Shown one piece after another: positions 1 through 64,000 of a stretch of DNA of 64,000 bases. The position numbers and the translations under genes are program-made. The notes below the pieces were generated by a model that searched no databases, was not told the DNA's origin, and saw only the letters and a program-made list of their open reading frames with translations. Source of the stretch: an uncultured Gammaproteobacteria bacterium (GTDB lineage Bacteria > Pseudomonadota > Gammaproteobacteria > UBA9214). The stretch spans positions 160,001-224,000 of the forward strand of contig CAVYZN010000009.1 of the NCBI GenBank assembly GCA_963773065.1. Direction: 5' to 3'. Positions within the stretch are counted from its first letter, which is position 1. Every line of letters starts with the position of its first letter.

Positions 1-93
1 TCTTACATTCTGGAATTTGAGCCGGGCGCCCTGTTTGCGTGAGTTTAATGCATCTATATGAATGTAAAGTAGATATTATTTTTTTCAAGGAGC

Positions 94-109
94 TGGCATG
101 GGCATTGCT
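94..109 (+). promoter_or_regulatory. Sigma54 (RpoN) -24/-12 promoter upstream of the PEP-CTERM gene
   Basis: TGGCAT-GGGCA-TTGCT matches TGGCAC-N5-TTGCW with exact GG(95-96)/GC(107-108) spacing; AT-rich tract just upstream; sigma54 promoters are known upstream of PEP-CTERM genes. Confidence 0.75.
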
Positions 110-257
110 TTAATGTTTGGTGCCAAGGTGAAGCGTGTTGGCTGAAGTCCTGGCAAATTACGTGAGACGAAAATAAGACAACACTTCTTCGAAACCTAAA
201 TTTAACTAACATTCAATTAGGTTAATTAACACTTAACTCATTTGAGAGGAGTACACG

Positions 258-999
258 ATGAACATCAAAAAAACTGCCCTTGCCACAGCTCTTGCGACTG
301 TCATGGGTTTTACCGCAGTCGCCGCACAGGCCGCCGCGGTTGTCAATGGTGATACACTGAATATCCAATCTCCCACATTAGATGCCAGTGGGTATGTTGT
401 TACCGGCAGCGGTTCCTACTTCGCTATGGATAACAACGCTAACAGTAAGATTGCCAATACTGAGAAGGTTGGACTCTCACAAGGGCACCACCGGTCTCGT
501 CATCGGCGTGACTACTTCGGCCGGCGCCAGCCACGGCGGCGCGCCGACCGGCGGCGACACCAATGCCATCGATGCCCCGTGGGGCTTCTTTGGCAACACC
601 GGCAGCGACTACGTGACCGTCGGCGTCACCGGCAGCACCACCGCCGGCCTGGGCATGAGCGGCTGGACCGTCACCTGGAACGGCATCGCCGCCATTCCCA
701 TGGGCACCGGCGCTTGGACGGCTGTCACTGGCGCTGGTTCCACCGGCGCCACGGGTACTTTCGCCAATGGCGTGGGCAGGTTCACTTGGGATGGCGTGTA
801 TGGCGACGCCTACACCCTGGACTACCATGCGACCGTGCCGGTCGGCGATCCCTCCGGCTTCGGTGGTGTGAAGTACGAACTGCACCTGCAGGGCCTCGTG
901 ACCGAACCCGCTCGTCCCGGTCCCGGCTGCTGCCTGGCTGTTCGGCTCGGTCTGATGGGCTTGGTGGGCATTGCCCGCCGCAAGACCAGACAGGTCTAA
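258..999 (+). CDS. VPLPA-CTERM (PEP-CTERM family) exosortase-target surface protein, Gly/Thr-rich; split by frameshifts near 480 and 910-950
   Basis: Signal peptide MNIKKTALATALATVMGFTAVAAQA; DNA 914-999 reads VPVPAAAWLFGS/GLMGLVGIARRKTRQV across an indel (sorting motif, TM helix, basic tail); SD GAGAGGAG. Confidence 0.85.
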
Positions 1000-1012
1000 G
1001 CGATCGAGTAAC

Positions 1013-1087
1013 GGCGTACGAGCGCAAGCTTGTACGCCAAGCTCTTAAGATGGCCGGTATGGCGCAAAGCCTGCCGGCCATTTTTTT
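1013..1087 (+). terminator. Two hairpins after the PEP-CTERM gene; the second is a likely intrinsic terminator
   Basis: GGCGTACGAGC-GCAA-GCTTGTACGCC (1013-1038); ATGGCCGGTA...TGCCGGCCAT followed by a T run (1050-1087). Confidence 0.7.
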
Positions 1088-1371
1088 ATCTGTATACGCC
1101 GTCCAGCCGGCGCCGCGTTCAATCTCGCCGGTATAACCGCGGGGCGCCCGTACCCTCGTATGTATTGAGCTTCACGGACGGGCGTGCTAGGTTTCTTAAT
1201 ACAACGACAAGAAACACCACATAAAGCGACACATACACTTGAATAACTACGCATTGGGCGTGGCGTTGGCCGCAGCGGTGGCTGGCGCAAGACCCGTGGT
1301 CAATCGCAGTATTATTGATGGGCGCTGTGCTGACCATGAGCCTTAGGCTTGGATAATGAAGGAGCGCGACG

Positions 1372-2319
1372 ATGTATCGAAACAGAATAGTGCGGCATAG
1401 CGGTGTGACGGTCTACGTGCGCCTGGGCGCTATGGCGTTGCTGCTGCTCGGCTGGCTGATCGGCCTGGGTGGCTGCACCGCCGTCAATACCTTCCCGATG
1501 GCGGCGCGCTCCGGCGACACGATTTCGGTCATGATCGGCGGCAGCGAGCTGGCGCGCAAGGAAACCATCGGCGCCGTGCTCACGGATGCATCAGGCGGGC
1601 AGCATGACCTGCAGGCGCTGGGGCTAGTGCGCTCGGTGTTCAACCTGCGCCCCGACGGACGTGCCGAGGGTTTGCATTATTCCGACTACCTGGATACGTA
1701 CATCTCCTGGTTCTTCGGGCATGAACCGGTGCAGACGGTGCTGGTGGCGGACCTGCCGACGGGCCTGCCGCCGGGTATCGCCACCCTGGCGGTGAATCTG
1801 AACGCATCCGACAACAGTTCCGGTATCGGTGACCCGGCGCGCATCAAGCTCGAAGTGCTTAGCGGCGCCGGCGCAGCAGATTCCTTTTTGCGGAAAACCA
1901 CACAAGGTCCGACGCCGGCCGATCTCCTGGCCCTGGAACCCGCGCCCTACGCCAAGCTGACCTTCCCCGCCGGGGCCATCATCGGTGCGGCCGATCTGGT
2001 GATCGATGTCGATCAGTCCGCCGTCAATCTGGACGATCTGAATGTCTATGTGCCGGAGTCGACCGTGCGCGGCTCGGTTGGAGATCCCGGCGCCTTCGGC
2101 GACAAGCAGCGCATGGTGTACTGGCATCATGACACTAACCGGCTATATATCGACATTGTTGCGCCACAAGGTATCGATGGCCGTTTTCTGATGCTTTACG
2201 TCATGCACCCGCGCGATTTGCCGGCTTCGCCCAACTTCGCGCTGAACAGCGCCACGGTGTATGACCTCAACGGACAGCCGCAGTCGATACAGCCGGTGCT
2301 GACCTATATGCCGAACTGA
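1372..2319 (+). CDS. Hypothetical lipoprotein
   Basis: 315-aa ORF with SD AAGGAG; hydrophobic stretch ending in lipobox-like LGGC; no family recognised. Confidence 0.7.
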   Translation: MYRNRIVRHSGVTVYVRLGAMALLLLGWLIGLGGCTAVNTFPMAARSGDTISVMIGGSELARKETIGAVLTDASGGQHDLQALGLVRSVFNLRPDGRAEGLHYSDYLDTYISWFFGHEPVQTVLVADLPTGLPPGIATLAVNLNASDNSSGIGDPARIKLEVLSGAGAADSFLRKTTQGPTPADLLALEPAPYAKLTFPAGAIIGAADLVIDVDQSAVNLDDLNVYVPESTVRGSVGDPGAFGDKQRMVYWHHDTNRLYIDIVAPQGIDGRFLMLYVMHPRDLPASPNFALNSATVYDLNGQPQSIQPVLTYMPN

Positions 2320-2369
2320 GGCAGATCCGTACTGATGGTGATTAGCCGGGTCTTGAGGGAATAGCGCTT

Positions 2370-2510
2370 ACTTAGTGTTCATCCATAATACACCATTTTC
2401 ACCGCAAAGACACAAAGTACGCGAAGAAACTTATTAACCAAACAATTAAATAGCTTTGCGTTCTTTGCGCCTTTGCGGTGAGTTTATTTCTTTATGGATG
2501 GACACTAAGT
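2370..2510. mobile_element. MITE-like element (141 bp) with 19-bp terminal inverted repeats and internal palindrome
   Basis: ACTTAGTGTTCATCCATAA (2370-2388) vs TTATGGATGGACACTAAGT (2492-2510), 18/19 complementary; inner CACCGCAAAG.../...CTTTGCGGTG arms. Confidence 0.65.
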
Positions 2511-2633
2511 CAGTGCCATTCGGGTCATGGGCCGATCGGTGCAGTGGCGTCTCCGGTCCATTCTATCGTTGCCCGGTTGGGCGCTGCTACGGCCGGATGT
2601 CCACAACCCGTGAATGATCGGTTGAGATAGGCG

Positions 2634-4322
2634 ATGAAGCGTACGGCGCCCGATGCGGGGCTGGGACAGTTGCTGGAGTTGTTCCAGGCGGGGCGGCTGA
2701 TCGAGGCGCGCGCGCTGGGACAGCAACTCGGCAAGTCTTTATCGAAGCATCCACAGTTGTTGAATCTGCTTGGCGCCATCCATGGCCGTCTGGGCGAGTT
2801 CGCTCAGGCGGAATCCTGTTATCGGACCCTGTGCTCGCTCGAACCGAAGTCCCATGAATATCGGTATTACCTGGGCATGGCGCTGATCATGCAGGGCCGG
2901 CTTCAGGAGGCCGTGGCGCCTTTCATGGAAATGCTGCGGCTTCAGCCGGAGTTCGCGCAGGGTCATATGCAGATGGGGTGTCTGCTGCGTGATCTTGGTC
3001 ATCACGATGCCGCGATCAGGCATTTCGAACAGGCGTTGCGGCTGAATCCCGCCCTGGCGGATGCCGCCGTGTTTCTGGCCAACCTGCTGGTTTTTCGCGG
3101 GCAGTTCGATCCGGCCTTGCGCTGGCTCGACCGCGCGCTGCAACTGCGTCCCGATCATCAGGATGCCCTGGCCGCCAAAGCGCTGCTGCTGGAAAAGCGC
3201 GGTGAGCCGGCGGCGGCCTGGGCCTGCATCCAGCCGGCGCTTGCCGCGCCGGTCCCGTCGCCCGGGCTGGCGATCGCCTACGCCACGCTCGGCGCCGCGC
3301 CATGAGCAGAGTGCGTCCGCGCAGGCCCTGCTCAAACGGGTGTTGTCCCGTAACGATCTGGCGCCCTCCCAGCGACAGGAACTGCATTTCGCGCTGGCGG
3401 GCCTGTGCGATACGGCCGGGGAGTACGATGCGGCCTTCGAACATTATCATGCCGCCAATGCGCTGAATCGTTTCCCCTTTGATGTCGCCGCATTGCGTGA
3501 CAAGGCGGAACGTGTCATGCGCTTCTTCGCCGAGGTCGAAGTTCCCATCTGTGACGGTGCGCGCGGGAGAAGGCCCCAGCCCGATTTTCATTGTCGGCAT
3601 GCCGCGCTCGGGCACCTCCCTGATCGAACAGATTCTCGCCTGTCATCCGGATATCGCCGCGGGAGGGGAGCTGGAAACGATGGCGGAGATCGAGCGCGAC
3701 ATGCCGGGTCTGCTGGGGCGATCGGAGTCTTATCCCGACTGTTTGCGCGGGGCGACGGCGGCCGGGCTGGAGCCGTTGGCGCGGCGCTATCGGGAGCGGA
3801 TCGCCGGGATCTCCCAGGGGCGCCGCTATGTGACTGACAAGCTGCCGGGCAATTACGAGCGGCTGGGGCTGATTGCCAGCGCTCTTCCCGGATGCGCGCA
3901 TCGTGCACATGCAACGTGATGCGCGCGATACCTGCCTGTCGTGCTATTTCCAGAATTTCGTCAATACGCAGGCGTACTCTACGAACCTCGGCGCGCTGGG
4001 CGAGGTTTACAAACTATATGAAGCAATGATGAAGCGCTGGCGCGAGATATCGCCGATCGGAATCCTGGATATTCGTTATGAGGCTCTCGTTGATCATCCC
4101 GAGGAAACGGTTAAGAAATTGCTGGCCTTTTGTGATCTGCCATGGAACGCGAAATGCCTCGAGTTCCATAAATCGGATCGCTACATCAATACGGCCAGCT
4201 ATGCTCAGGTCAGAGAGCCTATTTATCATCGTTCGGTCGGCCGGTGGAAGAACTATGAGTCGCACCTGGGAGAGTTGATTGCTGCACTATCGAGACAACC
4301 TCAAAGTGGATCACCTGCATAA
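2634..4322 (+). CDS. TPR-repeat sulfotransferase, frameshifted near 3300, 3560 and 3880
   Basis: N-terminal TPRs; PAPS-binding IFIVGMPRSGTSLIEQIL, then TDKLPGN, RDARDTCLSCY and TASYAQVREPIY in successive frames. Confidence 0.85.
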
Positions 4323-4380
4323 AACTGCGGCATGACTGACCTTCATAATTACCAGTAAACAATGTCCTTATGGGCGCTGG

Positions 4381-4985
4381 TCAGCGAAAAGCTGGGCCAT
4401 GCACCCAGGCAACAATAGCGTGGCGTGTACCTCGTGACACCGGCGTGACACGATGCCCAAGGAAGGATGGGAATACAATAACCGAACCCTGATTATTATC
4501 GCCTACACCCCCTCCCCCAGGAATTCAAGCTGACCACCGTCGTAGTCTGCGGGATCGGAAAGTTGCAGGCTGATGCTCAGTTTGCGAGTAGATTCACGGC
4601 CTGGTCCGAGATCGATATGCCAATCGTAATGTCCACCATCAGTATAGGAAGCATATTGGAACATCTCGAATCCTTGAAGATCGTATCGGTACTGCTGATT
4701 CACAAATTCGACGAGCTTTTCCATTTTCGCGAATACCCATTCCGTTTTGTCGGTTGGTGGAAGGTAGCGTACCACTGACTTACGGATACGATACTGGGTT
4801 TCCCAGTTGTCCGCCTCCGTACTCCTGCTGATACGACCTTCTATCGGCTCCAGGGACTGCCCAATCGAATTGATCTGTTCACATTCTTGCTTTGTGAAAC
4901 AGCCCTGAATAGAGGCATAGAGGGCTACATGATCATTGCGCCAACGTGCTACTTGAGATTCCAGATACCGGCAAACAAGACTCAT
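4381..4985 (-). CDS. 2OG-Fe(II) oxygenase (prolyl-4-hydroxylase-like); frameshift at the C-run near 4510
   Basis: HYDWHID (HxD) and RKLSISLQLS; the shifted frame continues GSVIVFPSFLGHRVTPVSRGTRHAIVAWVHGPAFR to a stop at 4381. Confidence 0.85.
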
Positions 4986-5152
4986 ATCTTCACCTGCATA
5001 TTAAAATCACAGTTATGATCCGCCACGACAGGCTCATGGTCTCTAGACTAACGAGGAATTGAAGGCTGCACACCCGTTATGGGTTTGTATTTTATTTTTT
5101 ATCGAGGCTTGTCATCTCGATGAGATAGCGCCGTTCGAAATTGACAGGCGAT

Positions 5153-6928
5153 TCATGCCGCATGCTCGCACCACTTCTTCCACATGACACGGTAGGCATC
5201 TTCAACCGACGTCGTAAAATCTTTCTCGGCGCACAGCGGTGAAGTCGAAACCCGCTCGCGCAGGGATGCGCGCAGTCGCGCCAATTCATTCAGGTCGTTG
5301 GCCAGATCCACGGCACGGCGGATATAGTCGTCCGGTGAGTGCGCAACCAGGTCGGCGAGTCCCGCCTGCGATAACAAACTCATACCCACGCGACTCGCGT
5401 GTATGGCCCCTGCCAGGGTGACCACCGGAATCCCCATCCACAGCGCTTCGCACGTGGTGGTGGTGCCATTATACGGAAAGGTATCCAGCGCAATATCAAC
5501 CTTGCCATAAACATTCATATGGCCGGACTGCGACGGCACCGGGCCGAGCAACTCAAGACGTTCTGTATCGACGCCGTGTTCGCCAAAACTCCGGTAGCAA
5601 ATCTGTCGCGTTCCGGCATCGCCGAAAGAGGGGTTTTTCATGATAAGGCGCGCACTCGGCAGCGCCTGCAGAATCGCGGCCCACGTCGAAACAACCTGCG
5701 GGGTGACTTTCATGAAATTATTGAAAGAGCCAAAGGTAACGCTGCCGCGGGTACTGGCGGGCAGCGAGGTGATCTCAGGGGCATCCTCCAGGCAGCGATA
5801 ACAGAGGAAGCCCTGCGGCAGTCGTATGAGCGTCTCCGTGTGGTAGATCTCCGTAGTCCCGGGGGGATCGGCCCATGCGTCCGTAAATCGGTAATCCATG
5901 GCTGGAATTCCGGTGGTATTTGGATAGCCGAGGTAAGTCACTTGAATCGGGGCAGGCTTGGCGGTGAACACCATGAGACGGTTGTCTGTGTTATGACCTG
6001 CAAGATCCACCAGGATGTCGATACGGTCGGATCGAATCCGCTCGACGAGTGCGGCGTCGCTCATGCCACGGGTGTTTAACCAATGCTTCGCTATGGCGCG
6101 CAGCCTTTCGGTGACAATGTCCGGTGTGACCTCCTCGGCGTAACAGTAGGTTTCCACCTGCTCTGGATCGTGGTTGGCAAGTAGCGGCTCGAAGAAGGAT
6201 ACGACCGAGTGCCGGTGCAGGTTCGGGGATACGTATCCGATGCGCAACTTGCGGTCCGGATTGCGGTTATTAGGGTGTTTGTGAATGGGTTGCGTGCCCA
6301 GTTGATGAGTTTGACCCCAGCGAAGGTGTTCTGCATAGATCGAGGCCGCGTCGTAGTCGGCGCTGTAATTCAAGGTGCTGACCAGATCGCTGTGTATCTG
6401 GTGGGAGCGTGGCTGGAGGTTTAATTCATGCCGGTAACACGATACCGCGCCGGCAATTTGTCCGCGCCGCTGAAGGATGCAGCCTATCAAGGCGTGCACC
6501 TCGGGAATGCCCGGCGCCAGCGCCACCGCCCGTTGATAGCATGCCAGCGCCTCGTCATATCTGTCTTGCAGGTGAAACACCTTGCCGAGTTGCACGTTCG
6601 CCGGCACATGGGCTGGATTGATCCGCAATACGCGATGAAATACATCAGCGGCTTCATCGTGCCTGGCCTGCAGCAGAAGCGCGCACGCCAGATGATAATG
6701 GGCATCGACTGACCCGGGTTGGATGGCGATGATCTCGCGACAACATCGTTCAACCTCAGACGCCTGGCCCAGTTGCGCATGGATCTGCGTCAGGCAGATC
6801 CATGTCTCCATATCGCTGGGATCCAATCGAGACACTTCGCCAAAAAGTTCTTTGGCTTTCAGCAATCTGTTATTTTGAAAGTAGGCCATCGCCCGCTTTT
6901 TTTTCTCATTCAGTAACAGATGACTCAT
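5153..6928 (-). CDS. TPR + GT41 (SPINDLY/OGT-like) glycosyltransferase
   Basis: TPRs then LRIGYVSPNLHRHSV, DILVDLAGH, YLGYPNTTG, FGSFNN, ALDTFPYNGTTTTCEALWMGIPV. Confidence 0.92.
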   Translation of the reverse strand: MSHLLLNEKKKRAMAYFQNNRLLKAKELFGEVSRLDPSDMETWICLTQIHAQLGQASEVERCCREIIAIQPGSVDAHYHLACALLLQARHDEAADVFHRVLRINPAHVPANVQLGKVFHLQDRYDEALACYQRAVALAPGIPEVHALIGCILQRRGQIAGAVSCYRHELNLQPRSHQIHSDLVSTLNYSADYDAASIYAEHLRWGQTHQLGTQPIHKHPNNRNPDRKLRIGYVSPNLHRHSVVSFFEPLLANHDPEQVETYCYAEEVTPDIVTERLRAIAKHWLNTRGMSDAALVERIRSDRIDILVDLAGHNTDNRLMVFTAKPAPIQVTYLGYPNTTGIPAMDYRFTDAWADPPGTTEIYHTETLIRLPQGFLCYRCLEDAPEITSLPASTRGSVTFGSFNNFMKVTPQVVSTWAAILQALPSARLIMKNPSFGDAGTRQICYRSFGEHGVDTERLELLGPVPSQSGHMNVYGKVDIALDTFPYNGTTTTCEALWMGIPVVTLAGAIHASRVGMSLLSQAGLADLVAHSPDDYIRRAVDLANDLNELARLRASLRERVSTSPLCAEKDFTTSVEDAYRVMWKKWCEHAA

Positions 6929-7075
6929 GCCAAAAGAACCTCATACCGACACCGGCCACGACATGGCGAGGCTAGTTGTACAGCGCTATTCCTGATTTTC
7001 ACGGCCCTGGCCGATGCAGTTGTGGTCACAGCCCATATCGCATGAGAGTCGGGCAGTTAAGTTGTTATTCATTTG

Positions 7076-7723
7076 TTAGCTGATTTTTCCATGGCAATGT
7101 TTGAACTTTTTCCCGCTACCGCAGGGACAGGGCTGGTTACGCCCAGTTTCCTTATTCATTGATGCGTCAGTTGACTCGGAACTACGGCGTTTTTCGGCAA
7201 TCATATTCAAGCTGATTGGTACTCCCTTGAATATCATGGAACTCGTGTCATTGAACAAACCAAAAACTTTCACCCTTTTTATATTTACATATCCAGAGGT
7301 ATTGAGGAATTCAGTGAGAAATTCTTCATTTAATCCGACGACGTGATAGTCGTATTTATCTATGTGGCCTCCAAAGATCATGCGCATGACAAAGAACCGT
7401 TCCCCAACGGTTAGCTTGTTCTTCGCCAGAATTAACCCCGCGAGCGTATCCAGGTCGGGAACGCTGATGAATACTCTTCCGCCTGGTTCGAGAACCCTGT
7501 TCCATTCTTTGAGGGTATCCGTCAGTTCACCGTTATAGTCGAGATGTTCGACGACGTGAGATGCGTATATTTCGGTAAATGTGTTATCAGCAAACTTAGA
7601 TAGATTATTAGCATTACAGACATGATCGACATAGGGGGCTGGTATCGCATTCAAAACCTCCCACCCATCGGATTTAATCTGCCCACCTATGTGCAATCTT
7701 CTAGGCATTGGCGCTGTACTCAT
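7076..7723 (-). CDS. SAM-dependent methyltransferase with C-terminal SEC-C zinc motif
   Basis: RLHIGG, IYASHVVEH, RVLEPGGRVFISVPD; tail GRNQPCPCGSGKKFKHCHG; visibly AT-richer than neighbours. Confidence 0.85.
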   Translation of the reverse strand: MSTAPMPRRLHIGGQIKSDGWEVLNAIPAPYVDHVCNANNLSKFADNTFTEIYASHVVEHLDYNGELTDTLKEWNRVLEPGGRVFISVPDLDTLAGLILAKNKLTVGERFFVMRMIFGGHIDKYDYHVVGLNEEFLTEFLNTSGYVNIKRVKVFGLFNDTSSMIFKGVPISLNMIAEKRRSSESTDASMNKETGRNQPCPCGSGKKFKHCHGKIS

Positions 7724-8136
7724 GGTCGTCTAAGGAACCTATGATCAATTCATGCGATGCTTCGACTGCGTTGATAGGAGCCATATACCTGTGGAGAGTA
7801 TTGCAAATATGAACTCCTGGGTAGGCGCAATACTGGCAGAAACATTACGACGCGTCGTTTATCTCTTATAACCGGGCAATAGGTTGGTTGTTGAGTGGTT
7901 GTATTATCCCGTGAATTCAATTTGTACGCGCGACTCTGTCTGGTCGGTCAGAAATTGAAGCTATTTTTAAAATATGCGGCCATATGTTAATAAATCGTGA
8001 GAATTAACACCAAAATTCCATGATCTGGACAATTTGTCTGAATGATGCATAATTACGAAATTTTACTGGAGTGTTATACGTAAAAATTTGGCCAGCGCTT
8101 CGATCTGCTGTTTATTCTCCAGGAAAGAGTCCATAA

Positions 8137-8595
8137 ATGGCCGCTTATAGAATTCTAGTTCTCAACGGGCCCAATCTGAACCTCTTGGGAACACGCGAGC
8201 CCGAGCATTATGGAGTCACGGCGCTTGAGGACATCATAAAGCGATTAGCCGAACTGGCCGAGGTGGAAGGTGCGGAACTGGCAAACTTGCAGAGCAACGC
8301 CGAGCATGAGTTGATCGAGCGAGTTCATGCGGCCCCGAAAGACGGCATCGACTTCATTATTATCAACCCAGCGGCATTCACCCACACCAGTGTCGGGTTG
8401 AGGGATGCCCTGCAGGCCGTCGGCATTCCCTTCATCGAAGTCCATCTGTCAAACATCCATGCGCGTGAGGAATTCCGGAAGCAATCCTATTTTTCGGACG
8501 TCGCCGTGGGGGTGATCTCGGGGTTGGGACCGATCGGCTATGAGCTGGCCTTGCGGGCGGCGGTGCGGTATCTGGAAGGGAAAAGTGAGAAGTAA
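8137..8595 (+). CDS. aroQ: Type II 3-dehydroquinate dehydratase
   Basis: [35 protein letters not shown]. Confidence 0.97.
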
Positions 8596-8654
8596 AAAGT
8601 GAAACGTGAAGCGTGAGGGGCTAGTGCTTCAATGGTGCGCGTGGCGCACCCTAC
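8581..8654. repeat. Degenerate GAAGTGA heptamers overlapping the aroQ stop, plus a GTAG-type REP
   Basis: AAAAGTGAGAAGTAAAAAGTGAAACGTGAAGCGTGA; GGTGCGCGTGGCGCACCCTAC at 8634-8654. Confidence 0.75.
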
Positions 8655-8671
8655 ATTAACCAGGCTTTAAC

Positions 8672-9142
8672 ATGGACATACGCAAAGTCAAGAAGCTGAT
8701 CGAGCTGCTGGCGGAATCCAACATCGCGGAGATCGAGATCCACGAAGGGGAGGAGTCGGTGCGGATCAGTCGCATGGCCCCGGCCATGCAGGCGCCTCAG
8801 TATATGCCGGCCTATGCGCCGGGGATGTACGCGACCATGCCCCCCACTGCGCAGGCGCCCGCGATCGGTCCGGATCCCGTGCCGGCGGCCGAAAAACCGG
8901 CGCCCCAGGGTCATGTAGTCACTTCCCCGATGGTCGGGACGTTCTACGAGGCCCCGTCGCCCGGCGCCAAGCCGTTTGTCGAGGTGGGACACCACGTCAA
9001 CATCGGTGACACGCTCTGCATCATCGAGGCCATGAAGATGTTAAACCAGATCGAGGCCGACAAGGCCGGCAGGATTACCGCCCGGCTGGTCGAAAACGGA
9101 CAACCGGTTGAGTTCGGTCAGGAACTGTTCGAGATCGGCTGA
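8672..9142 (+). CDS. accB: Acetyl-CoA carboxylase biotin carboxyl carrier protein
   Basis: [25 protein letters not shown] biotinylation motif. Confidence 0.97.
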
Positions 9143-10483
9143 TGCTGGAGAAGGTCGTCATCGCGAACCGGGGCGAGATCGCCCTGCGGATCCTGCGGGC
9201 GTGCCAGGAACTCGGCATCAGCACGGTGGCGGTGTATTCCGTCGCCGACCGCGATTTGAAACATGTATTGCTGGCCGATGAGAGCGTCTGCATCGGTCCG
9301 GCGCCTTCCACCGCCAGTTACCTCAATATCCCGGCCATCATCAGCGCCGCCGAAGTGACCGACGCGGATGCCATCCATCCCGGTTACGGGTTCCTGTCCG
9401 AGAACGACGATTTCGCCGAGCAGGTCGAGCGCAGCGGCTTCGTGTTCATCGGTCCGCGGCCGGAAACCATACGCACCATGGGCGACAAGGTCGCCGCGAT
9501 CCGCGCCATGAAGGCCGCCGGCGTGCCCTGCGTGCCGGGGTCGGATGGCCCGCTGGGCGATGATGACAAGGCCAATATCGCCATGGCCCGCAAGATCGGC
9601 TACCCGATCATCATCAAGGCGGCGGGCGGCGGCGGCGGGACGCGGCATGCGCGTGGTGCACGCGGAAGCCGCGTTGCTGGCCGCGATTTCGCTGACCCGC
9701 ACCGAGGCCAGGAACGCCTTCAACAACGACGTGGTCTACATGGAAAAATACCTCGACCGGCCACGACACATCGAGTTCCAGGTGCTGGGCGACGGGGAAG
9801 GCAATGCCATCCATCTGGGCGAGCGCGATTGCTCCATGCAGCGCCGCCACCAGAAGGTGGTGGAGGAGGCGCCCGCGCCGGGTATTAGCGAGGAACAACG
9901 CCAGGTGATGGGGCAGCGTTGCGCCGATGCCTGCAAGCGGCTGCGTTACCGCGGGGCCGGGACATTCGAATTCCTCTACCAGGACGGCGAGTTCTACTTC
10001 ATCGAGATGAATACGCGTATCCAGGTGGAACATCCGGTCACGGAAATGGTCACCGGCGTGGATATCGTCAAGGAGCAGTTGCGCATCGCCGCCGGTGAAG
10101 GCATTTCCTACCGCCAGGAGGACATCAGGATCCGCGGTCACGCCATCGAGTGCCGCATCAATGCCGAGGACCCGAAAAACTTCATGCCCTCGCCCGGCCG
10201 GATCGAGATGTACCATGCACCGGGCGGCCCCGGCATCCGCATGGACACCCACATCTACAACGGCTACCGGGTCCCTCCCTACTACGATTCCATGATCGGC
10301 AAGCTGATCGCCTATGGCGAGACCCGTAAATCGGCGCTGGCGCGCATGCGCGTGGCGCTCAACGAGATCGTCATCGACGGCATCAAGTCCAACGTGCCCC
10401 TGCAACTGGACATCATAACGGACCATGCCTTCATGGAAGGCGGGACCGATATCCACTACCTGGAGAAGAAGCTGGGGCTTTGA
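9142..10483 (+). CDS. accC: Biotin carboxylase; one frameshift near 9640, probably a sequencing error
   Basis: [28 protein letters not shown] junction, [21 protein letters not shown]. Confidence 0.95.
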
Positions 10484-10488
10484 CGGGG

Positions 10489-10544
10489 GTAGGGTGCGCC
10501 ATGCGCACCGTAATGGCCACGGAAGCCACGGAAATACACGGAAA
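10489..10544. repeat. GTAG REP followed by uninterrupted CACGGAA nonamer repeats
   Basis: GTAGGGTGCGCCATGCGCACC then ATGGCCACGGAAGCCACGGAAATACACGGAAA. Confidence 0.75.
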
Positions 10545-10626
10545 AATCAAAGCATCACTCGTATGGTGCACCGTGCACACCGAAGGGTATGAAATCACGG
10601 AAGAGACAGAAAGGAGTAGAGAAATT

Positions 10627-13239
10627 GTGACTCACCAGATACTTCGTTTTGGCTCACCGAGCGATCCAACGCTCACTGTGCGCATCAAGGGCAACGTCAA
10701 AGTCTGCGTACCCAACAACATCTCCCTGATGACTCCTTATGTGCTGCTCGAGCAGGAAGATTGGTTTGAGGACGAAATTAGTTTCGTCCGCAGCGTACTT
10801 GGTTCGGGAGATCGCGTTATTGACATTGGAGCAAACTACGGGATTTATACCTTGACCGCGGCCGCGGTGGTTGGGGCGCAGGGCGAGGTGTGGGCATTCG
10901 AACCATGCACCGAAACGGCTGGATTCTTGCGGCAGAGCGTGGGCAAGAATGCATTTGGCAATGTGGAGGTAATGACCACCGCTCTGTCGGATCGTCAGGG
11001 CAGCGGCTATTTGAGTCTGTCGCCCAACTCGGAGTTGAACGCTTTAACCAATGATCGCAATCCGCGAAGGCTCTTACGAAGAGATTCAGACGGATACCAT
11101 GGATCAATGTATGTCACGCTACGGTTGGTCTGACATCGCTTTCGTCAAACTCGACGCCGAGGGACATGAAGAGAGGATATTGAAAGGCGCAGCGAAGTTT
11201 CTTGCAGCGGCTTCGCCTCTTGTCATGTACGAAATCAAGGCAGGCGAGCGGGTCAATTTGGATTTGGTCGACGCCTTTCGGACCCTGGAGTATGACAGCT
11301 ATCGATTGGTGCCAGGGCTCGGTGTACTCGTGCCGTTTGATGCGACACAGAATATCGACCCCTACCAACTCAATTTGTTCGCCTGCAAGCGCGATCGCGC
11401 AGAAATGCTTGCACGCAAAGAGTTGCTAGTGACAGCGTACGAGTCGGTACAAGTTCCCGCCGACAGTTTCCTAACGATATCGTGGATCGAACCGGAAGAG
11501 TGGCAGATAAAGTTGCGTCAATCCTGGATCGCGGCCTGGCCGCAGTTGCAGGGTACAGAAAGCGGCAAGGCGTATCTTCAAGCACTCGAATGTTACGCCG
11601 CAGCCTATGACGGTGGAAAACCGCTCACGCAGCGGATCGGGTATCTGGCGCAAGCATGTGATCTTCTCTTGGCAGTTGTGCAGGGATCTGGAAATAGTTT
11701 CAGTCGTTTATTGTCATTCGCGCGCGCGGCAGCAGATTGGGGACAGCGCAACCTCGCGGTAATCGCGTATGAGCAATTACTCGTGGCGATGCAAAACGTC
11801 ATGCCAGTATAGATGAACGAGAACCATTTCTGCCGCCGCAAGCTCCCGGGTTGATGCGCCCAATCGCAGACCACTCGTCCTCATGGATAGTTGCCGCTAT
11901 CGCGGAGCAATTCGAACGACTGTCTGAATATTCGTCCTATTTCTCCGGGGCAGGACACCACGCTCTGCTCGAGAGTTTTCGCAGCCTAGGCTATCCGTCG
12001 GCCGAGATGGAACGCAGACGCCAACTATTGATAATTACATAACCACGTGACATCAGAACAACTCTGCCTGTTTCCAGAACGCTGCGACCAGCGTGGTGCG
12101 CGCTGCGCGGATTTGAGCTTGCTGCGTGTCGTGTGGGCCAGGTCCGCAATGGAATTCGGACAGAAATTCGCCAGCGCGTGACGCTTGAGCCAGGCCCATA
12201 GGTATTCGACTGGATTGAGCTCCGGTGCATAAGGCGGCAGGAAGGCCATGGCGATATGCCCGTTGAGGGTATCGACGTAGTCGCGTAACATCCGGGAACG
12301 GTGCGCCCGAAGTCCATCCCAGATGATTAGCAGCGGCTGCTTGATCTGTGCGATCAGTGCTTTCAGGAATGCCACGATCTGCGGACTCTTGATCGTACCC
12401 GGATGCAGACGAAAGTAGGCGCTGGTGAAACTGACGCTGGCGATCATCGACAACTGTTTCCAGTTGAAATGGAACTGGATGACTGGCGTTTGCCCTCGCG
12501 GCGCCCAAGTGCGTACCCGCGTGGGCCGTTCGGACAGGCCCGACTCGTCGATAAAAAGGATTACCCGGCCTTCGCGGCAGGCTTTTTTTTGAGTGCAGGC
12601 CACGTGCGCCTCTTCCAATGCGCCACGGCCTCTTCGTTGCGCTCGATCGCGCGCTTCTCGGGTTTCTGGCTGGAGAAGCCCATGGCACCCAGGATACGCC
12701 ACACGTGGACGTCGCTGTAGGTGATGCCGAAATGGTTCTCGATCAGCAGGCGTACCCGCTTGAGTGTCCACAGATCGGTGCCATATCCATTGGCGATGGG
12801 CCCGGCCAATAGCAACTCGCGCAGCGCGTCCAATTGTTCGACCGATATCCACGCCGGACGGCCTCCCTTGCTCATCTGGCGCAAGCCCTGGAATGCCGTG
12901 TTCCTGCAAAACACTGAACCAGCGATACACGGTCTGCCGCGGTGCGCCAACGGTTCTGGCTACCTCGGGTGGTGTCTTGCCTTTTAACAGCAGACGACCG
13001 GCACGAATTCGGCGCTTGGTCGCCGCGTCCATCTTCACCGCCATGGCGTACTCCCGATGTCACACTGACATCGCTATTATACGTGAATAGGCGATAACAT
13101 GTCATATGGTTATGTAATTATCAATAGTTCGTATGCGCAGCGGCCTTTCAAACGTCCCGAACCGAATTCGTCTCTGGCGGTCAGATCTGAATTCAATCTG
13201 AATTGCGAGCTATGGGCAGGTGCCAAGCCACTGGAATAG
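10627..13239 (+). pseudogene. FkbM-family methyltransferase with long C-terminal region, interrupted near its 3' end by IS630 and carrying several indels
   Basis: VIDIGANYGIY, AFEP, FVKLDAEGHE; EMERRRQL resumes as VRMRSG after the IS, and a shifted frame ends ELWAGAKPLE at 13239. Confidence 0.8.
12028..13124 (-). mobile_element. IS630-family insertion sequence
   Basis: 26-bp IRs TTGATAATTACATAACCA(CG/TA)TGACAT; TA duplication at 12026-27 and 13125-26; transposase motifs FIDESG, IIWDG, LPPYAPELNPVE; A8 site at 12583-12590 between the two frames. Confidence 0.95.
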
Positions 13240-13283
13240 GGTTAGCCGGCACGCGTTGCTGGCGTGTTGTCTTTTTTGCTTCG

Positions 13284-14138
13284 CTAGCGGAATAGTTTTT
13301 GAACAAGACCGGTCTTGTTCCCCTCATCGAACAAGCGGAAGCAATGGTATGACACATCCGGGCTTTGATATAAATAAGTCAACACCCCCAATTTTATTAA
13401 CTTTTCCGCGGGAAGGACGGCGAGTTCTTCGATATTTCTCATGAATAGCGCATCCGCCCACATGTGCTGAACCGCGAAGTTGAGGTCATTGTTTACGACT
13501 AGCGGCCTGATCGTTCGGCCAGCCAGGCCGAGAAACTTGTGGAACATGAATCCCCGATCCGTAAGGTAACTACAGACGTCGCCAAATAGCGGTTGATCAA
13601 TATAGAGCGGAATAAACTCCACTTCGCTAACAATCGCGACCACTTGTTCCAAGGTATGGATGCCGCCCTTGAATACGTCCAGTTCGGCTCCTTGGATATC
13701 GATTTTGATAAAATCGACGCCGGCGATTTCATGCTCTCTAGTAAAATGATCCAGACTCACCGTGTCGATCTGACCAACGGATTTCAGCATCGCGACATCC
13801 AGGTTATGATACAAACGCATTAGCTCTTCATTCGGTTTGAAGAGCGAGGTGCACATCGGATGTGATGTTTCGTAAAGCGCACGGTGCTCCTGTTTGCGAC
13901 CGAGCGCCACCGGAAAGTACTTGAGCCCCGGTATTGCCTTGCCGTTCAGGTCCGCACATAATTTCTCGTCGATTTCGAACGCAATGATTTCGGTTCCAGG
14001 AAATGCGTCTAATAGCGGGTGAAACGGTTCCGTCACGCCCTCCAGTGGCAATGCGCCGATTTCCAGGATTCGAAAGGTGAGCGGGCCGTATATTTCGCTG
14101 ATTATCTTCGCTACCGCGCCAATTTTGTTTATAAGCAT
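13284..14138 (-). CDS. FkbM-family methyltransferase
   Basis: ILEIGA, VSLDHF, DFIKIDIQGAELDVFKG, EVEFIPLY, WADALF. Confidence 0.88.
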   Translation of the reverse strand: MLINKIGAVAKIISEIYGPLTFRILEIGALPLEGVTEPFHPLLDAFPGTEIIAFEIDEKLCADLNGKAIPGLKYFPVALGRKQEHRALYETSHPMCTSLFKPNEELMRLYHNLDVAMLKSVGQIDTVSLDHFTREHEIAGVDFIKIDIQGAELDVFKGGIHTLEQVVAIVSEVEFIPLYIDQPLFGDVCSYLTDRGFMFHKFLGLAGRTIRPLVVNNDLNFAVQHMWADALFMRNIEELAVLPAEKLIKLGVLTYLYQSPDVSYHCFRLFDEGNKTGLVQKLFR

Positions 14139-14216
14139 TTCGTAATTTGCTCCTTATTGATCCGATTGCCGACTGCGGCTCGGAACTCCGCGTATCTTCG
14201 TTGGGTGGTAGTCTGA

Positions 14217-14423
14217 CTACGTTTGAGCGTTATACCACTTAACACACATCTCCCGTATGCCCGTTCAAGGTGCTGTGCAAAGGGTTTACCATCGCACAGT
14301 GCCGTGCGCTGCATTCGCTCGCGTAATCCGGCTCTCAGCGTCAAGAGGTGATTAAGATTGCTGCTTCTTGACGGCAATGTTCACATACACGTCTGGAGTC
14401 TGAGCGATCAATTCCGGCAGGCC
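14217..14423 (-). pseudogene. C-terminal remnant of a second GT41/SPINDLY-like gene
   Basis: GLPELIAQTPDVYV...LRAGLRERMQRTALCDGKPFAQHLERAY parallels the C-terminus of the 5153-6928 protein (GLADLVAHSPDDY...LRASLRERVSTSPLC...VEDAY). Confidence 0.75.
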
Positions 14424-14424
14424 A

Positions 14425-15480
14425 CGTATAGGACTTTTAAAAGGCCTTTTTCCTCAAAAGTGAAAGTACTGCTGAACCTGCGGGGTGTCAATCACCCGTC
14501 TCCTGGGTCCAGGATTGGGGACTTTTCTATCCACTCATAGGCCCTCGGTGCCAAGTGTAAGCCGTTCGTTAGCAATAGCCGGACGGGTAATGTATCGGCA
14601 TAAGTGTTCGAGTTTGTGGCGCTGATCGATGGCGCAGCGTACCTCGGCATGGAGGCTGAAGCCGTACGCGCCGACACAGCATTGTTGCGTGGGTACGCCG
14701 GTTGACTGATGACCGTTTGCAGGCTCAACACTTCCTGACCCGCCCCCGGGCCCAAGCGCAATGCGGTAGGTGCAGGCCGCTGATTGCAGGGGCGCCAGCG
14801 CGGTATGCGGATCGGTTTCGGCCAGACAGGTCATTCCCTGCTCTTCAATGAGATAACCTTTGCGGGTTAATAGCTGCAGCAGGCGTTTTATGATCCGGCT
14901 GAGTAAAGCCTTCAACTCTCCCGAGGGGGTAGGGGCGCGAACGGAATGGAATACCGGTACGCCGCTAGTGGTGCGATAGACCCCATCGAGCATGAGGCAA
15001 TGCAGATGAATATTGAAATTGGCGGCCTAGCCAAAGCGCTGGATGAGGGTGACGGCGTCGGTGTCGGCTTGGGTGCGTTTTATTCCTGCTTATTTGATCA
15101 GAAATGCCGCAATGACCCGGTGGATGATCTGCAACACGGGTGCGAGCAGATGGGGATGGGCGGCAAAGAGGTAACGCAGCGGGATCGGAAATGACAGCAC
15201 CCATTGGCGCACCGGCACCCAGGGAATGACGAAATTAACCAGGTGGGCGTCTGTCTCCACCATGCGTCGGGCACCGCAGGCGGGGGCAAAAGCCACGCTA
15301 TAGGAGAAGGCCACGAGCTTCTCATAGGCGCAGTCGGCGCAACGCAGGCGTAGAAAACGATGGGCCAGTACGCCGCATTAAAAAATGACATCGAACTCCT
15401 CTTCAACAAAGTCGGGCAATCCCACCCGGTTTCAAGCTAGACTTGAGTTAAAAAGGATTCAAAGGTTGAATGGCACTTAC
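14425..15480 (-). mobile_element. Degenerate IS91/ISCR-like rolling-circle element
   Basis: Fragments LRLRCADC, CGARRM, VRQWVLSFP, LDGVY, GFSLHA, LCRYITRP with stops and frameshifts; oriIS-like end GCCTTTTAAAAGTCCTATACG on the minus strand at ~14425-14445. Confidence 0.8.
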
Positions 15481-15484
15481 TTAG

Positions 15485-16940
15485 TACTACTGTGTTATTA
15501 AATTCGCCTCACTATTGGGCGCCCGCAACAGGGACACTGTAGCAGTGTTCTGGCGATGGCGCGTGCCAGCCGGAAACGGCAGGTGGCGATCGACGTCGGC
15601 TCATGTCGCTGCATCGGTTCCAGCCCCGCGCGGGCGCAAGCGGGTGGGTAGGGTAGGCGCTTTGAGTTGAACGGAGTTTTTTTTACTGCCGGCGAGGCGT
15701 TCCAGCATCAGAAAACCGTAAGCGGCAATGCACAGACTCGCGTGATGATGGAAGCCTCTCCAGTTGCGGCCTTCGTAGTGACCCAGCCCAAGCTACTGCT
15801 TGAGCTCCTCGTAATCTCGCTAGATGCGCCAGCGTACCATCACCATGTAGATCATCTCCTGCTAGGGCAGGTTCCTGGGAAGATTGCTGCACCAGTAGTG
15901 GGCCGGTTCATCGGCACCCTCTGCCCATTCGATGATCAGCCACTCTTCGTCCCGGGGACGGTGACGGTGAGACGCACGCACGCGCACCCGCGCGAAAGCG
16001 AGCAACGGCCAGACACCCCCGGGCGACAGGTCACCGTCCGCCATCGCTTCCCCGGCAGCACCTGCGCCGACTCGGCTACGGAAATCGGCTGATGATCGTC
16101 GTCCCGCTGGAGTCGCCGGCGCGCTCTGCTGCGTTGGCCTTGAGGCTTCGGCTCGGTCAGCGGTTGATGTTCACCCCACCATACCGTCGTCCCCGGCCGT
16201 ACGCACACCGCATAGGTGAACTCGTGCGCAGCCAGTTGCTCGCGCCACGCCGTGTAGTCGCCGTAGGCGGCATCCGCCAGAACGACGCCGCGCGGATAAC
16301 CAGACGCCAAAGCCGCCTCGATCTGGCGCATCGCCAACGCCGGCTTGGTCTCGAAGCCAACCGCCTCGGGCACGCCGACCTGGCGGCGACGCGCCACATC
16401 GCCGGTCCACGCGGGCGGCAAGTACAATGGATAGGTGATAGGAAGGCTGCTGAAGGGCATGGCGATAGACAGCGACACCGCCACTCGGCAGTTGTCCTGC
16501 TCACGAGTCTGGCCGCAGTACTGACGCGCGACCCCCACCGAGTGGTTACCCTTCTACGCAAACGCCGTGACGTCCACGATGCAGAGCACTGGCATATCCT
16601 CACGCACCAGCTTGGGAAGCACGGCCCCGGCCACCGCCGACAACATCGCCTCGTCGCTCCAGGCCGCTTCGGCCGCCAGGTGATGCATCGACTGATGCGC
16701 CGAGCGTACATTCTGCGGCTGCACGCGCGCCGCCATCGGCTCCACGCTCTTGCGCTCACCCGGCAACATCGATCGCTTGATGTACCAGCGCGCCGGTTGC
16801 TCACGATCGGCGGGCATCGGCGTGTTCGCGATAGTGTCACTGTACTTCTTAAACTGTGCTTCCAGACTCAGACCCATGGCGAACCTCATAAAGCACTTGA
16901 AGAGGCCGGCATGATGCCTTATTTTATGACACGAAGAGTA
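15485..16940 (-). mobile_element. IS701-family element with frameshifted transposase
   Basis: ERKSVEPMAA, GVARQYCG, VVLADAAYG, EEWLIIEW; imperfect IRs (TACTACTGTGTTATTAAAT / ATTTTATGACACGAAGAGTA); TTAG direct repeat at 15481-84 and 16941-44. Confidence 0.85.
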
Positions 16941-16970
16941 TTAGCGAGCTTTTCAGTATATACATGACAT

Positions 16971-18278
16971 CACTGCTGTCCAAAACAGCCCCGAGCTGGC
17001 ATACGGCACCAAGGCCAGGGCGGCCTCAGGGTTGTCCAGCGGATCGGGCGGGATGGCAAAGGGCTTGTCGAGCCAGGCCATCAGATCGCGATGGGTGAAG
17101 AGATTCATGCGCAGCAGGGCCACCAGATTGGAGAGACTCCAGCCGAAGCGCGAGGATAGTTGCAGGTAGCGCAGCAGGAGCATCGAGATCAGTGCGGTCC
17201 AAATCTGGGTCTTCACCGCGTTGGCCGTGGTGCCCACGAAGGTCTTGATCTTCAAGTTCTGCTTCAGGGCCTTGAAGAACAGCTCGACCGCCCAGCGGTC
17301 CTTGTAGATGGCGGCAATGGTGCTGGCGCCCAGGCCGTGATGGTTGGTCAGAAACACCAGCGTCTCGCCGGTGTCCTCGCGCACGGCCTCGATGCGGCGC
17401 AACCGGTGCGGGCACTTCTCTTGCGCACCAGCGCCGCTCAGTTCAATCGTCTGGTCGCGCAGGATGCGGCGGTTTTGCGGCGGCTCGCGCTCCTCGATGA
17501 CTTCGAACTGGGCGTTGTCCTTCATGCGGGTGACGAAGAACACGCCCGCTTCGGTCCATTTGGCGAACAGCCGGTAGTCGTTGTAACCCCGGTCATCGAC
17601 CACGATGGTGCCCGGGCGCGAAAGGTGAATCTGCTGGGCCACCTTCACATCATGCACCGAGCCCTCGGTGATGATGCCGAAGCAGGGCAAGTAGCCGTCG
17701 TGATCGAGCACCAGGTGCAGCTTGACCGCCCCCTTGGTGCGCCGGAACTTCGCCCAGTCGTACATCGACAGGCACAGGTCGATTACCGTGGAATCGCAGG
17801 CTCACCAGTTTGTGCTTGAAGCGAAACTTGCGCGGTGCGCGCACGCTGGCGGCCACGGTCTCGAACAGCCCGTAGAAAGACCTGCTGGAACAGCTCCCAC
17901 GGACGATGGCGCGTTGGCGTAGGAAAGCGAGGAGCGCGCCGGCGCCTCGATGCCCAGGTGAGCAAGCTTGCCCTCGCAGCTCTTCAGCCCGCCTTCAATC
18001 TCGCGCAACGAATGCGCTCGCCCCAGTTGGCAGAACAGCATGGCCACGAACTGGCTCCAACTCGGAAAACCCTTTCGCAGCATACTCGGCACTGGTCTGC
18101 CTTGACCATGCGCTCAAACTCAATACGTGCGGAACCAGCTTGAGGATCTGGCTGAACATGCTGCATGATGCTCTCACGTTGGGCCTCCTTCGGTCCAGGT
18201 CAGGTGGGTTTGGCGACTTCACCTCTACCCTACACCTGCGGGACGGCCCAACGTCATATCCTGTTTTGGACGAGAGTG
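16971..18278 (-). mobile_element. IS4-family element (DUF4372-type N-terminus + DDE), frameshifted
   Basis: WSQFVAMLFCQL, SLREIE, GAVKLH, DRGY, YKDRWAVELFFKALKQNL; 18-bp IRs CACTGCTGTCCAAAACAG / CTGTTTTGGACGAGAGTG. Confidence 0.9.
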
Positions 18279-18548
18279 TTCACGTTTTTTATTTCCGTGT
18301 ATTTCCGTGTGTTTCGATGTACAGGGATGTACAAGTGTCGCGTGAGGGCACGACTGCAGGGATGCACGACTACAGGGATGTAGGAGGTAGGGTAACGCAT
18401 GGAGCAGTTACCGAGGAGATAGGGCACCAAATGTAGGCGCTTTAGGCAATGCAGGAGCAATTGCCGAGGAAGCCGGGAGCGACCCGTGGCCATTCTTTGC
18501 TCTCACTTCTCACTTCTCACTTCTCACTTCTCACTTCTCACTTCTCAC
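18279..18548. repeat. Composite intergenic repeat: TTCCGTG nonamers containing nested hairpin elements, then ~7 x TCTCACT abutting the prmA ATG
   Basis: Read directly; nested elements at 18315-18483, heptamers at 18501-18548. Confidence 0.9.
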
Positions 18549-19454
18549 ATGACCTGGCTGCAATTATCTGTTGTAGTCACTGGTGAAAGGTCAGAAGCTG
18601 CCACCGAGGTCTTGGTCGATGCCGGCGCGCTTTCCGTGACTTACCAGGATGCCGCCGATGAGCCGATTCTCGAACCGGCCCTGGGAGAGCATCCGGTGTG
18701 GTCGGCAACCCGCGTGGTGGCGTTGTTGCCGGACGGCTGTGATCCGGCCCGAATAACGCAACGCCTGCGCGAGGCGTTGCATGACGCGGAGATCGAGCTT
18801 CGGATTGACTATCTGGAAGACCGTGACTGGTCCAGCGCCTGGCGGGATAGTTTCCACGCCATGCGGTTTGGCGCGCGCCTGTGGGTGGTGCCGAGCGGTG
18901 AGTCACCTCCTGTAGCGGATGCCGTCACGGTCCACATGGATCCGGGGCTCGCCTTTGGGACCGGCACGCATGCCACCACCGCGCTGTGCCTGGAGTGGCT
19001 GGATGCGCATCCGCCGCTGGATCGGGATGTCATTGATTATGGTTGCGGATCCGGAATACTCGCCATCGCGGCCGGCAAGCTGGGCGCAAGTCAGGTGCGC
19101 GCCGTGGATATCGATCCGCAAGCGTTGCAGGCCACGCGGGAAAATGCCGTGCGCAATGGTATTGGAGAGGATCTGGAAGCATTGTTTCCGGACGCCCTGG
19201 ATGCGCAACCGGCCGATCTGGTGATTGCCAATATCCTCGCCAACCCGCTGATCGAGCTTGCCGAGACCCTGGCCCGCCACGTGTCCCTGCGGGGCCATAT
19301 CGTTTTGACGGGTATTCTTGCGGAACAGGCCGGCGAGGTTATCGCGGCGTACCGGCCGTGGTTCGAGTTTCGCGAGCCCGTGAAACGTGAAGGATGGGTG
19401 CTGCTGGAGGGGGTGAAAGAACGTGAGACGTCAGAAGTGAGAAGTAAGAAGTGA
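18549..19454 (+). CDS. prmA: Ribosomal protein L11 methyltransferase
   Basis: MTWLQL start, DPGLAFGTGTHATT, DYGCGSGILAI, ANILANPL. Confidence 0.96.
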   Translation: MTWLQLSVVVTGERSEAATEVLVDAGALSVTYQDAADEPILEPALGEHPVWSATRVVALLPDGCDPARITQRLREALHDAEIELRIDYLEDRDWSSAWRDSFHAMRFGARLWVVPSGESPPVADAVTVHMDPGLAFGTGTHATTALCLEWLDAHPPLDRDVIDYGCGSGILAIAAGKLGASQVRAVDIDPQALQATRENAVRNGIGEDLEALFPDALDAQPADLVIANILANPLIELAETLARHVSLRGHIVLTGILAEQAGEVIAAYRPWFEFREPVKREGWVLLEGVKERETSEVRSKK

Positions 19455-19670
19455 GAAGTGAGAAGTGAGAAGTGAGAAGAAAGATGGCCACGGAAGTACA
19501 CGGAAGTACACGGAAATATTCCAAAACTTTTATGTAGATTCCGTCGTGCCTACTAGGGACGCACGCCTACCCGTGCACTCATGCCCGAGCGGGTTTTCTC
19601 ACTTCTCACTTTTTACTTGTTACTTTTTTCTGTGGGTTCAGTGGATTCCGTGGCCATAATCCGTGACCAT
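19421..19670. repeat. Heptamer/nonamer intergenic cassette
   Basis: (GAAGTGA)n, GCCACGGAAGTACACGGAAGTACACGGAA, then GCCCGAGCGGGTTTT-(TCACTTC)n-TTCCGTGGCCAT. Confidence 0.9.
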
Positions 19671-19724
19671 AAAAAGTGGGGACACCTTTTACCTTTCCTA
19701 TAGTGAAAGAGTAGACTAGCCGCC

Positions 19725-20525
19725 GTGTATACCTTCTGCCCGACATGCTCGACGATTTTTGCCATTAAGGCCGAGCATCTGCTTGCGGCCGCTGGACGGG
19801 TGCGCTGCGGGGAGTGTGGCCAGGTCTTTCGCGCCTTTGATTATGTGTATGAGGATCTGGCGACGGTTCAGGCGGCGCTTGCCGAGTACCATGCCCCGCA
19901 AGCGAATCAACACGTGTATGAACGGCCGGTTGGGTCTGGTGATGCCGGCGGAGAGGTCGAGGCGGATGACGGGTATGATGTCTTCGCTGACAACAGCGCC
20001 GCCGGCATCCTGATGCAGCCGGAGTTTTCCGGCGCCATGTCAGGAAGCACTCTTACCTGGCGGAATCTCGCTAAAGGGGTCATCATCGGCGCGCTGTCGT
20101 TGCTGCTGGGCGGGCAATGGCTGTTCTTCAACCGCACCGAATTGGCGGCGGAGAGCGTCTGGCGCCCCAAACTGGAAAGTCTCTGTTCCTTCCTGCATTG
20201 TGAGCTGCCCCTGCGGGTCGACCTGTCCCGCATCGAACTGGTCAGCCGCGATGTGCGCAAGCATCCGCAGGTCGCGGGTGCGTTGCAAATCAACGCCACC
20301 CTCGTCAACCGCGCCGGTTTTACCCAGCCTTACCCGGTCCTTGCCATCACCTTCTCGAATCCCTCCGGTACACCCGTCGCGGCGCGCCGTTTCAAACCCG
20401 CCGAATACCTCGGCGAGCAGACCGATATCGAGGCGGGTATGGCGACGGATACGCCGCTGCAGGTGATGCTGGAGATCGAAGATCCGGGCGAGGACGCGGT
20501 TTCCTTCCAGTTCGAATTTCTCTGA
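19725..20525 (+). CDS. Zinc-ribbon and DUF3426 domain membrane protein
   Basis: CPTCSTIF...VRCGECGQVF, TM helix, usual position between prmA and dusB. Confidence 0.88.
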   Translation: MYTFCPTCSTIFAIKAEHLLAAAGRVRCGECGQVFRAFDYVYEDLATVQAALAEYHAPQANQHVYERPVGSGDAGGEVEADDGYDVFADNSAAGILMQPEFSGAMSGSTLTWRNLAKGVIIGALSLLLGGQWLFFNRTELAAESVWRPKLESLCSFLHCELPLRVDLSRIELVSRDVRKHPQVAGALQINATLVNRAGFTQPYPVLAITFSNPSGTPVAARRFKPAEYLGEQTDIEAGMATDTPLQVMLEIEDPGEDAVSFQFEFL

Positions 20526-20634
20526 TTTTCAGGCCCTTCCGTACGGCGCTTTGCGCCACTTTATCCTGACCGTGGATGCGAGTATCATTCTGCGTCCTTC
20601 ACCCCCGGAATCCCCAAGAAAAGACACAAATCCG

Positions 20635-21621
20635 GTGCGAATAGGACCTTACACACTACCGAACAACGTGATACTCGCACCCATGGCGGGCGTTACCGAC
20701 CGGCCGTTTCGGCTGCTATGCCGTTCGCTCGGCGCCGGTCTGGCCGTGTCCGAGATGGTTTCCTCAAACGCGCTCGTGTGGGGCAGCGAAAAGACCCGGC
20801 GTCGAATTGACCATGCCGGTGAAACCGAACCGGTTTGTGTGCAAATCGCCGGGGCCGATCCGGACATGATGGCGAATGCCGCCCGCTACAACGTCGCGCA
20901 GGGAGCCCAGATCATCGACATCAACATGGGGTGCCCGGCGAAGAAGGTCTGCAACGTCATGGCGGGCTCCGCCCTGTTGCAGGACGAGGCGCTGGTTGGC
21001 CGCATTCTCGATGCCGTGGTTGCGGCCGTCGATGTCCCGGTTACCCTGAAGATCCGCACCGGCTGGGACCCCGCACACCGCAACGCCCCGCGCATCGCCG
21101 CCATCGCCGAACAGGCCGGTATCCAGGCCCTGGCCGTGCACGGGCGCACCCGCGCCTGCGGTTACCGGGGCGAGGCCGAGCATGACACGGTGCGCGCCAT
21201 CAAGGCCGCGGTGTCGATACCCGTCATCGCCAACGGCGATATCGCCTCGCCGCGAAAGGCCGCCGAGGTCCTGCGCTTCACGCAGGCCGATGCCGTCATG
21301 ATCGGGCGCGCCGCGCAGGGCCGGCCGTGGATATTCCGCGAGATCACCCATTTCATGGCCACCGGCGAGCCGCTGCCGCCGCCGGCGCCCGAGGAGATCG
21401 GCCGCATCCTCGCGGGGCACCTCGACAAGCTCTACGAGTTTTACGGCGAGTACACCGGCGTGCGCGTCGCGCGCAAGCACATCGCCTGGTACAGCAAGGG
21501 CCAGCCGGACGGCAACCGCTTCCGCCAGCATATCAACCAGGCGGAATCGGCTGATGAACAGTTGAATCAGGTCAGGGATTATTTCGCCCTGCTGACCGAA
21601 CAGGAAGCATTGGCCGCATGA
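20635..21621 (+). CDS. dusB: tRNA-dihydrouridine synthase B
   Basis: LAPMAGVTDRPFR, DINMGCPAKKV, HGRTR, IANGDI; upstream of fis. Confidence 0.96.
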   Translation: MRIGPYTLPNNVILAPMAGVTDRPFRLLCRSLGAGLAVSEMVSSNALVWGSEKTRRRIDHAGETEPVCVQIAGADPDMMANAARYNVAQGAQIIDINMGCPAKKVCNVMAGSALLQDEALVGRILDAVVAAVDVPVTLKIRTGWDPAHRNAPRIAAIAEQAGIQALAVHGRTRACGYRGEAEHDTVRAIKAAVSIPVIANGDIASPRKAAEVLRFTQADAVMIGRAAQGRPWIFREITHFMATGEPLPPPAPEEIGRILAGHLDKLYEFYGEYTGVRVARKHIAWYSKGQPDGNRFRQHINQAESADEQLNQVRDYFALLTEQEALAA

Positions 21622-21881
21622 TGACGTCGACGGTAAGACGCGAGCGACGCAAACAGCCGATCCGGCGCAGCGTGCAGTCGGCGCTCGAACTCTACCTGGA
21701 TGACCTGAACGGCCACCAGGTGAATGACCTGTATCACATGGTACTGGGCGAGGTGGAACCGGCGTTGCTGAATGTCGTCATGCAGCATGTGGACGGCAAC
21801 CAGTCCCAGGCCGCGGAAATGCTGGGGATCACCCGCGCGACCCTGCGCAAGAAACTCAAGCAGTACGGGCTGGAGCAGTAG
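21618..21881 (+). CDS. fis: Fis DNA-binding protein
   Basis: LYHMVLGEVEPALL, GNQSQAAEMLGITRATLRKKLKQY. Confidence 0.93.
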   Translation: MMTSTVRRERRKQPIRRSVQSALELYLDDLNGHQVNDLYHMVLGEVEPALLNVVMQHVDGNQSQAAEMLGITRATLRKKLKQYGLEQ

Positions 21882-21920
21882 CTTCGCCGGTTCTTGATCG
21901 GCGCGAATTCCACAATCGAT

Positions 21921-22079
21921 GTAGGGTGGGTTAGGCACGTCAGTTTGTGCCGTAACCCACCGGATGTGCCGCCAGGCACTCACTAAAAAATGCGTTGTGT
22001 TGCTGCGCAACGCTTGGTGGGTTACGCAAAAAACGCTAACCCACCCTACTTTCTATTGTAGGAGCGGGCTTGCCCGCGA
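21921..22079. repeat. Inverted pair of GTAG REPs (REPIN-like) plus a third REP
   Basis: GTAGGGTGGGTTAG...TAACCCACC / GGTGGGTTAC...CTAACCCACCCTAC (21921-22049); GTAGGAGCGGGCTTGCCCGCGA (22058-22079). Confidence 0.85.
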
Positions 22080-22094
22080 ACCTGAGATGCCCCT

Positions 22095-23660
22095 ATGAAC
22101 AAAATACAAAGAGCGCTGATCAGCGTATCCGACAAGACCGGTATTGCCGAATTCGCGCGGGGGTTGAGCGCGTTGGGCATCGAGATCCTGTCCACCGGCG
22201 GGACCGCGCGCCTGCTCGCGGAAGCCGGCGTTCCCGTGGTCGAGGTGTCCGACTACACCGGGTTTCCGGAGATGATGGACGGGCGCGTCAAGACCCTGCA
22301 TCCGAAGGTGCATGGCGGCATCCTCGCCCGGCGTGGCATCGACGAGGCGGTCATGGCGGAAAACGGGATCGCGCCCATCGACCTGGTCGTGGTCAATCTC
22401 TATCCGTTTGAACGGACCGTGGCGCGCGCGGACTGCGACCTGGCGACGGCGATCGAGACGATCGATATCGGCGGGCCCACCCTGCTGCGCGCCGCGGCCA
22501 AGAACCACGCGGCCGTCACCGTGATCGTCGACGGCGCCGATTACGCGCCGGTGCTCTCGGAACTGCGGCAGCATGGCGCCATCGCGGATGCCACCCGCTA
22601 CGCGCTGGCGGTCAAGACCTTCGAACACACGGCCCGTTATGACGGGGCCATCGCGAATTACCTGGGCGGCATCACCCCCGATGGTGAGCGTGAGCTGTTT
22701 CCGCGCACCATCAATTTCCAGTTTCGCCGGGTGCAGGCGATGCGCTACGGGGAAAATCCGCATCAGCGCGCCGCCTTTTATGTCGAGCATGAGCCCACCG
22801 CGGCCTCGGTTGCGACCGCGCGGCAGTTGCAGGGCAAGGAACTGTCCTATAACAATGTGGCGGACACCGATGCGGCGCTGGAGTGCGTGAAGTCTTTCAC
22901 CGAGGGGCCGGCCTGCGTGATCGTGAAGCACGCCAACCCCTGCGGCGTGGCGCTCGGCGCCACCCTGCATGAAGCCTATGAGCGTGCCTTCAGGACGGAT
23001 CCTACCTCGGCGTTTGGCGGCATCATCGCCTTCAACCGGCCGCTGGATGCGGGCACGGCCCAAGCCATCATCGAGCGCCAGTTCGTCGAGGTCATCATCG
23101 CCCCGGCGGTCGAGGCGGCGGCACTGCCGGTACTGGCCGCCAAGAAGAATGTGCGCGTGCTGGAATGCGGCGCCTTTGGTGACGAGCCGGCTGCGGGGCT
23201 GGATTTCAAGCGCGTCAACGGCGGCCTGCTGGTGCAGGACCGCGATCTCGGCCGGGTGAGTGAACGCGATCTCAAGGTCGTGACCCGGCGCGCACCCACG
23301 CCGGCGGAAACGCAGGACCTGCTGTTTGCCTGGCGGGTCGGCAAATTCGTCAAATCCAATGCCATCGTCTACTGCAAGGACGGCATGACCATCGGCGTCG
23401 GCGCCGGCCAGATGAGCCGGGTCTACAGCGCCAGGATTGCCGCGCTCAAGGCGGCGGATGAAGGCTTGGAAGTGCGCGGGTCGGTGATGGCCTCGGATGC
23501 CTTCTTCCCGTTCCGCGACGGCATCGACCAGGCGGCCGCGGCCGGCATCGTCGCCGTCATCCAGCCGGGTGGCTCCATGCGCGATGACGAGGTCATCGCC
23601 GCCGCCGACGAACACGGCATGGCGATGGTGTTCACCGGCATGCGCCATTTCCGGCATTAA
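22095..23660 (+). CDS. purH: Bifunctional AICAR transformylase/IMP cyclohydrolase
   Basis: [43 protein letters not shown]. Confidence 0.98.
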
Positions 23661-23985
23661 AGAAAAAGTGGGAATGAGAAGTAGACGGAAGTACAAGTGA
23701 GAAGTAAGAAGTGAGAAGTGAGAAGAAAAACCCTGATAGCCACAGAATCCACCGAAGAACACGGAAAGTAAAAAGTGAGAACTGAAAGGTGAAAAGTGAA
23801 AATTTCCGCTCGTGCGTCGTGCGTACCAGAGATACTGCATTTCAATCCTCTGCAATCGCCACTGAAGTTCCTCGCTATCCATGCACCAGCGCCCAACGGT
23901 CTTTCTCACCTCTTCTCACTTCTTACTTTTCACTTAATCATTTTTCCATGTTCTTCCGTGGATTCCGTGGCTATAAGATAGAGCG
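23661..23985. repeat. Heptamer/nonamer intergenic cassette forming a long inverted repeat
   Basis: (GAAGTGA)n, GCCACAGAATCCACCGAAGAACACGGAA, core CTATCCATGCACCAGCGCCC, (TCACTTC)n, TTCCGTGGATTCCGTGGC. Confidence 0.9.
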
Positions 23986-25272
23986 ATGAACATTCTGATT
24001 ATCGGCGGCGGCGGCCGTGAACATGCCCTGGCGTGGAAGGTGGCGCAGTCTCCGCAGGCGGAGACGGTGTTCGTGGCGCCGGGAAATGCCGGAACCGCCC
24101 ACGAATCCGGTGTCCGGAATATCGCGATTGAGGCCAATGACATCGATGCGCTGGTGGCCTTTGCCAGGGAACACACGGTCGGGTTGACCATCGTCGGGCC
24201 CGAGATCCCGCTGGTCGCCGGAGTGGTGGATCGTTTCAACGCGGCGGGCCTGCGCTGCTTCGGGCCGACAAAGGCCGCCGCGCAACTGGAAGGTTCCAAG
24301 ACCTTCAGCAAGGATTTCCTCGCGCGTCACGGTATCCCTACCGCGCGCTATGCGGCGTTCACCAGCGTACCCGAGGCGCTCGACTATATCCATGAATGCG
24401 GCGCGCCCATCGTGGTCAAGGCCGACGGCCTGGCGGCCGGGAAGGGGGTGATCCTGGCGCGGACCGAGGCGGAAGCCATCGCGGCGGTTAATGATATGTT
24501 GAGCGGCAACGTGTTCGGGAAAGCCGGTCACCGGGTCGTCATCGAGGAGTTCCTGGAAGGGGAAGAAGCCAGTTTCATCGTCATGGTGGATGGCGCGCAG
24601 GCGCTGCCGCTCGCGACCTCGCAGGATCACAAGGCGCGCGATGACGGCGATACCGGGCCCAATACCGGCGGCATGGGCGCCTATTCACCGGCGCCGGTGG
24701 TCACCTCCGAGATACATCGGCGCGTCATGAACGAGGTGATCCGCCCGACGGTGCGCGGCATGGCCGAGGAAGGCCATGCCTACACCGGGTTCCTCTATGC
24801 CGGGTTGATGATCGCCGCGGACGGCACCCCGAAGGTGCTTGAATTCAATGTGCGCTTTGGCGACCCGGAAACCCAGCCGATCATGCTGCGCCTCAAGTCC
24901 GACCTGGTGGGGCTGTGCCTGGCGGCGCTTGCAGGCAGGCTCGATGACGTGGACGCAGTATGGGATGAGCGCGCCGCGCTCGGGGTGGTGCTGGCCGCCG
25001 GCGGCTACCCGGGTGATTACCGCAAGGGCGATGTCATCGAAGGGATACATGCGGCTGACGACGAGAACTGCAAGGTCTTTCATGCCGGCACGCAGGAAAA
25101 GGACGGGCGTGTCGTGACCGCCGGCGGACGCGTGCTGTGTGTCTGCGCGCTGGGCGTAACGGTCGCCGAGGCGCGGCAAAAAGCCTACCGGTGCATCGAC
25201 AGGATCAAATGGCCGGACATGTATTACCGCACGGACATCGGTTACCGGGCGATAGCGCGTGAGAAAAAGTGA
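23986..25272 (+). CDS. purD: Phosphoribosylamine-glycine ligase
   Basis: GGGGREHALAW, KADGLAAGKGV, GPNTGGMGAYSP, EFNVRFGDPETQ. Confidence 0.98.
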   Translation: MNILIIGGGGREHALAWKVAQSPQAETVFVAPGNAGTAHESGVRNIAIEANDIDALVAFAREHTVGLTIVGPEIPLVAGVVDRFNAAGLRCFGPTKAAAQLEGSKTFSKDFLARHGIPTARYAAFTSVPEALDYIHECGAPIVVKADGLAAGKGVILARTEAEAIAAVNDMLSGNVFGKAGHRVVIEEFLEGEEASFIVMVDGAQALPLATSQDHKARDDGDTGPNTGGMGAYSPAPVVTSEIHRRVMNEVIRPTVRGMAEEGHAYTGFLYAGLMIAADGTPKVLEFNVRFGDPETQPIMLRLKSDLVGLCLAALAGRLDDVDAVWDERAALGVVLAAGGYPGDYRKGDVIEGIHAADDENCKVFHAGTQEKDGRVVTAGGRVLCVCALGVTVAEARQKAYRCIDRIKWPDMYYRTDIGYRAIAREKK

Positions 25273-25625
25273 GAAGTGAGAAGTGAGAAGTGAGAAGAGA
25301 ACCCTGATGGCCACAGGTGCTCCCGGCTTCCTCGGCAATTGCTCCTGCATTGCCTACTCCGCACCCTGCAGACGTGCCCCACGCGACATTGTTCACCCTG
25401 AACATCGGCACACGGAAATCCGGAAGGAATTCAAATCTCCACGCAGGATACACATGGCGCACCCTGCGAGTTATGCGTGATGTACTTTGTAAACTGCTGT
25501 GGATCCTTGACTATTACTGTCTATCCATGCACGCGGCCAAGTGGTTTTTTCACTTCTCACTTCTCACTTTTTACTTTCCGGTGTTCTTCCGTGGCCATAA
25601 CCCGGTGCTATAAAGGAGAGCAAGA
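25260..25625. repeat. Heptamer/nonamer cassette containing a singly filled nested element (25317-25407)
   Basis: (GAAGTGA)n, ATGGCCACAG, CTCGGCAATTGCTCCTGCATTGCC, CTATCCATGCAC core, (TCACTTC)n, TTCCGTGGCCAT. Confidence 0.9.
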
Positions 25626-26183
25626 ATGGAAATATTCGGATGGGTGTTGGTGGCGATCATCATAGGAGTCCCCCTGCTGGGGATCGTGTTCTACAATCGC
25701 CTGGTCGGCCTCAATAACCAGGTTAAGAATGCCTGGCGGCAGATCGATGTGCAACTCAAGCGCCGTCACGACCTGATTCCCAATCTGGTCGAGGTCGTCA
25801 AGGACTACATGTCCTACGAGCAGGAGACGCTGCAGAAAGTGATCCAGGCGCGCAACCAGGCCGTCGGTGCGCACAGCCCGGAAGAGGCGATAGCCGCCGA
25901 GGGGGTGCTGGGCGGCGCGCTGGGCAAGCTGTTTGCCCTGATGGAAAACTACCCGGATCTCAAGGCCAACGAGAATGTCGCGCGCCTGATGGAGGAACTG
26001 AGCGCGACCGAGAACAAGATTTCCTTCTCGCGCCAGTTTTACAACGACAGCGTCATGGCGCTCAACAATGGCGTGCAGTCCTTTCCATCCAATTTCGTGG
26101 CCGGCCTGTTCGGCTTCCGTGAGGCGACCTATTTCGAGACGCCGGAGGCGGAAACCGCGACGCCCAGGGTCGATCTGCGCTGA
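25626..26183 (+). CDS. lemA: LemA family protein
   Basis: N-terminal TM, YNRLV, AWRQIDVQLKRRHDLIPNLVE, ENYPDLKAN, RQFYN. Confidence 0.95.
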   Translation: MEIFGWVLVAIIIGVPLLGIVFYNRLVGLNNQVKNAWRQIDVQLKRRHDLIPNLVEVVKDYMSYEQETLQKVIQARNQAVGAHSPEEAIAAEGVLGGALGKLFALMENYPDLKANENVARLMEELSATENKISFSRQFYNDSVMALNNGVQSFPSNFVAGLFGFREATYFETPEAETATPRVDLR

Positions 26184-26534
26184 CAAGGCAGGTGAAAAGT
26201 GAAAAGTAAAAAACGTGAGAAGTGAGAAGTGAGAAGTGAGAAGTGAGAATCGTGAATAGCCACGGAATCACACGGAAAACACGGACGGAGTTCATAAAAA
26301 TCACACGCAGGATGCGCTCGGTGCACACTGCGAGTGACGTATAATGTTCTTCCCTGAGCTATCAGTGGACCCCGTGGTCATCACCGCCTATCCATGCCCC
26401 AGCGCCCGAGCGGATTTTTTCACTTCTCACTTCTTACTTCATTACTTTTCGGTGTTCTTCCGTGGATTTCGTGGCCATCAGAATTCAATGTTTCACTTTG
26501 CACCTTTAACGTCTCGAGTTTTCAAAGCCATTTG
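26184..26534. repeat. Heptamer/nonamer intergenic cassette
   Basis: (GAAGTGA)n, GCCACGGAATCACACGGAAAACACGGA, CTATCCATGCCCCAGCGCCCGAGCGG, (TCACTTC)n, TTCCGTGGATTTCGTGGCCAT. Confidence 0.9.
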
Positions 26535-27632
26535 ATGGAATCCTCACCCACCAAACCATGCCCGGAGTGCGGTACCGCCAACCGCCCGCACGCCAGGACC
26601 TGTCGGCAGTGCGGTGCGCCGCTGATCAGTGACTGGCAGGAAAAACCCCTGCTGCGCAACAAGGTCCTGCGACGGACCGACTTCATGGCGGCGGCGCGCG
26701 CCAATCAGCGGGCGACGCGGCGACTGGTGCTGGTGCTGCTGCTGGTCCTGGTCGTGCTGGGCTACCTGCTGGGCTGGAGTCTGCAGGCCATGACGGGAAA
26801 TATCCCGGTGGAAAACGAAACCATCTGGTTTGCCAGCCGATGGGGAGGATGGACGGCTCTTGTCCTGTGTTTCATCGGCGCCGTCTGGTCATGGATCTCT
26901 TTTCGCGCCGGAGACCGGATCATTCTGCGCATGACCGGGGCCGATCCTGTCAGCGTTGATGAGGAACCGCAACTGCACAACGTGGTCGAGGAAATGGCCA
27001 TAGCGGCCGGCATACGCAAACCGCGCGTCTGCGTGATCGAGACGGATGCGCTCAATGCCTTCGCCACCGGCATGCACCCCGCGCGCGCCTCGATCGGGGT
27101 GACGCGCGGCTTGTTGGATGCGCTCAATCGTGAGGAACTGCAGGGCGTCATCGGGCACGAGATGGGGCATATCGTGAACTGGGATATTCGTTATGCCACC
27201 GCGGTCGGTGTCATAGTCGGGCTGATTGCGCTGGTCTGTGACGGCGCGCTGCGCTCACTGCGTTTCTCCGGCCGTTCGCGGCAATCAGGCGGCCGCGCGG
27301 GCGGCGGCGCGGTCGTGATTGTGCTGTTTCTACTGGTCTTTGCCGCACTCGCGCCGTTGTTTTCCCGTCTGGTGCAAATGGCGGTGTCGCGGCAGCGGGA
27401 GTTTCTCGCCGACGCCACCAGCGTGCGCCTGACGCGCCACCCGGAAGGTCTGATTTCCGCGCTGGAAAAACTCGAGCTCAGCGCAAAACCCTTCACGGGC
27501 GCCAACCGCGCGACACAGCACATGTTCATCGTGAATCCATTCAGGAATTTCTCCGAACAGGCCAGCAGCTTGATGGCTACCCATCCGCCGCTTGAGCTGC
27601 GCATACGGCGGCTGCGGAACTTGGGAGAGTAG
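26535..27632 (+). CDS. HtpX-like M48 zinc metalloprotease with N-terminal zinc ribbon
   Basis: CPECG...CRQCG, NAFATG, GHEMGH (HExxH), SRQREFLAD, THPP. Confidence 0.9.
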   Translation: MESSPTKPCPECGTANRPHARTCRQCGAPLISDWQEKPLLRNKVLRRTDFMAAARANQRATRRLVLVLLLVLVVLGYLLGWSLQAMTGNIPVENETIWFASRWGGWTALVLCFIGAVWSWISFRAGDRIILRMTGADPVSVDEEPQLHNVVEEMAIAAGIRKPRVCVIETDALNAFATGMHPARASIGVTRGLLDALNREELQGVIGHEMGHIVNWDIRYATAVGVIVGLIALVCDGALRSLRFSGRSRQSGGRAGGGAVVIVLFLLVFAALAPLFSRLVQMAVSRQREFLADATSVRLTRHPEGLISALEKLELSAKPFTGANRATQHMFIVNPFRNFSEQASSLMATHPPLELRIRRLRNLGE

Positions 27633-27967
27633 GAAGTGAAAGTGAAAAGTGAGAAGTGAGAAGTAAGAAGTAAGAAGTGAGAAGTGAAACGTGATATGTG
27701 AAGGGTTAAAAAGATCGTAATGGCCACGGGTCGCTTCCGGCTTCCAGCCTCACGCGACACTCGTACATCCCTGTACATCGAAGCACACGGAGGAAGTAAC
27801 TAGAAATCGTTAAACGCTGATCTTGGTGGAGTCGGTGCGCACGGCGCACCCTACAAAAGCCGGGCCTGAATGATCTGGGGTGATTGAACTGTTTCCGTTT
27901 GCTCCAGTGGCTATTATTTTCTCACTTCTCACTTCTCTACTTCTCACTTCTTACTTCTTACTTCTCA
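27632..27967. repeat. Heptamer cassette between convergent htpX-like gene and rho, with an empty B element (27730-27780) and a REP (27834-27854)
   Basis: (GAAGTGA)n after the htpX stop; (TCACTTC)n next to the rho stop; GGTGCGCACGGCGCACCCTAC. Confidence 0.9.
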
Positions 27968-29230
27968 CTATCCCTGCCGTTTCATCGATTCGAAGAACTG
28001 GGCATTGCTCTTGGTGGCCTTCAGCTTGTCGAGCATGAATTCCATGGCGGCCAGTTCGTCCATGGGGTGCAGAAGCTTGCGCAGGATCCACATCTTCTGC
28101 AGTTCGGCCGGGTCGGTCAGCAGTTCCTCGCGGCGGGTGCCGGAGCGGTTGATGTTGATCGACGGGTAGACGCGTTTCTCGGAGATCTTGCGGTCAAGAT
28201 GGATCTCCTGGTTGCCGGTGCCCTTGAATTCCTCGTAGATGACATCGTCCATGCGAGAGCCGGTGTCGATGAGGGCGGTGGCGAGTATGGTCAGGCTGCC
28301 GCCTTCCTCGATGTTGCGGGCCGCGCCGAAGAAACGTTTGGGACGCTGCAGGGCGTTGGCATCCACGCCACCGGTGAGTACCTTGCCGGAGGAGGGCACC
28401 ACCGTATTGTAGGCGCGCGCGAGGCGGGTGATGGAATCGAGCAGGATGACCACGTCGCGCTTGTGCTCAACCAGGCGACGCGCCTTTTCGATGACCATCT
28501 CGGCAACCTGCACATGGCGGCTGGCCGGTTCGTCGAAGGTGCTGGAGACGACCTCGCCCTGGACCGATCGCACCATCTCGGTGACTTCCTCGGGGCGTTC
28601 ATCGATGAGCAGGACAATCAGGTAGCACTCCGGGTGGTTGGAGGTGATCGACTGCGCCACGTTCTGCAGCAGCATGGTCTTGCCGGCCTTGGGCGGTGAT
28701 ACGATCAGGCCGCGCTGACCCTTGCCGAGCGGCGCCACCATGTCGATGACGCGCGCCGTGATGTCTTCGGTGCTGCCATTGCCGCGTTCCAGGGTCATCC
28801 GTTCATTGGGGTGGAGCGGCGTCAGGTTTTCAAAGGCGACCTTGTTCTTCGCATTTTCCGGTTTTTCGTAGTTGATTTCACTCACCTTGAGCAGAGCGAA
28901 GTAGCGTTCGCTGTCCTTGGGCGGGCGGATCTTGCCATCCACGGTGTCCCCGGTGCGCAGGCTGAAGCGGCGTATCTGGCTGGGTGAAACATAAATGTCA
29001 TCCGGGCCGGCGAGATAGGAACTGTCCGCCGAACGCAGGAAGCCAAATCCGTCCTGGAGTATTTCCAGCACCCCGTTGCCGAAGATGTCCTCGCCCTTTT
29101 TGGCGTGGGATTTGAGTATGGCGAAAATGATGTCTTGCTTGCGGGACCGCGCCATTCCCTCGATACCCATTTCCTGGGCTATGGTGATGAGTTCGCTGGC
29201 GGGTTTCAGCTTGAGTTCGGAGAGATTCAT
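27968..29230 (-). CDS. rho: Transcription termination factor Rho
   Basis: [34 protein letters not shown]. Confidence 0.99.
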
Positions 29231-29405
29231 AGGGTGTCTTGGATGCGTATTTTTTGAATGAATGGATACGGCCGTGGCCGGGGAACATGAAAATGGAAAC
29301 TGGGAAATGCCGTTCCGAGCGCGTGCGGGATCCGGAACGAAGGTGATTTTAAATTTTGCGTTACGCTAGCATGTGCCGCATTAAACGTCTACCCCCGTCA
29401 GTGAT

Positions 29406-29732
29406 TCAGATATTGCTGTCGATGAATGCGGTCAGTTGCGACTTGGAGAGCGCGCCCACCTTGGTTGCTTCGACGTTGCCGTTCTTGAACAGCATCAGCG
29501 TGGGTATGCCGCGTATGCCGTACTTGGGTGGAGTCTGCGGGTTGTCATCGATATTGAGTTTGGCTACCTTGATTTTGCCGGTGTATTCGCTGGCAATTTC
29601 ATCGAGTATCGGCGCAATCATCTTGCAGGGGCCACACCATTCCGCCCAGTAGTCGACCAGCACGGGAGCAGAAGCGTTGAGGACTTCGGTTTCAAAGTTA
29701 TCATCTGTCACGTAAATGATGTTGCCACTCAC
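29406..29732 (-). CDS. trxA: Thioredoxin
   Basis: WAEWCGPCK; upstream of rho. Confidence 0.98.
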
Positions 29733-29997
29733 AGTTCGATGTCTCCTGCCTGATTACATGCAACCTGATAATTCACCACCATGCCGCGTGCATTGCCACG
29801 CCCGTAATGTTCTTATCAATTTGGAATGTAGCCGGTTAGGCATGGCGAGGCGCCGTCCGCTAGAACAGCTTGACCGGCCTGGTGACGGGTGTGTGCCTGT
29901 ATCAATTGCGTCACATGTCAACTAATAGCGCATTTGAGCTTAATTCGAATCATTTTACAAGCCCGAAAAACAATAAATTACGGTATCCTAGACGGCC

Positions 29998-31290
29998 ATG
30001 AGTGAAACCCATTTAACGGATATATCCTTCTCCGATCTCGATATACCTGCCGTGCTGATGCAAGGTATTGATGAAGCGGGGTTTTCAAAATGCACGCCGA
30101 TACAGGCGGAAACCTTGCCGCTGGCCTTGCAGGGCAGGGATGTTGCCGGACAGGCGCAGACGGGTACCGGGAAGACGGCCGCGTTCCTGATCGCGGTTTA
30201 CAAACGCTTGTTGACCCATCCGGCCGATGGGAAACGCAAACCTTCACAGCCGCGGGCGCTGGTGGTGGCGCCGACACGCGAACTGGCCATCCAGATTCAT
30301 TCGGACGCCGTGGTGTTGGGTCGCCATACGGGTCTGAAGCCGGGCCTCGCCTATGGCGGGACCGGTTATGACACCCAGCGCGAGACCATCGAGGCCGGCG
30401 TGGACATCCTGATCGGCACACCGGGCCGGCTGATCGATTACCACAAGCAGCATGTTTACGATCTGAAGAAAATTACCGCGATCGTGCTGGATGAAGCGGA
30501 CCGGATGTTCGATCTGGGTTTCATCAAGGATATACGTTATCTGCTGCGCCGCTGTCCGCCGCCGGAACAGCGGCTCGGTCTGTTGTTTTCGGCGACACTC
30601 TCGCACCGGGTAACCGAGCTTGCCTATGAGCACATGAACAATCCGGTGCAGGTCGATATCGAACCGGAGCGGGTGACGGCTGCACGCGTGCGGCAGGTCC
30701 TTTACCACATCTCGAATGATGAAAAGATCCCCCTGCTGGTCAGCATACTCAAGCACGTAGACCCCAACCGCAGCATCGTATTCGCCAATACCAAGCGCGG
30801 CGCCGAGCAAATCTGGGCCTATCTGGAAGGCAACGGGTTCAAGAGCGCCGTCTTATCGGGCGATGTGCCGCAGAAGAAGCGGCAACACCTGCTGCGGGAG
30901 TTTCAGCAAGGCGATCTGCCGATACTGATCGCCACCGATGTCGCCGCGCGCGGCCTGCACATCCCCGATGTCAGCCATGTTTTCAATTATGACCTGCCGC
31001 AAGATGCCGAGGACTATGTCCATCGCATCGGCCGCACCGCGCGGGTCGGCAAGGATGGCGATGCCGTCAGTTTTGCCTGTGAAGAGTTTGTCTATTCACT
31101 GCCGGACATAGAGGAGTATATTGGACAAAAGATCAGGGTGGAGCCGGTGCCCGAGGGATACATCCAGGAACTCGACCCGCCGGTCAAGATAAGGCGCGAG
31201 GGTGGGCAGGGCCGCCGGGGAAAAGCACAGCACAAGCCGGGAAACAAGGGTTCCGGGCCAAAACATAAGCGACGCTCCAGGCACGGATAA
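29998..31290 (+). CDS. rhlB: DEAD-box RNA helicase RhlB
   Basis: [30 protein letters not shown]; divergent from trxA. Confidence 0.93.
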
Positions 31291-31330
31291 CCAGCAACCG
31301 GGTGAAGCACGCGGCAAAGACCTCTTGAGA

Positions 31331-32242
31331 ATGAAGGCGCTAACACTACAGTCAACCGACCTGCTGCGCTTGATGCAGAGCGACTGGGCACGGCATGCCA
31401 TCAGGCTTCTCAACCTGCTGCTGGTCGTGTGGATCGCCTGGCTGCTGGCGGCGACGACCTGGAGTATCTTCAACAAGACGCAACCGGTTGAGACCGCGCC
31501 GCCTGAAGCCGTACCGGTCACGCCGCAGGTCAATCAACAGGAAGAACTGGTACGCCAACTGCCGAACTGGCATCTCTTTGGCGAGGCCGCGCAAGAGGCG
31601 GAACCCGTCAAGCAGGCCGTGCCTGTCGATGCGCCGGATACCCGTCTCAAACTGATATTGCACGGCACTTTTTCCTCTGCCGATCCCGAGCTTGCCCGCG
31701 CCATCATCGCCGATGAACGCGGCAATGAGGAAATGTATGCGAAAGGGGATATCCTGCCCGGCGATGCCGAACTCAGTGAGATCCAGTCAGACAAGGTGAT
31801 CCTGCTGCGTGGCGGGCGTTACGAGACACTGCGTCTGCCGCGTGAAGAGACAGCGGGTGGCGGTACGATCATCAGTGTCGCAACCGAGAGCACGTACAGC
31901 CCGGAAACCGTGGACAACGATACCTCGGAACGTCTGCAATCGTTGCGACAGAACCTGAAGCGGAATCCGAACTCACTTTTCGGTCTGGTGCGAACCATCC
32001 CGAAAAAGGATGATCACGGCAAGATGATCGGCTATACACTGCAGCCAGGCAGGGAACCGGAGCTGTTCGAGCAGATGGGACTCAAGCCCGGTGATATAGT
32101 CACCCGGCTAAATGATATCAGCCTGGATAATCTGGCCAGTGGCATGCAGGCCCTGAAAAGTGCCCAGAGCGGCGACACTGTCAGCATGACGGTGCTGCGG
32201 GGTAATCAGCAGCAAACCCTGACCTTCAGAATGCCTGATTAG
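31331..32242 (+). CDS. gspC: Type II secretion protein C with PDZ domain
   Basis: TM helix, WHLFG, APDTRLKLILHG, C-terminal PDZ (GLKPGDIV). Confidence 0.9.
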   Translation: MKALTLQSTDLLRLMQSDWARHAIRLLNLLLVVWIAWLLAATTWSIFNKTQPVETAPPEAVPVTPQVNQQEELVRQLPNWHLFGEAAQEAEPVKQAVPVDAPDTRLKLILHGTFSSADPELARAIIADERGNEEMYAKGDILPGDAELSEIQSDKVILLRGGRYETLRLPREETAGGGTIISVATESTYSPETVDNDTSERLQSLRQNLKRNPNSLFGLVRTIPKKDDHGKMIGYTLQPGREPELFEQMGLKPGDIVTRLNDISLDNLASGMQALKSAQSGDTVSMTVLRGNQQQTLTFRMPD

Positions 32243-32333
32243 CTGGTGTTTTGCTCGGTAATGCAGTATAAGCAACCGTTATATATGAGAATTTACGGGT
32301 TCTGAAGGCTCAGCGGATGTTGCAATACCAACT

Positions 32334-34388
32334 ATGAAAACTACCAGATACCTCGTGCTGATCGTGATGGCATGGTTTGTCCACGTGCCTCCGCTTTCAG
32401 CCGAAACGGTCACCCTCAACTTGAAGGATGCCGACATTGGCGCCTTGATCAGTACGGTCGCAGAGGTTACGAACAGGAATTTCATTGTAGACCCGAGGGT
32501 TAAGGGGAAGGTTACGGTTATCTCATCACGACCGATGGACAGCGAAGAGGTCTACCAGGTTTTCCTCTCCATACTCAAGGTGCACGGATTTGCCGCAGTC
32601 CCCAGTGGCGCGGTCATCAAGATCGTCCCGGATGTCAATGCCAAGCAGGAGGACATTCCGACCGTCACTGACAGGGAAACTGGCCAAGGTGATGAAATGG
32701 TGACTCGTGTCGTGGAGGTCAACAATGTGGCGGCGGCTCAACTGGTGCCGATACTGCGCCCGCTGGTGCCGCAGCAGGGCCATCTCGCGGCCTACCCAAC
32801 AACCAATGTGCTGATAATCTCCGACCACGCGGCCAATGTGGAACGCCTGGTCAGTATCATCCGCCGTATCGACCAGGTCAGCGACAGCGAAATCGAGGTT
32901 ATCCCGCTGCAACACGCCTCCGCGGCGGAAGTGGTGCGCGTCCTGACCAGCCTGCAGGCCGCACCGGGGGGTGCCGGCAAGGCACCGGGTGGTGGCGGCG
33001 AGGGTGGTGGTCCGGTATTGGTCGCCGATGAACGCACCAACAGTGTATTGCTGGGCGGCGGTCATGCCGACCGGCTCCGGTTGCGCGCCCTCATTTCACA
33101 TCTGGATACACCGCTTGATACCGGTGGCAATACGGATGTGGTGTATCTCAATTACGCCGTAGCCAAGGATTTGGTGGCGGTGCTGACGGGGGTTGGCAAG
33201 GGTGGTGGGGAAGCGGCACAGCAGGGCAAGGCCAACGCGCCGAAGGGTGAGTTCGATATCCAGGCCGACGAGGCCATGAATGCATTGGTCATTACCGCGC
33301 CACCGGATGTCATGCGTACCCTCAAGCGGATCATCAGCCAGCTCGACGTGCGCCGCGCCGAGGTGCTGGTCGATGCGGTCATCGCCGAGGTCTCCATGGA
33401 TACGGCCCGTGAACTGGGCGTCCAATGGGTGTTCAGCGGTTTAAACAGCGGTAATGGCGTGAGTCCGGTCGGACTCATCAATTTCACCAACACCGGCAAC
33501 AATATCGCGGATGTCATCAACTCGGCCGTCGACGTGGTGAATGGCGGGACCGTCCCGACGCCCAAAGGCAACGTGCTACTCGGCGGCGGCAAGATACAGA
33601 AGGACAGCAATTTCAACTACCTTGCCGTCATCAATATGCTGGCATCCGACAGCAATACCAACATCCTTTCGACTCCCACGCTGGTGACCCTCGACAACGA
33701 GGAGGCCGAAATCATCATCGGCCAGAATGTGCCGTTTGTTACCGGTTCCTTCTCCAGTACCGGTACGGGCGGCACGACCGGCGCCGCCACGGCGGTGAAC
33801 CCGTTCCAGACCATCCAGCGTCAAGATGTTGGATTGACGCTCAAGATCAAGCCCCAGATCAACGAGGGTGACGCGCTGAAACTCGATATCGAACAGGAAG
33901 TCTCGAGCATTGCGCCAAGCATCGCCGGAGCCTCGGACATCATCACCAATAAACGATCCATCAAGACGGCGGTGATGGTGGGGGACGGCAATGTGGTGGT
34001 GCTGGGCGGTCTCATCCAGAAGCAGACCGACGAATCCGTACAGAAAGTCCCGCTACTCGGAGACTTGCCCGGCATCGGCGCCCTGTTCAGATCCAAGGCG
34101 GGGAAGGTGACCAAGACCAACCTGATGGTCTTCATCCATCCGGTGATACTCCGCGACTCGGCTGTTTCCGAATCGAACACCAGCAGCAAGTACGATTACT
34201 TCCGGGCACTGCAGCTCAAGGAGGGCAAGGATGGCGTCAACCTCCTGCCGGGAGAGCAAGCCCCGTTATTGCCGCAGTGGGGCGACACCAAGGCGCTTGG
34301 CCAGCCGCCGCTGGAGCCGCCACCGCCACCGCCACCGAAAAAGGACACGCAGCAGGGTTCATCGAGCCCTCACTGGTCCATGGAATGA
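32334..34388 (+). CDS. gspD: Type II secretion secretin D
   Basis: LNLKDADI, FIVDPRVKGKV, TLDNEEAEIIIGQNVP, KVPLLGDLP. Confidence 0.96.
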   Translation: MKTTRYLVLIVMAWFVHVPPLSAETVTLNLKDADIGALISTVAEVTNRNFIVDPRVKGKVTVISSRPMDSEEVYQVFLSILKVHGFAAVPSGAVIKIVPDVNAKQEDIPTVTDRETGQGDEMVTRVVEVNNVAAAQLVPILRPLVPQQGHLAAYPTTNVLIISDHAANVERLVSIIRRIDQVSDSEIEVIPLQHASAAEVVRVLTSLQAAPGGAGKAPGGGGEGGGPVLVADERTNSVLLGGGHADRLRLRALISHLDTPLDTGGNTDVVYLNYAVAKDLVAVLTGVGKGGGEAAQQGKANAPKGEFDIQADEAMNALVITAPPDVMRTLKRIISQLDVRRAEVLVDAVIAEVSMDTARELGVQWVFSGLNSGNGVSPVGLINFTNTGNNIADVINSAVDVVNGGTVPTPKGNVLLGGGKIQKDSNFNYLAVINMLASDSNTNILSTPTLVTLDNEEAEIIIGQNVPFVTGSFSSTGTGGTTGAATAVNPFQTIQRQDVGLTLKIKPQINEGDALKLDIEQEVSSIAPSIAGASDIITNKRSIKTAVMVGDGNVVVLGGLIQKQTDESVQKVPLLGDLPGIGALFRSKAGKVTKTNLMVFIHPVILRDSAVSESNTSSKYDYFRALQLKEGKDGVNLLPGEQAPLLPQWGDTKALGQPPLEPPPPPPPKKDTQQGSSSPHWSME

Positions 34389-34410
34389 GTATGACTGAGG
34401 CTGATCGCTG

Positions 34411-35916
34411 GTGGAAGAGGATGCGCCGTCGGCTGGTGGCGAGATGGCCCTTCGACGTCCGCCTTTTTTGTTTGCGAAACGTCATGGGGTGCTGGTTGCC
34501 GGCAAGCAAGACGGCAGGGTCATCGTAATGCACCGGGCTGACACGGATGCGCTGGCGTTGGTGGAATTGCGCCGTTTCATGCAACACCCCCTCACCCTGC
34601 AGCTCATCGATGACGAGCACTTCAAGAACATGCTGGCAGGCGCCTATGAGCAGGACTCCAGCGAGGCCATGCAGATGATGGGAGACCTCGGCGAGGGCAT
34701 GGACCTGTTCAGCATCGCCCAGCAACTGCCGGAACCGGAAGATCTGATGGAAAGCGAGGATGATGCGCCGATTATCCGCCTCATCAACGCCCTGCTGACC
34801 GAGGCCGTGAAGGAAAATGCCTCGGATATCCATATCGAACCCTTTGAAAATCGTCTGGTCGTGCGGTTTCGCGTTGATGGCGTTCTGCGTGAGGTGATCG
34901 AGCCACAGCGCGTGCTGGCACCCCTGCTGGTGTCGCGCATCAAGGTTATGGCGCGTCTCGATATCGCGGAAAAACGTCTGCCGCAGGATGGCCGGATATC
35001 GCTGAGGGTCGCCGGTCGCGCCGTCGACGTGCGTGTCTCGACCTTACCCTCGGGCAATGGCGAACGCGTGGTGTTGCGCCTGCTCGACAAGCGGGCCGGG
35101 CATCTGGACCTCGAGCATCTCGGGATGGCGTCCCCTACCAGGGATGTGATAGACGGCATGATCAACAAGCCTCACGGGATTATCCTGGTGACCGGTCCGA
35201 CCGGTTCCGGCAAGACCACAACCCTGTATGCGGCGCTGGAACGGTTGAACAACAAGCGCCGTAACATCATGACGGTCGAAGACCCCATTGAATATTATTT
35301 GGATGGCATTGGCCAGACCCAGGTAAACACCAAGGTTGAGCTCACTTTCGCACGTGGGCTGCGCGCCATCCTGCGCCAGGACCCCGATGTGGTCATGGTC
35401 GGCGAGATCCGTGACTTGGAGACGGCGGAAATCGCCGTACAGGCAAGCCTGACAGGACACCTGGTATTTTCAACGCTGCATACCAACAGCGCCGTCGGCG
35501 CGATGACGCGCCTGCGTGACATGGGCGTCGAACCCTTTCTGTTGTCATCCAGTATGATTGGCGTACTGGCCCAGCGACTGGTGCGGGTGCTGTGCGATGA
35601 CTGCAAGCAACCCTATACCGCCGGCCACGCGGATTGTGATGCCCTGGGTGTCTCCACGGATAACCCGCCAACGCTGTATCGTCCGGCGGGTTGCAGTCTC
35701 TGCAACCAGTTGGGTTACCGGGGAAGAACCGGCATCTATGAGCTGGTAAAAATCGATGATCCCATGCGCGCCATGATTCATGATGGGCTCGGCGAGCATG
35801 AACTTGAACGCAAGGCGCGCGAGGACTCTCCCGGGATTCGTCAGGATGGCTGGGACAAGGTTCTGAACGGCGTCACCTCGATCGAAGAGGTACTGCGCGT
35901 GACCCGGGGCGACTGA
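34411..35916 (+). CDS. gspE: Type II secretion ATPase E
   Basis: [32 protein letters not shown], tetracysteine motif. Confidence 0.97.
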
Positions 35917-36012
35917 TTTCCCGATTTCCTGCAAGCCATTGATTACCCCCTCAATCAGAAACTCAGGCCGTCTGTAACCTCGGTCATGATCAAGCCAACT
36001 CGGCGTTGAACC

Positions 36013-37230
36013 ATGGGTGCATTCGAATATACGGCGCTGGATGCCCGCGGACGTGAGAAACGGGGCGTCCTCGAGGGCGATGCGGCACGGCAGATCCGTC
36101 AGCAGTTGCGTGAGCAGGGCTGGGTCCCGCTCACCGTGGAAGAGGTCGCCCAGCGCGAGGCGAAGGAGCGTAAACGTTACGCGTTCCTGCGGCGTGGCAT
36201 AAGCGCCACGGAACTCGCCCTCATCACGCGCCAGCTCGCCACATTGGTGCGCGCCGGCCTGCCGCTGGAGGAATGTCTGCGGGCCGTGTCGCAGCAGGCG
36301 GACAAGGGACGTTTGAAGAGTATGCTGCTCGCGGTGCGCGCGCGCGTGATGGAAGGCCATTCCCTGGCGGTAGGCCTGTCAGACTTCCCCTATGTCTATC
36401 CTGAGTTGTACCGGACGACGGTTGAGGCCGGTGAACAGTCCGGTCACCTGGAGCGGGTGCTTGAGCGGCTGGCCGATTACACGGAGAGCCGCCAGCAGAT
36501 GCGTCAGAAAATCCAACTGGCGGTGTTTTATCCGGCGTTGCTGACCGTGGTTGCCATCCTGGTCGTGGGCGGTCTGATGACCTACGTGGTACCCCAGGTG
36601 GTGCAGGTATTCGAGAACATCGGCCAGGAACTGCCGCCCCTGACGCGGGGGCTGATCGCCATCAGCGCTTTTCTGCGCAATTACGGATTGGTGATGCTCG
36701 TGCTGCTGGTGCTGGCGGTTATCGGCTTCGGTTACTTGCTGCGCAATGAAGCCGTGCGGCGCCGTTTTCACAAGATCCTGCTGGTCATTCCCCTCGTTTC
36801 ACGGCTGGAACGCGGTCTTAACACGGGGCGCTTCGCGCGTACCTTCAGCATTCTTACAGCCAGCGGCGTGCCGGTGCTCGATTCGATGCGCATATCGGCA
36901 CAGGTGATGTCAAATATTCCCATGCGGGAGGCGGTTGCAGAGGCTTCCGAGCGGGTACGTGAAGGTGCAGGGATTGCCGCGGCGCTGGAAAGGAGCGGCT
37001 ATTTTCCGCCCATGATGGTGCAACTGATAGCCAGCGGTGAAGCCAGCGGCAAGCTGGATGAAATGCTGGAGCGTGCGGCAATCAACCAGGAACGCGAGAT
37101 CGAGGCCCTGGTTGCCGCGTTACTAGGCTTGTTCGAACCGCTGCTGATACTTTTCATGGGCAGCGTCGTGCTGATCATCGTTCTGGCCATACTGCTGCCA
37201 ATTTTCGATCTGAACCAGTTGATTCAGTAA
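36013..37230 (+). CDS. gspF: Type II secretion inner-membrane protein F
   Basis: FEYTALDARG, TRQLATLVRAGLPL, AGEQSGHL, EPLLI. Confidence 0.96.
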   Translation: MGAFEYTALDARGREKRGVLEGDAARQIRQQLREQGWVPLTVEEVAQREAKERKRYAFLRRGISATELALITRQLATLVRAGLPLEECLRAVSQQADKGRLKSMLLAVRARVMEGHSLAVGLSDFPYVYPELYRTTVEAGEQSGHLERVLERLADYTESRQQMRQKIQLAVFYPALLTVVAILVVGGLMTYVVPQVVQVFENIGQELPPLTRGLIAISAFLRNYGLVMLVLLVLAVIGFGYLLRNEAVRRRFHKILLVIPLVSRLERGLNTGRFARTFSILTASGVPVLDSMRISAQVMSNIPMREAVAEASERVREGAGIAAALERSGYFPPMMVQLIASGEASGKLDEMLERAAINQEREIEALVAALLGLFEPLLILFMGSVVLIIVLAILLPIFDLNQLIQ

Positions 37231-37461
37231 ACCTGGCCTGTTCCTTCATGGCCTCGGGATTCTTTGAAAGCATCGATGGTGGGCGTGAAGCGTGCGACAT
37301 GAGACGGAAATATTGATTTCTGAACAAGGTTGGTGAGAATCCTTCTTTTCACTCCTCACCTTTCACGAATCCCTTCACGATTGGCGTATGCGAGCGGTAA
37401 AAGTTTCTTGCGGCGGAAACCGTTCCTGCGGCTGATCTATTACGTGGCGATCGACTGTTTG

Positions 37462-38283
37462 TTAATAGCCGGCTGAGGCGAAGTCAACGGCGTCGGGAAT
37501 CTTGGCCAGGCGTTCCACGCCGGTCTCGATGCCCCCATCTTCTAACAGCGACAACCACCGGTAACCGGGTGCCGCCTCGTCGACAGCGAACGCTGCGCTC
37601 ATCGGCAGAAACTGAATACAGGTGGATGGTGAGGCCATCAGTCTGACATGCTTGCGCATGCGATCGAATCGCTGATGGACATGCCCCCAGAGTATTCCGC
37701 GCACCTGCGGGTGCCGGTCGATGATGGTGAAAAAGTCATTGGCATTGTCTACCGCCATGCTGTCAAGCCAGCGGCTTCCCATCATGACAGGCTGGTGATG
37801 CAGGCAGACCAGCGTGTGCGTTTCCGGCGCCGACTGTAGATGTGTTTCCAGCGCATGTAATGCGGCGGCGTTCAGATGCCCGCCTTCACTGCCCGGCATG
37901 GTCGAATCCAGGAAGATGAAATGCCAGTTCCCATGGTAGGCGTGCTCGACATAATGAAGCAGGCCTTTATTCATGGTGTTCCGCAGTGTTACGGCTTCAT
38001 CATGATTGCCCGGCAGACAGTAGACCGGGATGCCAAGACTCTTCAGGTGGGAATAAATTCGCTGGTAGGCGGCCGGTGCGCCATCATGCGCCAGGTCTCC
38101 TGTTGCCAGGACGAGATCTGCCGGCATATGCAGAGCACGGACGCTGGCAATGACCGATTTCAGCGACTGTTCCGTGTTAAGTCCCAGCAAACATCCACGG
38201 CTGTCCGCATAGAGGTGGGTATCGGTAATCTGTATTACCTTGAGTGCCCGCCTGGATTTCGGGTGAGCGGTGATGTTGGCCAT
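37462..38283 (-). CDS. cpdA: 3',5'-cyclic AMP phosphodiesterase (metallophosphoesterase)
   Basis: QITDTHL, ATGDL, PGNHD, LHHQP, WGHVH, PSTCIQF. Confidence 0.9.
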   Translation of the reverse strand: MANITAHPKSRRALKVIQITDTHLYADSRGCLLGLNTEQSLKSVIASVRALHMPADLVLATGDLAHDGAPAAYQRIYSHLKSLGIPVYCLPGNHDEAVTLRNTMNKGLLHYVEHAYHGNWHFIFLDSTMPGSEGGHLNAAALHALETHLQSAPETHTLVCLHHQPVMMGSRWLDSMAVDNANDFFTIIDRHPQVRGILWGHVHQRFDRMRKHVRLMASPSTCIQFLPMSAAFAVDEAAPGYRWLSLLEDGGIETGVERLAKIPDAVDFASAGY

Positions 38284-38440
38284 TCCTGTATGTTCTCGCA
38301 TTCGATGTCTATACTGTACACGGCATATAAACAGGGAATGTGACGTTGGTACAGGTTTTCACGGCATGTTCCAGTGTGAAGCAATACTACCTGCGATGCT
38401 ATCGCGGAAATGTCCGAAATTCACGGAAAAAGTACCCACC

Positions 38441-39103
38441 ATGTCAAACAAAACGCTGCCTCTCGACGATGCACTCTATGAGTATTTACTATCGGTTTCC
38501 CTGCATGAATCTGAAGTTCTGGCGCGTTTGCGGGAGGAGACGGCACGGGATCCGATGCGGCGCATGCAGATAGCACCGGAACAGGGGCAGTTCATGGCGT
38601 TGCTGGTGCGGATGATCGACGCGAGGAAATGCCTGGAAATTGGCGTTTATACCGGTTACAGCGCGCTCTGTGTGGCACAGGCATTGCCGGTTGACGGCAG
38701 GCTGCTGGCCTGTGATGTCAGCAAGGAATGGACGGCCATCGCCCGGCGCTACTGGGCCGAGGCGGGAGTCCTCGACAAGATCAATTTGCGGCTGGCCCCG
38801 GCGTTGCAGACACTGGACGGCTTGATAGATGCGGGCGAGGAGGGCAGCTTTGATTTCGCCTTTATCGATGCTGACAAGGAAAATTACCGTAACTACTACG
38901 AACGTACCCTGCGCTTATTGCGCCCCGGGGGGCTGGTTGCCATCGATAATACCCTCTGGTCTGGTGATGTCGCGGACCCCGGCAAGCAAGACCTGGAGAC
39001 GCAGGCGATCCGCGAACTGAACGAAGGTATTTACCGGGACAGCCGAGTTGATATGAGCTTGCTGCCGCTTGCGGACGGTCTGACGCTGGCTCTTAAGAGA
39101 TAA
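38441..39103 (+). CDS. Class I O-methyltransferase (caffeoyl-CoA/catechol OMT-like)
   Basis: MQIAPEQGQF, LEIGVYTGYS, FDFAFIDADK, DNTLWSG. Confidence 0.92.
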   Translation: MSNKTLPLDDALYEYLLSVSLHESEVLARLREETARDPMRRMQIAPEQGQFMALLVRMIDARKCLEIGVYTGYSALCVAQALPVDGRLLACDVSKEWTAIARRYWAEAGVLDKINLRLAPALQTLDGLIDAGEEGSFDFAFIDADKENYRNYYERTLRLLRPGGLVAIDNTLWSGDVADPGKQDLETQAIRELNEGIYRDSRVDMSLLPLADGLTLALKR

Positions 39104-39135
39104 TCCGGAGTTCCCGCCGGCAGTCTGATTCCCGG

Positions 39136-40479
39136 TTACCGGCTGTCGCGTGTGTTTTGGAGCGTCTTTATGTACACGCGGGACTTGCGCTGGTAGTTAT
39201 AGAGACTCTGTTTGCGCGCCGGCAACTGCGAGGTGTCGCCAGGCAAGAAACCGCGTTCACGAAACCAGTGTGCGGTCCGTGTGGTCAGCACAAACAACCT
39301 GTCGATCCCGCTGCGCACCGCCCTGTCCTCAATGGCCTTCAACAGGGCGTCTCCCCGGCCATGATTGCGGTAATCCTCGTGCACCGCGAGACAGGCGAGT
39401 TCCGCGAGCCTGTCATCCTCGGCCGGATAAAGCGCCGCGCAGGCGATGATGGTCCCGTCGCGTTCTATGAGGTGAAAATGGCTGATTTCGATTTCCAGCA
39501 GCTCCCTGGAACGCTTCACCAGGATGCCCTCGTCTTCCAGCGGCTTGATGAGCTCAAGAATACCGCCGACATCCTCGATGGTTGCCGTGCGCAACCCCTC
39601 ATAGGTCTCCGCCGTGATCAGCGTACCGCTGCCGTCGCGCGTGAACAATTCAAGCAACAAGGCACCCTCCTTGCGGCGGCTGACGAGATGGACACGGCTG
39701 ACGCCATGGCGACAGGCGCGCAAGGCATGCTCGAGATGCCTGAGCGTATCCTCGCCTAGCCGCCTCCTGGAATTCAGGAGTGCCGTTGCATCGGTGAGGG
39801 TGAGCTGGGATATCGGGTGGCGGCGGCTGTCTCTCAGTTCGGGACCCTCGGTCATCAGGATCAGCTTGTCGGCGTGCAACTCGGATGCCGCCGCGGTGGC
39901 AACTTCTTCCGCACTGAGGTTAAATACCTCGCCTGTCGGTGAGTAGCCCAGCGGAGACAGGAGGACTATCCTCTGGTCATCGAGGTGCTGCCGTATGGCG
40001 GCCCCATCGACCCGGCGTACTTCGCCGGTATGGCAGTAGTCGATACCATCACGGATGCCTAGCGGCCGCGCCGTAACGAAATTTCCCGAGCTTGCGCGCA
40101 GGCGCGCCCCTGACATGGGGGTATTGGCAAGGCCCATGGAAAGGAGCGCCTCTATCTCGACACGCACGCTGCCCACCGCTTCCTTGACACAGGCCAGGGC
40201 GGCATCGTCGGTAATCCTCAGGCCATTGGCATATTCCAGCTTCGCGCGACGGGCTTTGAGTCTTGATTCAATCTGGGGACGTGCGCCATGCACCAGCACC
40301 AGATGTATACCCAGGCCGTGCAACAGCGCGATGTCATGCACCAGGCCGGAAAAGCGCGCATCCGCAACCGCTTCGCCGCCAAAGGCCAGCACGAAGGTTC
40401 GCCCGCGATGTGCATGAATATACGGCGCCGATTGGCGGAAGCCCTCAATGAAGCAGATTTGCCGATCTTTTTCAGTCAT
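39136..40479 (-). CDS. argA: N-acetylglutamate synthase
   Basis: FRQSAPYIHAHRGRTFV, LVHGARPQI, SPLGYSPTGE, LLELFTRDG, C-terminal GNAT domain. Confidence 0.96.
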   Translation of the reverse strand: MTEKDRQICFIEGFRQSAPYIHAHRGRTFVLAFGGEAVADARFSGLVHDIALLHGLGIHLVLVHGARPQIESRLKARRAKLEYANGLRITDDAALACVKEAVGSVRVEIEALLSMGLANTPMSGARLRASSGNFVTARPLGIRDGIDYCHTGEVRRVDGAAIRQHLDDQRIVLLSPLGYSPTGEVFNLSAEEVATAAASELHADKLILMTEGPELRDSRRHPISQLTLTDATALLNSRRRLGEDTLRHLEHALRACRHGVSRVHLVSRRKEGALLLELFTRDGSGTLITAETYEGLRTATIEDVGGILELIKPLEDEGILVKRSRELLEIEISHFHLIERDGTIIACAALYPAEDDRLAELACLAVHEDYRNHGRGDALLKAIEDRAVRSGIDRLFVLTTRTAHWFRERGFLPGDTSQLPARKQSLYNYQRKSRVYIKTLQNTRDSR

Positions 40480-40746
40480 GACCCGATGTTCCTTAGCCTG
40501 TGTTTATAGCAAGCCAACACGCCAGGCACAATTGATTTTATCTGCCCATGGGGCGGCTTGATCGTTTGCCGTGACGGCAATGGTTCCCGGGTGCACGCCA
40601 GTATCCTTGGTGAAGTGACGGCATCACCCGCCTCTATTCTGGAGGGACCGCGATCACTCACGGCGCTGGTGGTGCGCAGACATTAAAACCCATTAAGGGT
40701 TGCCGGAAGCGAATTTACCTGCCAGTCCTGCGGTAACCTGGTGATA

Positions 40747-42303
40747 TCAGGCTATTGCCTGTCGGCTGGTTTCGGAGGGGACGACCACGAGGTGTGGGCC
40801 CATGATATGTGCAAAGTCATCGATCGACTGAGGCTGGGAGTAGACGTACCCTTGAACGTAATCGATGCCCATATTCTTCAGTTCATCGACGACATCCAGG
40901 GTTTCCACGTATTTGGCTATCGTCTCCTTGCCCAGCAGATGCCCCAGTTCGTTGATCGCCTTGACCATGGTGCGATCAACGGGGTCGAACAGGATGTCAC
41001 GTACGAACGCACCGTCGATCTTCAGGTAATCAACCGGTATTTTCTTCATGTAGGCGAAGGAAGCCAGGCCGCTGCCGAAGTCATCCAGCGAAAACTTGAA
41101 GCCGCAGCCGCGCAGAGTCAACATGAAACTCGTGGCGGCGGTTAGGTTGGCGATGACCGCCGTTTCCGTGATTTCGAAGCACACCTGTTTCGGTTCGATG
41201 CCGCTCAAGCCGGCCTGATCGATTATGTATTTCACCATGGACTGATTGAGTATCGACTGGGCCGACAGGTTGATGGTGATACGGATCGGCCAGTGGCTGG
41301 ATGCGGATACCTTGGCAAGCCAAGCCATGGCATGCTCAATGACCCAGCGGTCCAGATTTGAAGCCAGGTTGTATTTTTCGGCTACGGCAAGAAATATGCC
41401 CGGTGCGATAATCGATCCATCGTCATCTATCATGCGCAACAGGATTTCCACATGCTTCTCATGGCGCGCCGTACTGGCGCAGGGGACAATCGGTTGGAAA
41501 TAGAGAGTGAATCGGTTTTCTACAAATGCATTGGTCAGGCGGGTCAACCATTGCATCTGTCCATGGCGCGCCTGCAGGCGCTGGTTACCCAGATGGGCAA
41601 TCTGGATCTTGCTGTGATCGGATTGCTTCACGAGGGAACAGGCAGAGTCCGCCGCGCTCATTGCGGCTGCGCTATCCGTGGTATCCCGGTCTATCGGTAC
41701 CACGCCGATGCTGATTCCCTGTTTGAAACTCTTGTCAGCCCGGGTGAAATGGAATGACCCAATCGCTTCGAGTAGGCTCTGTGCAATCTGAACGGCCTTG
41801 TCCAATGGACAGATCTCGAGCAGCATCCCGAATTCATCTCCACCGAGACGGCTGAGTGTGTCACGCTTGCGGACGGAGGTGAGCAGCAACTGACCGAGTT
41901 CCTGCAGGAGTTGGTCGCCTGTGGAGTGGCCATAGCTGTCGTTTACGGATTTAAACCGGTCAACATCTATGTGCAGCAATGCATGGGTGACCGACTGTGT
42001 CTGGGCATGCCTGATTGCCCTCTCAACCCTGGTCTCAAATTCACTGCGATTGATGAGCCCGGTGAGCGTGTCATGCGATGACCGGTAGTTGAGCTGCCTG
42101 TTTTTTGCGGATACATGCTGAATCATTGTCCTCGCCAGCAACAGACAAAACACCACGGCAATGCAGGCGAGGGTTGATTGCAACAGCAGAGCAAGCTCGG
42201 TACCGGTTTGCGCCTGGCGCAGTGATGCATACACCAGGACAAACATCAGGGCGAGTACCGACAGAAAACCAAGTTTGATGAGCAAACGGTGCTTGTCTTT
42301 CAT
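40747..42303 (-). CDS. Membrane-anchored GGDEF-EAL protein
   Basis: Two TM helices, HDTLTGLINR, RLGGDEF, EILLR, DDFGSG, KIDGAF. Confidence 0.92.
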   Translation of the reverse strand: MKDKHRLLIKLGFLSVLALMFVLVYASLRQAQTGTELALLLQSTLACIAVVFCLLLARTMIQHVSAKNRQLNYRSSHDTLTGLINRSEFETRVERAIRHAQTQSVTHALLHIDVDRFKSVNDSYGHSTGDQLLQELGQLLLTSVRKRDTLSRLGGDEFGMLLEICPLDKAVQIAQSLLEAIGSFHFTRADKSFKQGISIGVVPIDRDTTDSAAAMSAADSACSLVKQSDHSKIQIAHLGNQRLQARHGQMQWLTRLTNAFVENRFTLYFQPIVPCASTARHEKHVEILLRMIDDDGSIIAPGIFLAVAEKYNLASNLDRWVIEHAMAWLAKVSASSHWPIRITINLSAQSILNQSMVKYIIDQAGLSGIEPKQVCFEITETAVIANLTAATSFMLTLRGCGFKFSLDDFGSGLASFAYMKKIPVDYLKIDGAFVRDILFDPVDRTMVKAINELGHLLGKETIAKYVETLDVVDELKNMGIDYVQGYVYSQPQSIDDFAHIMGPHLVVVPSETSRQAIA

Positions 42304-42823
42304 GACGGGTGTCGATCCAGGTAGTTTCAGGCTGCGACGTCGCGTGTCCCCGTGCCGCACGGCGCTGACGATATGACATCAGACACGATCGGCATCATCG
42401 GGAAAAACTTGATGGAATGAGGGGTTGGACCGCGTCAGGCCGCTTCGTTTATCTGAAGATCCCGGACATGGCACCAGCCAAGATAAGTGGTATGGGGAAC
42501 CATATCCGGACATGTCAATCAGCACGGTTTCGCGGCAGGCGGTATCCCGGAGCAGAAAAAAATCAATCCAATCTTTGGGGCTTGCCGACAGGGGATATAT
42601 GTTCCTACTTTTGAAAAATATAGAATTAATAACAAGCATGATCGACAAGAAACTGGCGCGTAAATTTCCCCCGCATTTTTCCTTGCTGATCACTGCTGAT
42701 GCTCATTACTCTCACATACCCGCTACTGGCCGAAGTCACGGGCGCATGGCGTGTGTTTCTGCCAAGGCCGGGTGATCTGTACAATGGCCGACTGCAGGAC
42801 CCGGTCGTTAACTGGAGAAAACC

Positions 42824-44503
42824 ATGGCACACAGGCTCAACCGCTACAGTTCCCGTATTACCGAGCCCAAATCACAGGGCGCCTCTCAGGCCATGCTGCA
42901 TGGCACCGGGCTCACCAATGCGGATATGGCCAAGGCGCAGATCGGCATCTCAAGCGTCTGGTATGAGGGCAATACCTGCAACATGCACCTCAATGATCTC
43001 GCGGAGCGGGTGCGCGCCGGCGTACAGGCCGCCGGGCTGATCGGCATGCGCTTCAATACCATCGGAGTCAGTGATGGTATTTCGATGGGTACGGAAGGCA
43101 TGAGCTATTCTCTGCAGTCACGTGACCTGATCGCGGACTCCATTGAAACCGTGATGAGCGCCCAATGGTATGACGCCAATATCTCCATTCCGGGTTGCGA
43201 CAAGAACATGCCCGGCTGCCTGATTGCCATGGGACGACTGAACCGCCCCTCACTCATGGTCTACGGTGGGACCATCAAGCCCGGTCATTACAGGGGCATG
43301 ACCCTGGATATCGTCTCCGCATTCCAGAGTTACGGGGAATATCTCGCCGGCAAGATCACCGAAGAGACACGGCAGGAAATCGTGCATCACGCCTGTCCCG
43401 GGGCCGGGGCCTGCGGCGGCATGTATACCGCCAACACCATGGCCTCGGCCATCGAGGCCATGGGCATGTCGCTGCCCTACAGCTCTTCCACCCCGGCGGT
43501 TGATCCCCGGAAACTCGATGAGTGTTTCAGTGCGGGTGCCGCCATCCGCAAGCTCCTGGAAAATGACATCAAGCCGCGTGACATCATGACGCGCGATGCA
43601 TTTGAGAACGCCATGGTGCTGGTCATCGCGCTGGGTGGTTCGACCAATGCCGTGCTGCATCTGCTGGCCATGGCGCGCGCCGTGGATGTCCCGTTAGACA
43701 TCGATGATTTCCAGCAGGTCAGCGACCGGGTGCCGTTTCTGGCAGACCTCAAACCAAGCGGCCGGTATGTCATGGAGGATTTGCATCGGGCAGGCGGTAC
43801 CCCGGCGGTCATGAAATACCTGCTGGCGCACGGCCTGATCAAGGGTGAGTGCATGACCGTAACCGGCCATACGGTGGCCGAGAACCTCAGGGATCTGCCG
43901 GGTCTGGCCCAGGGGCAGGAGGTTTTTCATGCACTGGATAAGCCGATCAAGAAAACCGGCCACATCCAGATCCTGAAGGGGAATCTGGCGCCCGGCGGTG
44001 CGGTGGCCAAGATCACCGGCAAGGAAGGCATGCGCTTCAGCGGGCCGGCGCGGGTGTTCGATAGCGAGGAGGACATGTTGCGGTCGCTGGAGGAGCGGCG
44101 CATACAGAAAGGGGAGGTGGTGGTCATACGCTACGAAGGCCCGAAAGGCGGGCCGGGCATGCCGGAGATGCTGACACCGACCTCGGCGATCATGGGCGCC
44201 GGGCTTGGCAATGACGTGGCGCTGCTGACGGATGGCCGTTTTTCCGGGGGGTCACACGGCTTCATCATCGGTCATATCGTCCCCGAGGCCCAGGAGGGCG
44301 GACCGATTGCGCTCATCCGGGACGGTGACATTATCACCATTGAAGCCGAGAACCGCACTCTCTCGGTCGATATCAGTGATGCGGAAATGCAACGGCGCCG
44401 CAGGGAGTGGACGATGCCGCCCTACAAGGCGACGCGCGGCACGCTGTACAAGTACATCCGGCTGGTGAAGGATGCCTCGAAGGGCTGTGTCACGGACGAG
44501 TGA
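42824..44503 (+). CDS. ilvD: Dihydroxy-acid dehydratase
   Basis: [41 protein letters not shown]. Confidence 0.97.
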
Positions 44504-44541
44504 CTTGCCGGCATGTGCGCGGTAAGAATCTCTTAGCCAGT

Positions 44542-45213
44542 CTAGAACGTATCCCAACTGGATTTCTTGCGCCAGCGAATGCGCGGGATGATGAGGCCCG
44601 CGATGATGCCTAGCAGGACGACGCCGGCGCCGACCATGAACCAGTCGCGCGCGGTGCGGTCCTTGAGGTTTTCATTCTCCTGCTGCAATGTCTGCAGGTT
44701 GCGCTCCAGCGCCACCAGGCGGCTCTTGAGATCCTTGTTCTCGCTGTCGATGGCCAGGGCACTGGAGGCGGTGCGCTTGATCTCGGCTAGTTCCTGACTG
44801 GCTTTCCGGTAGTCAGAGTCCATGGTGCTGCGATCCTTCTCGATGTTGCCTTTTTCCGCGTTGATTGCCTGCATCGTTGTTGCCATCTTGCGGTTCTCAA
44901 GCTCCAGTTCCGCGAGTTTTTTCTCGGCCTCGGTCAACTGGTCCCGGGCAACCGGTCCTTTCATCAGGTAGCGGGTGAGCACCCAGCCTTCCTTGCCTTG
45001 GGCGCGGATCAGGCTGTAGCCGGATTCCTTATCCTGCTCCACCACTTCAACCGGGGTGCCGCTGCGCAGCATGCGCACGATGCTGTGACTGGTGCTTTTG
45101 CCGGTGCGCAGGGTGACCTCGAGCTGATCACTGACGTAATTCGTCTCGGCCAGGACATTACCTGTGACAAGGAAGGTCGAACACACAAGGGTCAGCAGTT
45201 TAATCGCACGCAT
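44542..45213 (-). CDS. SH3-domain coiled-coil membrane protein (YgiM-like)
   Basis: Signal peptide, YVSDQLEVTLRTG, EGWV, coiled coil, C-terminal TM and basic tail. Confidence 0.88.
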   Translation of the reverse strand: MRAIKLLTLVCSTFLVTGNVLAETNYVSDQLEVTLRTGKSTSHSIVRMLRSGTPVEVVEQDKESGYSLIRAQGKEGWVLTRYLMKGPVARDQLTEAEKKLAELELENRKMATTMQAINAEKGNIEKDRSTMDSDYRKASQELAEIKRTASSALAIDSENKDLKSRLVALERNLQTLQQENENLKDRTARDWFMVGAGVVLLGIIAGLIIPRIRWRKKSSWDTF

Positions 45214-45358
45214 TGCTTTTCCATTTACCGGGTAAATTGACATGGTCGGCTATTGTAGCCGAACATGCCGTATCACGGGTAATATCATCCCGGTGCCTGA
45301 AATCCGCTATTTCTCCTTGCAGCCAGATCATGCCGTCCCTGGCTATAGCCCCTGCGCA

Positions 45359-45703
45359 ATGGATACTATCGCGATACTGGACCAGTTTGATTTTCATGAC
45401 CGGATTGGGCGAACGCATGGCCCGGCGTTGGTGCTGTTCCATACGCCGGGATGCGCATCGTGCCGGTACTGGAAGCAGTTGCTTTCCAACTACGCGAGAA
45501 TGCATGGCGAGCTAACCCTCTATCAGGTCGATGTCCAGCGGGACATGGCCCTGGTGCATGAATTCGGGTTTTACCACTTGCCGGCCCTGTACCTTTTTCT
45601 GGATGGGCGGTTTCATTGCGAGTTGCAATCCGAAGCCCGTATGGAGCATTTTCATAGGGCACTGAACGATGCGCTCCATGCGCCTGCGCAGGAGGCCCCA
45701 TGA
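45359..45703 (+). CDS. Thioredoxin-like protein
   Basis: LVLFHTPGCASCRYW; stop overlaps the ampD start (ATGA). Confidence 0.8.
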   Translation: MDTIAILDQFDFHDRIGRTHGPALVLFHTPGCASCRYWKQLLSNYARMHGELTLYQVDVQRDMALVHEFGFYHLPALYLFLDGRFHCELQSEARMEHFHRALNDALHAPAQEAP

Positions 45704-46260
45704 AGATCGATGCGAGCGGAAACTGGCTGCTTGACGCCCGGCATGTGCCTACTCCCAATTGTGATGAGCGGCCCGACGGCGACGATATTTCCCTGATAGT
45801 CATTCATGGTATCAGCCTGCCTCCGGGGGAGTACGGCGGGGAGTGGATCGATGACCTGTTCACCAATCGGCTGGATCCAACTGCGCACCCATATTTTGCC
45901 GGGATCGCGCATTTGCGGGTCTCCAGTCACCTGCTGATCAGGCGTAATGGCGAAGTGGTGCAATATGTCCCCTTCCGGAAACGCGCCTGGCATGCGGGCG
46001 AATCCTGCTATCAAGGGCGCAACTGCTGTAATGACTATTCCATCGGGATCGAGTTGGAAGGACAGGATGACGTACCCTATACGACGGAACAATATGACCA
46101 GCTCGCCGGGATCATCCAGGCACTCGTGCGGGCATTCCCCGGCGTGACGATCGACCGTATCAGCGGGCATAGCGATATCGCGCCCGACCGCAAGACCGAC
46201 CCGGGCGCGGCGTTTGACTGGCGGGCCCTGAATGCGCGACTCGCGGCGACGCCAACCTGA
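45700..46260 (+). CDS. ampD: 1,6-anhydro-N-acetylmuramyl-L-alanine amidase
   Basis: VIHGISLPPG, VSSHLLI, RAWHAG, SIGIELEG, HSDIAPDRKTDPG. Confidence 0.96.
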   Translation: MKIDASGNWLLDARHVPTPNCDERPDGDDISLIVIHGISLPPGEYGGEWIDDLFTNRLDPTAHPYFAGIAHLRVSSHLLIRRNGEVVQYVPFRKRAWHAGESCYQGRNCCNDYSIGIELEGQDDVPYTTEQYDQLAGIIQALVRAFPGVTIDRISGHSDIAPDRKTDPGAAFDWRALNARLAATPT

Positions 46261-46263
46261 AGG

Positions 46264-46878
46264 GTGGATGCGTTGAGCACAGGGCTGAGCCGAGAAACAC
46301 AGATCGACCTGCTGCGCCATGGCGAGCCGGTTGGCGGACCGCGTTACCGCGGCCAGATCGATGATGCCCTGAGCGAGAAAGGCTGGCAGCAGATGTGGCG
46401 GACGGTGGAAGGCAGATCGGAGTGGCAGCAGATCGTGACCTCGCCGCTGCGCCGCTGCAGCACTTTCGCCGCGGCGCTCGGCGAACGCCTGCGGCTGCCC
46501 GTGCATGAGGAACCGCGCTTCAGGGAGGTCGGTTTTGGTGTATGGGAAGGCCGGAGCCGCACCGAGCTGGAACGGCTCATCCCGGGACAGGTCGCCCGGT
46601 TTCTCCAGGACCCGGTCAACAGCCGCCCTCCGGGGGCGGAACCGCTGGCTGAATTCACCGGCCGGGTCCAGGCCGGTTTCGTCGACCTGCTGAGCAGGTT
46701 TGCCGGGCAATCCGTGCTGGTCGTGGCCCATGCGGGTGTGATCCGCGCCATCATGGTCTATGTACTGGAAGTGCCGCCGGCAAGGATGTATCGCATCCAT
46801 GTCGCCAATGCCGGTCTGAGCCGGATACGTACCGACAGGGACCGTCAATTCTACCTGGTCGATCATGGCCTGGTGTGA
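46264..46878 (+). CDS. Histidine phosphatase (CobC/alpha-ribazole phosphatase-like)
   Basis: LLRHGE, TSPLRRC, EVGFGVWEG, VAHAGVIR; near B12 genes. Confidence 0.8.
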   Translation: MDALSTGLSRETQIDLLRHGEPVGGPRYRGQIDDALSEKGWQQMWRTVEGRSEWQQIVTSPLRRCSTFAAALGERLRLPVHEEPRFREVGFGVWEGRSRTELERLIPGQVARFLQDPVNSRPPGAEPLAEFTGRVQAGFVDLLSRFAGQSVLVVAHAGVIRAIMVYVLEVPPARMYRIHVANAGLSRIRTDRDRQFYLVDHGLV

Positions 46879-46883
46879 GGAGC

Positions 46884-47789
46884 ATGCGTATCGGGATCGA
46901 CCTTGGCGGGACAAAGATAGCAGGCATCCTCCTCGCGGCCGATGGCCGTGAACTGACCCGCCAGCGCGTACCTACCCCGGGCGGCGATTACCGGGAGACG
47001 CTGTTCGCGGTGCGTGACCTTGTGGTCCAGCTCGAGTCCCGGGCGGGTGAGCCGTGTTCGGTTGGCATCGGCATGCCGGGGTCCGTATCGCGCGCCACCG
47101 GACTGGTCAAGAACTCCAATTCCACCTGTCTGAACAAGCAGCCGTTGCACCGCGATCTCAAGGCCATGCTGGGACGTTCGCTGCGCTTTGCCAATGACGC
47201 CGATTGCTTTGCCCTGTCGGAGGCCAGGGATGGCGCCGCCGCGGGTGCCTCGGTGGTGTTCGGTGTGATCGTCGGTACCGGTACGGGGGGTGGCATCGTC
47301 GTCAACGGGCGATTGCTGACCGGGCCGAACGGCATCGCCGGTGAATGGGGACATAACCCCTTGCCCTGGCCGCGGCCCGATGAACTGCCCGGTCCCGCGT
47401 GTTATTGCGGCCTCAGTGGTTGTATCGAGACCTGGCTGTCAGGTCCGGGACTGGCGCGTGATCATCGGCAGATCTGCGGTGAGACACTCGAGACCGTTGA
47501 AATCAGCCGGCGCGCGCACGCCGGCAACGGTTCCGCTCGGCAGACACTGGATCGCTACCACGACCGGATGGCGCGGGCCTTGGCCAGCGTGATCAACATT
47601 ATCGACCCGGAGGTGATCGTGCTCGGTGGCGGGGTCTCCAATATGGCCTCGCTGTATGACGAAGTGCCACAACGCTGGGGGCGCTATGTCTTTTCGGATC
47701 GTGTGGACACGAAACTGGTGCGCGCCGTGCACGGCGATTCCAGCGGGGTACGCGGCGCGGCGTGGTTATGGCCGGACGGGTGGGGCTGA
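46884..47789 (+). CDS. ROK-family sugar kinase (Mak/fructokinase-like)
   Basis: GIDLGGTK, NDADCFALSE, GTGTGGG, GEWGH, CYCG. Confidence 0.9.
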   Translation: MRIGIDLGGTKIAGILLAADGRELTRQRVPTPGGDYRETLFAVRDLVVQLESRAGEPCSVGIGMPGSVSRATGLVKNSNSTCLNKQPLHRDLKAMLGRSLRFANDADCFALSEARDGAAAGASVVFGVIVGTGTGGGIVVNGRLLTGPNGIAGEWGHNPLPWPRPDELPGPACYCGLSGCIETWLSGPGLARDHRQICGETLETVEISRRAHAGNGSARQTLDRYHDRMARALASVINIIDPEVIVLGGGVSNMASLYDEVPQRWGRYVFSDRVDTKLVRAVHGDSSGVRGAAWLWPDGWG

Positions 47790-47902
47790 ATTTGATCCAT
47801 TGCGCCCGGTATCGATGCCGGTACTCTTGTCGCTAGCCCGGGTGTTCCATCTGTTGATCATCGAGTGATGGGTAAGCAGCGATAATCAGCCGCCGTATCG
47901 GC

Positions 47903-48841
47903 TTGGTCAGGGTGCCAGTGTATATGGGTTTATTCTATGGAAGGTTTTTGCAATTAACCGGCGCTATCCTGGCGTGGATGCTGCTGCACGAGCCGGCGTG
48001 GCCGGCCATCCATGTCACCGATGATGCCGGTCAGCGGGTCACCCTGGTCAGCCCCGCGCGGCGGATAGTCAGTCTGGCGCCGCATATCACCGAACTCCTG
48101 TTTGCCGTGGGCGCGGGCGAAACGCTGGTCGGGGCGTCCGAGTTCAGTGATTATCCCGAAGCGGCCCGCGCGATTCCGCGTGTCGGCGGCGGCAGCGGTC
48201 TGGATCTCGAGGCTATCCTCGCGTTGCAGCCGGACCTGGTGATTGCCTGGGAGAGTGGCAATCCGGCCGGCCAGGTGAGGCGCCTGCAGCAACTCGGCCT
48301 GCCGGTGTTCTTCTCGGAGCCGCGCCGCCTGCAGGATATCAGCTCCAGCCTGGAGAGGTTCGGGCGGCTGACAGGCCGGCTGGAAGCGGCGCGTGTCCAG
48401 GTCCGCGCCTTCGCGCACCGTTTGGAAGATCTGCGCTTGCGCTATTCCGGAGGGGATGAAGTCACGGTGTTCTACCAGATCTGGGAGCGCCCGCTCATGA
48501 CGGTGAACGGGCGGCATCTCGTCAGTGACGTGATTCGCCTGTGTGGTGGCCGCAACGTATTTGCCGAGCTGCCGACGCTCGCGCCGCAAATCGATATCGA
48601 AGCGGTGCTGACGGCCAATCCGGATGTGGTCGTGGTGGGGGATGCCGCCGGAGAACCCGCCGCATCGCTTGCGGCATGGCGACGCTGGCCCGAGTTGAAT
48701 GCCGTGAAGCAACAGCACCTGTATTCGATTCAGCGCGAACTGCTGGTACGTCCTACTCCACGCCTACTGGACGGCGCCGAGCAACTTTGCCGGCTGCTGG
48801 AGGGCGTACGCGAGACACGCACGCAGCCCGGTAATCGGTGA
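47903..48841 (+). CDS. btuF: Cobalamin-binding periplasmic protein (start uncertain)
   Basis: RIVSLAPHITELLFAVGAG, SDYPEAA, LCGGRNVF, RPTPR. Confidence 0.85.
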   Translation: MVRVPVYMGLFYGRFLQLTGAILAWMLLHEPAWPAIHVTDDAGQRVTLVSPARRIVSLAPHITELLFAVGAGETLVGASEFSDYPEAARAIPRVGGGSGLDLEAILALQPDLVIAWESGNPAGQVRRLQQLGLPVFFSEPRRLQDISSSLERFGRLTGRLEAARVQVRAFAHRLEDLRLRYSGGDEVTVFYQIWERPLMTVNGRHLVSDVIRLCGGRNVFAELPTLAPQIDIEAVLTANPDVVVVGDAAGEPAASLAAWRRWPELNAVKQQHLYSIQRELLVRPTPRLLDGAEQLCRLLEGVRETRTQPGNR

Positions 48842-48888
48842 TGGTGCGCTCATGCAATGATTCCCGTGTGCTGGATTCCTCAGTAGAT

Positions 48889-49130
48889 CGCCACGGAAAC
48901 CACGGAAGAACACGGAAAAATGACAAAGTAATAAGTAATAAGTGAGAAGTTAGAAGTGATAAACCCGCTCAGGCGCTGGTGCATGTCTGGATAGTAGCAC
49001 CTTGAAGGGCATAAACGGCCTTAGCCTGGATTGCGAGGTATTGAAATGCAATATTCATTCGCGAACGAATTCGCGCCTACAGGTGTTCTAAATCAATAAA
49101 TTTCTCTGCGTCCTTTGCGTCTCTGCGGTG
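48889..49130. repeat. Nonamer/heptamer cassette in reverse orientation, a REP and CTTTGCG repeats
   Basis: GCCACGGAAACCACGGAAGAACACGGAA, AAGT(A/G)A heptamers, CCCGCTCAGGCGCTGGTGCATG core, TTCGCGAACGAATTCGCGCCTAC, CTCTGCGTCCTTTGCGTCTCTGCGGTG. Confidence 0.85.
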
Positions 49131-49137
49131 ATTCCCA

Positions 49138-49695
49138 TTATTTCCGTTCGTGCCGCCAGAACACGTCCGTCTTGCCCGCCTGCTTGTTCAGTTGGCGTGC
49201 CATGACGAACAGCAGGTCGGACAGCCGGTTGAGATACATGATACCCGCCGGGTTGACGTCATCGGCTCTGGCCAGGCTGACCAGCCGGCGTTCGGCACGG
49301 CGACAGATGGCGCGCGCGAGATGACAGGCCGAGGCAGCCGGACTGCCGCCGGGCAGGATGAACTCCCTGAGCGCAGGCAGATCCACGTTCAGCTCATCGA
49401 GTGCGGCTTCGAGTTCCCCGGCCCGCTCGGCGCGGACCAAGTAGGGTTTTGTGTGTCCCGGCAAGCAGAGTTCGCCGCCGAGATCAAACAGCGTATGCTG
49501 CACCCCGGCCAGCCGTTTTCCCATGTCACCGGACAGCTCGTGGCTGAGCACCAGGCCCAGTGCGCTGTTGAGTTCGTCGATGGCGCCGATGGCCTCGATG
49601 CGCGGGTCATCCTTGTCGATACGTGAGCCATCGCCCAGGCCGGTGGTGCCCTTGTCACCCGTGCGTGTATAAATCTTCGTCAGTCGGTTTCCCAT
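49138..49695 (-). CDS. PduO-type ATP:cob(I)alamin adenosyltransferase
   Basis: KIYTRTGDKGTT, DELNS, FILPGG, RRAER, YLNRLSDLLF. Confidence 0.95.
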   Translation of the reverse strand: MGNRLTKIYTRTGDKGTTGLGDGSRIDKDDPRIEAIGAIDELNSALGLVLSHELSGDMGKRLAGVQHTLFDLGGELCLPGHTKPYLVRAERAGELEAALDELNVDLPALREFILPGGSPAASACHLARAICRRAERRLVSLARADDVNPAGIMYLNRLSDLLFVMARQLNKQAGKTDVFWRHERK

Positions 49696-50380
49696 TCAGC
49701 CCCCTATCAGACGGTATTCCACCGGGATGATGATATCGATAGCCCGTCCCTTCATCCATTGTTCGGCATCCGGCACGCTGGCGAGTTGCAAGGATTGCAG
49801 CGCCGCCCGGTCGAGCACCGGGTAACCGGATGTCTCCTCGACGCGCAGCCTGGAGATCCGTCCATCCGACTCGATATGCACTTCCAGTTTGACGATACCC
49901 TGCCAGCCCTTGTGGCGCGCCAGGACGGGATAGTCGAGGCGGCCGGTGACCAGTTCCAGAATGCGTTTCCTGAGATGTTGCTCGGCGGTCTGCTGTAGTG
50001 TGTCCGTGCTGCCGGATGCTGGCGCGGCTTGCCCAGGGTCTTCCGCAACTCCCGGATGCGGTGCATCAACAGTCTGCCCCTCGCCGGATCCCGGCGGCTG
50101 CCTGTCCAAAAGCCGCATGAGCGGTTTTCCGGCGGGCTTGGCGGGTGTTGGCTGGTCAGTCCTGCGCGGCGGTTCCCGCTGCGCGCGGGAAATACCGGCG
50201 GGCCTGGCAACAGGGGATGCAGCGCCGGTTTCGACCGCGCGCTGCGTCATGGAAACCTGCAGTATCTCTCCTGCGGGACCGAGGCTGGGTCACCGCTCGA
50301 TTGCCCACCAGCAGGGCGGCGGCATGGATAGCCACGGACAGGGCGAAGAACCACGCGATGCGGTTATCCTGCGCGCTCAT
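49696..50380 (-). CDS. TonB-family energy transducer (frameshift near 50280)
   Basis: N-terminal TM with SxxxH (LSVAIHAA); C-terminal YPVLARHKGWQG...TSGYPVLDRAAL. Confidence 0.85.
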
Positions 50381-52437
50381 GGGCCGAATTCTTTTGAAAC
50401 CGTGAAGAGCAGGGTGCGCTCCGGCAGCGGGTAGGCATTGTACACACCGGGCGTGGTGGTGCTGCTGGCGCCGTAGTCATAGGCCTTTTCCGCAAACAGG
50501 TTGCCGACCTTCGCGGCAAACCGGTAGCTTTGGTACAGATGGCTCGCCTGCAGGTCCACGGTGGCATAAGAAGGTATCTTCCTGCCGAAGTCATTGGCCT
50601 GGTCGTTGTCGAAATACTTGTCCCCGGTATAACTGATGGAGGCCGTGTAACGTGTCGCCGGTGACCATTTCCACGTCGCCGTCGCACTTGCCGTGTTGCG
50701 GGGCACCAGCGGTACCGTGTTGCCTTGATACGGGCCGTCACGGAATTCCGAGCGCATATAGCAGTAACTCGCCTGGAGCTCGAACGGCTCGCGCACCGCC
50801 AGACGAGTACTCAATTCGATCCCGTAGCGTTGCGTCGGGTCCAGGTTGATGTTGGAAAACGTCGCGGGATCGAAGTGGATCTCGTTCTTAAGGCGCAGGT
50901 AATAGGCGTTGGCCTGCCATGACAGACTGCCCTGGTCGTAGCGGGTGCCGATATCGACGCCGTTGCCGGTCTGCGGATCGAGCGCCGAGAAAACCTGCAG
51001 GAAGGTCGTCGGGTCGACCTGGAACAGCTCATCCACCGTGGCGACACGGGCACTGCGCGTGGCCTTGATATAGACCGCCGTTTGCGGATTGAGCTGTTTT
51101 TCCACCCCGGCCTCCAGCATTTCGACCCGCTCGGTCTGGTCAAAATCCGGCGCCTCGCTGGCAAAACCGCCGCCGGGGGCGGTCGTATCCACCCGGTCGC
51201 TAGCCTCGACCCTGACCCACTGCAGGCGAGCACCCAGATTCACGCTGGTATCCTCGGTGGGCGACAGCGTGGTGTCGAGATACAGACCGCCGGATTTTTG
51301 TTCAATGCCGATGCGGTGTATCGGCTGGTTGCGGGTGTCCGGGTTGAGCGAACGGTCGGAGTCATAACGGCTGTCGTAGTAATCGATGCCGGTGGTGGTC
51401 CGGGCCCGGGCGGTGAACAGTTCATGGGGTATGACGAGACGCGGCGTGAAGGACCACGTTTTCAGCTCGGAGTCGAGATAGTTCGCGAAAGCGCCGCCGA
51501 AGTCATAGTCGTCGAAGAACGCCTTCTGGTTCTTCTCGCGGTAGCCGGCATCGACGACGGCCTCCGCGCCGTTCTCCCACAAGTGGGTAAAACCCAGTGT
51601 GGTGTTATAGCCCCGCTGGTCCGCGTAATCATTCGGGGTATTGGTGCCCTTGCGGTCGTCACGGAGCTGATCCACGCCGGTGGTCGGATCCACGCGGCGT
51701 GTGCCGGGCAGTCCGAGGTCCTGGTCGTCCCAGTAGAATCTCAGGTAGGCCTCGCCGTCCTCGCGCGCATAACGGAGGTCCGATTGCAGATTGCGCTGGT
51801 CGAGATTGTTGTTGTCGCGATAGCCGTCACTGCTGATGCCGTGGGCATCGAGCAAGACCGCCACCGGGCCTGCGTTGTGATTGAGATGTGCATCCAGTTG
51901 CCGGGTATCCAGGTTGCCGCCGCCGGCCTCGATGGAGGCGGAACTGCCGCTCGTGTCCGGCTGCCGGGTGATGATGTTGATGGTCCCGCCCACGGCGCCA
52001 TCGCCATAGAGCACGGACCCGCCGTTGCGCAGGATCTCGATGCGTTCGATGCTCTTTAGCGGGATGGCGCCGTAATCAACCGCGGAAAGGTCGATGTCAT
52101 TGAGGCGCCGGCCATCGAGCAGTATCAGCGTGTTCTGGGTGGACGCCGCGCCGAAGCCGCGGATGTCGATGGTCGCGCGGGCGGCGTTGTTGCCGTAGAG
52201 GCTGCGGGTGAGGATGCCGGCTTCCCTCCCCAGCAGTTCGGGGAGCGTCCGAGCCGTGCTGTTCTCGATGTCCGCGGCGCTGATGACCGTGACATGTCCG
52301 AGCGCCTTGCTGTCTTCGCTGTCCAGGCGCGTGGCCGTCACCAGGATGTTTTCGGACTGTGCGGTAATGGGTGTCTGGCCGCATACCGGCATGACGGCCA
52401 GCAGGATCGGCATTAGGACAGCGTGGCGGGGTTTCAT
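50377..52437 (-). CDS. TonB-dependent receptor, BtuB-like
   Basis: TonB box ENILVTATR, plug IDIRGFG/IERIEIL/YGDGAVGG; directly downstream of a B12 riboswitch. Confidence 0.88.
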   Translation of the reverse strand: MKPRHAVLMPILLAVMPVCGQTPITAQSENILVTATRLDSEDSKALGHVTVISAADIENSTARTLPELLGREAGILTRSLYGNNAARATIDIRGFGAASTQNTLILLDGRRLNDIDLSAVDYGAIPLKSIERIEILRNGGSVLYGDGAVGGTINIITRQPDTSGSSASIEAGGGNLDTRQLDAHLNHNAGPVAVLLDAHGISSDGYRDNNNLDQRNLQSDLRYAREDGEAYLRFYWDDQDLGLPGTRRVDPTTGVDQLRDDRKGTNTPNDYADQRGYNTTLGFTHLWENGAEAVVDAGYREKNQKAFFDDYDFGGAFANYLDSELKTWSFTPRLVIPHELFTARARTTTGIDYYDSRYDSDRSLNPDTRNQPIHRIGIEQKSGGLYLDTTLSPTEDTSVNLGARLQWVRVEASDRVDTTAPGGGFASEAPDFDQTERVEMLEAGVEKQLNPQTAVYIKATRSARVATVDELFQVDPTTFLQVFSALDPQTGNGVDIGTRYDQGSLSWQANAYYLRLKNEIHFDPATFSNINLDPTQRYGIELSTRLAVREPFELQASYCYMRSEFRDGPYQGNTVPLVPRNTASATATWKWSPATRYTASISYTGDKYFDNDQANDFGRKIPSYATVDLQASHLYQSYRFAAKVGNLFAEKAYDYGASSTTTPGVYNAYPLPERTLLFTVSKEFGP

Positions 52438-52555
52438 TCCATTCTCCCGGTACGCGACACACACCCGTGCCGCCGGCTTGTGTTGCAAAGGGAGAATGAC
52501 AGTGAGCAAGGGGTCGCGCTGTCAGTATTGCCCTCCGCAATACACCTGCAAGGCA

Positions 52556-52750
52556 TCAGGCCGGTCTCCGGGCTTGCGAGCGGGTCGATAAACCCGGGTG
52601 AATCACCTTCCCGCGCCGTGCGCAGTGGTGTGTTGATTCACCTTGTCTCGCTTACCGTTGCGGGGGCAGCGCCGGCTTAGTCAGAACTGGCTGACGCACC
52701 GGCTTCCCGTTTCATCCCTCGGACGAATGTCCTCGGGACACCTGAAGCTA
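52556..52750 (-). ncRNA. Cobalamin riboswitch
   Basis: Minus strand AGGTG...GAAACGGGAAGCCGGTG...GCCGGCGCTGCCCCCGCAACGGTAA...CCACTG...GGGAAGG...AGCCCGGAGACCGGCCTG (B12 box). Confidence 0.93.
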
Positions 52751-52869
52751 AGTGGCAGTGACTTTAATGTCAGTCCTGCGGGGTGTCAAGGCGGAAGCGG
52801 TTCCGGTCATTCGCCGCACCCGCGCGGCCCTTCAACAAATATACGCACGACTATCCCCCAGGCTAATGT

Positions 52870-53637
52870 CTAGCGTGGCAGCCAGACGGTGCCGCGGGGG
52901 CTTTGAAGGGCCTGCAGCGGGTGACCGTACAGGCGTTCCAGGTTCGACTGTGTCAGCACCCGTGCGGCTGTGCCCTGCAAGGTTACCCCTGCGCCGAACA
53001 GCAGCAGGAAATGATCGCAGTAGCGCGATGCAAGGTTGGGGTCATGCAGGACGAGGAGCATTGACTTCTGCCCGGCCTGTGCCCGCTGCCGCAGCAGATC
53101 CAGGATGTGAATCTGGTGATGGACATCCATATGGTTGGTCGGTTCATCCAGCAGGAGCAGTTCCGGGTCCTGTGCCAGGAGCGTGGCGATGCCCAGTCGT
53201 CGCCGTTCACCCCCGGAGAGTGTGGCCACGCTGCGGGTCTCCATGCGCTCCAGACCCACGGCGCGCAGGGCGTCTCGGGCCGCGGCAAAGTCCGGTGCGC
53301 CTTCCCATTGCAAGGGACCGAGATAGGGGTGGCGGCCGATCAGCACGGTTTCCATGACGCTGGCCGGGAACGCATCCTGATGCTCCTGCGGCAGCACGCC
53401 GATATGCCGGGCAATCCGGCGCCGGGTGAGGTTGTCCAGTGGGTTTCCCTCCAGCTTCACCGTGCCCGTCTCGGGACGGCGCAAGCCCGCCAGCGTGTGC
53501 AGCAGGGTGGTCTTGCCGGCGCCGTTGCGCCCGAGTATGCCCCAGTTCTCCCCGGCGTCGATGCGCAGATCGAGGTCGAGGCAGACCTCGACCCCGGCGA
53601 TGCGGATACCCAGTTGTTCTGTCTCAAGGCGGAGCAT
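52870..53637 (-). CDS. ABC transporter ATPase, BtuD/FecE-like
   Basis: GRNGAGKTT, LSGGERRR, LLLDEPTNH. Confidence 0.9.
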   Translation of the reverse strand: MLRLETEQLGIRIAGVEVCLDLDLRIDAGENWGILGRNGAGKTTLLHTLAGLRRPETGTVKLEGNPLDNLTRRRIARHIGVLPQEHQDAFPASVMETVLIGRHPYLGPLQWEGAPDFAAARDALRAVGLERMETRSVATLSGGERRRLGIATLLAQDPELLLLDEPTNHMDVHHQIHILDLLRQRAQAGQKSMLLVLHDPNLASRYCDHFLLLFGAGVTLQGTAARVLTQSNLERLYGHPLQALQSPRGTVWLPR

Positions 53638-53643
53638 GCGGGC

Positions 53644-54630
53644 TCAACCGTCCCTGCCGTAGCGTTCACGGCTGTGATAGAGCAGGTAAAGAAAGACCGG
53701 TACTCCGATCAGCGCCGTCAGTGTGCCCACGGGTAACTGGCGCGGGGCGAGGAGGGTGCGAGCCAGGGTATCGGCGATGACCAGCAGGCAGCCTCCCAGC
53801 AGCGCCGCCGCGGGCAACAGCACCCGGTGATCCCGCACGCCCTGCAAACGCAGCATATGCGGGACAATCAGGCCGACGAAACCGATGCTGCCCCCCATGG
53901 TGACGGCCGCCGCGGTGAGCAGCGATGCCATTACATAGATCAGGCGCCTCAGTGGCTGGATCGTGACGCCCAGTGTGGCGGCCACCACCTCACCATGCGC
54001 CAGCAGATTGAGCGAACGGCCGCTCGCAACCGCCACCAGCAGACCGGCCAGCAGAACGGCAAAACCTTCCACCGGGGTTGTGGCATAGGACAGGTCACCC
54101 ATCAGCCAGAACAGCATGCCGCGCAGGTCCCGCTCGGGACTGAGCGCGAGCAGAAAGCCGATGGCGGCGCCCCAGCCGGCGGCGACGACAACCCCGGTCA
54201 GGAGCAGCCGGCTGATGGACCAACCGCCATGTCCATGCGACAGCCCGAAGACGAGCAGCATGGACAGGAGGGCGCCGGTGAACGCGGCGCCCTGCAGCCA
54301 GATGCCGCCGATTCCCAGCAGCAGCGTCAGCAGCGCCGCCACCGCCGCGCCGCCCGAAATGCCAAGCACATAGGGGTCCGCCAGGGGGTTGCGCAGCAGC
54401 ACCTGCATCAACCCGCCGGCCAGAGCCAGTAAGGCGCCGGTGACATAGGCCGCGGCGGTGCGCGGCCAACGCAGGTCGAGGATCACCCGGGTGGCAAACC
54501 CCTCTCCATTGCCGTGAATGGCGGAAAGCAGTTCCGCCCACCCGATATCCATGCTGCCGTTTGCCATACTGAACAGGACGCTGATACCGCTTAATAGCAG
54601 AAGTGACGTAAACAGCACGGGTGGGCGCAT
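53644..54630 (-). CDS. FecCD/BtuC-family ABC permease
   Basis: LRNPLADPYVLGISGGA, FWLMGDL, GSIGFVGLIVPH, DTLART. Confidence 0.92.
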   Translation of the reverse strand: MRPPVLFTSLLLLSGISVLFSMANGSMDIGWAELLSAIHGNGEGFATRVILDLRWPRTAAAYVTGALLALAGGLMQVLLRNPLADPYVLGISGGAAVAALLTLLLGIGGIWLQGAAFTGALLSMLLVFGLSHGHGGWSISRLLLTGVVVAAGWGAAIGFLLALSPERDLRGMLFWLMGDLSYATTPVEGFAVLLAGLLVAVASGRSLNLLAHGEVVAATLGVTIQPLRRLIYVMASLLTAAAVTMGGSIGFVGLIVPHMLRLQGVRDHRVLLPAAALLGGCLLVIADTLARTLLAPRQLPVGTLTALIGVPVFLYLLYHSRERYGRDG

Positions 54631-54674
54631 GGAGACGGGTCGGATATCAAACGCCTAAAAGTGGTCCGCTGGCG

Positions 54675-54850
54675 TTACTAAGACCATCACAAGTCATGCC
54701 ACGCGCTCCGCTGCGGTGAGGGGCGTCGAAACATGTCGTGAATACGTCCCTGTAGGCCCGTGTGCCACCGACCTGGCGGTATACGGTCCTGGCAAGACCA
54801 TCCCGGAGCATGCTCCTGCAAAGTGGCTCTACTAACGAAGGTTTTAGTAA
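54675..54850. mobile_element. MITE-like intergenic element containing a CAGGGA-type hairpin
   Basis: TTACTAAGACCATC / GAAGGTTTTAGTAA terminal IRs (12/14); internal GTGAATACGTCCCTGTAGGC. Confidence 0.55.
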
Positions 54851-54892
54851 TAATCGCATGCGCGAGAACCGGATGATCGTTGCGGCAGCAGA

Positions 54893-55550
54893 CTAGCCTC
54901 TCAGGCTGATGACGGGCCAACCCTGTTTTCCGGCATGCCGGCGCAGGATCTCATCGGGATCGACGGCCACCGGATGGGTCACTTCTTTCAGCAGCGCCAA
55001 GTCGTTGTGGGAATCGCTGTAGAACCAGCTGTGCTCGAGTGTTTGGCGGTTTCTCTCCAGCCAGCCCGCCAGCCTTTGAACCTTGCCCTCCTGAAAACAG
55101 GGAATATCGGTGATGCCGCCCGTATAACGGCCATCGACCACTTCAGGTTCCGTGGCCAGCAAGCTGGTCAACTCCGTAGAGTCCGGCAATCGGGCCGGTG
55201 ATGAAGCGATTGGTAGCCGTGATGATCACGGGCAGATCACCCTTGCGGCGGTGCTCCTCAATCAGTGCCCGCGCCTTTGGCAGCAGTATCGGCATGATTT
55301 TCTCTTCGATATACCGATCGCGCCAATGCTTGAGCGTGTCCATGTCATGTTCGGCCAGGGGTCGTAGCTGGAAGCGCAGGAATTCATGGATGTCCAGTTC
55401 GCCCACCTGGTACTGGTCGTAAAAGCGCTGGTTTTCCTGCTCGTAGTACTCCCGGTCGACGACGCCCTGTTCGGCGAGAAAACAGCCCCACAAGTAGTCG
55501 CTGTCACCGCCAAGCAGGGTGTTGTCCAGGTCAAACAGCGCAATACTCAC
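54893..55550 (-). CDS. HAD-IB family hydrolase (frameshift near 55165)
   Basis: [26 protein letters not shown]. Confidence 0.88.
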
Positions 55551-55705
55551 CGGCGTTCCCCTTCGTGCAAAAAACGTCGCCAAGCATAGGGCGTGGAAGA
55601 GGAAAGGTAAAACAGCCATGCCTTGTGGCGGAACCCGGCAATTGCTCAGGATGTGCGGCTATGGGAGAATAAGGCATACGAAAATCCGCAGGATGGATTT
55701 ATCAA

Positions 55706-56221
55706 GTGATTGATTTTGATGGATTCAGGCCGAATGTCGGCATCATACTGTCCAATCGCGAAGGCCGTGTGTTATGGGCGCGCCGCGTCGGTCAGGATGC
55801 CTGGCAGTTCCCGCAGGGCGGCATCCACACGGACGAAACGCCATGTGAGGCCATGTACCGGGAGCTGGCCGAGGAAGTGGGTCTGCTGCCTGAGCATGTC
55901 GAGCTGATGGGGGCGACGCGCGGCTGGTTGCGTTACCGCCTGCCACGCCAGTATATTCGCCGCACCTGTCGTCCTGTATGCATAGGCCAGAAACAGGTCT
56001 GGTTCATGTTGCGTCTGCTGGGTGATGACGCCGTGGTCTGCCTGCATACTTCCGATAAGCCAGAATTCGATCTCTGGTGCTGGGTTGACTACTGGCATCC
56101 GCTGAACGAGGTTGTGGCCTTCAAGCGTAATGTCTATAAAAAAGCGCTGAAAGAACTCGCGCCGTTACTGTTTCCTGAAGGGGTTCCCGGCTTACCCGGT
56201 AATAACTGGTTGTCAAAGTAG
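55706..56221 (+). CDS. rppH: RNA pyrophosphohydrolase
   Basis: [15 protein letters not shown], Nudix [15 protein letters not shown]; upstream of ptsP. Confidence 0.96.
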
Positions 56222-56300
56222 CACGCATGAGGCATAAGGTCTTCCTGGCTGTCGAAGACACGGTTGCTGGCGACTAATCCCTTTTAACGGAGCGCTGCTT

Positions 56301-58568
56301 ATGCTGGATATCCTCCGGCGCATCATCCAGGAAGTCAATGCGGCTCCCGACCTGCAGAAGGCGCTCGATATCATTGTCCAGCGCGTCCGCGTGAACGTGG
56401 GCGTGGATGTCGCCTCGGTCTACTTGCTTGATGTCGAGCATGACCAGTATGTCTTGATGGCCACCGAGGGATTCCGCAAGGATGCCATTGGCAAGGTGCG
56501 CATCGACAAGGGCAAGGGTCTTATCAGCATGGTGGCTGACCGCGAGGAGCCGGTTAACCTGGAGGACGCCCCCAGCCATCCCCAGTATCTTTTCATCGTT
56601 GAGACGGGCGAGAAGCCCTACCATGGTTTTCTCGGGGTGCCCATCATCCAGCATCGCAAGGTGCTCGGGGTCCTGGTGGTCCGCCAGCGGGAATACCGCA
56701 AATTCGGTGAAGAGGAGGAGGCCTTCCTGGTCACCCTGGCGGCACAGCTTGCTGGTGCCATCACCCATGCGGGCGCCAGCGGTGAAATTTCCAGACTGCT
56801 GGACACCAGGGACGAGGTTTCGATCACGCTGCGGGGTCTGCCGGGGGCGCCGGGCATGGCGATCGGTCAGGCCATGGTGGTGTACCCGCCGGAGAATCTC
56901 GATGCCATCCCGGATCGCAAGCCCGTGGACATTGAGGTCGAGGTCGAGAGTTTTTATAAAGCCGCGGCCGCCGTGCAGGATGATCTGCGGGATTATTCCA
57001 ACCGAATGTCCGGATCGCTGCCGGCGGAAGATCTGGCGTTGTTTGATGCCCTGCTGCTCATGCTGGACAGTGACAGTCTGGTTGCCAAGACCGTGGAACG
57101 CATTCGTGGCGGTAACTGGGCGCCGGGTGCTTTGCGCCAGACGATCGCGGAGCACGTGCAGGTGTTTGAAACCATGGAGGATGCCTACCTGCGCGAGCGC
57201 GCCAGCGATATCCGGGACCTGGGGCGCAGGATAGTGACCCATATCCAGAGCGACCGGCCGGCGCCCCGGCCGGTCTATACCTCCACGGTGCTGGTTGGCA
57301 AGGAGATCAGTGTCGGACAACTGGCCGAGATACCGGTAGAACATCTCGCAGGCATCGTCTCTACCAGTGGCTCCAGTTCTTCGCACGTTGCCATCCTGGC
57401 GCAGGCCCTCGGTATTCCCGCCGTGATGGGTGTCGAGGATCTGCCAGTGGCCCGTCTGGAGGGGCAGACACTGATCGCGGATGGTTATCGTGGCGAAGTG
57501 TTCGTCCGTCCGTCAGAAGTGCTTCGCGGTGAATTTCTGCGTTTGCAGGCCGAGGAATCCGCGCTGATACGGGGCCTGAACGAAATGGCCGACCAACCGT
57601 CCGTTACGCCGGACGGCGTATCCGTGCCGCTCTATCTGAATACCGGTCTGGTGTTTTCGGATATCGAGTCGTCCATGCACAGTGAATGTGACGGCGTCGG
57701 CCTGTACCGTACCGAGATTCCATTTCTGATGCGTACGCAGTTTCCCGGCGAAGAGGAGCAGATGCGGATCTACCGCAAGGCGCTGGAAGCCTTTGCTCCG
57801 CGACCGGTGACGCTGCGCACGCTCGATGTCGGCGGTGACAAGATGCTGCCTTACTTCCCGGTCAAGGAAGATAACCCGTTCCTCGGCTGGCGCGGAATTC
57901 GCATTTCACTCGATCACCCGGAGATATTTCTGACCCAATTGCGCGCCATGCTGCGTGCCAGCGTCGGCCTGGACAATCTCACTATCTTGTTGCCCATGGT
58001 GTCGACGGTTACCGAAGTCGATATCGCGCTGACGTTCATTTCACAGGCGATGGGTGAACTGATCGAGGAAGGCGAGGAGGTGCATCGCCCGCCCGTTGGC
58101 GTCATGATCGAGGTGCCGTCGGCGGTCTACCAGGTGGCGGCCATGGCACGGCGCGTGGATTTCTTCTCCATTGGCACTAATGACCTTACTCAGTACCTGC
58201 TGGCGGTGGATCGTAACAATACCCGCGTTGCCAGGCTCTATCAGTCATTGCACCCGGCAGTACTGGGCGCAATCAAACAGGTAGTGGATGCGGCGCACCT
58301 GCTGGGCAAGCCGGTCAGTGTGTGTGGTGAGATGGCCGGTGATCCGGCGGCCGCGCTTGCCCTGTTGGGTCTGGGTGTTGACAGCCTGAGCATGTCGGTC
58401 AGCAGTCTGCCGCGCATTAAATGGGTGGTCCGGAGCTTCACCCGTGCCGAGGCGCAGGACCTGCTCGCCCAAGCCTGGGCGATGGAGGACCCGCGTGAGA
58501 TCAGGACACTTTACAACAGCGTGCTTGAACAGGGTGGGTTGGGGGGACTGGTGCGTCCTGGTAATTAA
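56301..58568 (+). CDS. ptsP: Enzyme I-Ntr (GAF + PEP-utilising domains)
   Basis: N-terminal GAF, SHVAIL phospho-His site, GLYRTE, SIGTNDLTQY, CGEMAG. Confidence 0.96.
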   Translation: MLDILRRIIQEVNAAPDLQKALDIIVQRVRVNVGVDVASVYLLDVEHDQYVLMATEGFRKDAIGKVRIDKGKGLISMVADREEPVNLEDAPSHPQYLFIVETGEKPYHGFLGVPIIQHRKVLGVLVVRQREYRKFGEEEEAFLVTLAAQLAGAITHAGASGEISRLLDTRDEVSITLRGLPGAPGMAIGQAMVVYPPENLDAIPDRKPVDIEVEVESFYKAAAAVQDDLRDYSNRMSGSLPAEDLALFDALLLMLDSDSLVAKTVERIRGGNWAPGALRQTIAEHVQVFETMEDAYLRERASDIRDLGRRIVTHIQSDRPAPRPVYTSTVLVGKEISVGQLAEIPVEHLAGIVSTSGSSSSHVAILAQALGIPAVMGVEDLPVARLEGQTLIADGYRGEVFVRPSEVLRGEFLRLQAEESALIRGLNEMADQPSVTPDGVSVPLYLNTGLVFSDIESSMHSECDGVGLYRTEIPFLMRTQFPGEEEQMRIYRKALEAFAPRPVTLRTLDVGGDKMLPYFPVKEDNPFLGWRGIRISLDHPEIFLTQLRAMLRASVGLDNLTILLPMVSTVTEVDIALTFISQAMGELIEEGEEVHRPPVGVMIEVPSAVYQVAAMARRVDFFSIGTNDLTQYLLAVDRNNTRVARLYQSLHPAVLGAIKQVVDAAHLLGKPVSVCGEMAGDPAAALALLGLGVDSLSMSVSSLPRIKWVVRSFTRAEAQDLLAQAWAMEDPREIRTLYNSVLEQGGLGGLVRPGN

Positions 58569-58619
58569 CCCGCAATTCTTACCGGACGGCCGTAAGACTA
58601 CCTATCCAACACCAGTGTA

Positions 58620-59426
58620 TCAAGCGCCTGTATGCTGTTGCTTGTTTCTTCGGTGCTCCATTGCATTGACCTGGTGCTTGCCCCAGAGCCAGACGCCGCT
58701 GCTCGCCAGCAACAGGAACAACAGGGCCGCCGCATCCACGAAATAAACGCCCTTACTGCCGAGGATACGTCCGCTATGAATGTCGAGCAGAACCCGTTCC
58801 AGAGACAGCCCCGTCCCGCGATAGGCCTGTTGCAATGCCGCCCGCAGTTCCGGGGAAGGGGCTGCGGGTACTGCCCAAGTGATCGTCGCTTCGTCCGATG
58901 TTTCATGCCATTTCAGAACGTCTCTGTCTGTCTGGTAGATACCCAGTGGGGTTTTCAGGACGAGATCGCCGGCGGCGTTGCGTCCCAAAGCCTGCATGCC
59001 GGCTGGGACGCCAGCCGCGCTGTCCAGCCGTTCGATCAGTTCGCCGTTGGGGGTGAACAGGATAAGTTGCCCCTCGATGCCAATAATAACCTGGCCGTGA
59101 GCTTCAACAATGCCCAGAAGTGGTGACGACGCTTGTGGTATGGGCGTTGTGTTCCAGTAGATTTGCGTGCCCACTTCCGTAATGGTGCTGGATCCGGCCG
59201 TATAGGTTGGCATCGCTTCCGGCGCCTTGACTCCATACCAGTCCAGCAGGATGGCGGACTGTACGTGGCGTGAGTCCAGGGCAAGATCTTCCGTGTGATT
59301 GAGCAGCAGGCCGGTGAGTGTGAGCAGGATGACGAACAGCGCCGAGGTAAGGCCAATATTGCGGTGCCAGATAAACAGCGACCGCAGCAGTTTGGCGCGC
59401 GCCGGTTTTCTTTTATGGCGAGTCAT
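58620..59426 (-). CDS. PepSY-associated TM helix protein
   Basis: WHRNIG, TGLLLNH, LDIHSGR, SGVWLW. Confidence 0.85.
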   Translation of the reverse strand: MTRHKRKPARAKLLRSLFIWHRNIGLTSALFVILLTLTGLLLNHTEDLALDSRHVQSAILLDWYGVKAPEAMPTYTAGSSTITEVGTQIYWNTTPIPQASSPLLGIVEAHGQVIIGIEGQLILFTPNGELIERLDSAAGVPAGMQALGRNAAGDLVLKTPLGIYQTDRDVLKWHETSDEATITWAVPAAPSPELRAALQQAYRGTGLSLERVLLDIHSGRILGSKGVYFVDAAALLFLLLASSGVWLWGKHQVNAMEHRRNKQQHTGA

Positions 59427-59967
59427 TGGCCATGGGTGTTTGGTTATTCAGGAACAGTGCCAGGCGGGCCAGTTTTTTCAGCGCCCGTACTGACAGCGTG
59501 GCGCCCGAAATGCCGTCAATCGATTTATCCAGTTCATTCTCCACCGTCAGTCTGGTGCCTTTGAACTGATCGGTAAAGAACGGATAGCGCACTTCCCAGC
59601 CACGGCTTTCACGAAAGGCCAGTACCTTGACTGTTTCCATGCGACCATTCTCGACTACAAGGCCCACCGTGATCGGGCGCTCCTTGCCGATCTCTTCCAG
59701 TATCCATGCCGTGCGATGCCTTACACCCCAGTAGCGTACTCGCAGAGCATCCGGGGCGTGTCCCAATATCTCCGTGATCGGCGCACGCAGCTCCCGGGTT
59801 ATCCAGAGCACTTCGGGTGCTGGCGGTTTCCCGTCAAAAACCTCACTGATGAATGCCTCGGGTTCCTGATCGACCTCTTCCGCCAATGCGCTTGCCGCGG
59901 GGGCAAGCAACAGGCTAAGCGCAAAGAGCGCGAAGAAGATAATATACCGTGAACGGGTGCGGGGCAC
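59413..59967 (-). CDS. Exported FMN-binding domain protein
   Basis: Signal-like N-terminus, IGKERPIT, FRESRGWEV, IDGISGATLS flavinylation motif. Confidence 0.88.
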   Translation of the reverse strand: MPRTRSRYIIFFALFALSLLLAPAASALAEEVDQEPEAFISEVFDGKPPAPEVLWITRELRAPITEILGHAPDALRVRYWGVRHRTAWILEEIGKERPITVGLVVENGRMETVKVLAFRESRGWEVRYPFFTDQFKGTRLTVENELDKSIDGISGATLSVRALKKLARLALFLNNQTPMANDSP

Positions 59968-60022
59968 AGCATCCTGTGCCCCGCAGGATCGGCGACGCTG
60001 ACGACCGGATGGATGCCCGGTA

Positions 60023-61301
60023 TCAAAACTGGTAGCCGATGCCGAGATTAAAGCCATTATCATTCTCTGCGCTGTCGTTATCCTGGGCCTGGACGTCGAA
60101 TTTGAATACGACATCCGGTATCGGCCAGTAGTTGAGCCCCGAATTAATCTGCTTCATCACGCTATCGTCGGATGAACCGGCATTGTTGTCCCAGACATTG
60201 TAGCGGACAAACAAGCCCCACTCGCCGGGGATTTCACCCAGCCGGGTCTTGTAGGACGGTTCGACATACCAGCCCTCCTGCTCGTCACGGCCGATCGCGT
60301 CAGGATCGGACGCATCGATGACATTGTGCTTGTCGAGGTCCCAGCGGGCGTAGAGGGCGCGGAATCCGAAGGGCCCCTGCTGGATGTCACCATGCGCTTC
60401 CAACAGCGTCGCGCCTACGCCGAGTGCACTCTGGGTGATATCTTTCTGCCATTGGCCGGTCAGTCCCAGTTCTACTCCCGGCAGGCCGGTCCATTTGAGG
60501 CGGCCGGTAACGGCGCCGTCGTTGGCCTTGGCTTCGGAAACCTCCTGGCGTCCTTCGCGGATCAGGAAGGCATCGCTGCCCGTAGTTTCTACGTCAAGCC
60601 CCGAGGTGCCTGCCAGACTGTAACTGAAACCTCTTCCCAGCTCGCCGTTAAAATCGGCGCCGGCTTCCCGCCAGGTGGTGGGAATGATATCGGTTTCGAC
60701 GGGGTTGCGCTCCACCCCATAGAAGGTGGGGGGTTCGTGCGTCTCATTCAGGATGCCGACGGGCACGAGGAAGACACCGGTCTTGGCCGTGTGTCGATTG
60801 TTCAGATCGAATTCCAGGTATGCCTGCTCGAGTTCGACCTCGCCGTTCGTATCGGAGGCCACGACCGCATGTTCGATCTCGACTTCAGAGAACAGGCGGA
60901 TGCTGTCGGTGAATTCATGCTCCAGGCTCAGAACAAAACGGCTGAAGTCGACTTCTTTTTTACTGTCAAGGTTGTTGTAATGCAATTCACCATAGCCGCC
61001 GAGTTTCGTCTTGTCGGCCCAACTGCCAGCGCCCGTGGTCTTAGCCGACGGATTCCTCGACGGCGACCACGGCAGCCTCGGCTTTTTTATCGGCGGTCAC
61101 CGCTTTTTCACCCGCTGCCTCGACCCTTTGGTCCGTGCTTTGCTGTTGGCGTTTGAGGGCCTCAATCTCGGCTTGCTGGCTCTGAATAATTTTCCAGAGT
61201 TCTTCAACGCTGGGGGTTCTGGGTTCCGCGACGGCTGTGAGCGTAGTTACCACTAGCACAAGCGAGGTGAGAGAATACAGGAACAGAAAGGGATGTTTCA
61301 T
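60023..61301 (-). CDS. Outer-membrane porin with N-terminal coiled coil (frameshift near 61045)
   Basis: Signal peptide, coiled coil, GGYGELHYN, HEPPTFYGVERN, C-terminal GIGYQF. Confidence 0.82.
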
Positions 61302-61360
61302 GAAACTGGTACTCCTTGGTGATGGTGACAATCAGAAACGCCATCAGTGTATTCATTTTT

Positions 61361-61391
61361 AACACAAATGCAAATCATTAGCATTAGTGTT
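61361..61391. promoter_or_regulatory. Fur-box-like palindrome
   Basis: AACACAAATGCAAATCATTAGCATTAGTGTT, near-perfect dyad whose core resembles GATAATGATAATCATTATC; 60 bp upstream of the porin start. Confidence 0.7.
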
Positions 61392-61601
61392 TGTTAAAAT
61401 CTATTGATTATTGTATGGAAAGAACGGGTAATTATATCTATGTTGTTGTTATTAATAGTTAATGTTGTGATAATGGCAAGCAATGGCAGTCTGATCCTCA
61501 AGTGCTGTATCACGTATTGGCTGGTACCCGGAACAAACACAGTTTATATTGCATCTAATCTGTTGGAATTTTCCTCAAACGTATTGATCAAGAGGTTTGA
61601 C

Positions 61602-62006
61602 ATGACACAAGCAGCTACCCAAGCAACTACCCAATCAGAAATGACGCTGACCGCAACTGACCTTAGCCTTACCCTGGCGGCGCGGGAGAAGATGGTCGAA
61701 TTGTTCAGCCAGGTTGATGATGCTGATTTACAGGCCATTCGTGTCTTTGTATCGGGTGGCGGTTGCGGGGGCATGGGTTATGGCATGACCTTCACCGATA
61801 CACGCAGTGAATTCGACTATATACGCAAGGAAAACGGCTTCAGTGTCTATGTCGATGCCGTGGCGCTCAACTACCTGCGTGGCGTGGAAATCGATTATGT
61901 CGAACGTCCAACCGGCGCCAGTTTTGTCTTTAACAACGCCTTCTCCCTGACGGGTGGTTCGGGCACCTGTGGCGCGTGTGGTGCCGCAGGCGGAGGTTGT
62001 GCCTGA
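61602..62006 (+). CDS. HesB/IscA-family A-type Fe-S carrier-like protein with atypical Cys tail
   Basis: IRVFVSGGGCGGMGYGM, VYVD, EIDY, FVFNN, tail TCGACGAAGGGCA; SD AGAGG. Confidence 0.85.
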   Translation: MTQAATQATTQSEMTLTATDLSLTLAAREKMVELFSQVDDADLQAIRVFVSGGGCGGMGYGMTFTDTRSEFDYIRKENGFSVYVDAVALNYLRGVEIDYVERPTGASFVFNNAFSLTGGSGTCGACGAAGGGCA

Positions 62007-63276
62007 GAACTCCGATCCGAAGGAGACGGCACGCCTCCTTCTGATTACTCCACCAAACAGTTACCGGACTGTTCCCTTTCTTCAGGCTGCCCGGCGCCAG
62101 GGTATTACTGCCCTGGTCGCCTCTGAGGGCAGGTTTTCCCTGGTCAGCGAGATTGCTGACGGCCTGCATATCGATCTCGAAGATCCTGCGGCGCTCGAGC
62201 GGTTGCTGGCAGCCAATGACATACATCCCTTCATCGGCGTGGTGGCCACCGACGATGCCAGTGTGGAACTCGGCAGTCGTATCGCCCAAGCGTTGAATCT
62301 ACCGCACAACCCACCCCAAGCAGCCCGGTTTACGCGGCGCAAGGACCTCTCACGACAGGCGCTCGCCGCTGCGGGTGTGTCCGTACCCGAATTCCGGATC
62401 ATCGATTTACAACAGCCGATAGCATCACAGCTTGGCCGACTGAAATTTCCATGTGTGATCAAGCCACTGTCACTCTCTGCCAGTCGCGGTGTTATCAGAG
62501 TGGATGATGCCGATGCACTGTGTGCAGCCTGCATCCGTGTGCAGCGGATCCTTGCCGGCGAAACAACACGTGATGCCTTTGCGGCCACACACCTGCTGAT
62601 TGAAGCGTTCATATCCGGCCCCGAAGTCGCCCTGGAGGGTTTATTGTGCAGGGGGCAGTTGAGCGTGTTGGCGATATTCGACAAGCCGGACCCGCTGGAA
62701 GGACCGTTCTTCGAGGAGACCTATTACATCACCCCGGCGCGTCATGACGAGGCCATCAAGGCACGGATCACCCGGCGTGTAGAGGATGCCTGTGAGGCGC
62801 TTGGTTTGCGCGAAGGCCCGGTACATGCCGAGGTGCGTATCAGTCAGGGGGATGGTGTCATCATGGAGGTCGCCTCGAGGACTATCGGGGGTGATTGCGC
62901 CCGCCTGCTGCGCTTCGGCACCGGCCAAGGACTGGAGGATCTGGTGATCTCGCATGCGGTGGGTAATCCGCTGCCGGTGAAGTCATGGGAAGGTGGCGCC
63001 GGTGTGCTGATGATTCCCATTCCAGAGGCCGGTATCCTGCGGCGCATCGAGGGTATAGCCAGGGCGCGCGCCGTGCCCTGGATTGAGGATATCCTGATCG
63101 GTATCCGCGAAGGCTATGAAATCGTGCCGTTACCGGAAGGCGCGAGTTATCTGGGCTTTATCTTTGCCCATGCCCCTACACCAGCAGCGGCGGAGGCGGC
63201 ATTGCGGGAGGCACATGCGAAACTGAAGATCGTTGTTGCACCCAAGATAGTGCTGGAGGACAGGCGTCAGTCGTAA
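61999..63276 (+). CDS. ATP-grasp domain protein (start uncertain)
   Basis: FPCVIKPLSLSASRGVIR, LIEAFISGPE, HAEVR, EVASR; overlaps the IscA-like stop. Confidence 0.85.
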   Translation: MPENSDPKETARLLLITPPNSYRTVPFLQAARRQGITALVASEGRFSLVSEIADGLHIDLEDPAALERLLAANDIHPFIGVVATDDASVELGSRIAQALNLPHNPPQAARFTRRKDLSRQALAAAGVSVPEFRIIDLQQPIASQLGRLKFPCVIKPLSLSASRGVIRVDDADALCAACIRVQRILAGETTRDAFAATHLLIEAFISGPEVALEGLLCRGQLSVLAIFDKPDPLEGPFFEETYYITPARHDEAIKARITRRVEDACEALGLREGPVHAEVRISQGDGVIMEVASRTIGGDCARLLRFGTGQGLEDLVISHAVGNPLPVKSWEGGAGVLMIPIPEAGILRRIEGIARARAVPWIEDILIGIREGYEIVPLPEGASYLGFIFAHAPTPAAAEAALREAHAKLKIVVAPKIVLEDRRQS

Positions 63277-63356
63277 CACGTAAACATGAAAAGCGAAAGA
63301 CAGGGAATGTACGTCCTGTCTTTATCGCGTTTCACGTTTTATTTTTCACGTGTAGA

Positions 63357-63641
63357 TTACTTCTTGGCCCCGGGTGGACGAAATCCCGTGGGTGCCGAAC
63401 CGTAATCACCCTCGCCAAACAAAAAACCCACCATGTGTTTCTCGATCAATTCAATGCTGCCCTTGTCGGCGGTATTCAAGCCATTTTCGTTAATGATCAT
63501 GGTCAGGCGTTCCAGCCACTTTTTCCAGCCTTCCTTGGAAACATTCTCGTAAATACGCATACCCAGGGGTCCGGGATGCGGGGGTGTATCCAGGCCTTCA
63601 GCTTCGCATTTCAGTACGACACAATTGACGATGTGACTCAT
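63357..63641 (-). CDS. YggX-like Fe(II)-trafficking/oxidative damage protection protein
   Basis: N-terminal Cys (VNC), EAEGL, PGPLGMRIYENVSKEGW, TMIINE, FLFG. Confidence 0.85.
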   Translation of the reverse strand: MSHIVNCVVLKCEAEGLDTPPHPGPLGMRIYENVSKEGWKKWLERLTMIINENGLNTADKGSIELIEKHMVGFLFGEGDYGSAPTGFRPPGAKK

Positions 63642-64000
63642 GTCTATACACCTCTGACTAATCTCGGCTTATACGAATATTCTACCTGATTTCTGTCTGG
63701 CGGCCCCGTTTCCCTGTTTCGATAAGGGTTTAACGATGGTCGGGAGAACAATGACAACAAGCTGCTATGAGATAACCTCGTTGTACCATCGGTAGTATAC
63801 GTGAGTGTGTCGGAGCTTGGTTATCAGCCATTCCTATGTTGTTATACAAACTAGGCATAGCCGGCCAGCACCCAAAATGCCGAATACGGCTCTCAATAGG
63901 GGTATCGATCGTCATAATGGAAACAGATTGCGTACCAACACCAGAAAGCGGGCATACCCGGTGTCATACTTACAGTCTGCGTGGTATATAAAATGGAACG

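Follow-up and report, generated by a model that had tools for sequence, protein, structure and literature searches.

How does a stack of short DNA units without genes, each lodged inside another, come to lie upstream of a prmA-like gene, and do such units move? The question is raised by positions 18315-18483 of the window (the whole 64,000-nucleotide stretch of DNA analysed here), where four modules of 22 to 69 bases are nested in the order 10-mer repeat > B (52 nt) > A (47 nt plus inserts) > A' (48 nt) and E (22 nt) (Table 1). Our preferred answer, to which we assign a probability of roughly 0.6, is that the stretch consists of four gene-less insertion modules built from hairpins, and that A is a miniature non-autonomous mobile element distributed across Gammaproteobacteria.

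Table 1. Host repeats, nested modules, and downstream gene, with positions in the window.
Feature	Position	Strand	Composition and basis
Host repeat, left part	18290..18314	+	10-mer TATTTCCGTG twice, then TGTTT; repeat family D2, spacing 10; third unit finished by CCGTG at 18484-18488
Element B, 5' part	18315..18350	+	CGA, hairpin 1 (TGTACA-GGGA-TGTACA), GTGTCGCG-TGA, 5' arm of hairpin 2 (GGGCA); restored as whole B once A is removed
Outer element A, 5' part	18351..18366	+	CGA and hairpin 1 (CTGCA-GGGA-TGCAG) without its final G; 18355-18366 are model positions 5-16
Element A', complete, 48 nt	18367..18414	+	CGA, hairpin 1 (CTACA-GGGA-TGTAG), GAG, GTAG, hairpin 2 (GGTAACGC..GC-A-GTTACC), GA; 75.7 bits, model positions 1-48; fold; covariation
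Outer A, middle part	18415..18426	+	GGAGATAG and start of hairpin 2 (GGCA); in-silico removal, composite alignment
Module E, 22 nt	18427..18448	+	CCAAATGTAGGCGCTTTAGGCA; removal test, 22-column gap in paralogues
Outer A, 3' part	18449..18467	+	remainder of hairpin 2 (ATGC-AGGA-GC-A-ATTGCC), then terminal GA; 18445-18465 are model positions 25-46, 20.8 bits; removal test
Element B, 3' part	18468..18483	+	GGA loop, 3' arm AGCC, then GGGAGCGAC
Host repeat, right part	18484..18493	+	CCGTGGCCAT; kept beside B-type inserts elsewhere and in empty orthologous sites
Tandem heptamer array	18501..18549	+	about 7 copies of TCTCACT; reaches the prmA start codon; repeat family D1
prmA-like gene	18549..19454	+	open frame to 19454; 78-84% identical in same-genus genomes

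Results

Four modules are nested upstream of prmA

The stack was taken apart by removing its members in silico. Without A', outer A aligned along the entire model, and removal of a further 22 nt (E) left a contiguous full-length A scoring 49.9 bits (compared with 46.9 bits for A'). When 18351-18467 was deleted, B aligned over model positions 1-50 at 52.5 bits (before deletion, 1-41 at 44.2 bits), and once B itself was removed, the word TTCCGTG recurred at an exact 10-nt period (offsets 23, 33, and 43). A sequence-only reading of this DNA had proposed B, outer A, and A', and all of its coordinates and letters for these units are present in the sequence. Its nesting of the three units stands, but it missed the fourth module, E; similarly, it was right that B interrupts a host repeat, but the period is ten (repeat family D2) rather than nine.

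A' is inserted at TGCA^GGAG of outer A, in agreement with the earlier proposal that A carries its own target; A' has TGTA at the same place. E interrupts the 5' arm of hairpin 2 in outer A, which measures 69 nt because it also contains this module. Because GGCA is repeated on both sides, the start of E is ambiguous between 18423 and 18427 (five equivalent registers, 4 nt). The source genome holds nine copies of E, three of them outside A. Arrays identical to the TCTCACT array are found elsewhere in the source genome and in relatives; this array belongs to the same host repeat family and lies outside the nested elements. The downstream gene, which we take to encode ribosomal protein L11 methyltransferase, served as the anchor for comparison of the orthologous locus.

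Element A has fixed loops and covarying stems

Element A (47-48 nt) opens with CGA and hairpin 1, whose loop is GGGA. GGAG and GTAG then lead to hairpin 2, which has a bulged A and the loop AGGA, and the element closes with GA. A covariance model built for A gave 49 matches in the source genome, and the stems covary as the compensatory differences between A and A' had led the sequence-only reading to expect. Across 48 distinct copies from many genomes, covariation was detected at pairs 6-15, 27-45, and 30-42; the three compensatory differences are real and fall on exactly these pairs. Changes on both sides of a pair were found in 27 cells, compared with 5.9 +/- 2.0 after shuffling, and none of 500 shuffles reached the observed value. 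Paired cells amounted to 92.3%, compared with 11.7-55.1% when the partners were slid, and the loops are fixed while the stems covary. The DNA fold of A' (-9.1 kcal/mol, z -4.56) agrees with the proposed structure, and both strands fold about equally well. Within GTAG, whose distance to hairpin 2 is 1-2 nt, conservation is at least 90% at G21 and T22 and complete at A23 and G24 (alignment A1); since the 24-nt search pattern for A fixed TAG, only the secondarily found copies are unbiased with respect to this conservation.

The search pattern found 27 copies of A in the source genome, and nhmmer found 50; for B, nhmmer gave 41 matches, 26 of them full length. Beyond the source genome, A was recovered from at least 119 contigs belonging to other genomes; it occurs in 35 of 40 genomes of the same family and in 17 of the 150 other families searched in the class. 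Its distribution is patchy, its sequence is nearly invariant, and its copy number ranges from 0 to 27 within one genus. The same 47 bases are found in Pseudomonas, Pseudoalteromonas, methanotrophs, sulfur oxidisers, and Lysobacterales. The reversed search pattern had no match in all 151 and all 41 genomes searched; given the 27 matches of the true pattern in the source genome alone, chance is excluded. A is a real family. An Rfam scan of 17500-19500 with E-values up to 10 returned only mir-731 (21.6 bits against a gathering score of 70), and a search of phage records gave no match. The literature search found no description of the A family and nothing specific in work on nested RAYTs or REPs; the element strings, searched on both strands, gave only two unrelated primer matches.

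Filled and empty sites support precise insertion

In four same-genus genomes, the site upstream of prmA is empty, and the sequence ..TTCCGTGGATT^CCGTGGCCAT.. runs uninterrupted. Near-identical composites occur at two other loci of the source genome and in the assembly of one other species. When composites were aligned, they differed by exactly E (22 columns, a gap present in two paralogous composites) and by exactly a further module, G (42 columns), providing clean filled/empty pairs. These orthologous and paralogous empty sites bear out the earlier proposal that discrete gene-less units are inserted precisely and without target duplication.

The composites upstream of prmA, at C9:132.6 kb, at C6:18.9 kb, and at G002:C27 are clearly copies of one ancestral composite. 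The nesting is partly inherited through duplication of whole composites, and the nested copies are not all separate events. Three A copies that are identical at 47 of 47 positions lie in B copies that share at most 34 of 52 ungapped matches, which points to separate insertions. Contigs from public sequencing runs contain the un-nested joints (B without A, A without A' and E, and G after CAGGGA); these belong to other copies or organisms at 90% likeness and show only that un-nested forms exist. The public runs are all contigs, and none was found to contain the locus (best word share 0.21). Comparison of the hsdR locus with four same-genus genomes gave no matching orthologous site, and the C23 locus is rearranged in G001, with no clean empty site.

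A has exact ends and a preferred target

Element A begins with CGAC and ends with CCGA (65 of 74 uninterrupted copies), has no terminal inverted repeats, and leaves a single ambiguous base at its junctions. The target previously read as GCA^GGA holds as a consensus, GNGCA^GGA, and is not duplicated. Of the 73 copies compared in other genomes, 67 have A at position -1 and 66 have G at +1; C (37) or G (19) occupies -2, and G is found at -3 in 45 and at -5 in 46. In the source genome, GCA closes the left flank of 22 of 39 copies.

The same 39 copies with an intact 5' end have diverse hosts: hairpin 2 of B (8), A itself after hairpin 1 (6), CGCAAAG-type repeats (8), a tandem arrangement (1), and other contexts (16). 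The same exact ends recur in B, in CGCAAAG repeats, in REP loops, and in the genes hsdR, pglX, and an IS4-type transposase; in all three genes A is in frame, in pglX and hsdR in its 48-nt form, and copies inside coding frames occur on either strand. A perfect flank stem of at least 5 bp spans the insertion point at 12 of 69 sites in other genomes, compared with 226 of 2070 controls, and targeting of hairpins by A is only partial. In all six A-in-A nests of the source genome the inner copy is of the TACA type, and in at least five the outer hairpin is recognisably of the TGCA type. B is found in a TTCCGTG context at four loci.

Orientation was compared with two references. Relative to the G-rich strand, taken from the sign of the GC skew on contigs as a weak proxy for the replication strand, A was divided 20 to 17 and B 15 to 13. 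Relative to neighbouring genes in tandem spacers, A was divided 10 to 10 and B 8 to 12 by crude gene calls, and this lack of bias argues for an element acting at the DNA rather than the RNA level.

Candidate enzymes do not track copy number

The earlier reading had suggested an HUH-type enzyme as a possible mover. This idea gained no support: the HUH assignment is only an analogy, and Y1, canonical RAYT, IS91-type Y2, and reverse transcriptase genes do not track the copy number of A. Within the family, Y1 genes are present in 15 of 17 high-copy and 16 of 18 low-copy genomes (count correlation rho 0.39, ignoring kinship), canonical RAYTs in 6 of 17 and 6 of 18, IS91-type Y2 genes in 12 of 17 and 11 of 18, and reverse transcriptases in 9 of 17 and 9 of 18. 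Canonical RAYTs are also present in three genomes without A, and a search of the source genome with the L193 query gave no match. The extremes for Y2 are a genome with 27 A copies and no such gene (G176) and a single-copy genome with four; the Y2 genes of the source genome are broken. At the level of the class, Y1 genes are found in 16 of 17 A-positive and 77 of 133 A-negative genomes, counts that are raw with respect to kinship and genome size and include two unpublished A-negative genomes (G057 and G159).

Proximity gave a comparable picture. Of the 10 Y1 matches in the source genome, none has an A copy within 3 kb, and only one B copy lies that close to any of them; across 130 loci, no gene family turned up repeatedly within about 4 kb of A. 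The Y1-like genes of the source genome belong to the TIR-flanked subclass 2.1, and their flanks are GGGG[AT][CG]A[CG] rather than A or B, and a search of solved structures found no match for one Y1-like protein. The resident IS200, present in two identical copies, has terminal hairpins unrelated to A. Genomes with 22 and 17 A matches show no Y1 match, although their assemblies are fragmented and Y1 may be missed. In G086, a RAYT gene is flanked by a different REP, and A sits within that REP. The window had been read as holding no HUH enzyme that could be linked to the elements; it does hold a broken IS91-type (Y2 HUH) remnant at about 14535-15314, and nothing ties this remnant to them.

Several other leads were followed and rejected. 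A left ends lacking a nearby right end, considered as possible autonomous versions, proved to be hairpin-2 variants or copies cut by insertion sequences, and the apparent partner of A at C32:29.9 kb is in fact an IS4-type element that has inserted into A itself. Recombination at a shared GCAGGA core predicts a permuted module order, which was not seen. Serine-recombinase and IS110-type models were set aside because the junctions share only one base.

Discussion

How the modules may have spread

The empty and filled sites, the covariation, the target consensus, and the patchy spread support the earlier view of A as mobile, non-autonomous, and target-preferring. We propose that A integrates in one orientation, without terminal inverted repeats or target duplication, landing 3' of (C/G)A and 5' of G. 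Since CAGG(G)A occurs in hairpin loops of A, B, and related repeats, these units serve as targets for one another, which produces the Russian-doll pattern. B and G land on the other side of such loops (CAGGGA^TG). The elements are probably moved in trans. By analogy, the likeliest candidate for the mover is an HUH enzyme of the Y1 type that acts on GTAG-tagged REPs, recognising single-stranded DNA in its folded form; this proposal is tentative, and we would expect it to be wrong more often than right.

Another trans-acting reader of CAGG(G)A could move the same DNA: a host enzyme that is conserved, or a recombinase or nuclease as yet unrecognised and carried on a plasmid or island. We regard this alternative as doubtful. 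It would account for the failure of all four candidate families to track copy number, the absence of replication-strand bias, and the lack of a recurring neighbour gene family, and the near invariance of A across orders, at 1-6 copies in many genomes, fits a conserved or horizontally shared recogniser. On the other hand, the search gave no candidate protein, the known double-strand recombinases require a core common to the two junctions, which here share a single base (A), and GTAG followed by a hairpin is the hallmark of Y1 substrates (PMC8266576). It is improbable, in our judgement, that nesting mostly reflects hitch-hiking, with short-patch gene conversion of host repeats or composite duplication and only rare new insertions. 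The four copies of one composite, the prevailing TACA-in-TGCA pairing of the A-in-A nests, and the shared TTCCGTG context of B speak for it. However, exact A ends recur in unrelated contexts, identical A copies lie in divergent B copies beside empty B of the same subtype, E and G are present or absent inside one composite lineage, and host arms of 16-36 nt offer recombination very little length.

We consider it very improbable that the modules are structured RNAs (stabilisers, terminators, or regulators), kept for an RNA function or copied through reverse transcriptase. Their GNRA-type loops (GGGA) and covarying stems are compatible with such a role, and pieces appear in metatranscriptome contigs, from libraries that can contain DNA. 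Against this stand the even orientation with respect to crudely called genes, the similar folding of both strands, the lack of an Rfam family match, the similar frequency of reverse transcriptase in high- and low-copy genomes, and the copies on either strand of coding frames. Finally, a chance resemblance or an assembly artefact is barely credible. The assembly comprises 33 contigs with 6.3% estimated contamination, and no public run was found to hold the locus; nevertheless, hundreds of independent assemblies contain the same units and the reversed control gave no match. An artefact is unlikely because near-identical composites stand at two other loci and in another species' assembly.

Building on the mobile-element reading, A, B, E, and G might together form a class of 'loop-invading' mobile DNA, ultra-small at 22-52 nt and so far without a name: hyper-parasites in the hairpin loops of REPs and other selfish repeats, moved by a conserved host single-strand DNA enzyme or by various Y1 nucleases acting promiscuously on the CAGG(G)A loop. 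We think this broader idea unlikely. Members of such a class would cross order boundaries almost unchanged in genomes without a transposase of their own kind, and the cyanobacterial SDRs would be further examples.

Relation to known elements

The closest known kinds to the A family are GTAG-tagged REP/BIME elements and cyanobacterial SDRs. RAYTs require GTAG and a hairpin and act on single strands, with the Marinomonas RAYT cutting at CT and CA (PMC8266576), and GTAG REPs occur inside other palindromes and inside ORFs (PMC3733652). REP/BIME elements resemble A in having GTAG directly 5' of an imperfect bulged hairpin (PMC8266576, PMC3733652, PMC6006769) and in being short, gene-less, and mostly intergenic, with mosaic and tandem arrangements. 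The left flank of A ends in CA in 37 of 73 copies and in GA in 19 of 73, CA being one of the dinucleotides cut by the Marinomonas RAYT. A differs in its second, unrelated 5' hairpin and defined asymmetric ends, in a sequence nearly constant across orders where REPs are species-specific, and in flanking no RAYT gene in the source genome, with tens of copies rather than hundreds.

SDR4-6 of heterocyst-forming cyanobacteria (PMC4390886) are very small like the present modules (21-27 nt compared with 22-52 nt here), insert precisely at a fixed short motif as A does (SDR5 between bases 3 and 4 of HIP1), and lack a known transposase. They belong to another phylum and are unrelated in sequence, whereas A has two hairpins with a GTAG tag and is near-fixed in sequence over many orders. 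The SDRs that Elhai and co-workers described in 2008 are reportedly nested in one another, in genomes that also contain heptamer tandem arrays.

The PATEs derived from IS200/IS605, like A, lack inverted terminal repeats and do not duplicate the target; both carry subterminal hairpins at each end, insert 3' of a specific short word, and keep a strict orientation. In contrast, the two hairpins of A resemble neither one another nor the ends of the resident IS200, they lie only 2-3 nt from the ends of A, and the base after the insertion point is also conserved. A replication-coupled mechanism of the IS200/IS605 type would predict a strand bias, and by the GC-skew proxy on contigs, weak as it is, A and B show none. 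Rickettsia palindromic elements (RPEs) and in-frame REPs resemble A in their in-frame insertion inside genes; most A copies, however, are intergenic or in other repeats, and sequence and host range differ. Members of the IS1397, ISKpn1, and IS621 group, which are cited in PMC3116915 and PMC3733652, insert into the loops of small palindromic repeats, but they are 1-1.5 kb long and carry a transposase gene of their own; A, B, E, and G lack coding capacity. A also differs from MITEs derived from DDE transposons in having neither terminal inverted repeats nor a target-site duplication, and from IS91/Helitron-like elements in that the presence of Y2 HUH genes does not go with A.

Significance

For genome annotation, these modules matter as units that break or lengthen clpB, hsdR, pglX, and transposase genes, and their long composites can pass for structured RNAs or regulatory sites. 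Should A indeed move, it would be among the smallest site-preferring mobile elements known, with an unusually wide host range, and the long-open question of how REP-like and SDR-like repeats spread would become testable. As a test system, A would offer exact ends, a defined target, sites that occur naturally in both empty and filled form, and closely related species whose copy numbers run from 0 to 27.

Architecture of the stack and its host repeat

A reading of the sequence alone had placed copies of two gene-less, two-hairpin modules, A (47-48 nt) and B (52 nt), one within another at 18315-18483, and the letters there are exactly as it gave them. A repeat finder returned a 12-nt hairpin word three times in the window (18320, 18355, 18371), the 3' end of A twice (18401, 18454) and a period of 10 nt just upstream of the stack. 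Profiles of A, B and C (a family of long palindromic repeats) were built from copies elsewhere in the source genome, and inner units were then removed in silico. With the inner A copy, A', taken out, the outer A aligned across the whole model; removal of a further 22 nt, in a start register anywhere in 18423-18427, left a contiguous full-length A (49.9 bits). Removing 18351-18467 gave B aligned at positions 1-50 (52.5 bits), compared with 1-41 (44.2 bits) before removal, and taking out B left TTCCGTG recurring every 10 nt exactly. The removals thus resolve the stack into a 10-mer repeat hosting B, which hosts A, which in turn hosts A' and a 22-nt module, E. The proposed order of B, A and A' is borne out, E had been overlooked, and the interrupted repeat, previously taken for a nonamer, is a decamer. 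Elsewhere in the window, a degenerate A within a B-like unit and an empty B were also seen.

Tandem TCTCACT heptamers reach the start codon of the prmA-like gene, the next gene downstream of the stack; identical arrays occur elsewhere in the source genome and in same-genus genomes. They resemble the STRR arrays of cyanobacteria, which are likewise built of heptamers, and belong with the TTCCGTG decamers and GGCCAT to one larger repeat family. In relatives, the spacer between accC and prmA contains this family as an inverted pair. In the window this spacer is filled with insertion-sequence remnants.

Coordinates of features in the window and in other records (C plus a number, contig of the source genome; L plus a number, locus)
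Feature	Location	Remark
A'	window 18367-18414	covariance model of A, 75.7 bits
Outer A, 5' hairpin	window 18355-18366	covariance model of A
Outer A, 3' half	window 18445-18465	covariance model of A
Degenerate A within B-like unit	window 25332-25374 (-)	TTCCGTG..CCGTGGCCAT context
Empty B	window 27732-27780 (-) = C9:187732-187780	TTCCGTG..CCGTGGCCAT context
TCTCACT heptamers	window 18501-18549	
Identical TCTCACT arrays	C16:7368-7527; C17:19713-19816; C6:24523-24654	
Spacer with insertion-sequence remnants	window 12025-18260	
IS630-like gene	window 12025-13044	
Methyltransferase-like frame	window 13284-14138	
IS91-type fragments	window ~14535-15314	broken gene
IS4/IS701-like frames	window 15936-16889, 16953-18092	
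Family C examples	C6:205497-205600; C8:218251-218353; window 54725-54798 (-)	
B in first loop of C	C7:6209-6354; C23:33552-33743	second: A within B within C
A hosting B	C15:24988	
A in pglX	L140:311-358 (Salmonella plasmid NZ_CP133280.1); Moellerella plasmid NZ_CP093250.1; E. coli NZ_CP047461.1, NZ_CP047455.1	
A in HsdR-like gene	C14:158001-158048	48 nt, in frame
B-like units in clpB-like gene	C8:70922-71021 (L164)	two in tandem, 51 + 52 nt
IS91-type transposase genes with modules	C6:149274; C7:2910; C32:142139-144110	
IS4/IS1634-like transposase genes with A	C11:223022; C27:39093	open frames 611 and 614 aa
Subclass 2.1-kind Y1 genes	C8:39664-40521; C11:147976-148644; C17:85844-86575; C28:45832-47025	one with C-terminal helix-turn-helix-like tail
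REP hosting A beside RAYT gene	L193	genome G086
A in bins labelled Halobacteria, Chloroflexota, Rhodothermales, Deltaproteobacteria	L014, L048, L053, L075, L082	

Empty sites and composite copies

Four same-genus genomes carry orthologues of the prmA-like gene (78-84% identity), and upstream of it they read uninterrupted ..TTCCGTGGATT CCGTGGCCAT.. at the site of B and its contents. The window composite was aligned with two paralogues from the source genome and one from another species. E is present in the window and other-species composites and is an exact 22-column gap in both paralogues. The other-species composite also contains an additional module of 42 nt, G, placed after CAGGGA in the hairpin 1 loop of outer A. 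Duplication of composites thus accounts for part of the stack, with E and G gained or lost later. Three A copies are identical (47/47) despite strongly differing host B copies, and empty B copies exist for the same subtypes as these hosts. In metagenome contigs, B is seen lacking A, A is seen lacking A' and E, and G follows CAGGGA; since these joints belong to other copies or organisms, they are evidence only that un-nested forms exist. Overall, A, B, E and G are distinct units of DNA that have been inserted with precision at preferred short motifs, in a single orientation and with no duplication.

Fold and covariation of A

A consists of CGA, hairpin 1 (CTGCA-GGGA-TGCAG), GAG, GTAG, hairpin 2 (for example GCAACGC-AGGA-GC-A-GTTGC, with a bulged A) and CGA. 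In 48 distinct copies (A' and 47 from other genomes), 92.3% of cells were paired, against 11.7-55.1% with slid partners. Changes on both sides of a pair numbered 27 cells, compared with 5.9 +/- 2.0 after shuffling, and none of 500 shuffles reached 27. As a caveat, the search pattern had fixed part of hairpin 1, though it did permit non-pairing combinations. Covariation was found at pairs 6-15 (GC 42, AU 6), 27-45 (CG 41, UA 7) and 30-42 (CG 31, UA 13), and the three compensatory differences already noticed between A and A' fall on exactly these pairs. The two-hairpin fold is predicted on both DNA strands (z -4.6 and -5.4); for the Pseudomonas-type hairpin 2 variant it is not significant (z -1.0). 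The loops and the GGAGGTAG spacer stay constant while the stems vary, which suggests that a protein recognises a folded strand.

Targets and hosts

Among uninterrupted A copies of other genomes, 65 of 74 end in CCGA at the 3' side. Flanks tallied in 73 such copies carry G at -5 (46/73), G at -3 (45/73), C (37/73) or G (19/73) at -2, A at -1 (67/73) and G at +1 (66/73), with purines most frequent at +2 and +3. The GCA^GGA target first suggested by the stack thus holds as a consensus in which A^G is nearly fixed, and target duplication is absent, as had been claimed: the junctions have none, only a single ambiguous base. In A', the target word TGCA of A is replaced by TGTA. Perfect stems bridging the insertion point are 5 bp or longer at 12/69 sites versus 226/2070 controls, and 7 bp or longer at 7/69 versus 28/2070; the tip of a host hairpin is enriched as an insertion point but is not the rule.

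The source genome (3.84 Mb, 33 contigs, 60.4% G+C) gave 50 nhmmer matches for A, 41 for B and 46 for C, of which 36, 26 and 13 were full length; the covariance model returned 49 A matches (E-value <=0.01). Of the 39 A copies whose 5' end is intact, 8 lie in B hairpin 2 (..GGCA^GGATGCC..), 6 just past hairpin 1 of another A (..GATGCA^GGAGGTAG), 8 in CGCAAAG-type short repeats (..GCGCA^AAG..), 1 behind another A and 16 elsewhere. Their left flank has A as its last base in 32 copies and GCA as its last three in 22. Of the 37 B copies whose 5' end is intact, 15 are preceded by the ..GGA of GGGA-type loops in other hairpins (loops of A and C among them), 7 stand in tandem, 4 interrupt the TTCCGTG repeat, 3 are preceded by ..CCTA and 8 lie elsewhere. 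A therefore hosts B as well as the reverse. Six of nine E copies sit at one same place in A, and two of the other three are frame breaks in IS91-type transposase genes. Members of family C are palindromes of ~96-115 nt with two inner GGGA-loop hairpins, the first of which carries B in several copies. A, B and related repeats target one another because their loops contain CAGG(G)A.

Copies inside genes

Within the BREX methyltransferase gene pglX of Salmonella and Moellerella plasmids, a full-length A of 48 nt and of the Pseudomonas-type variant keeps the reading frame, a form also present in 2 of 5426 E. coli genomes; these copies look like A travelling between genera within a defence gene. 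In the source genome, A also lies in frame in a gene that we take to encode the type I restriction enzyme subunit HsdR (..FIVF, the insert, then DEGGGKLIKKMAGYHQF..). Two tandem B-like units follow ..SNLGSQMIQEMVG in a clpB-like gene; this insert, 103 nt in total, shifts the frame and the conserved C-terminal part goes on in the +1 frame, so that the gene is either broken or contains a one-base assembly error. Three IS91-type transposase genes are full of small modules, among them E, which disrupts the frame at ..LKRV^..IDIETC..; A-type and other hairpin units lie further along, and removal of 22 nt restores the frame in two of the three. Two paralogous IS4/IS1634-like transposase genes contain A in frame at an identical site, read on the opposite strand.

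Candidate movers and known systems

Given that A, B, E and G have no coding capacity, we infer that they are moved in trans. A resembles a substrate of Y1 HUH nucleases because it has GTAG and a bulged hairpin, fixed loops, no inverted ends, no duplication and a left flank of CA or GA. According to PMC8266576, RAYTs (REP-associated Y1 HUH nucleases) use single-stranded REPs as substrates and require GTAG plus a hairpin, and a Marinomonas RAYT cleaves to both sides of the hairpin, at CT and CA. By analogy, a Y1 nuclease would act on single-stranded, folded A.

Ten Y1 (PF01797) matches were found in the source genome. Three are of the IS200/IS605 type, and the ends of the two identical IS200 copies are unlike A. 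The remainder best match the NCBI REP-associated tyrosine transposase model below its cut-off (59-73 vs 80 bits), and their flanking inverted repeats, GGGG[AT][CG]A[CG], are the signature of TIR-associated subclass 2.1, for which PMC6006769 gives no known REP partner. Within 3 kb of any of the ten matches there is no A and only one B, and a canonical RAYT was not found in this genome with a query from genome G086. In G086 itself, a true RAYT gene is flanked by a typical GTAG REP whose loop contains A; there, A is a guest of the REP and not the REP itself. The sequence-only reading had linked no enzyme of the window to the elements; a broken IS91-type gene is present, and nothing ties it to them.

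Among 41 genomes of the family, those with at least 10 A matches (n=17) and those with at most 2 (n=18) were compared for any Y1 (15/17 vs 16/18), canonical RAYT (G086 query; 6/17 vs 6/18), IS91-type Y2, another HUH kind (12/17 vs 11/18), and reverse transcriptase (9/17 vs 9/18). Without correction for kinship, Y1 and A counts correlate at rho 0.39. No Y1 match was found in two assemblies that carry 22 and 17 A matches, though both are fragmented and this absence is not proof. At class level, Y1 occurs in 16/17 A-positive versus 77/133 A-negative genomes, uncorrected for genome size and kinship and counting the unpublished, A-negative G057 and G159. No gene family recurs beside A in 130 loci. 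Orientation to the G-rich (leading) strand is unbiased in the source genome for A (20 vs 17), B (15 vs 13) and C (14 vs 16), giving no support for replication-coupled single-strand transposition. Orientation to neighbour genes in tandem spacers is likewise unbiased (A 10 vs 10, B 8 vs 12; crude gene calls, coding fraction only 0.70), which speaks against an RNA role tied to one strand.

The tests of co-occurrence and of strand thus all failed to support the HUH enzyme suggested earlier, and for this reason we put a single-strand HUH mechanism, still the leading idea given the substrate-like features of A, at only about one in three. Movement by some other enzyme is nearly as probable. The nesting also owes something to composite hitch-hiking and to short-patch conversion among host repeats.

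The closest known kinds to A are GTAG-tagged REP/BIME elements and cyanobacterial small dispersed repeats (SDR). REPs are reported to occur inside other palindromes and in frame within genes (PMC3733652), and SDR5 inserts between bases 3 and 4 of HIP1 (PMC4390886). A differs from a REPtron in having no cognate flanking RAYT, does not classify as a MITE, and departs from a PATE in two of three tests. Rfam gave no match to the A-type elements in the window, and a literature search with A strings returned no relevant paper; we found no prior description of family A, although the REP lists accompanying PMC3733652 might include its GTAG hairpin.

Distribution across genomes

At least 119 contigs of species-representative genomes contain an exact match to the 24-nt 5' half of A. 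Carriers among the matches listed, by record title, include Pseudomonas, Ectopseudomonas, Methylobacter, Methylococcaceae, Lysobacterales, Ectothiorhodospiraceae, Sedimenticola, Thiodiazotropha, Zhongshania, Marinimicrobium and a tubeworm symbiont. A few carrier metagenome bins are labelled archaea or other phyla; in five such loci A lies inside B once and the flanks are typical of Gammaproteobacteria. These bins possibly reflect mis-binning and not true hosts. With one genome sampled per family of the class, A was present in 17 of 150 (<=1 mismatch), and the reversed control pattern gave 0 matches. In the window's own family 35 of 40 genomes carry A, with 0 to 27 copies inside one genus. A is rare in viral contigs (11 stretches), and the phage records searched gave no match. 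AT-rich Pseudoalteromonas chromids carry its G+C-rich sequence unchanged. Taken together, this patchy spread and a mean column identity of ~91% point to horizontal movement of A and to strong sequence constraint.
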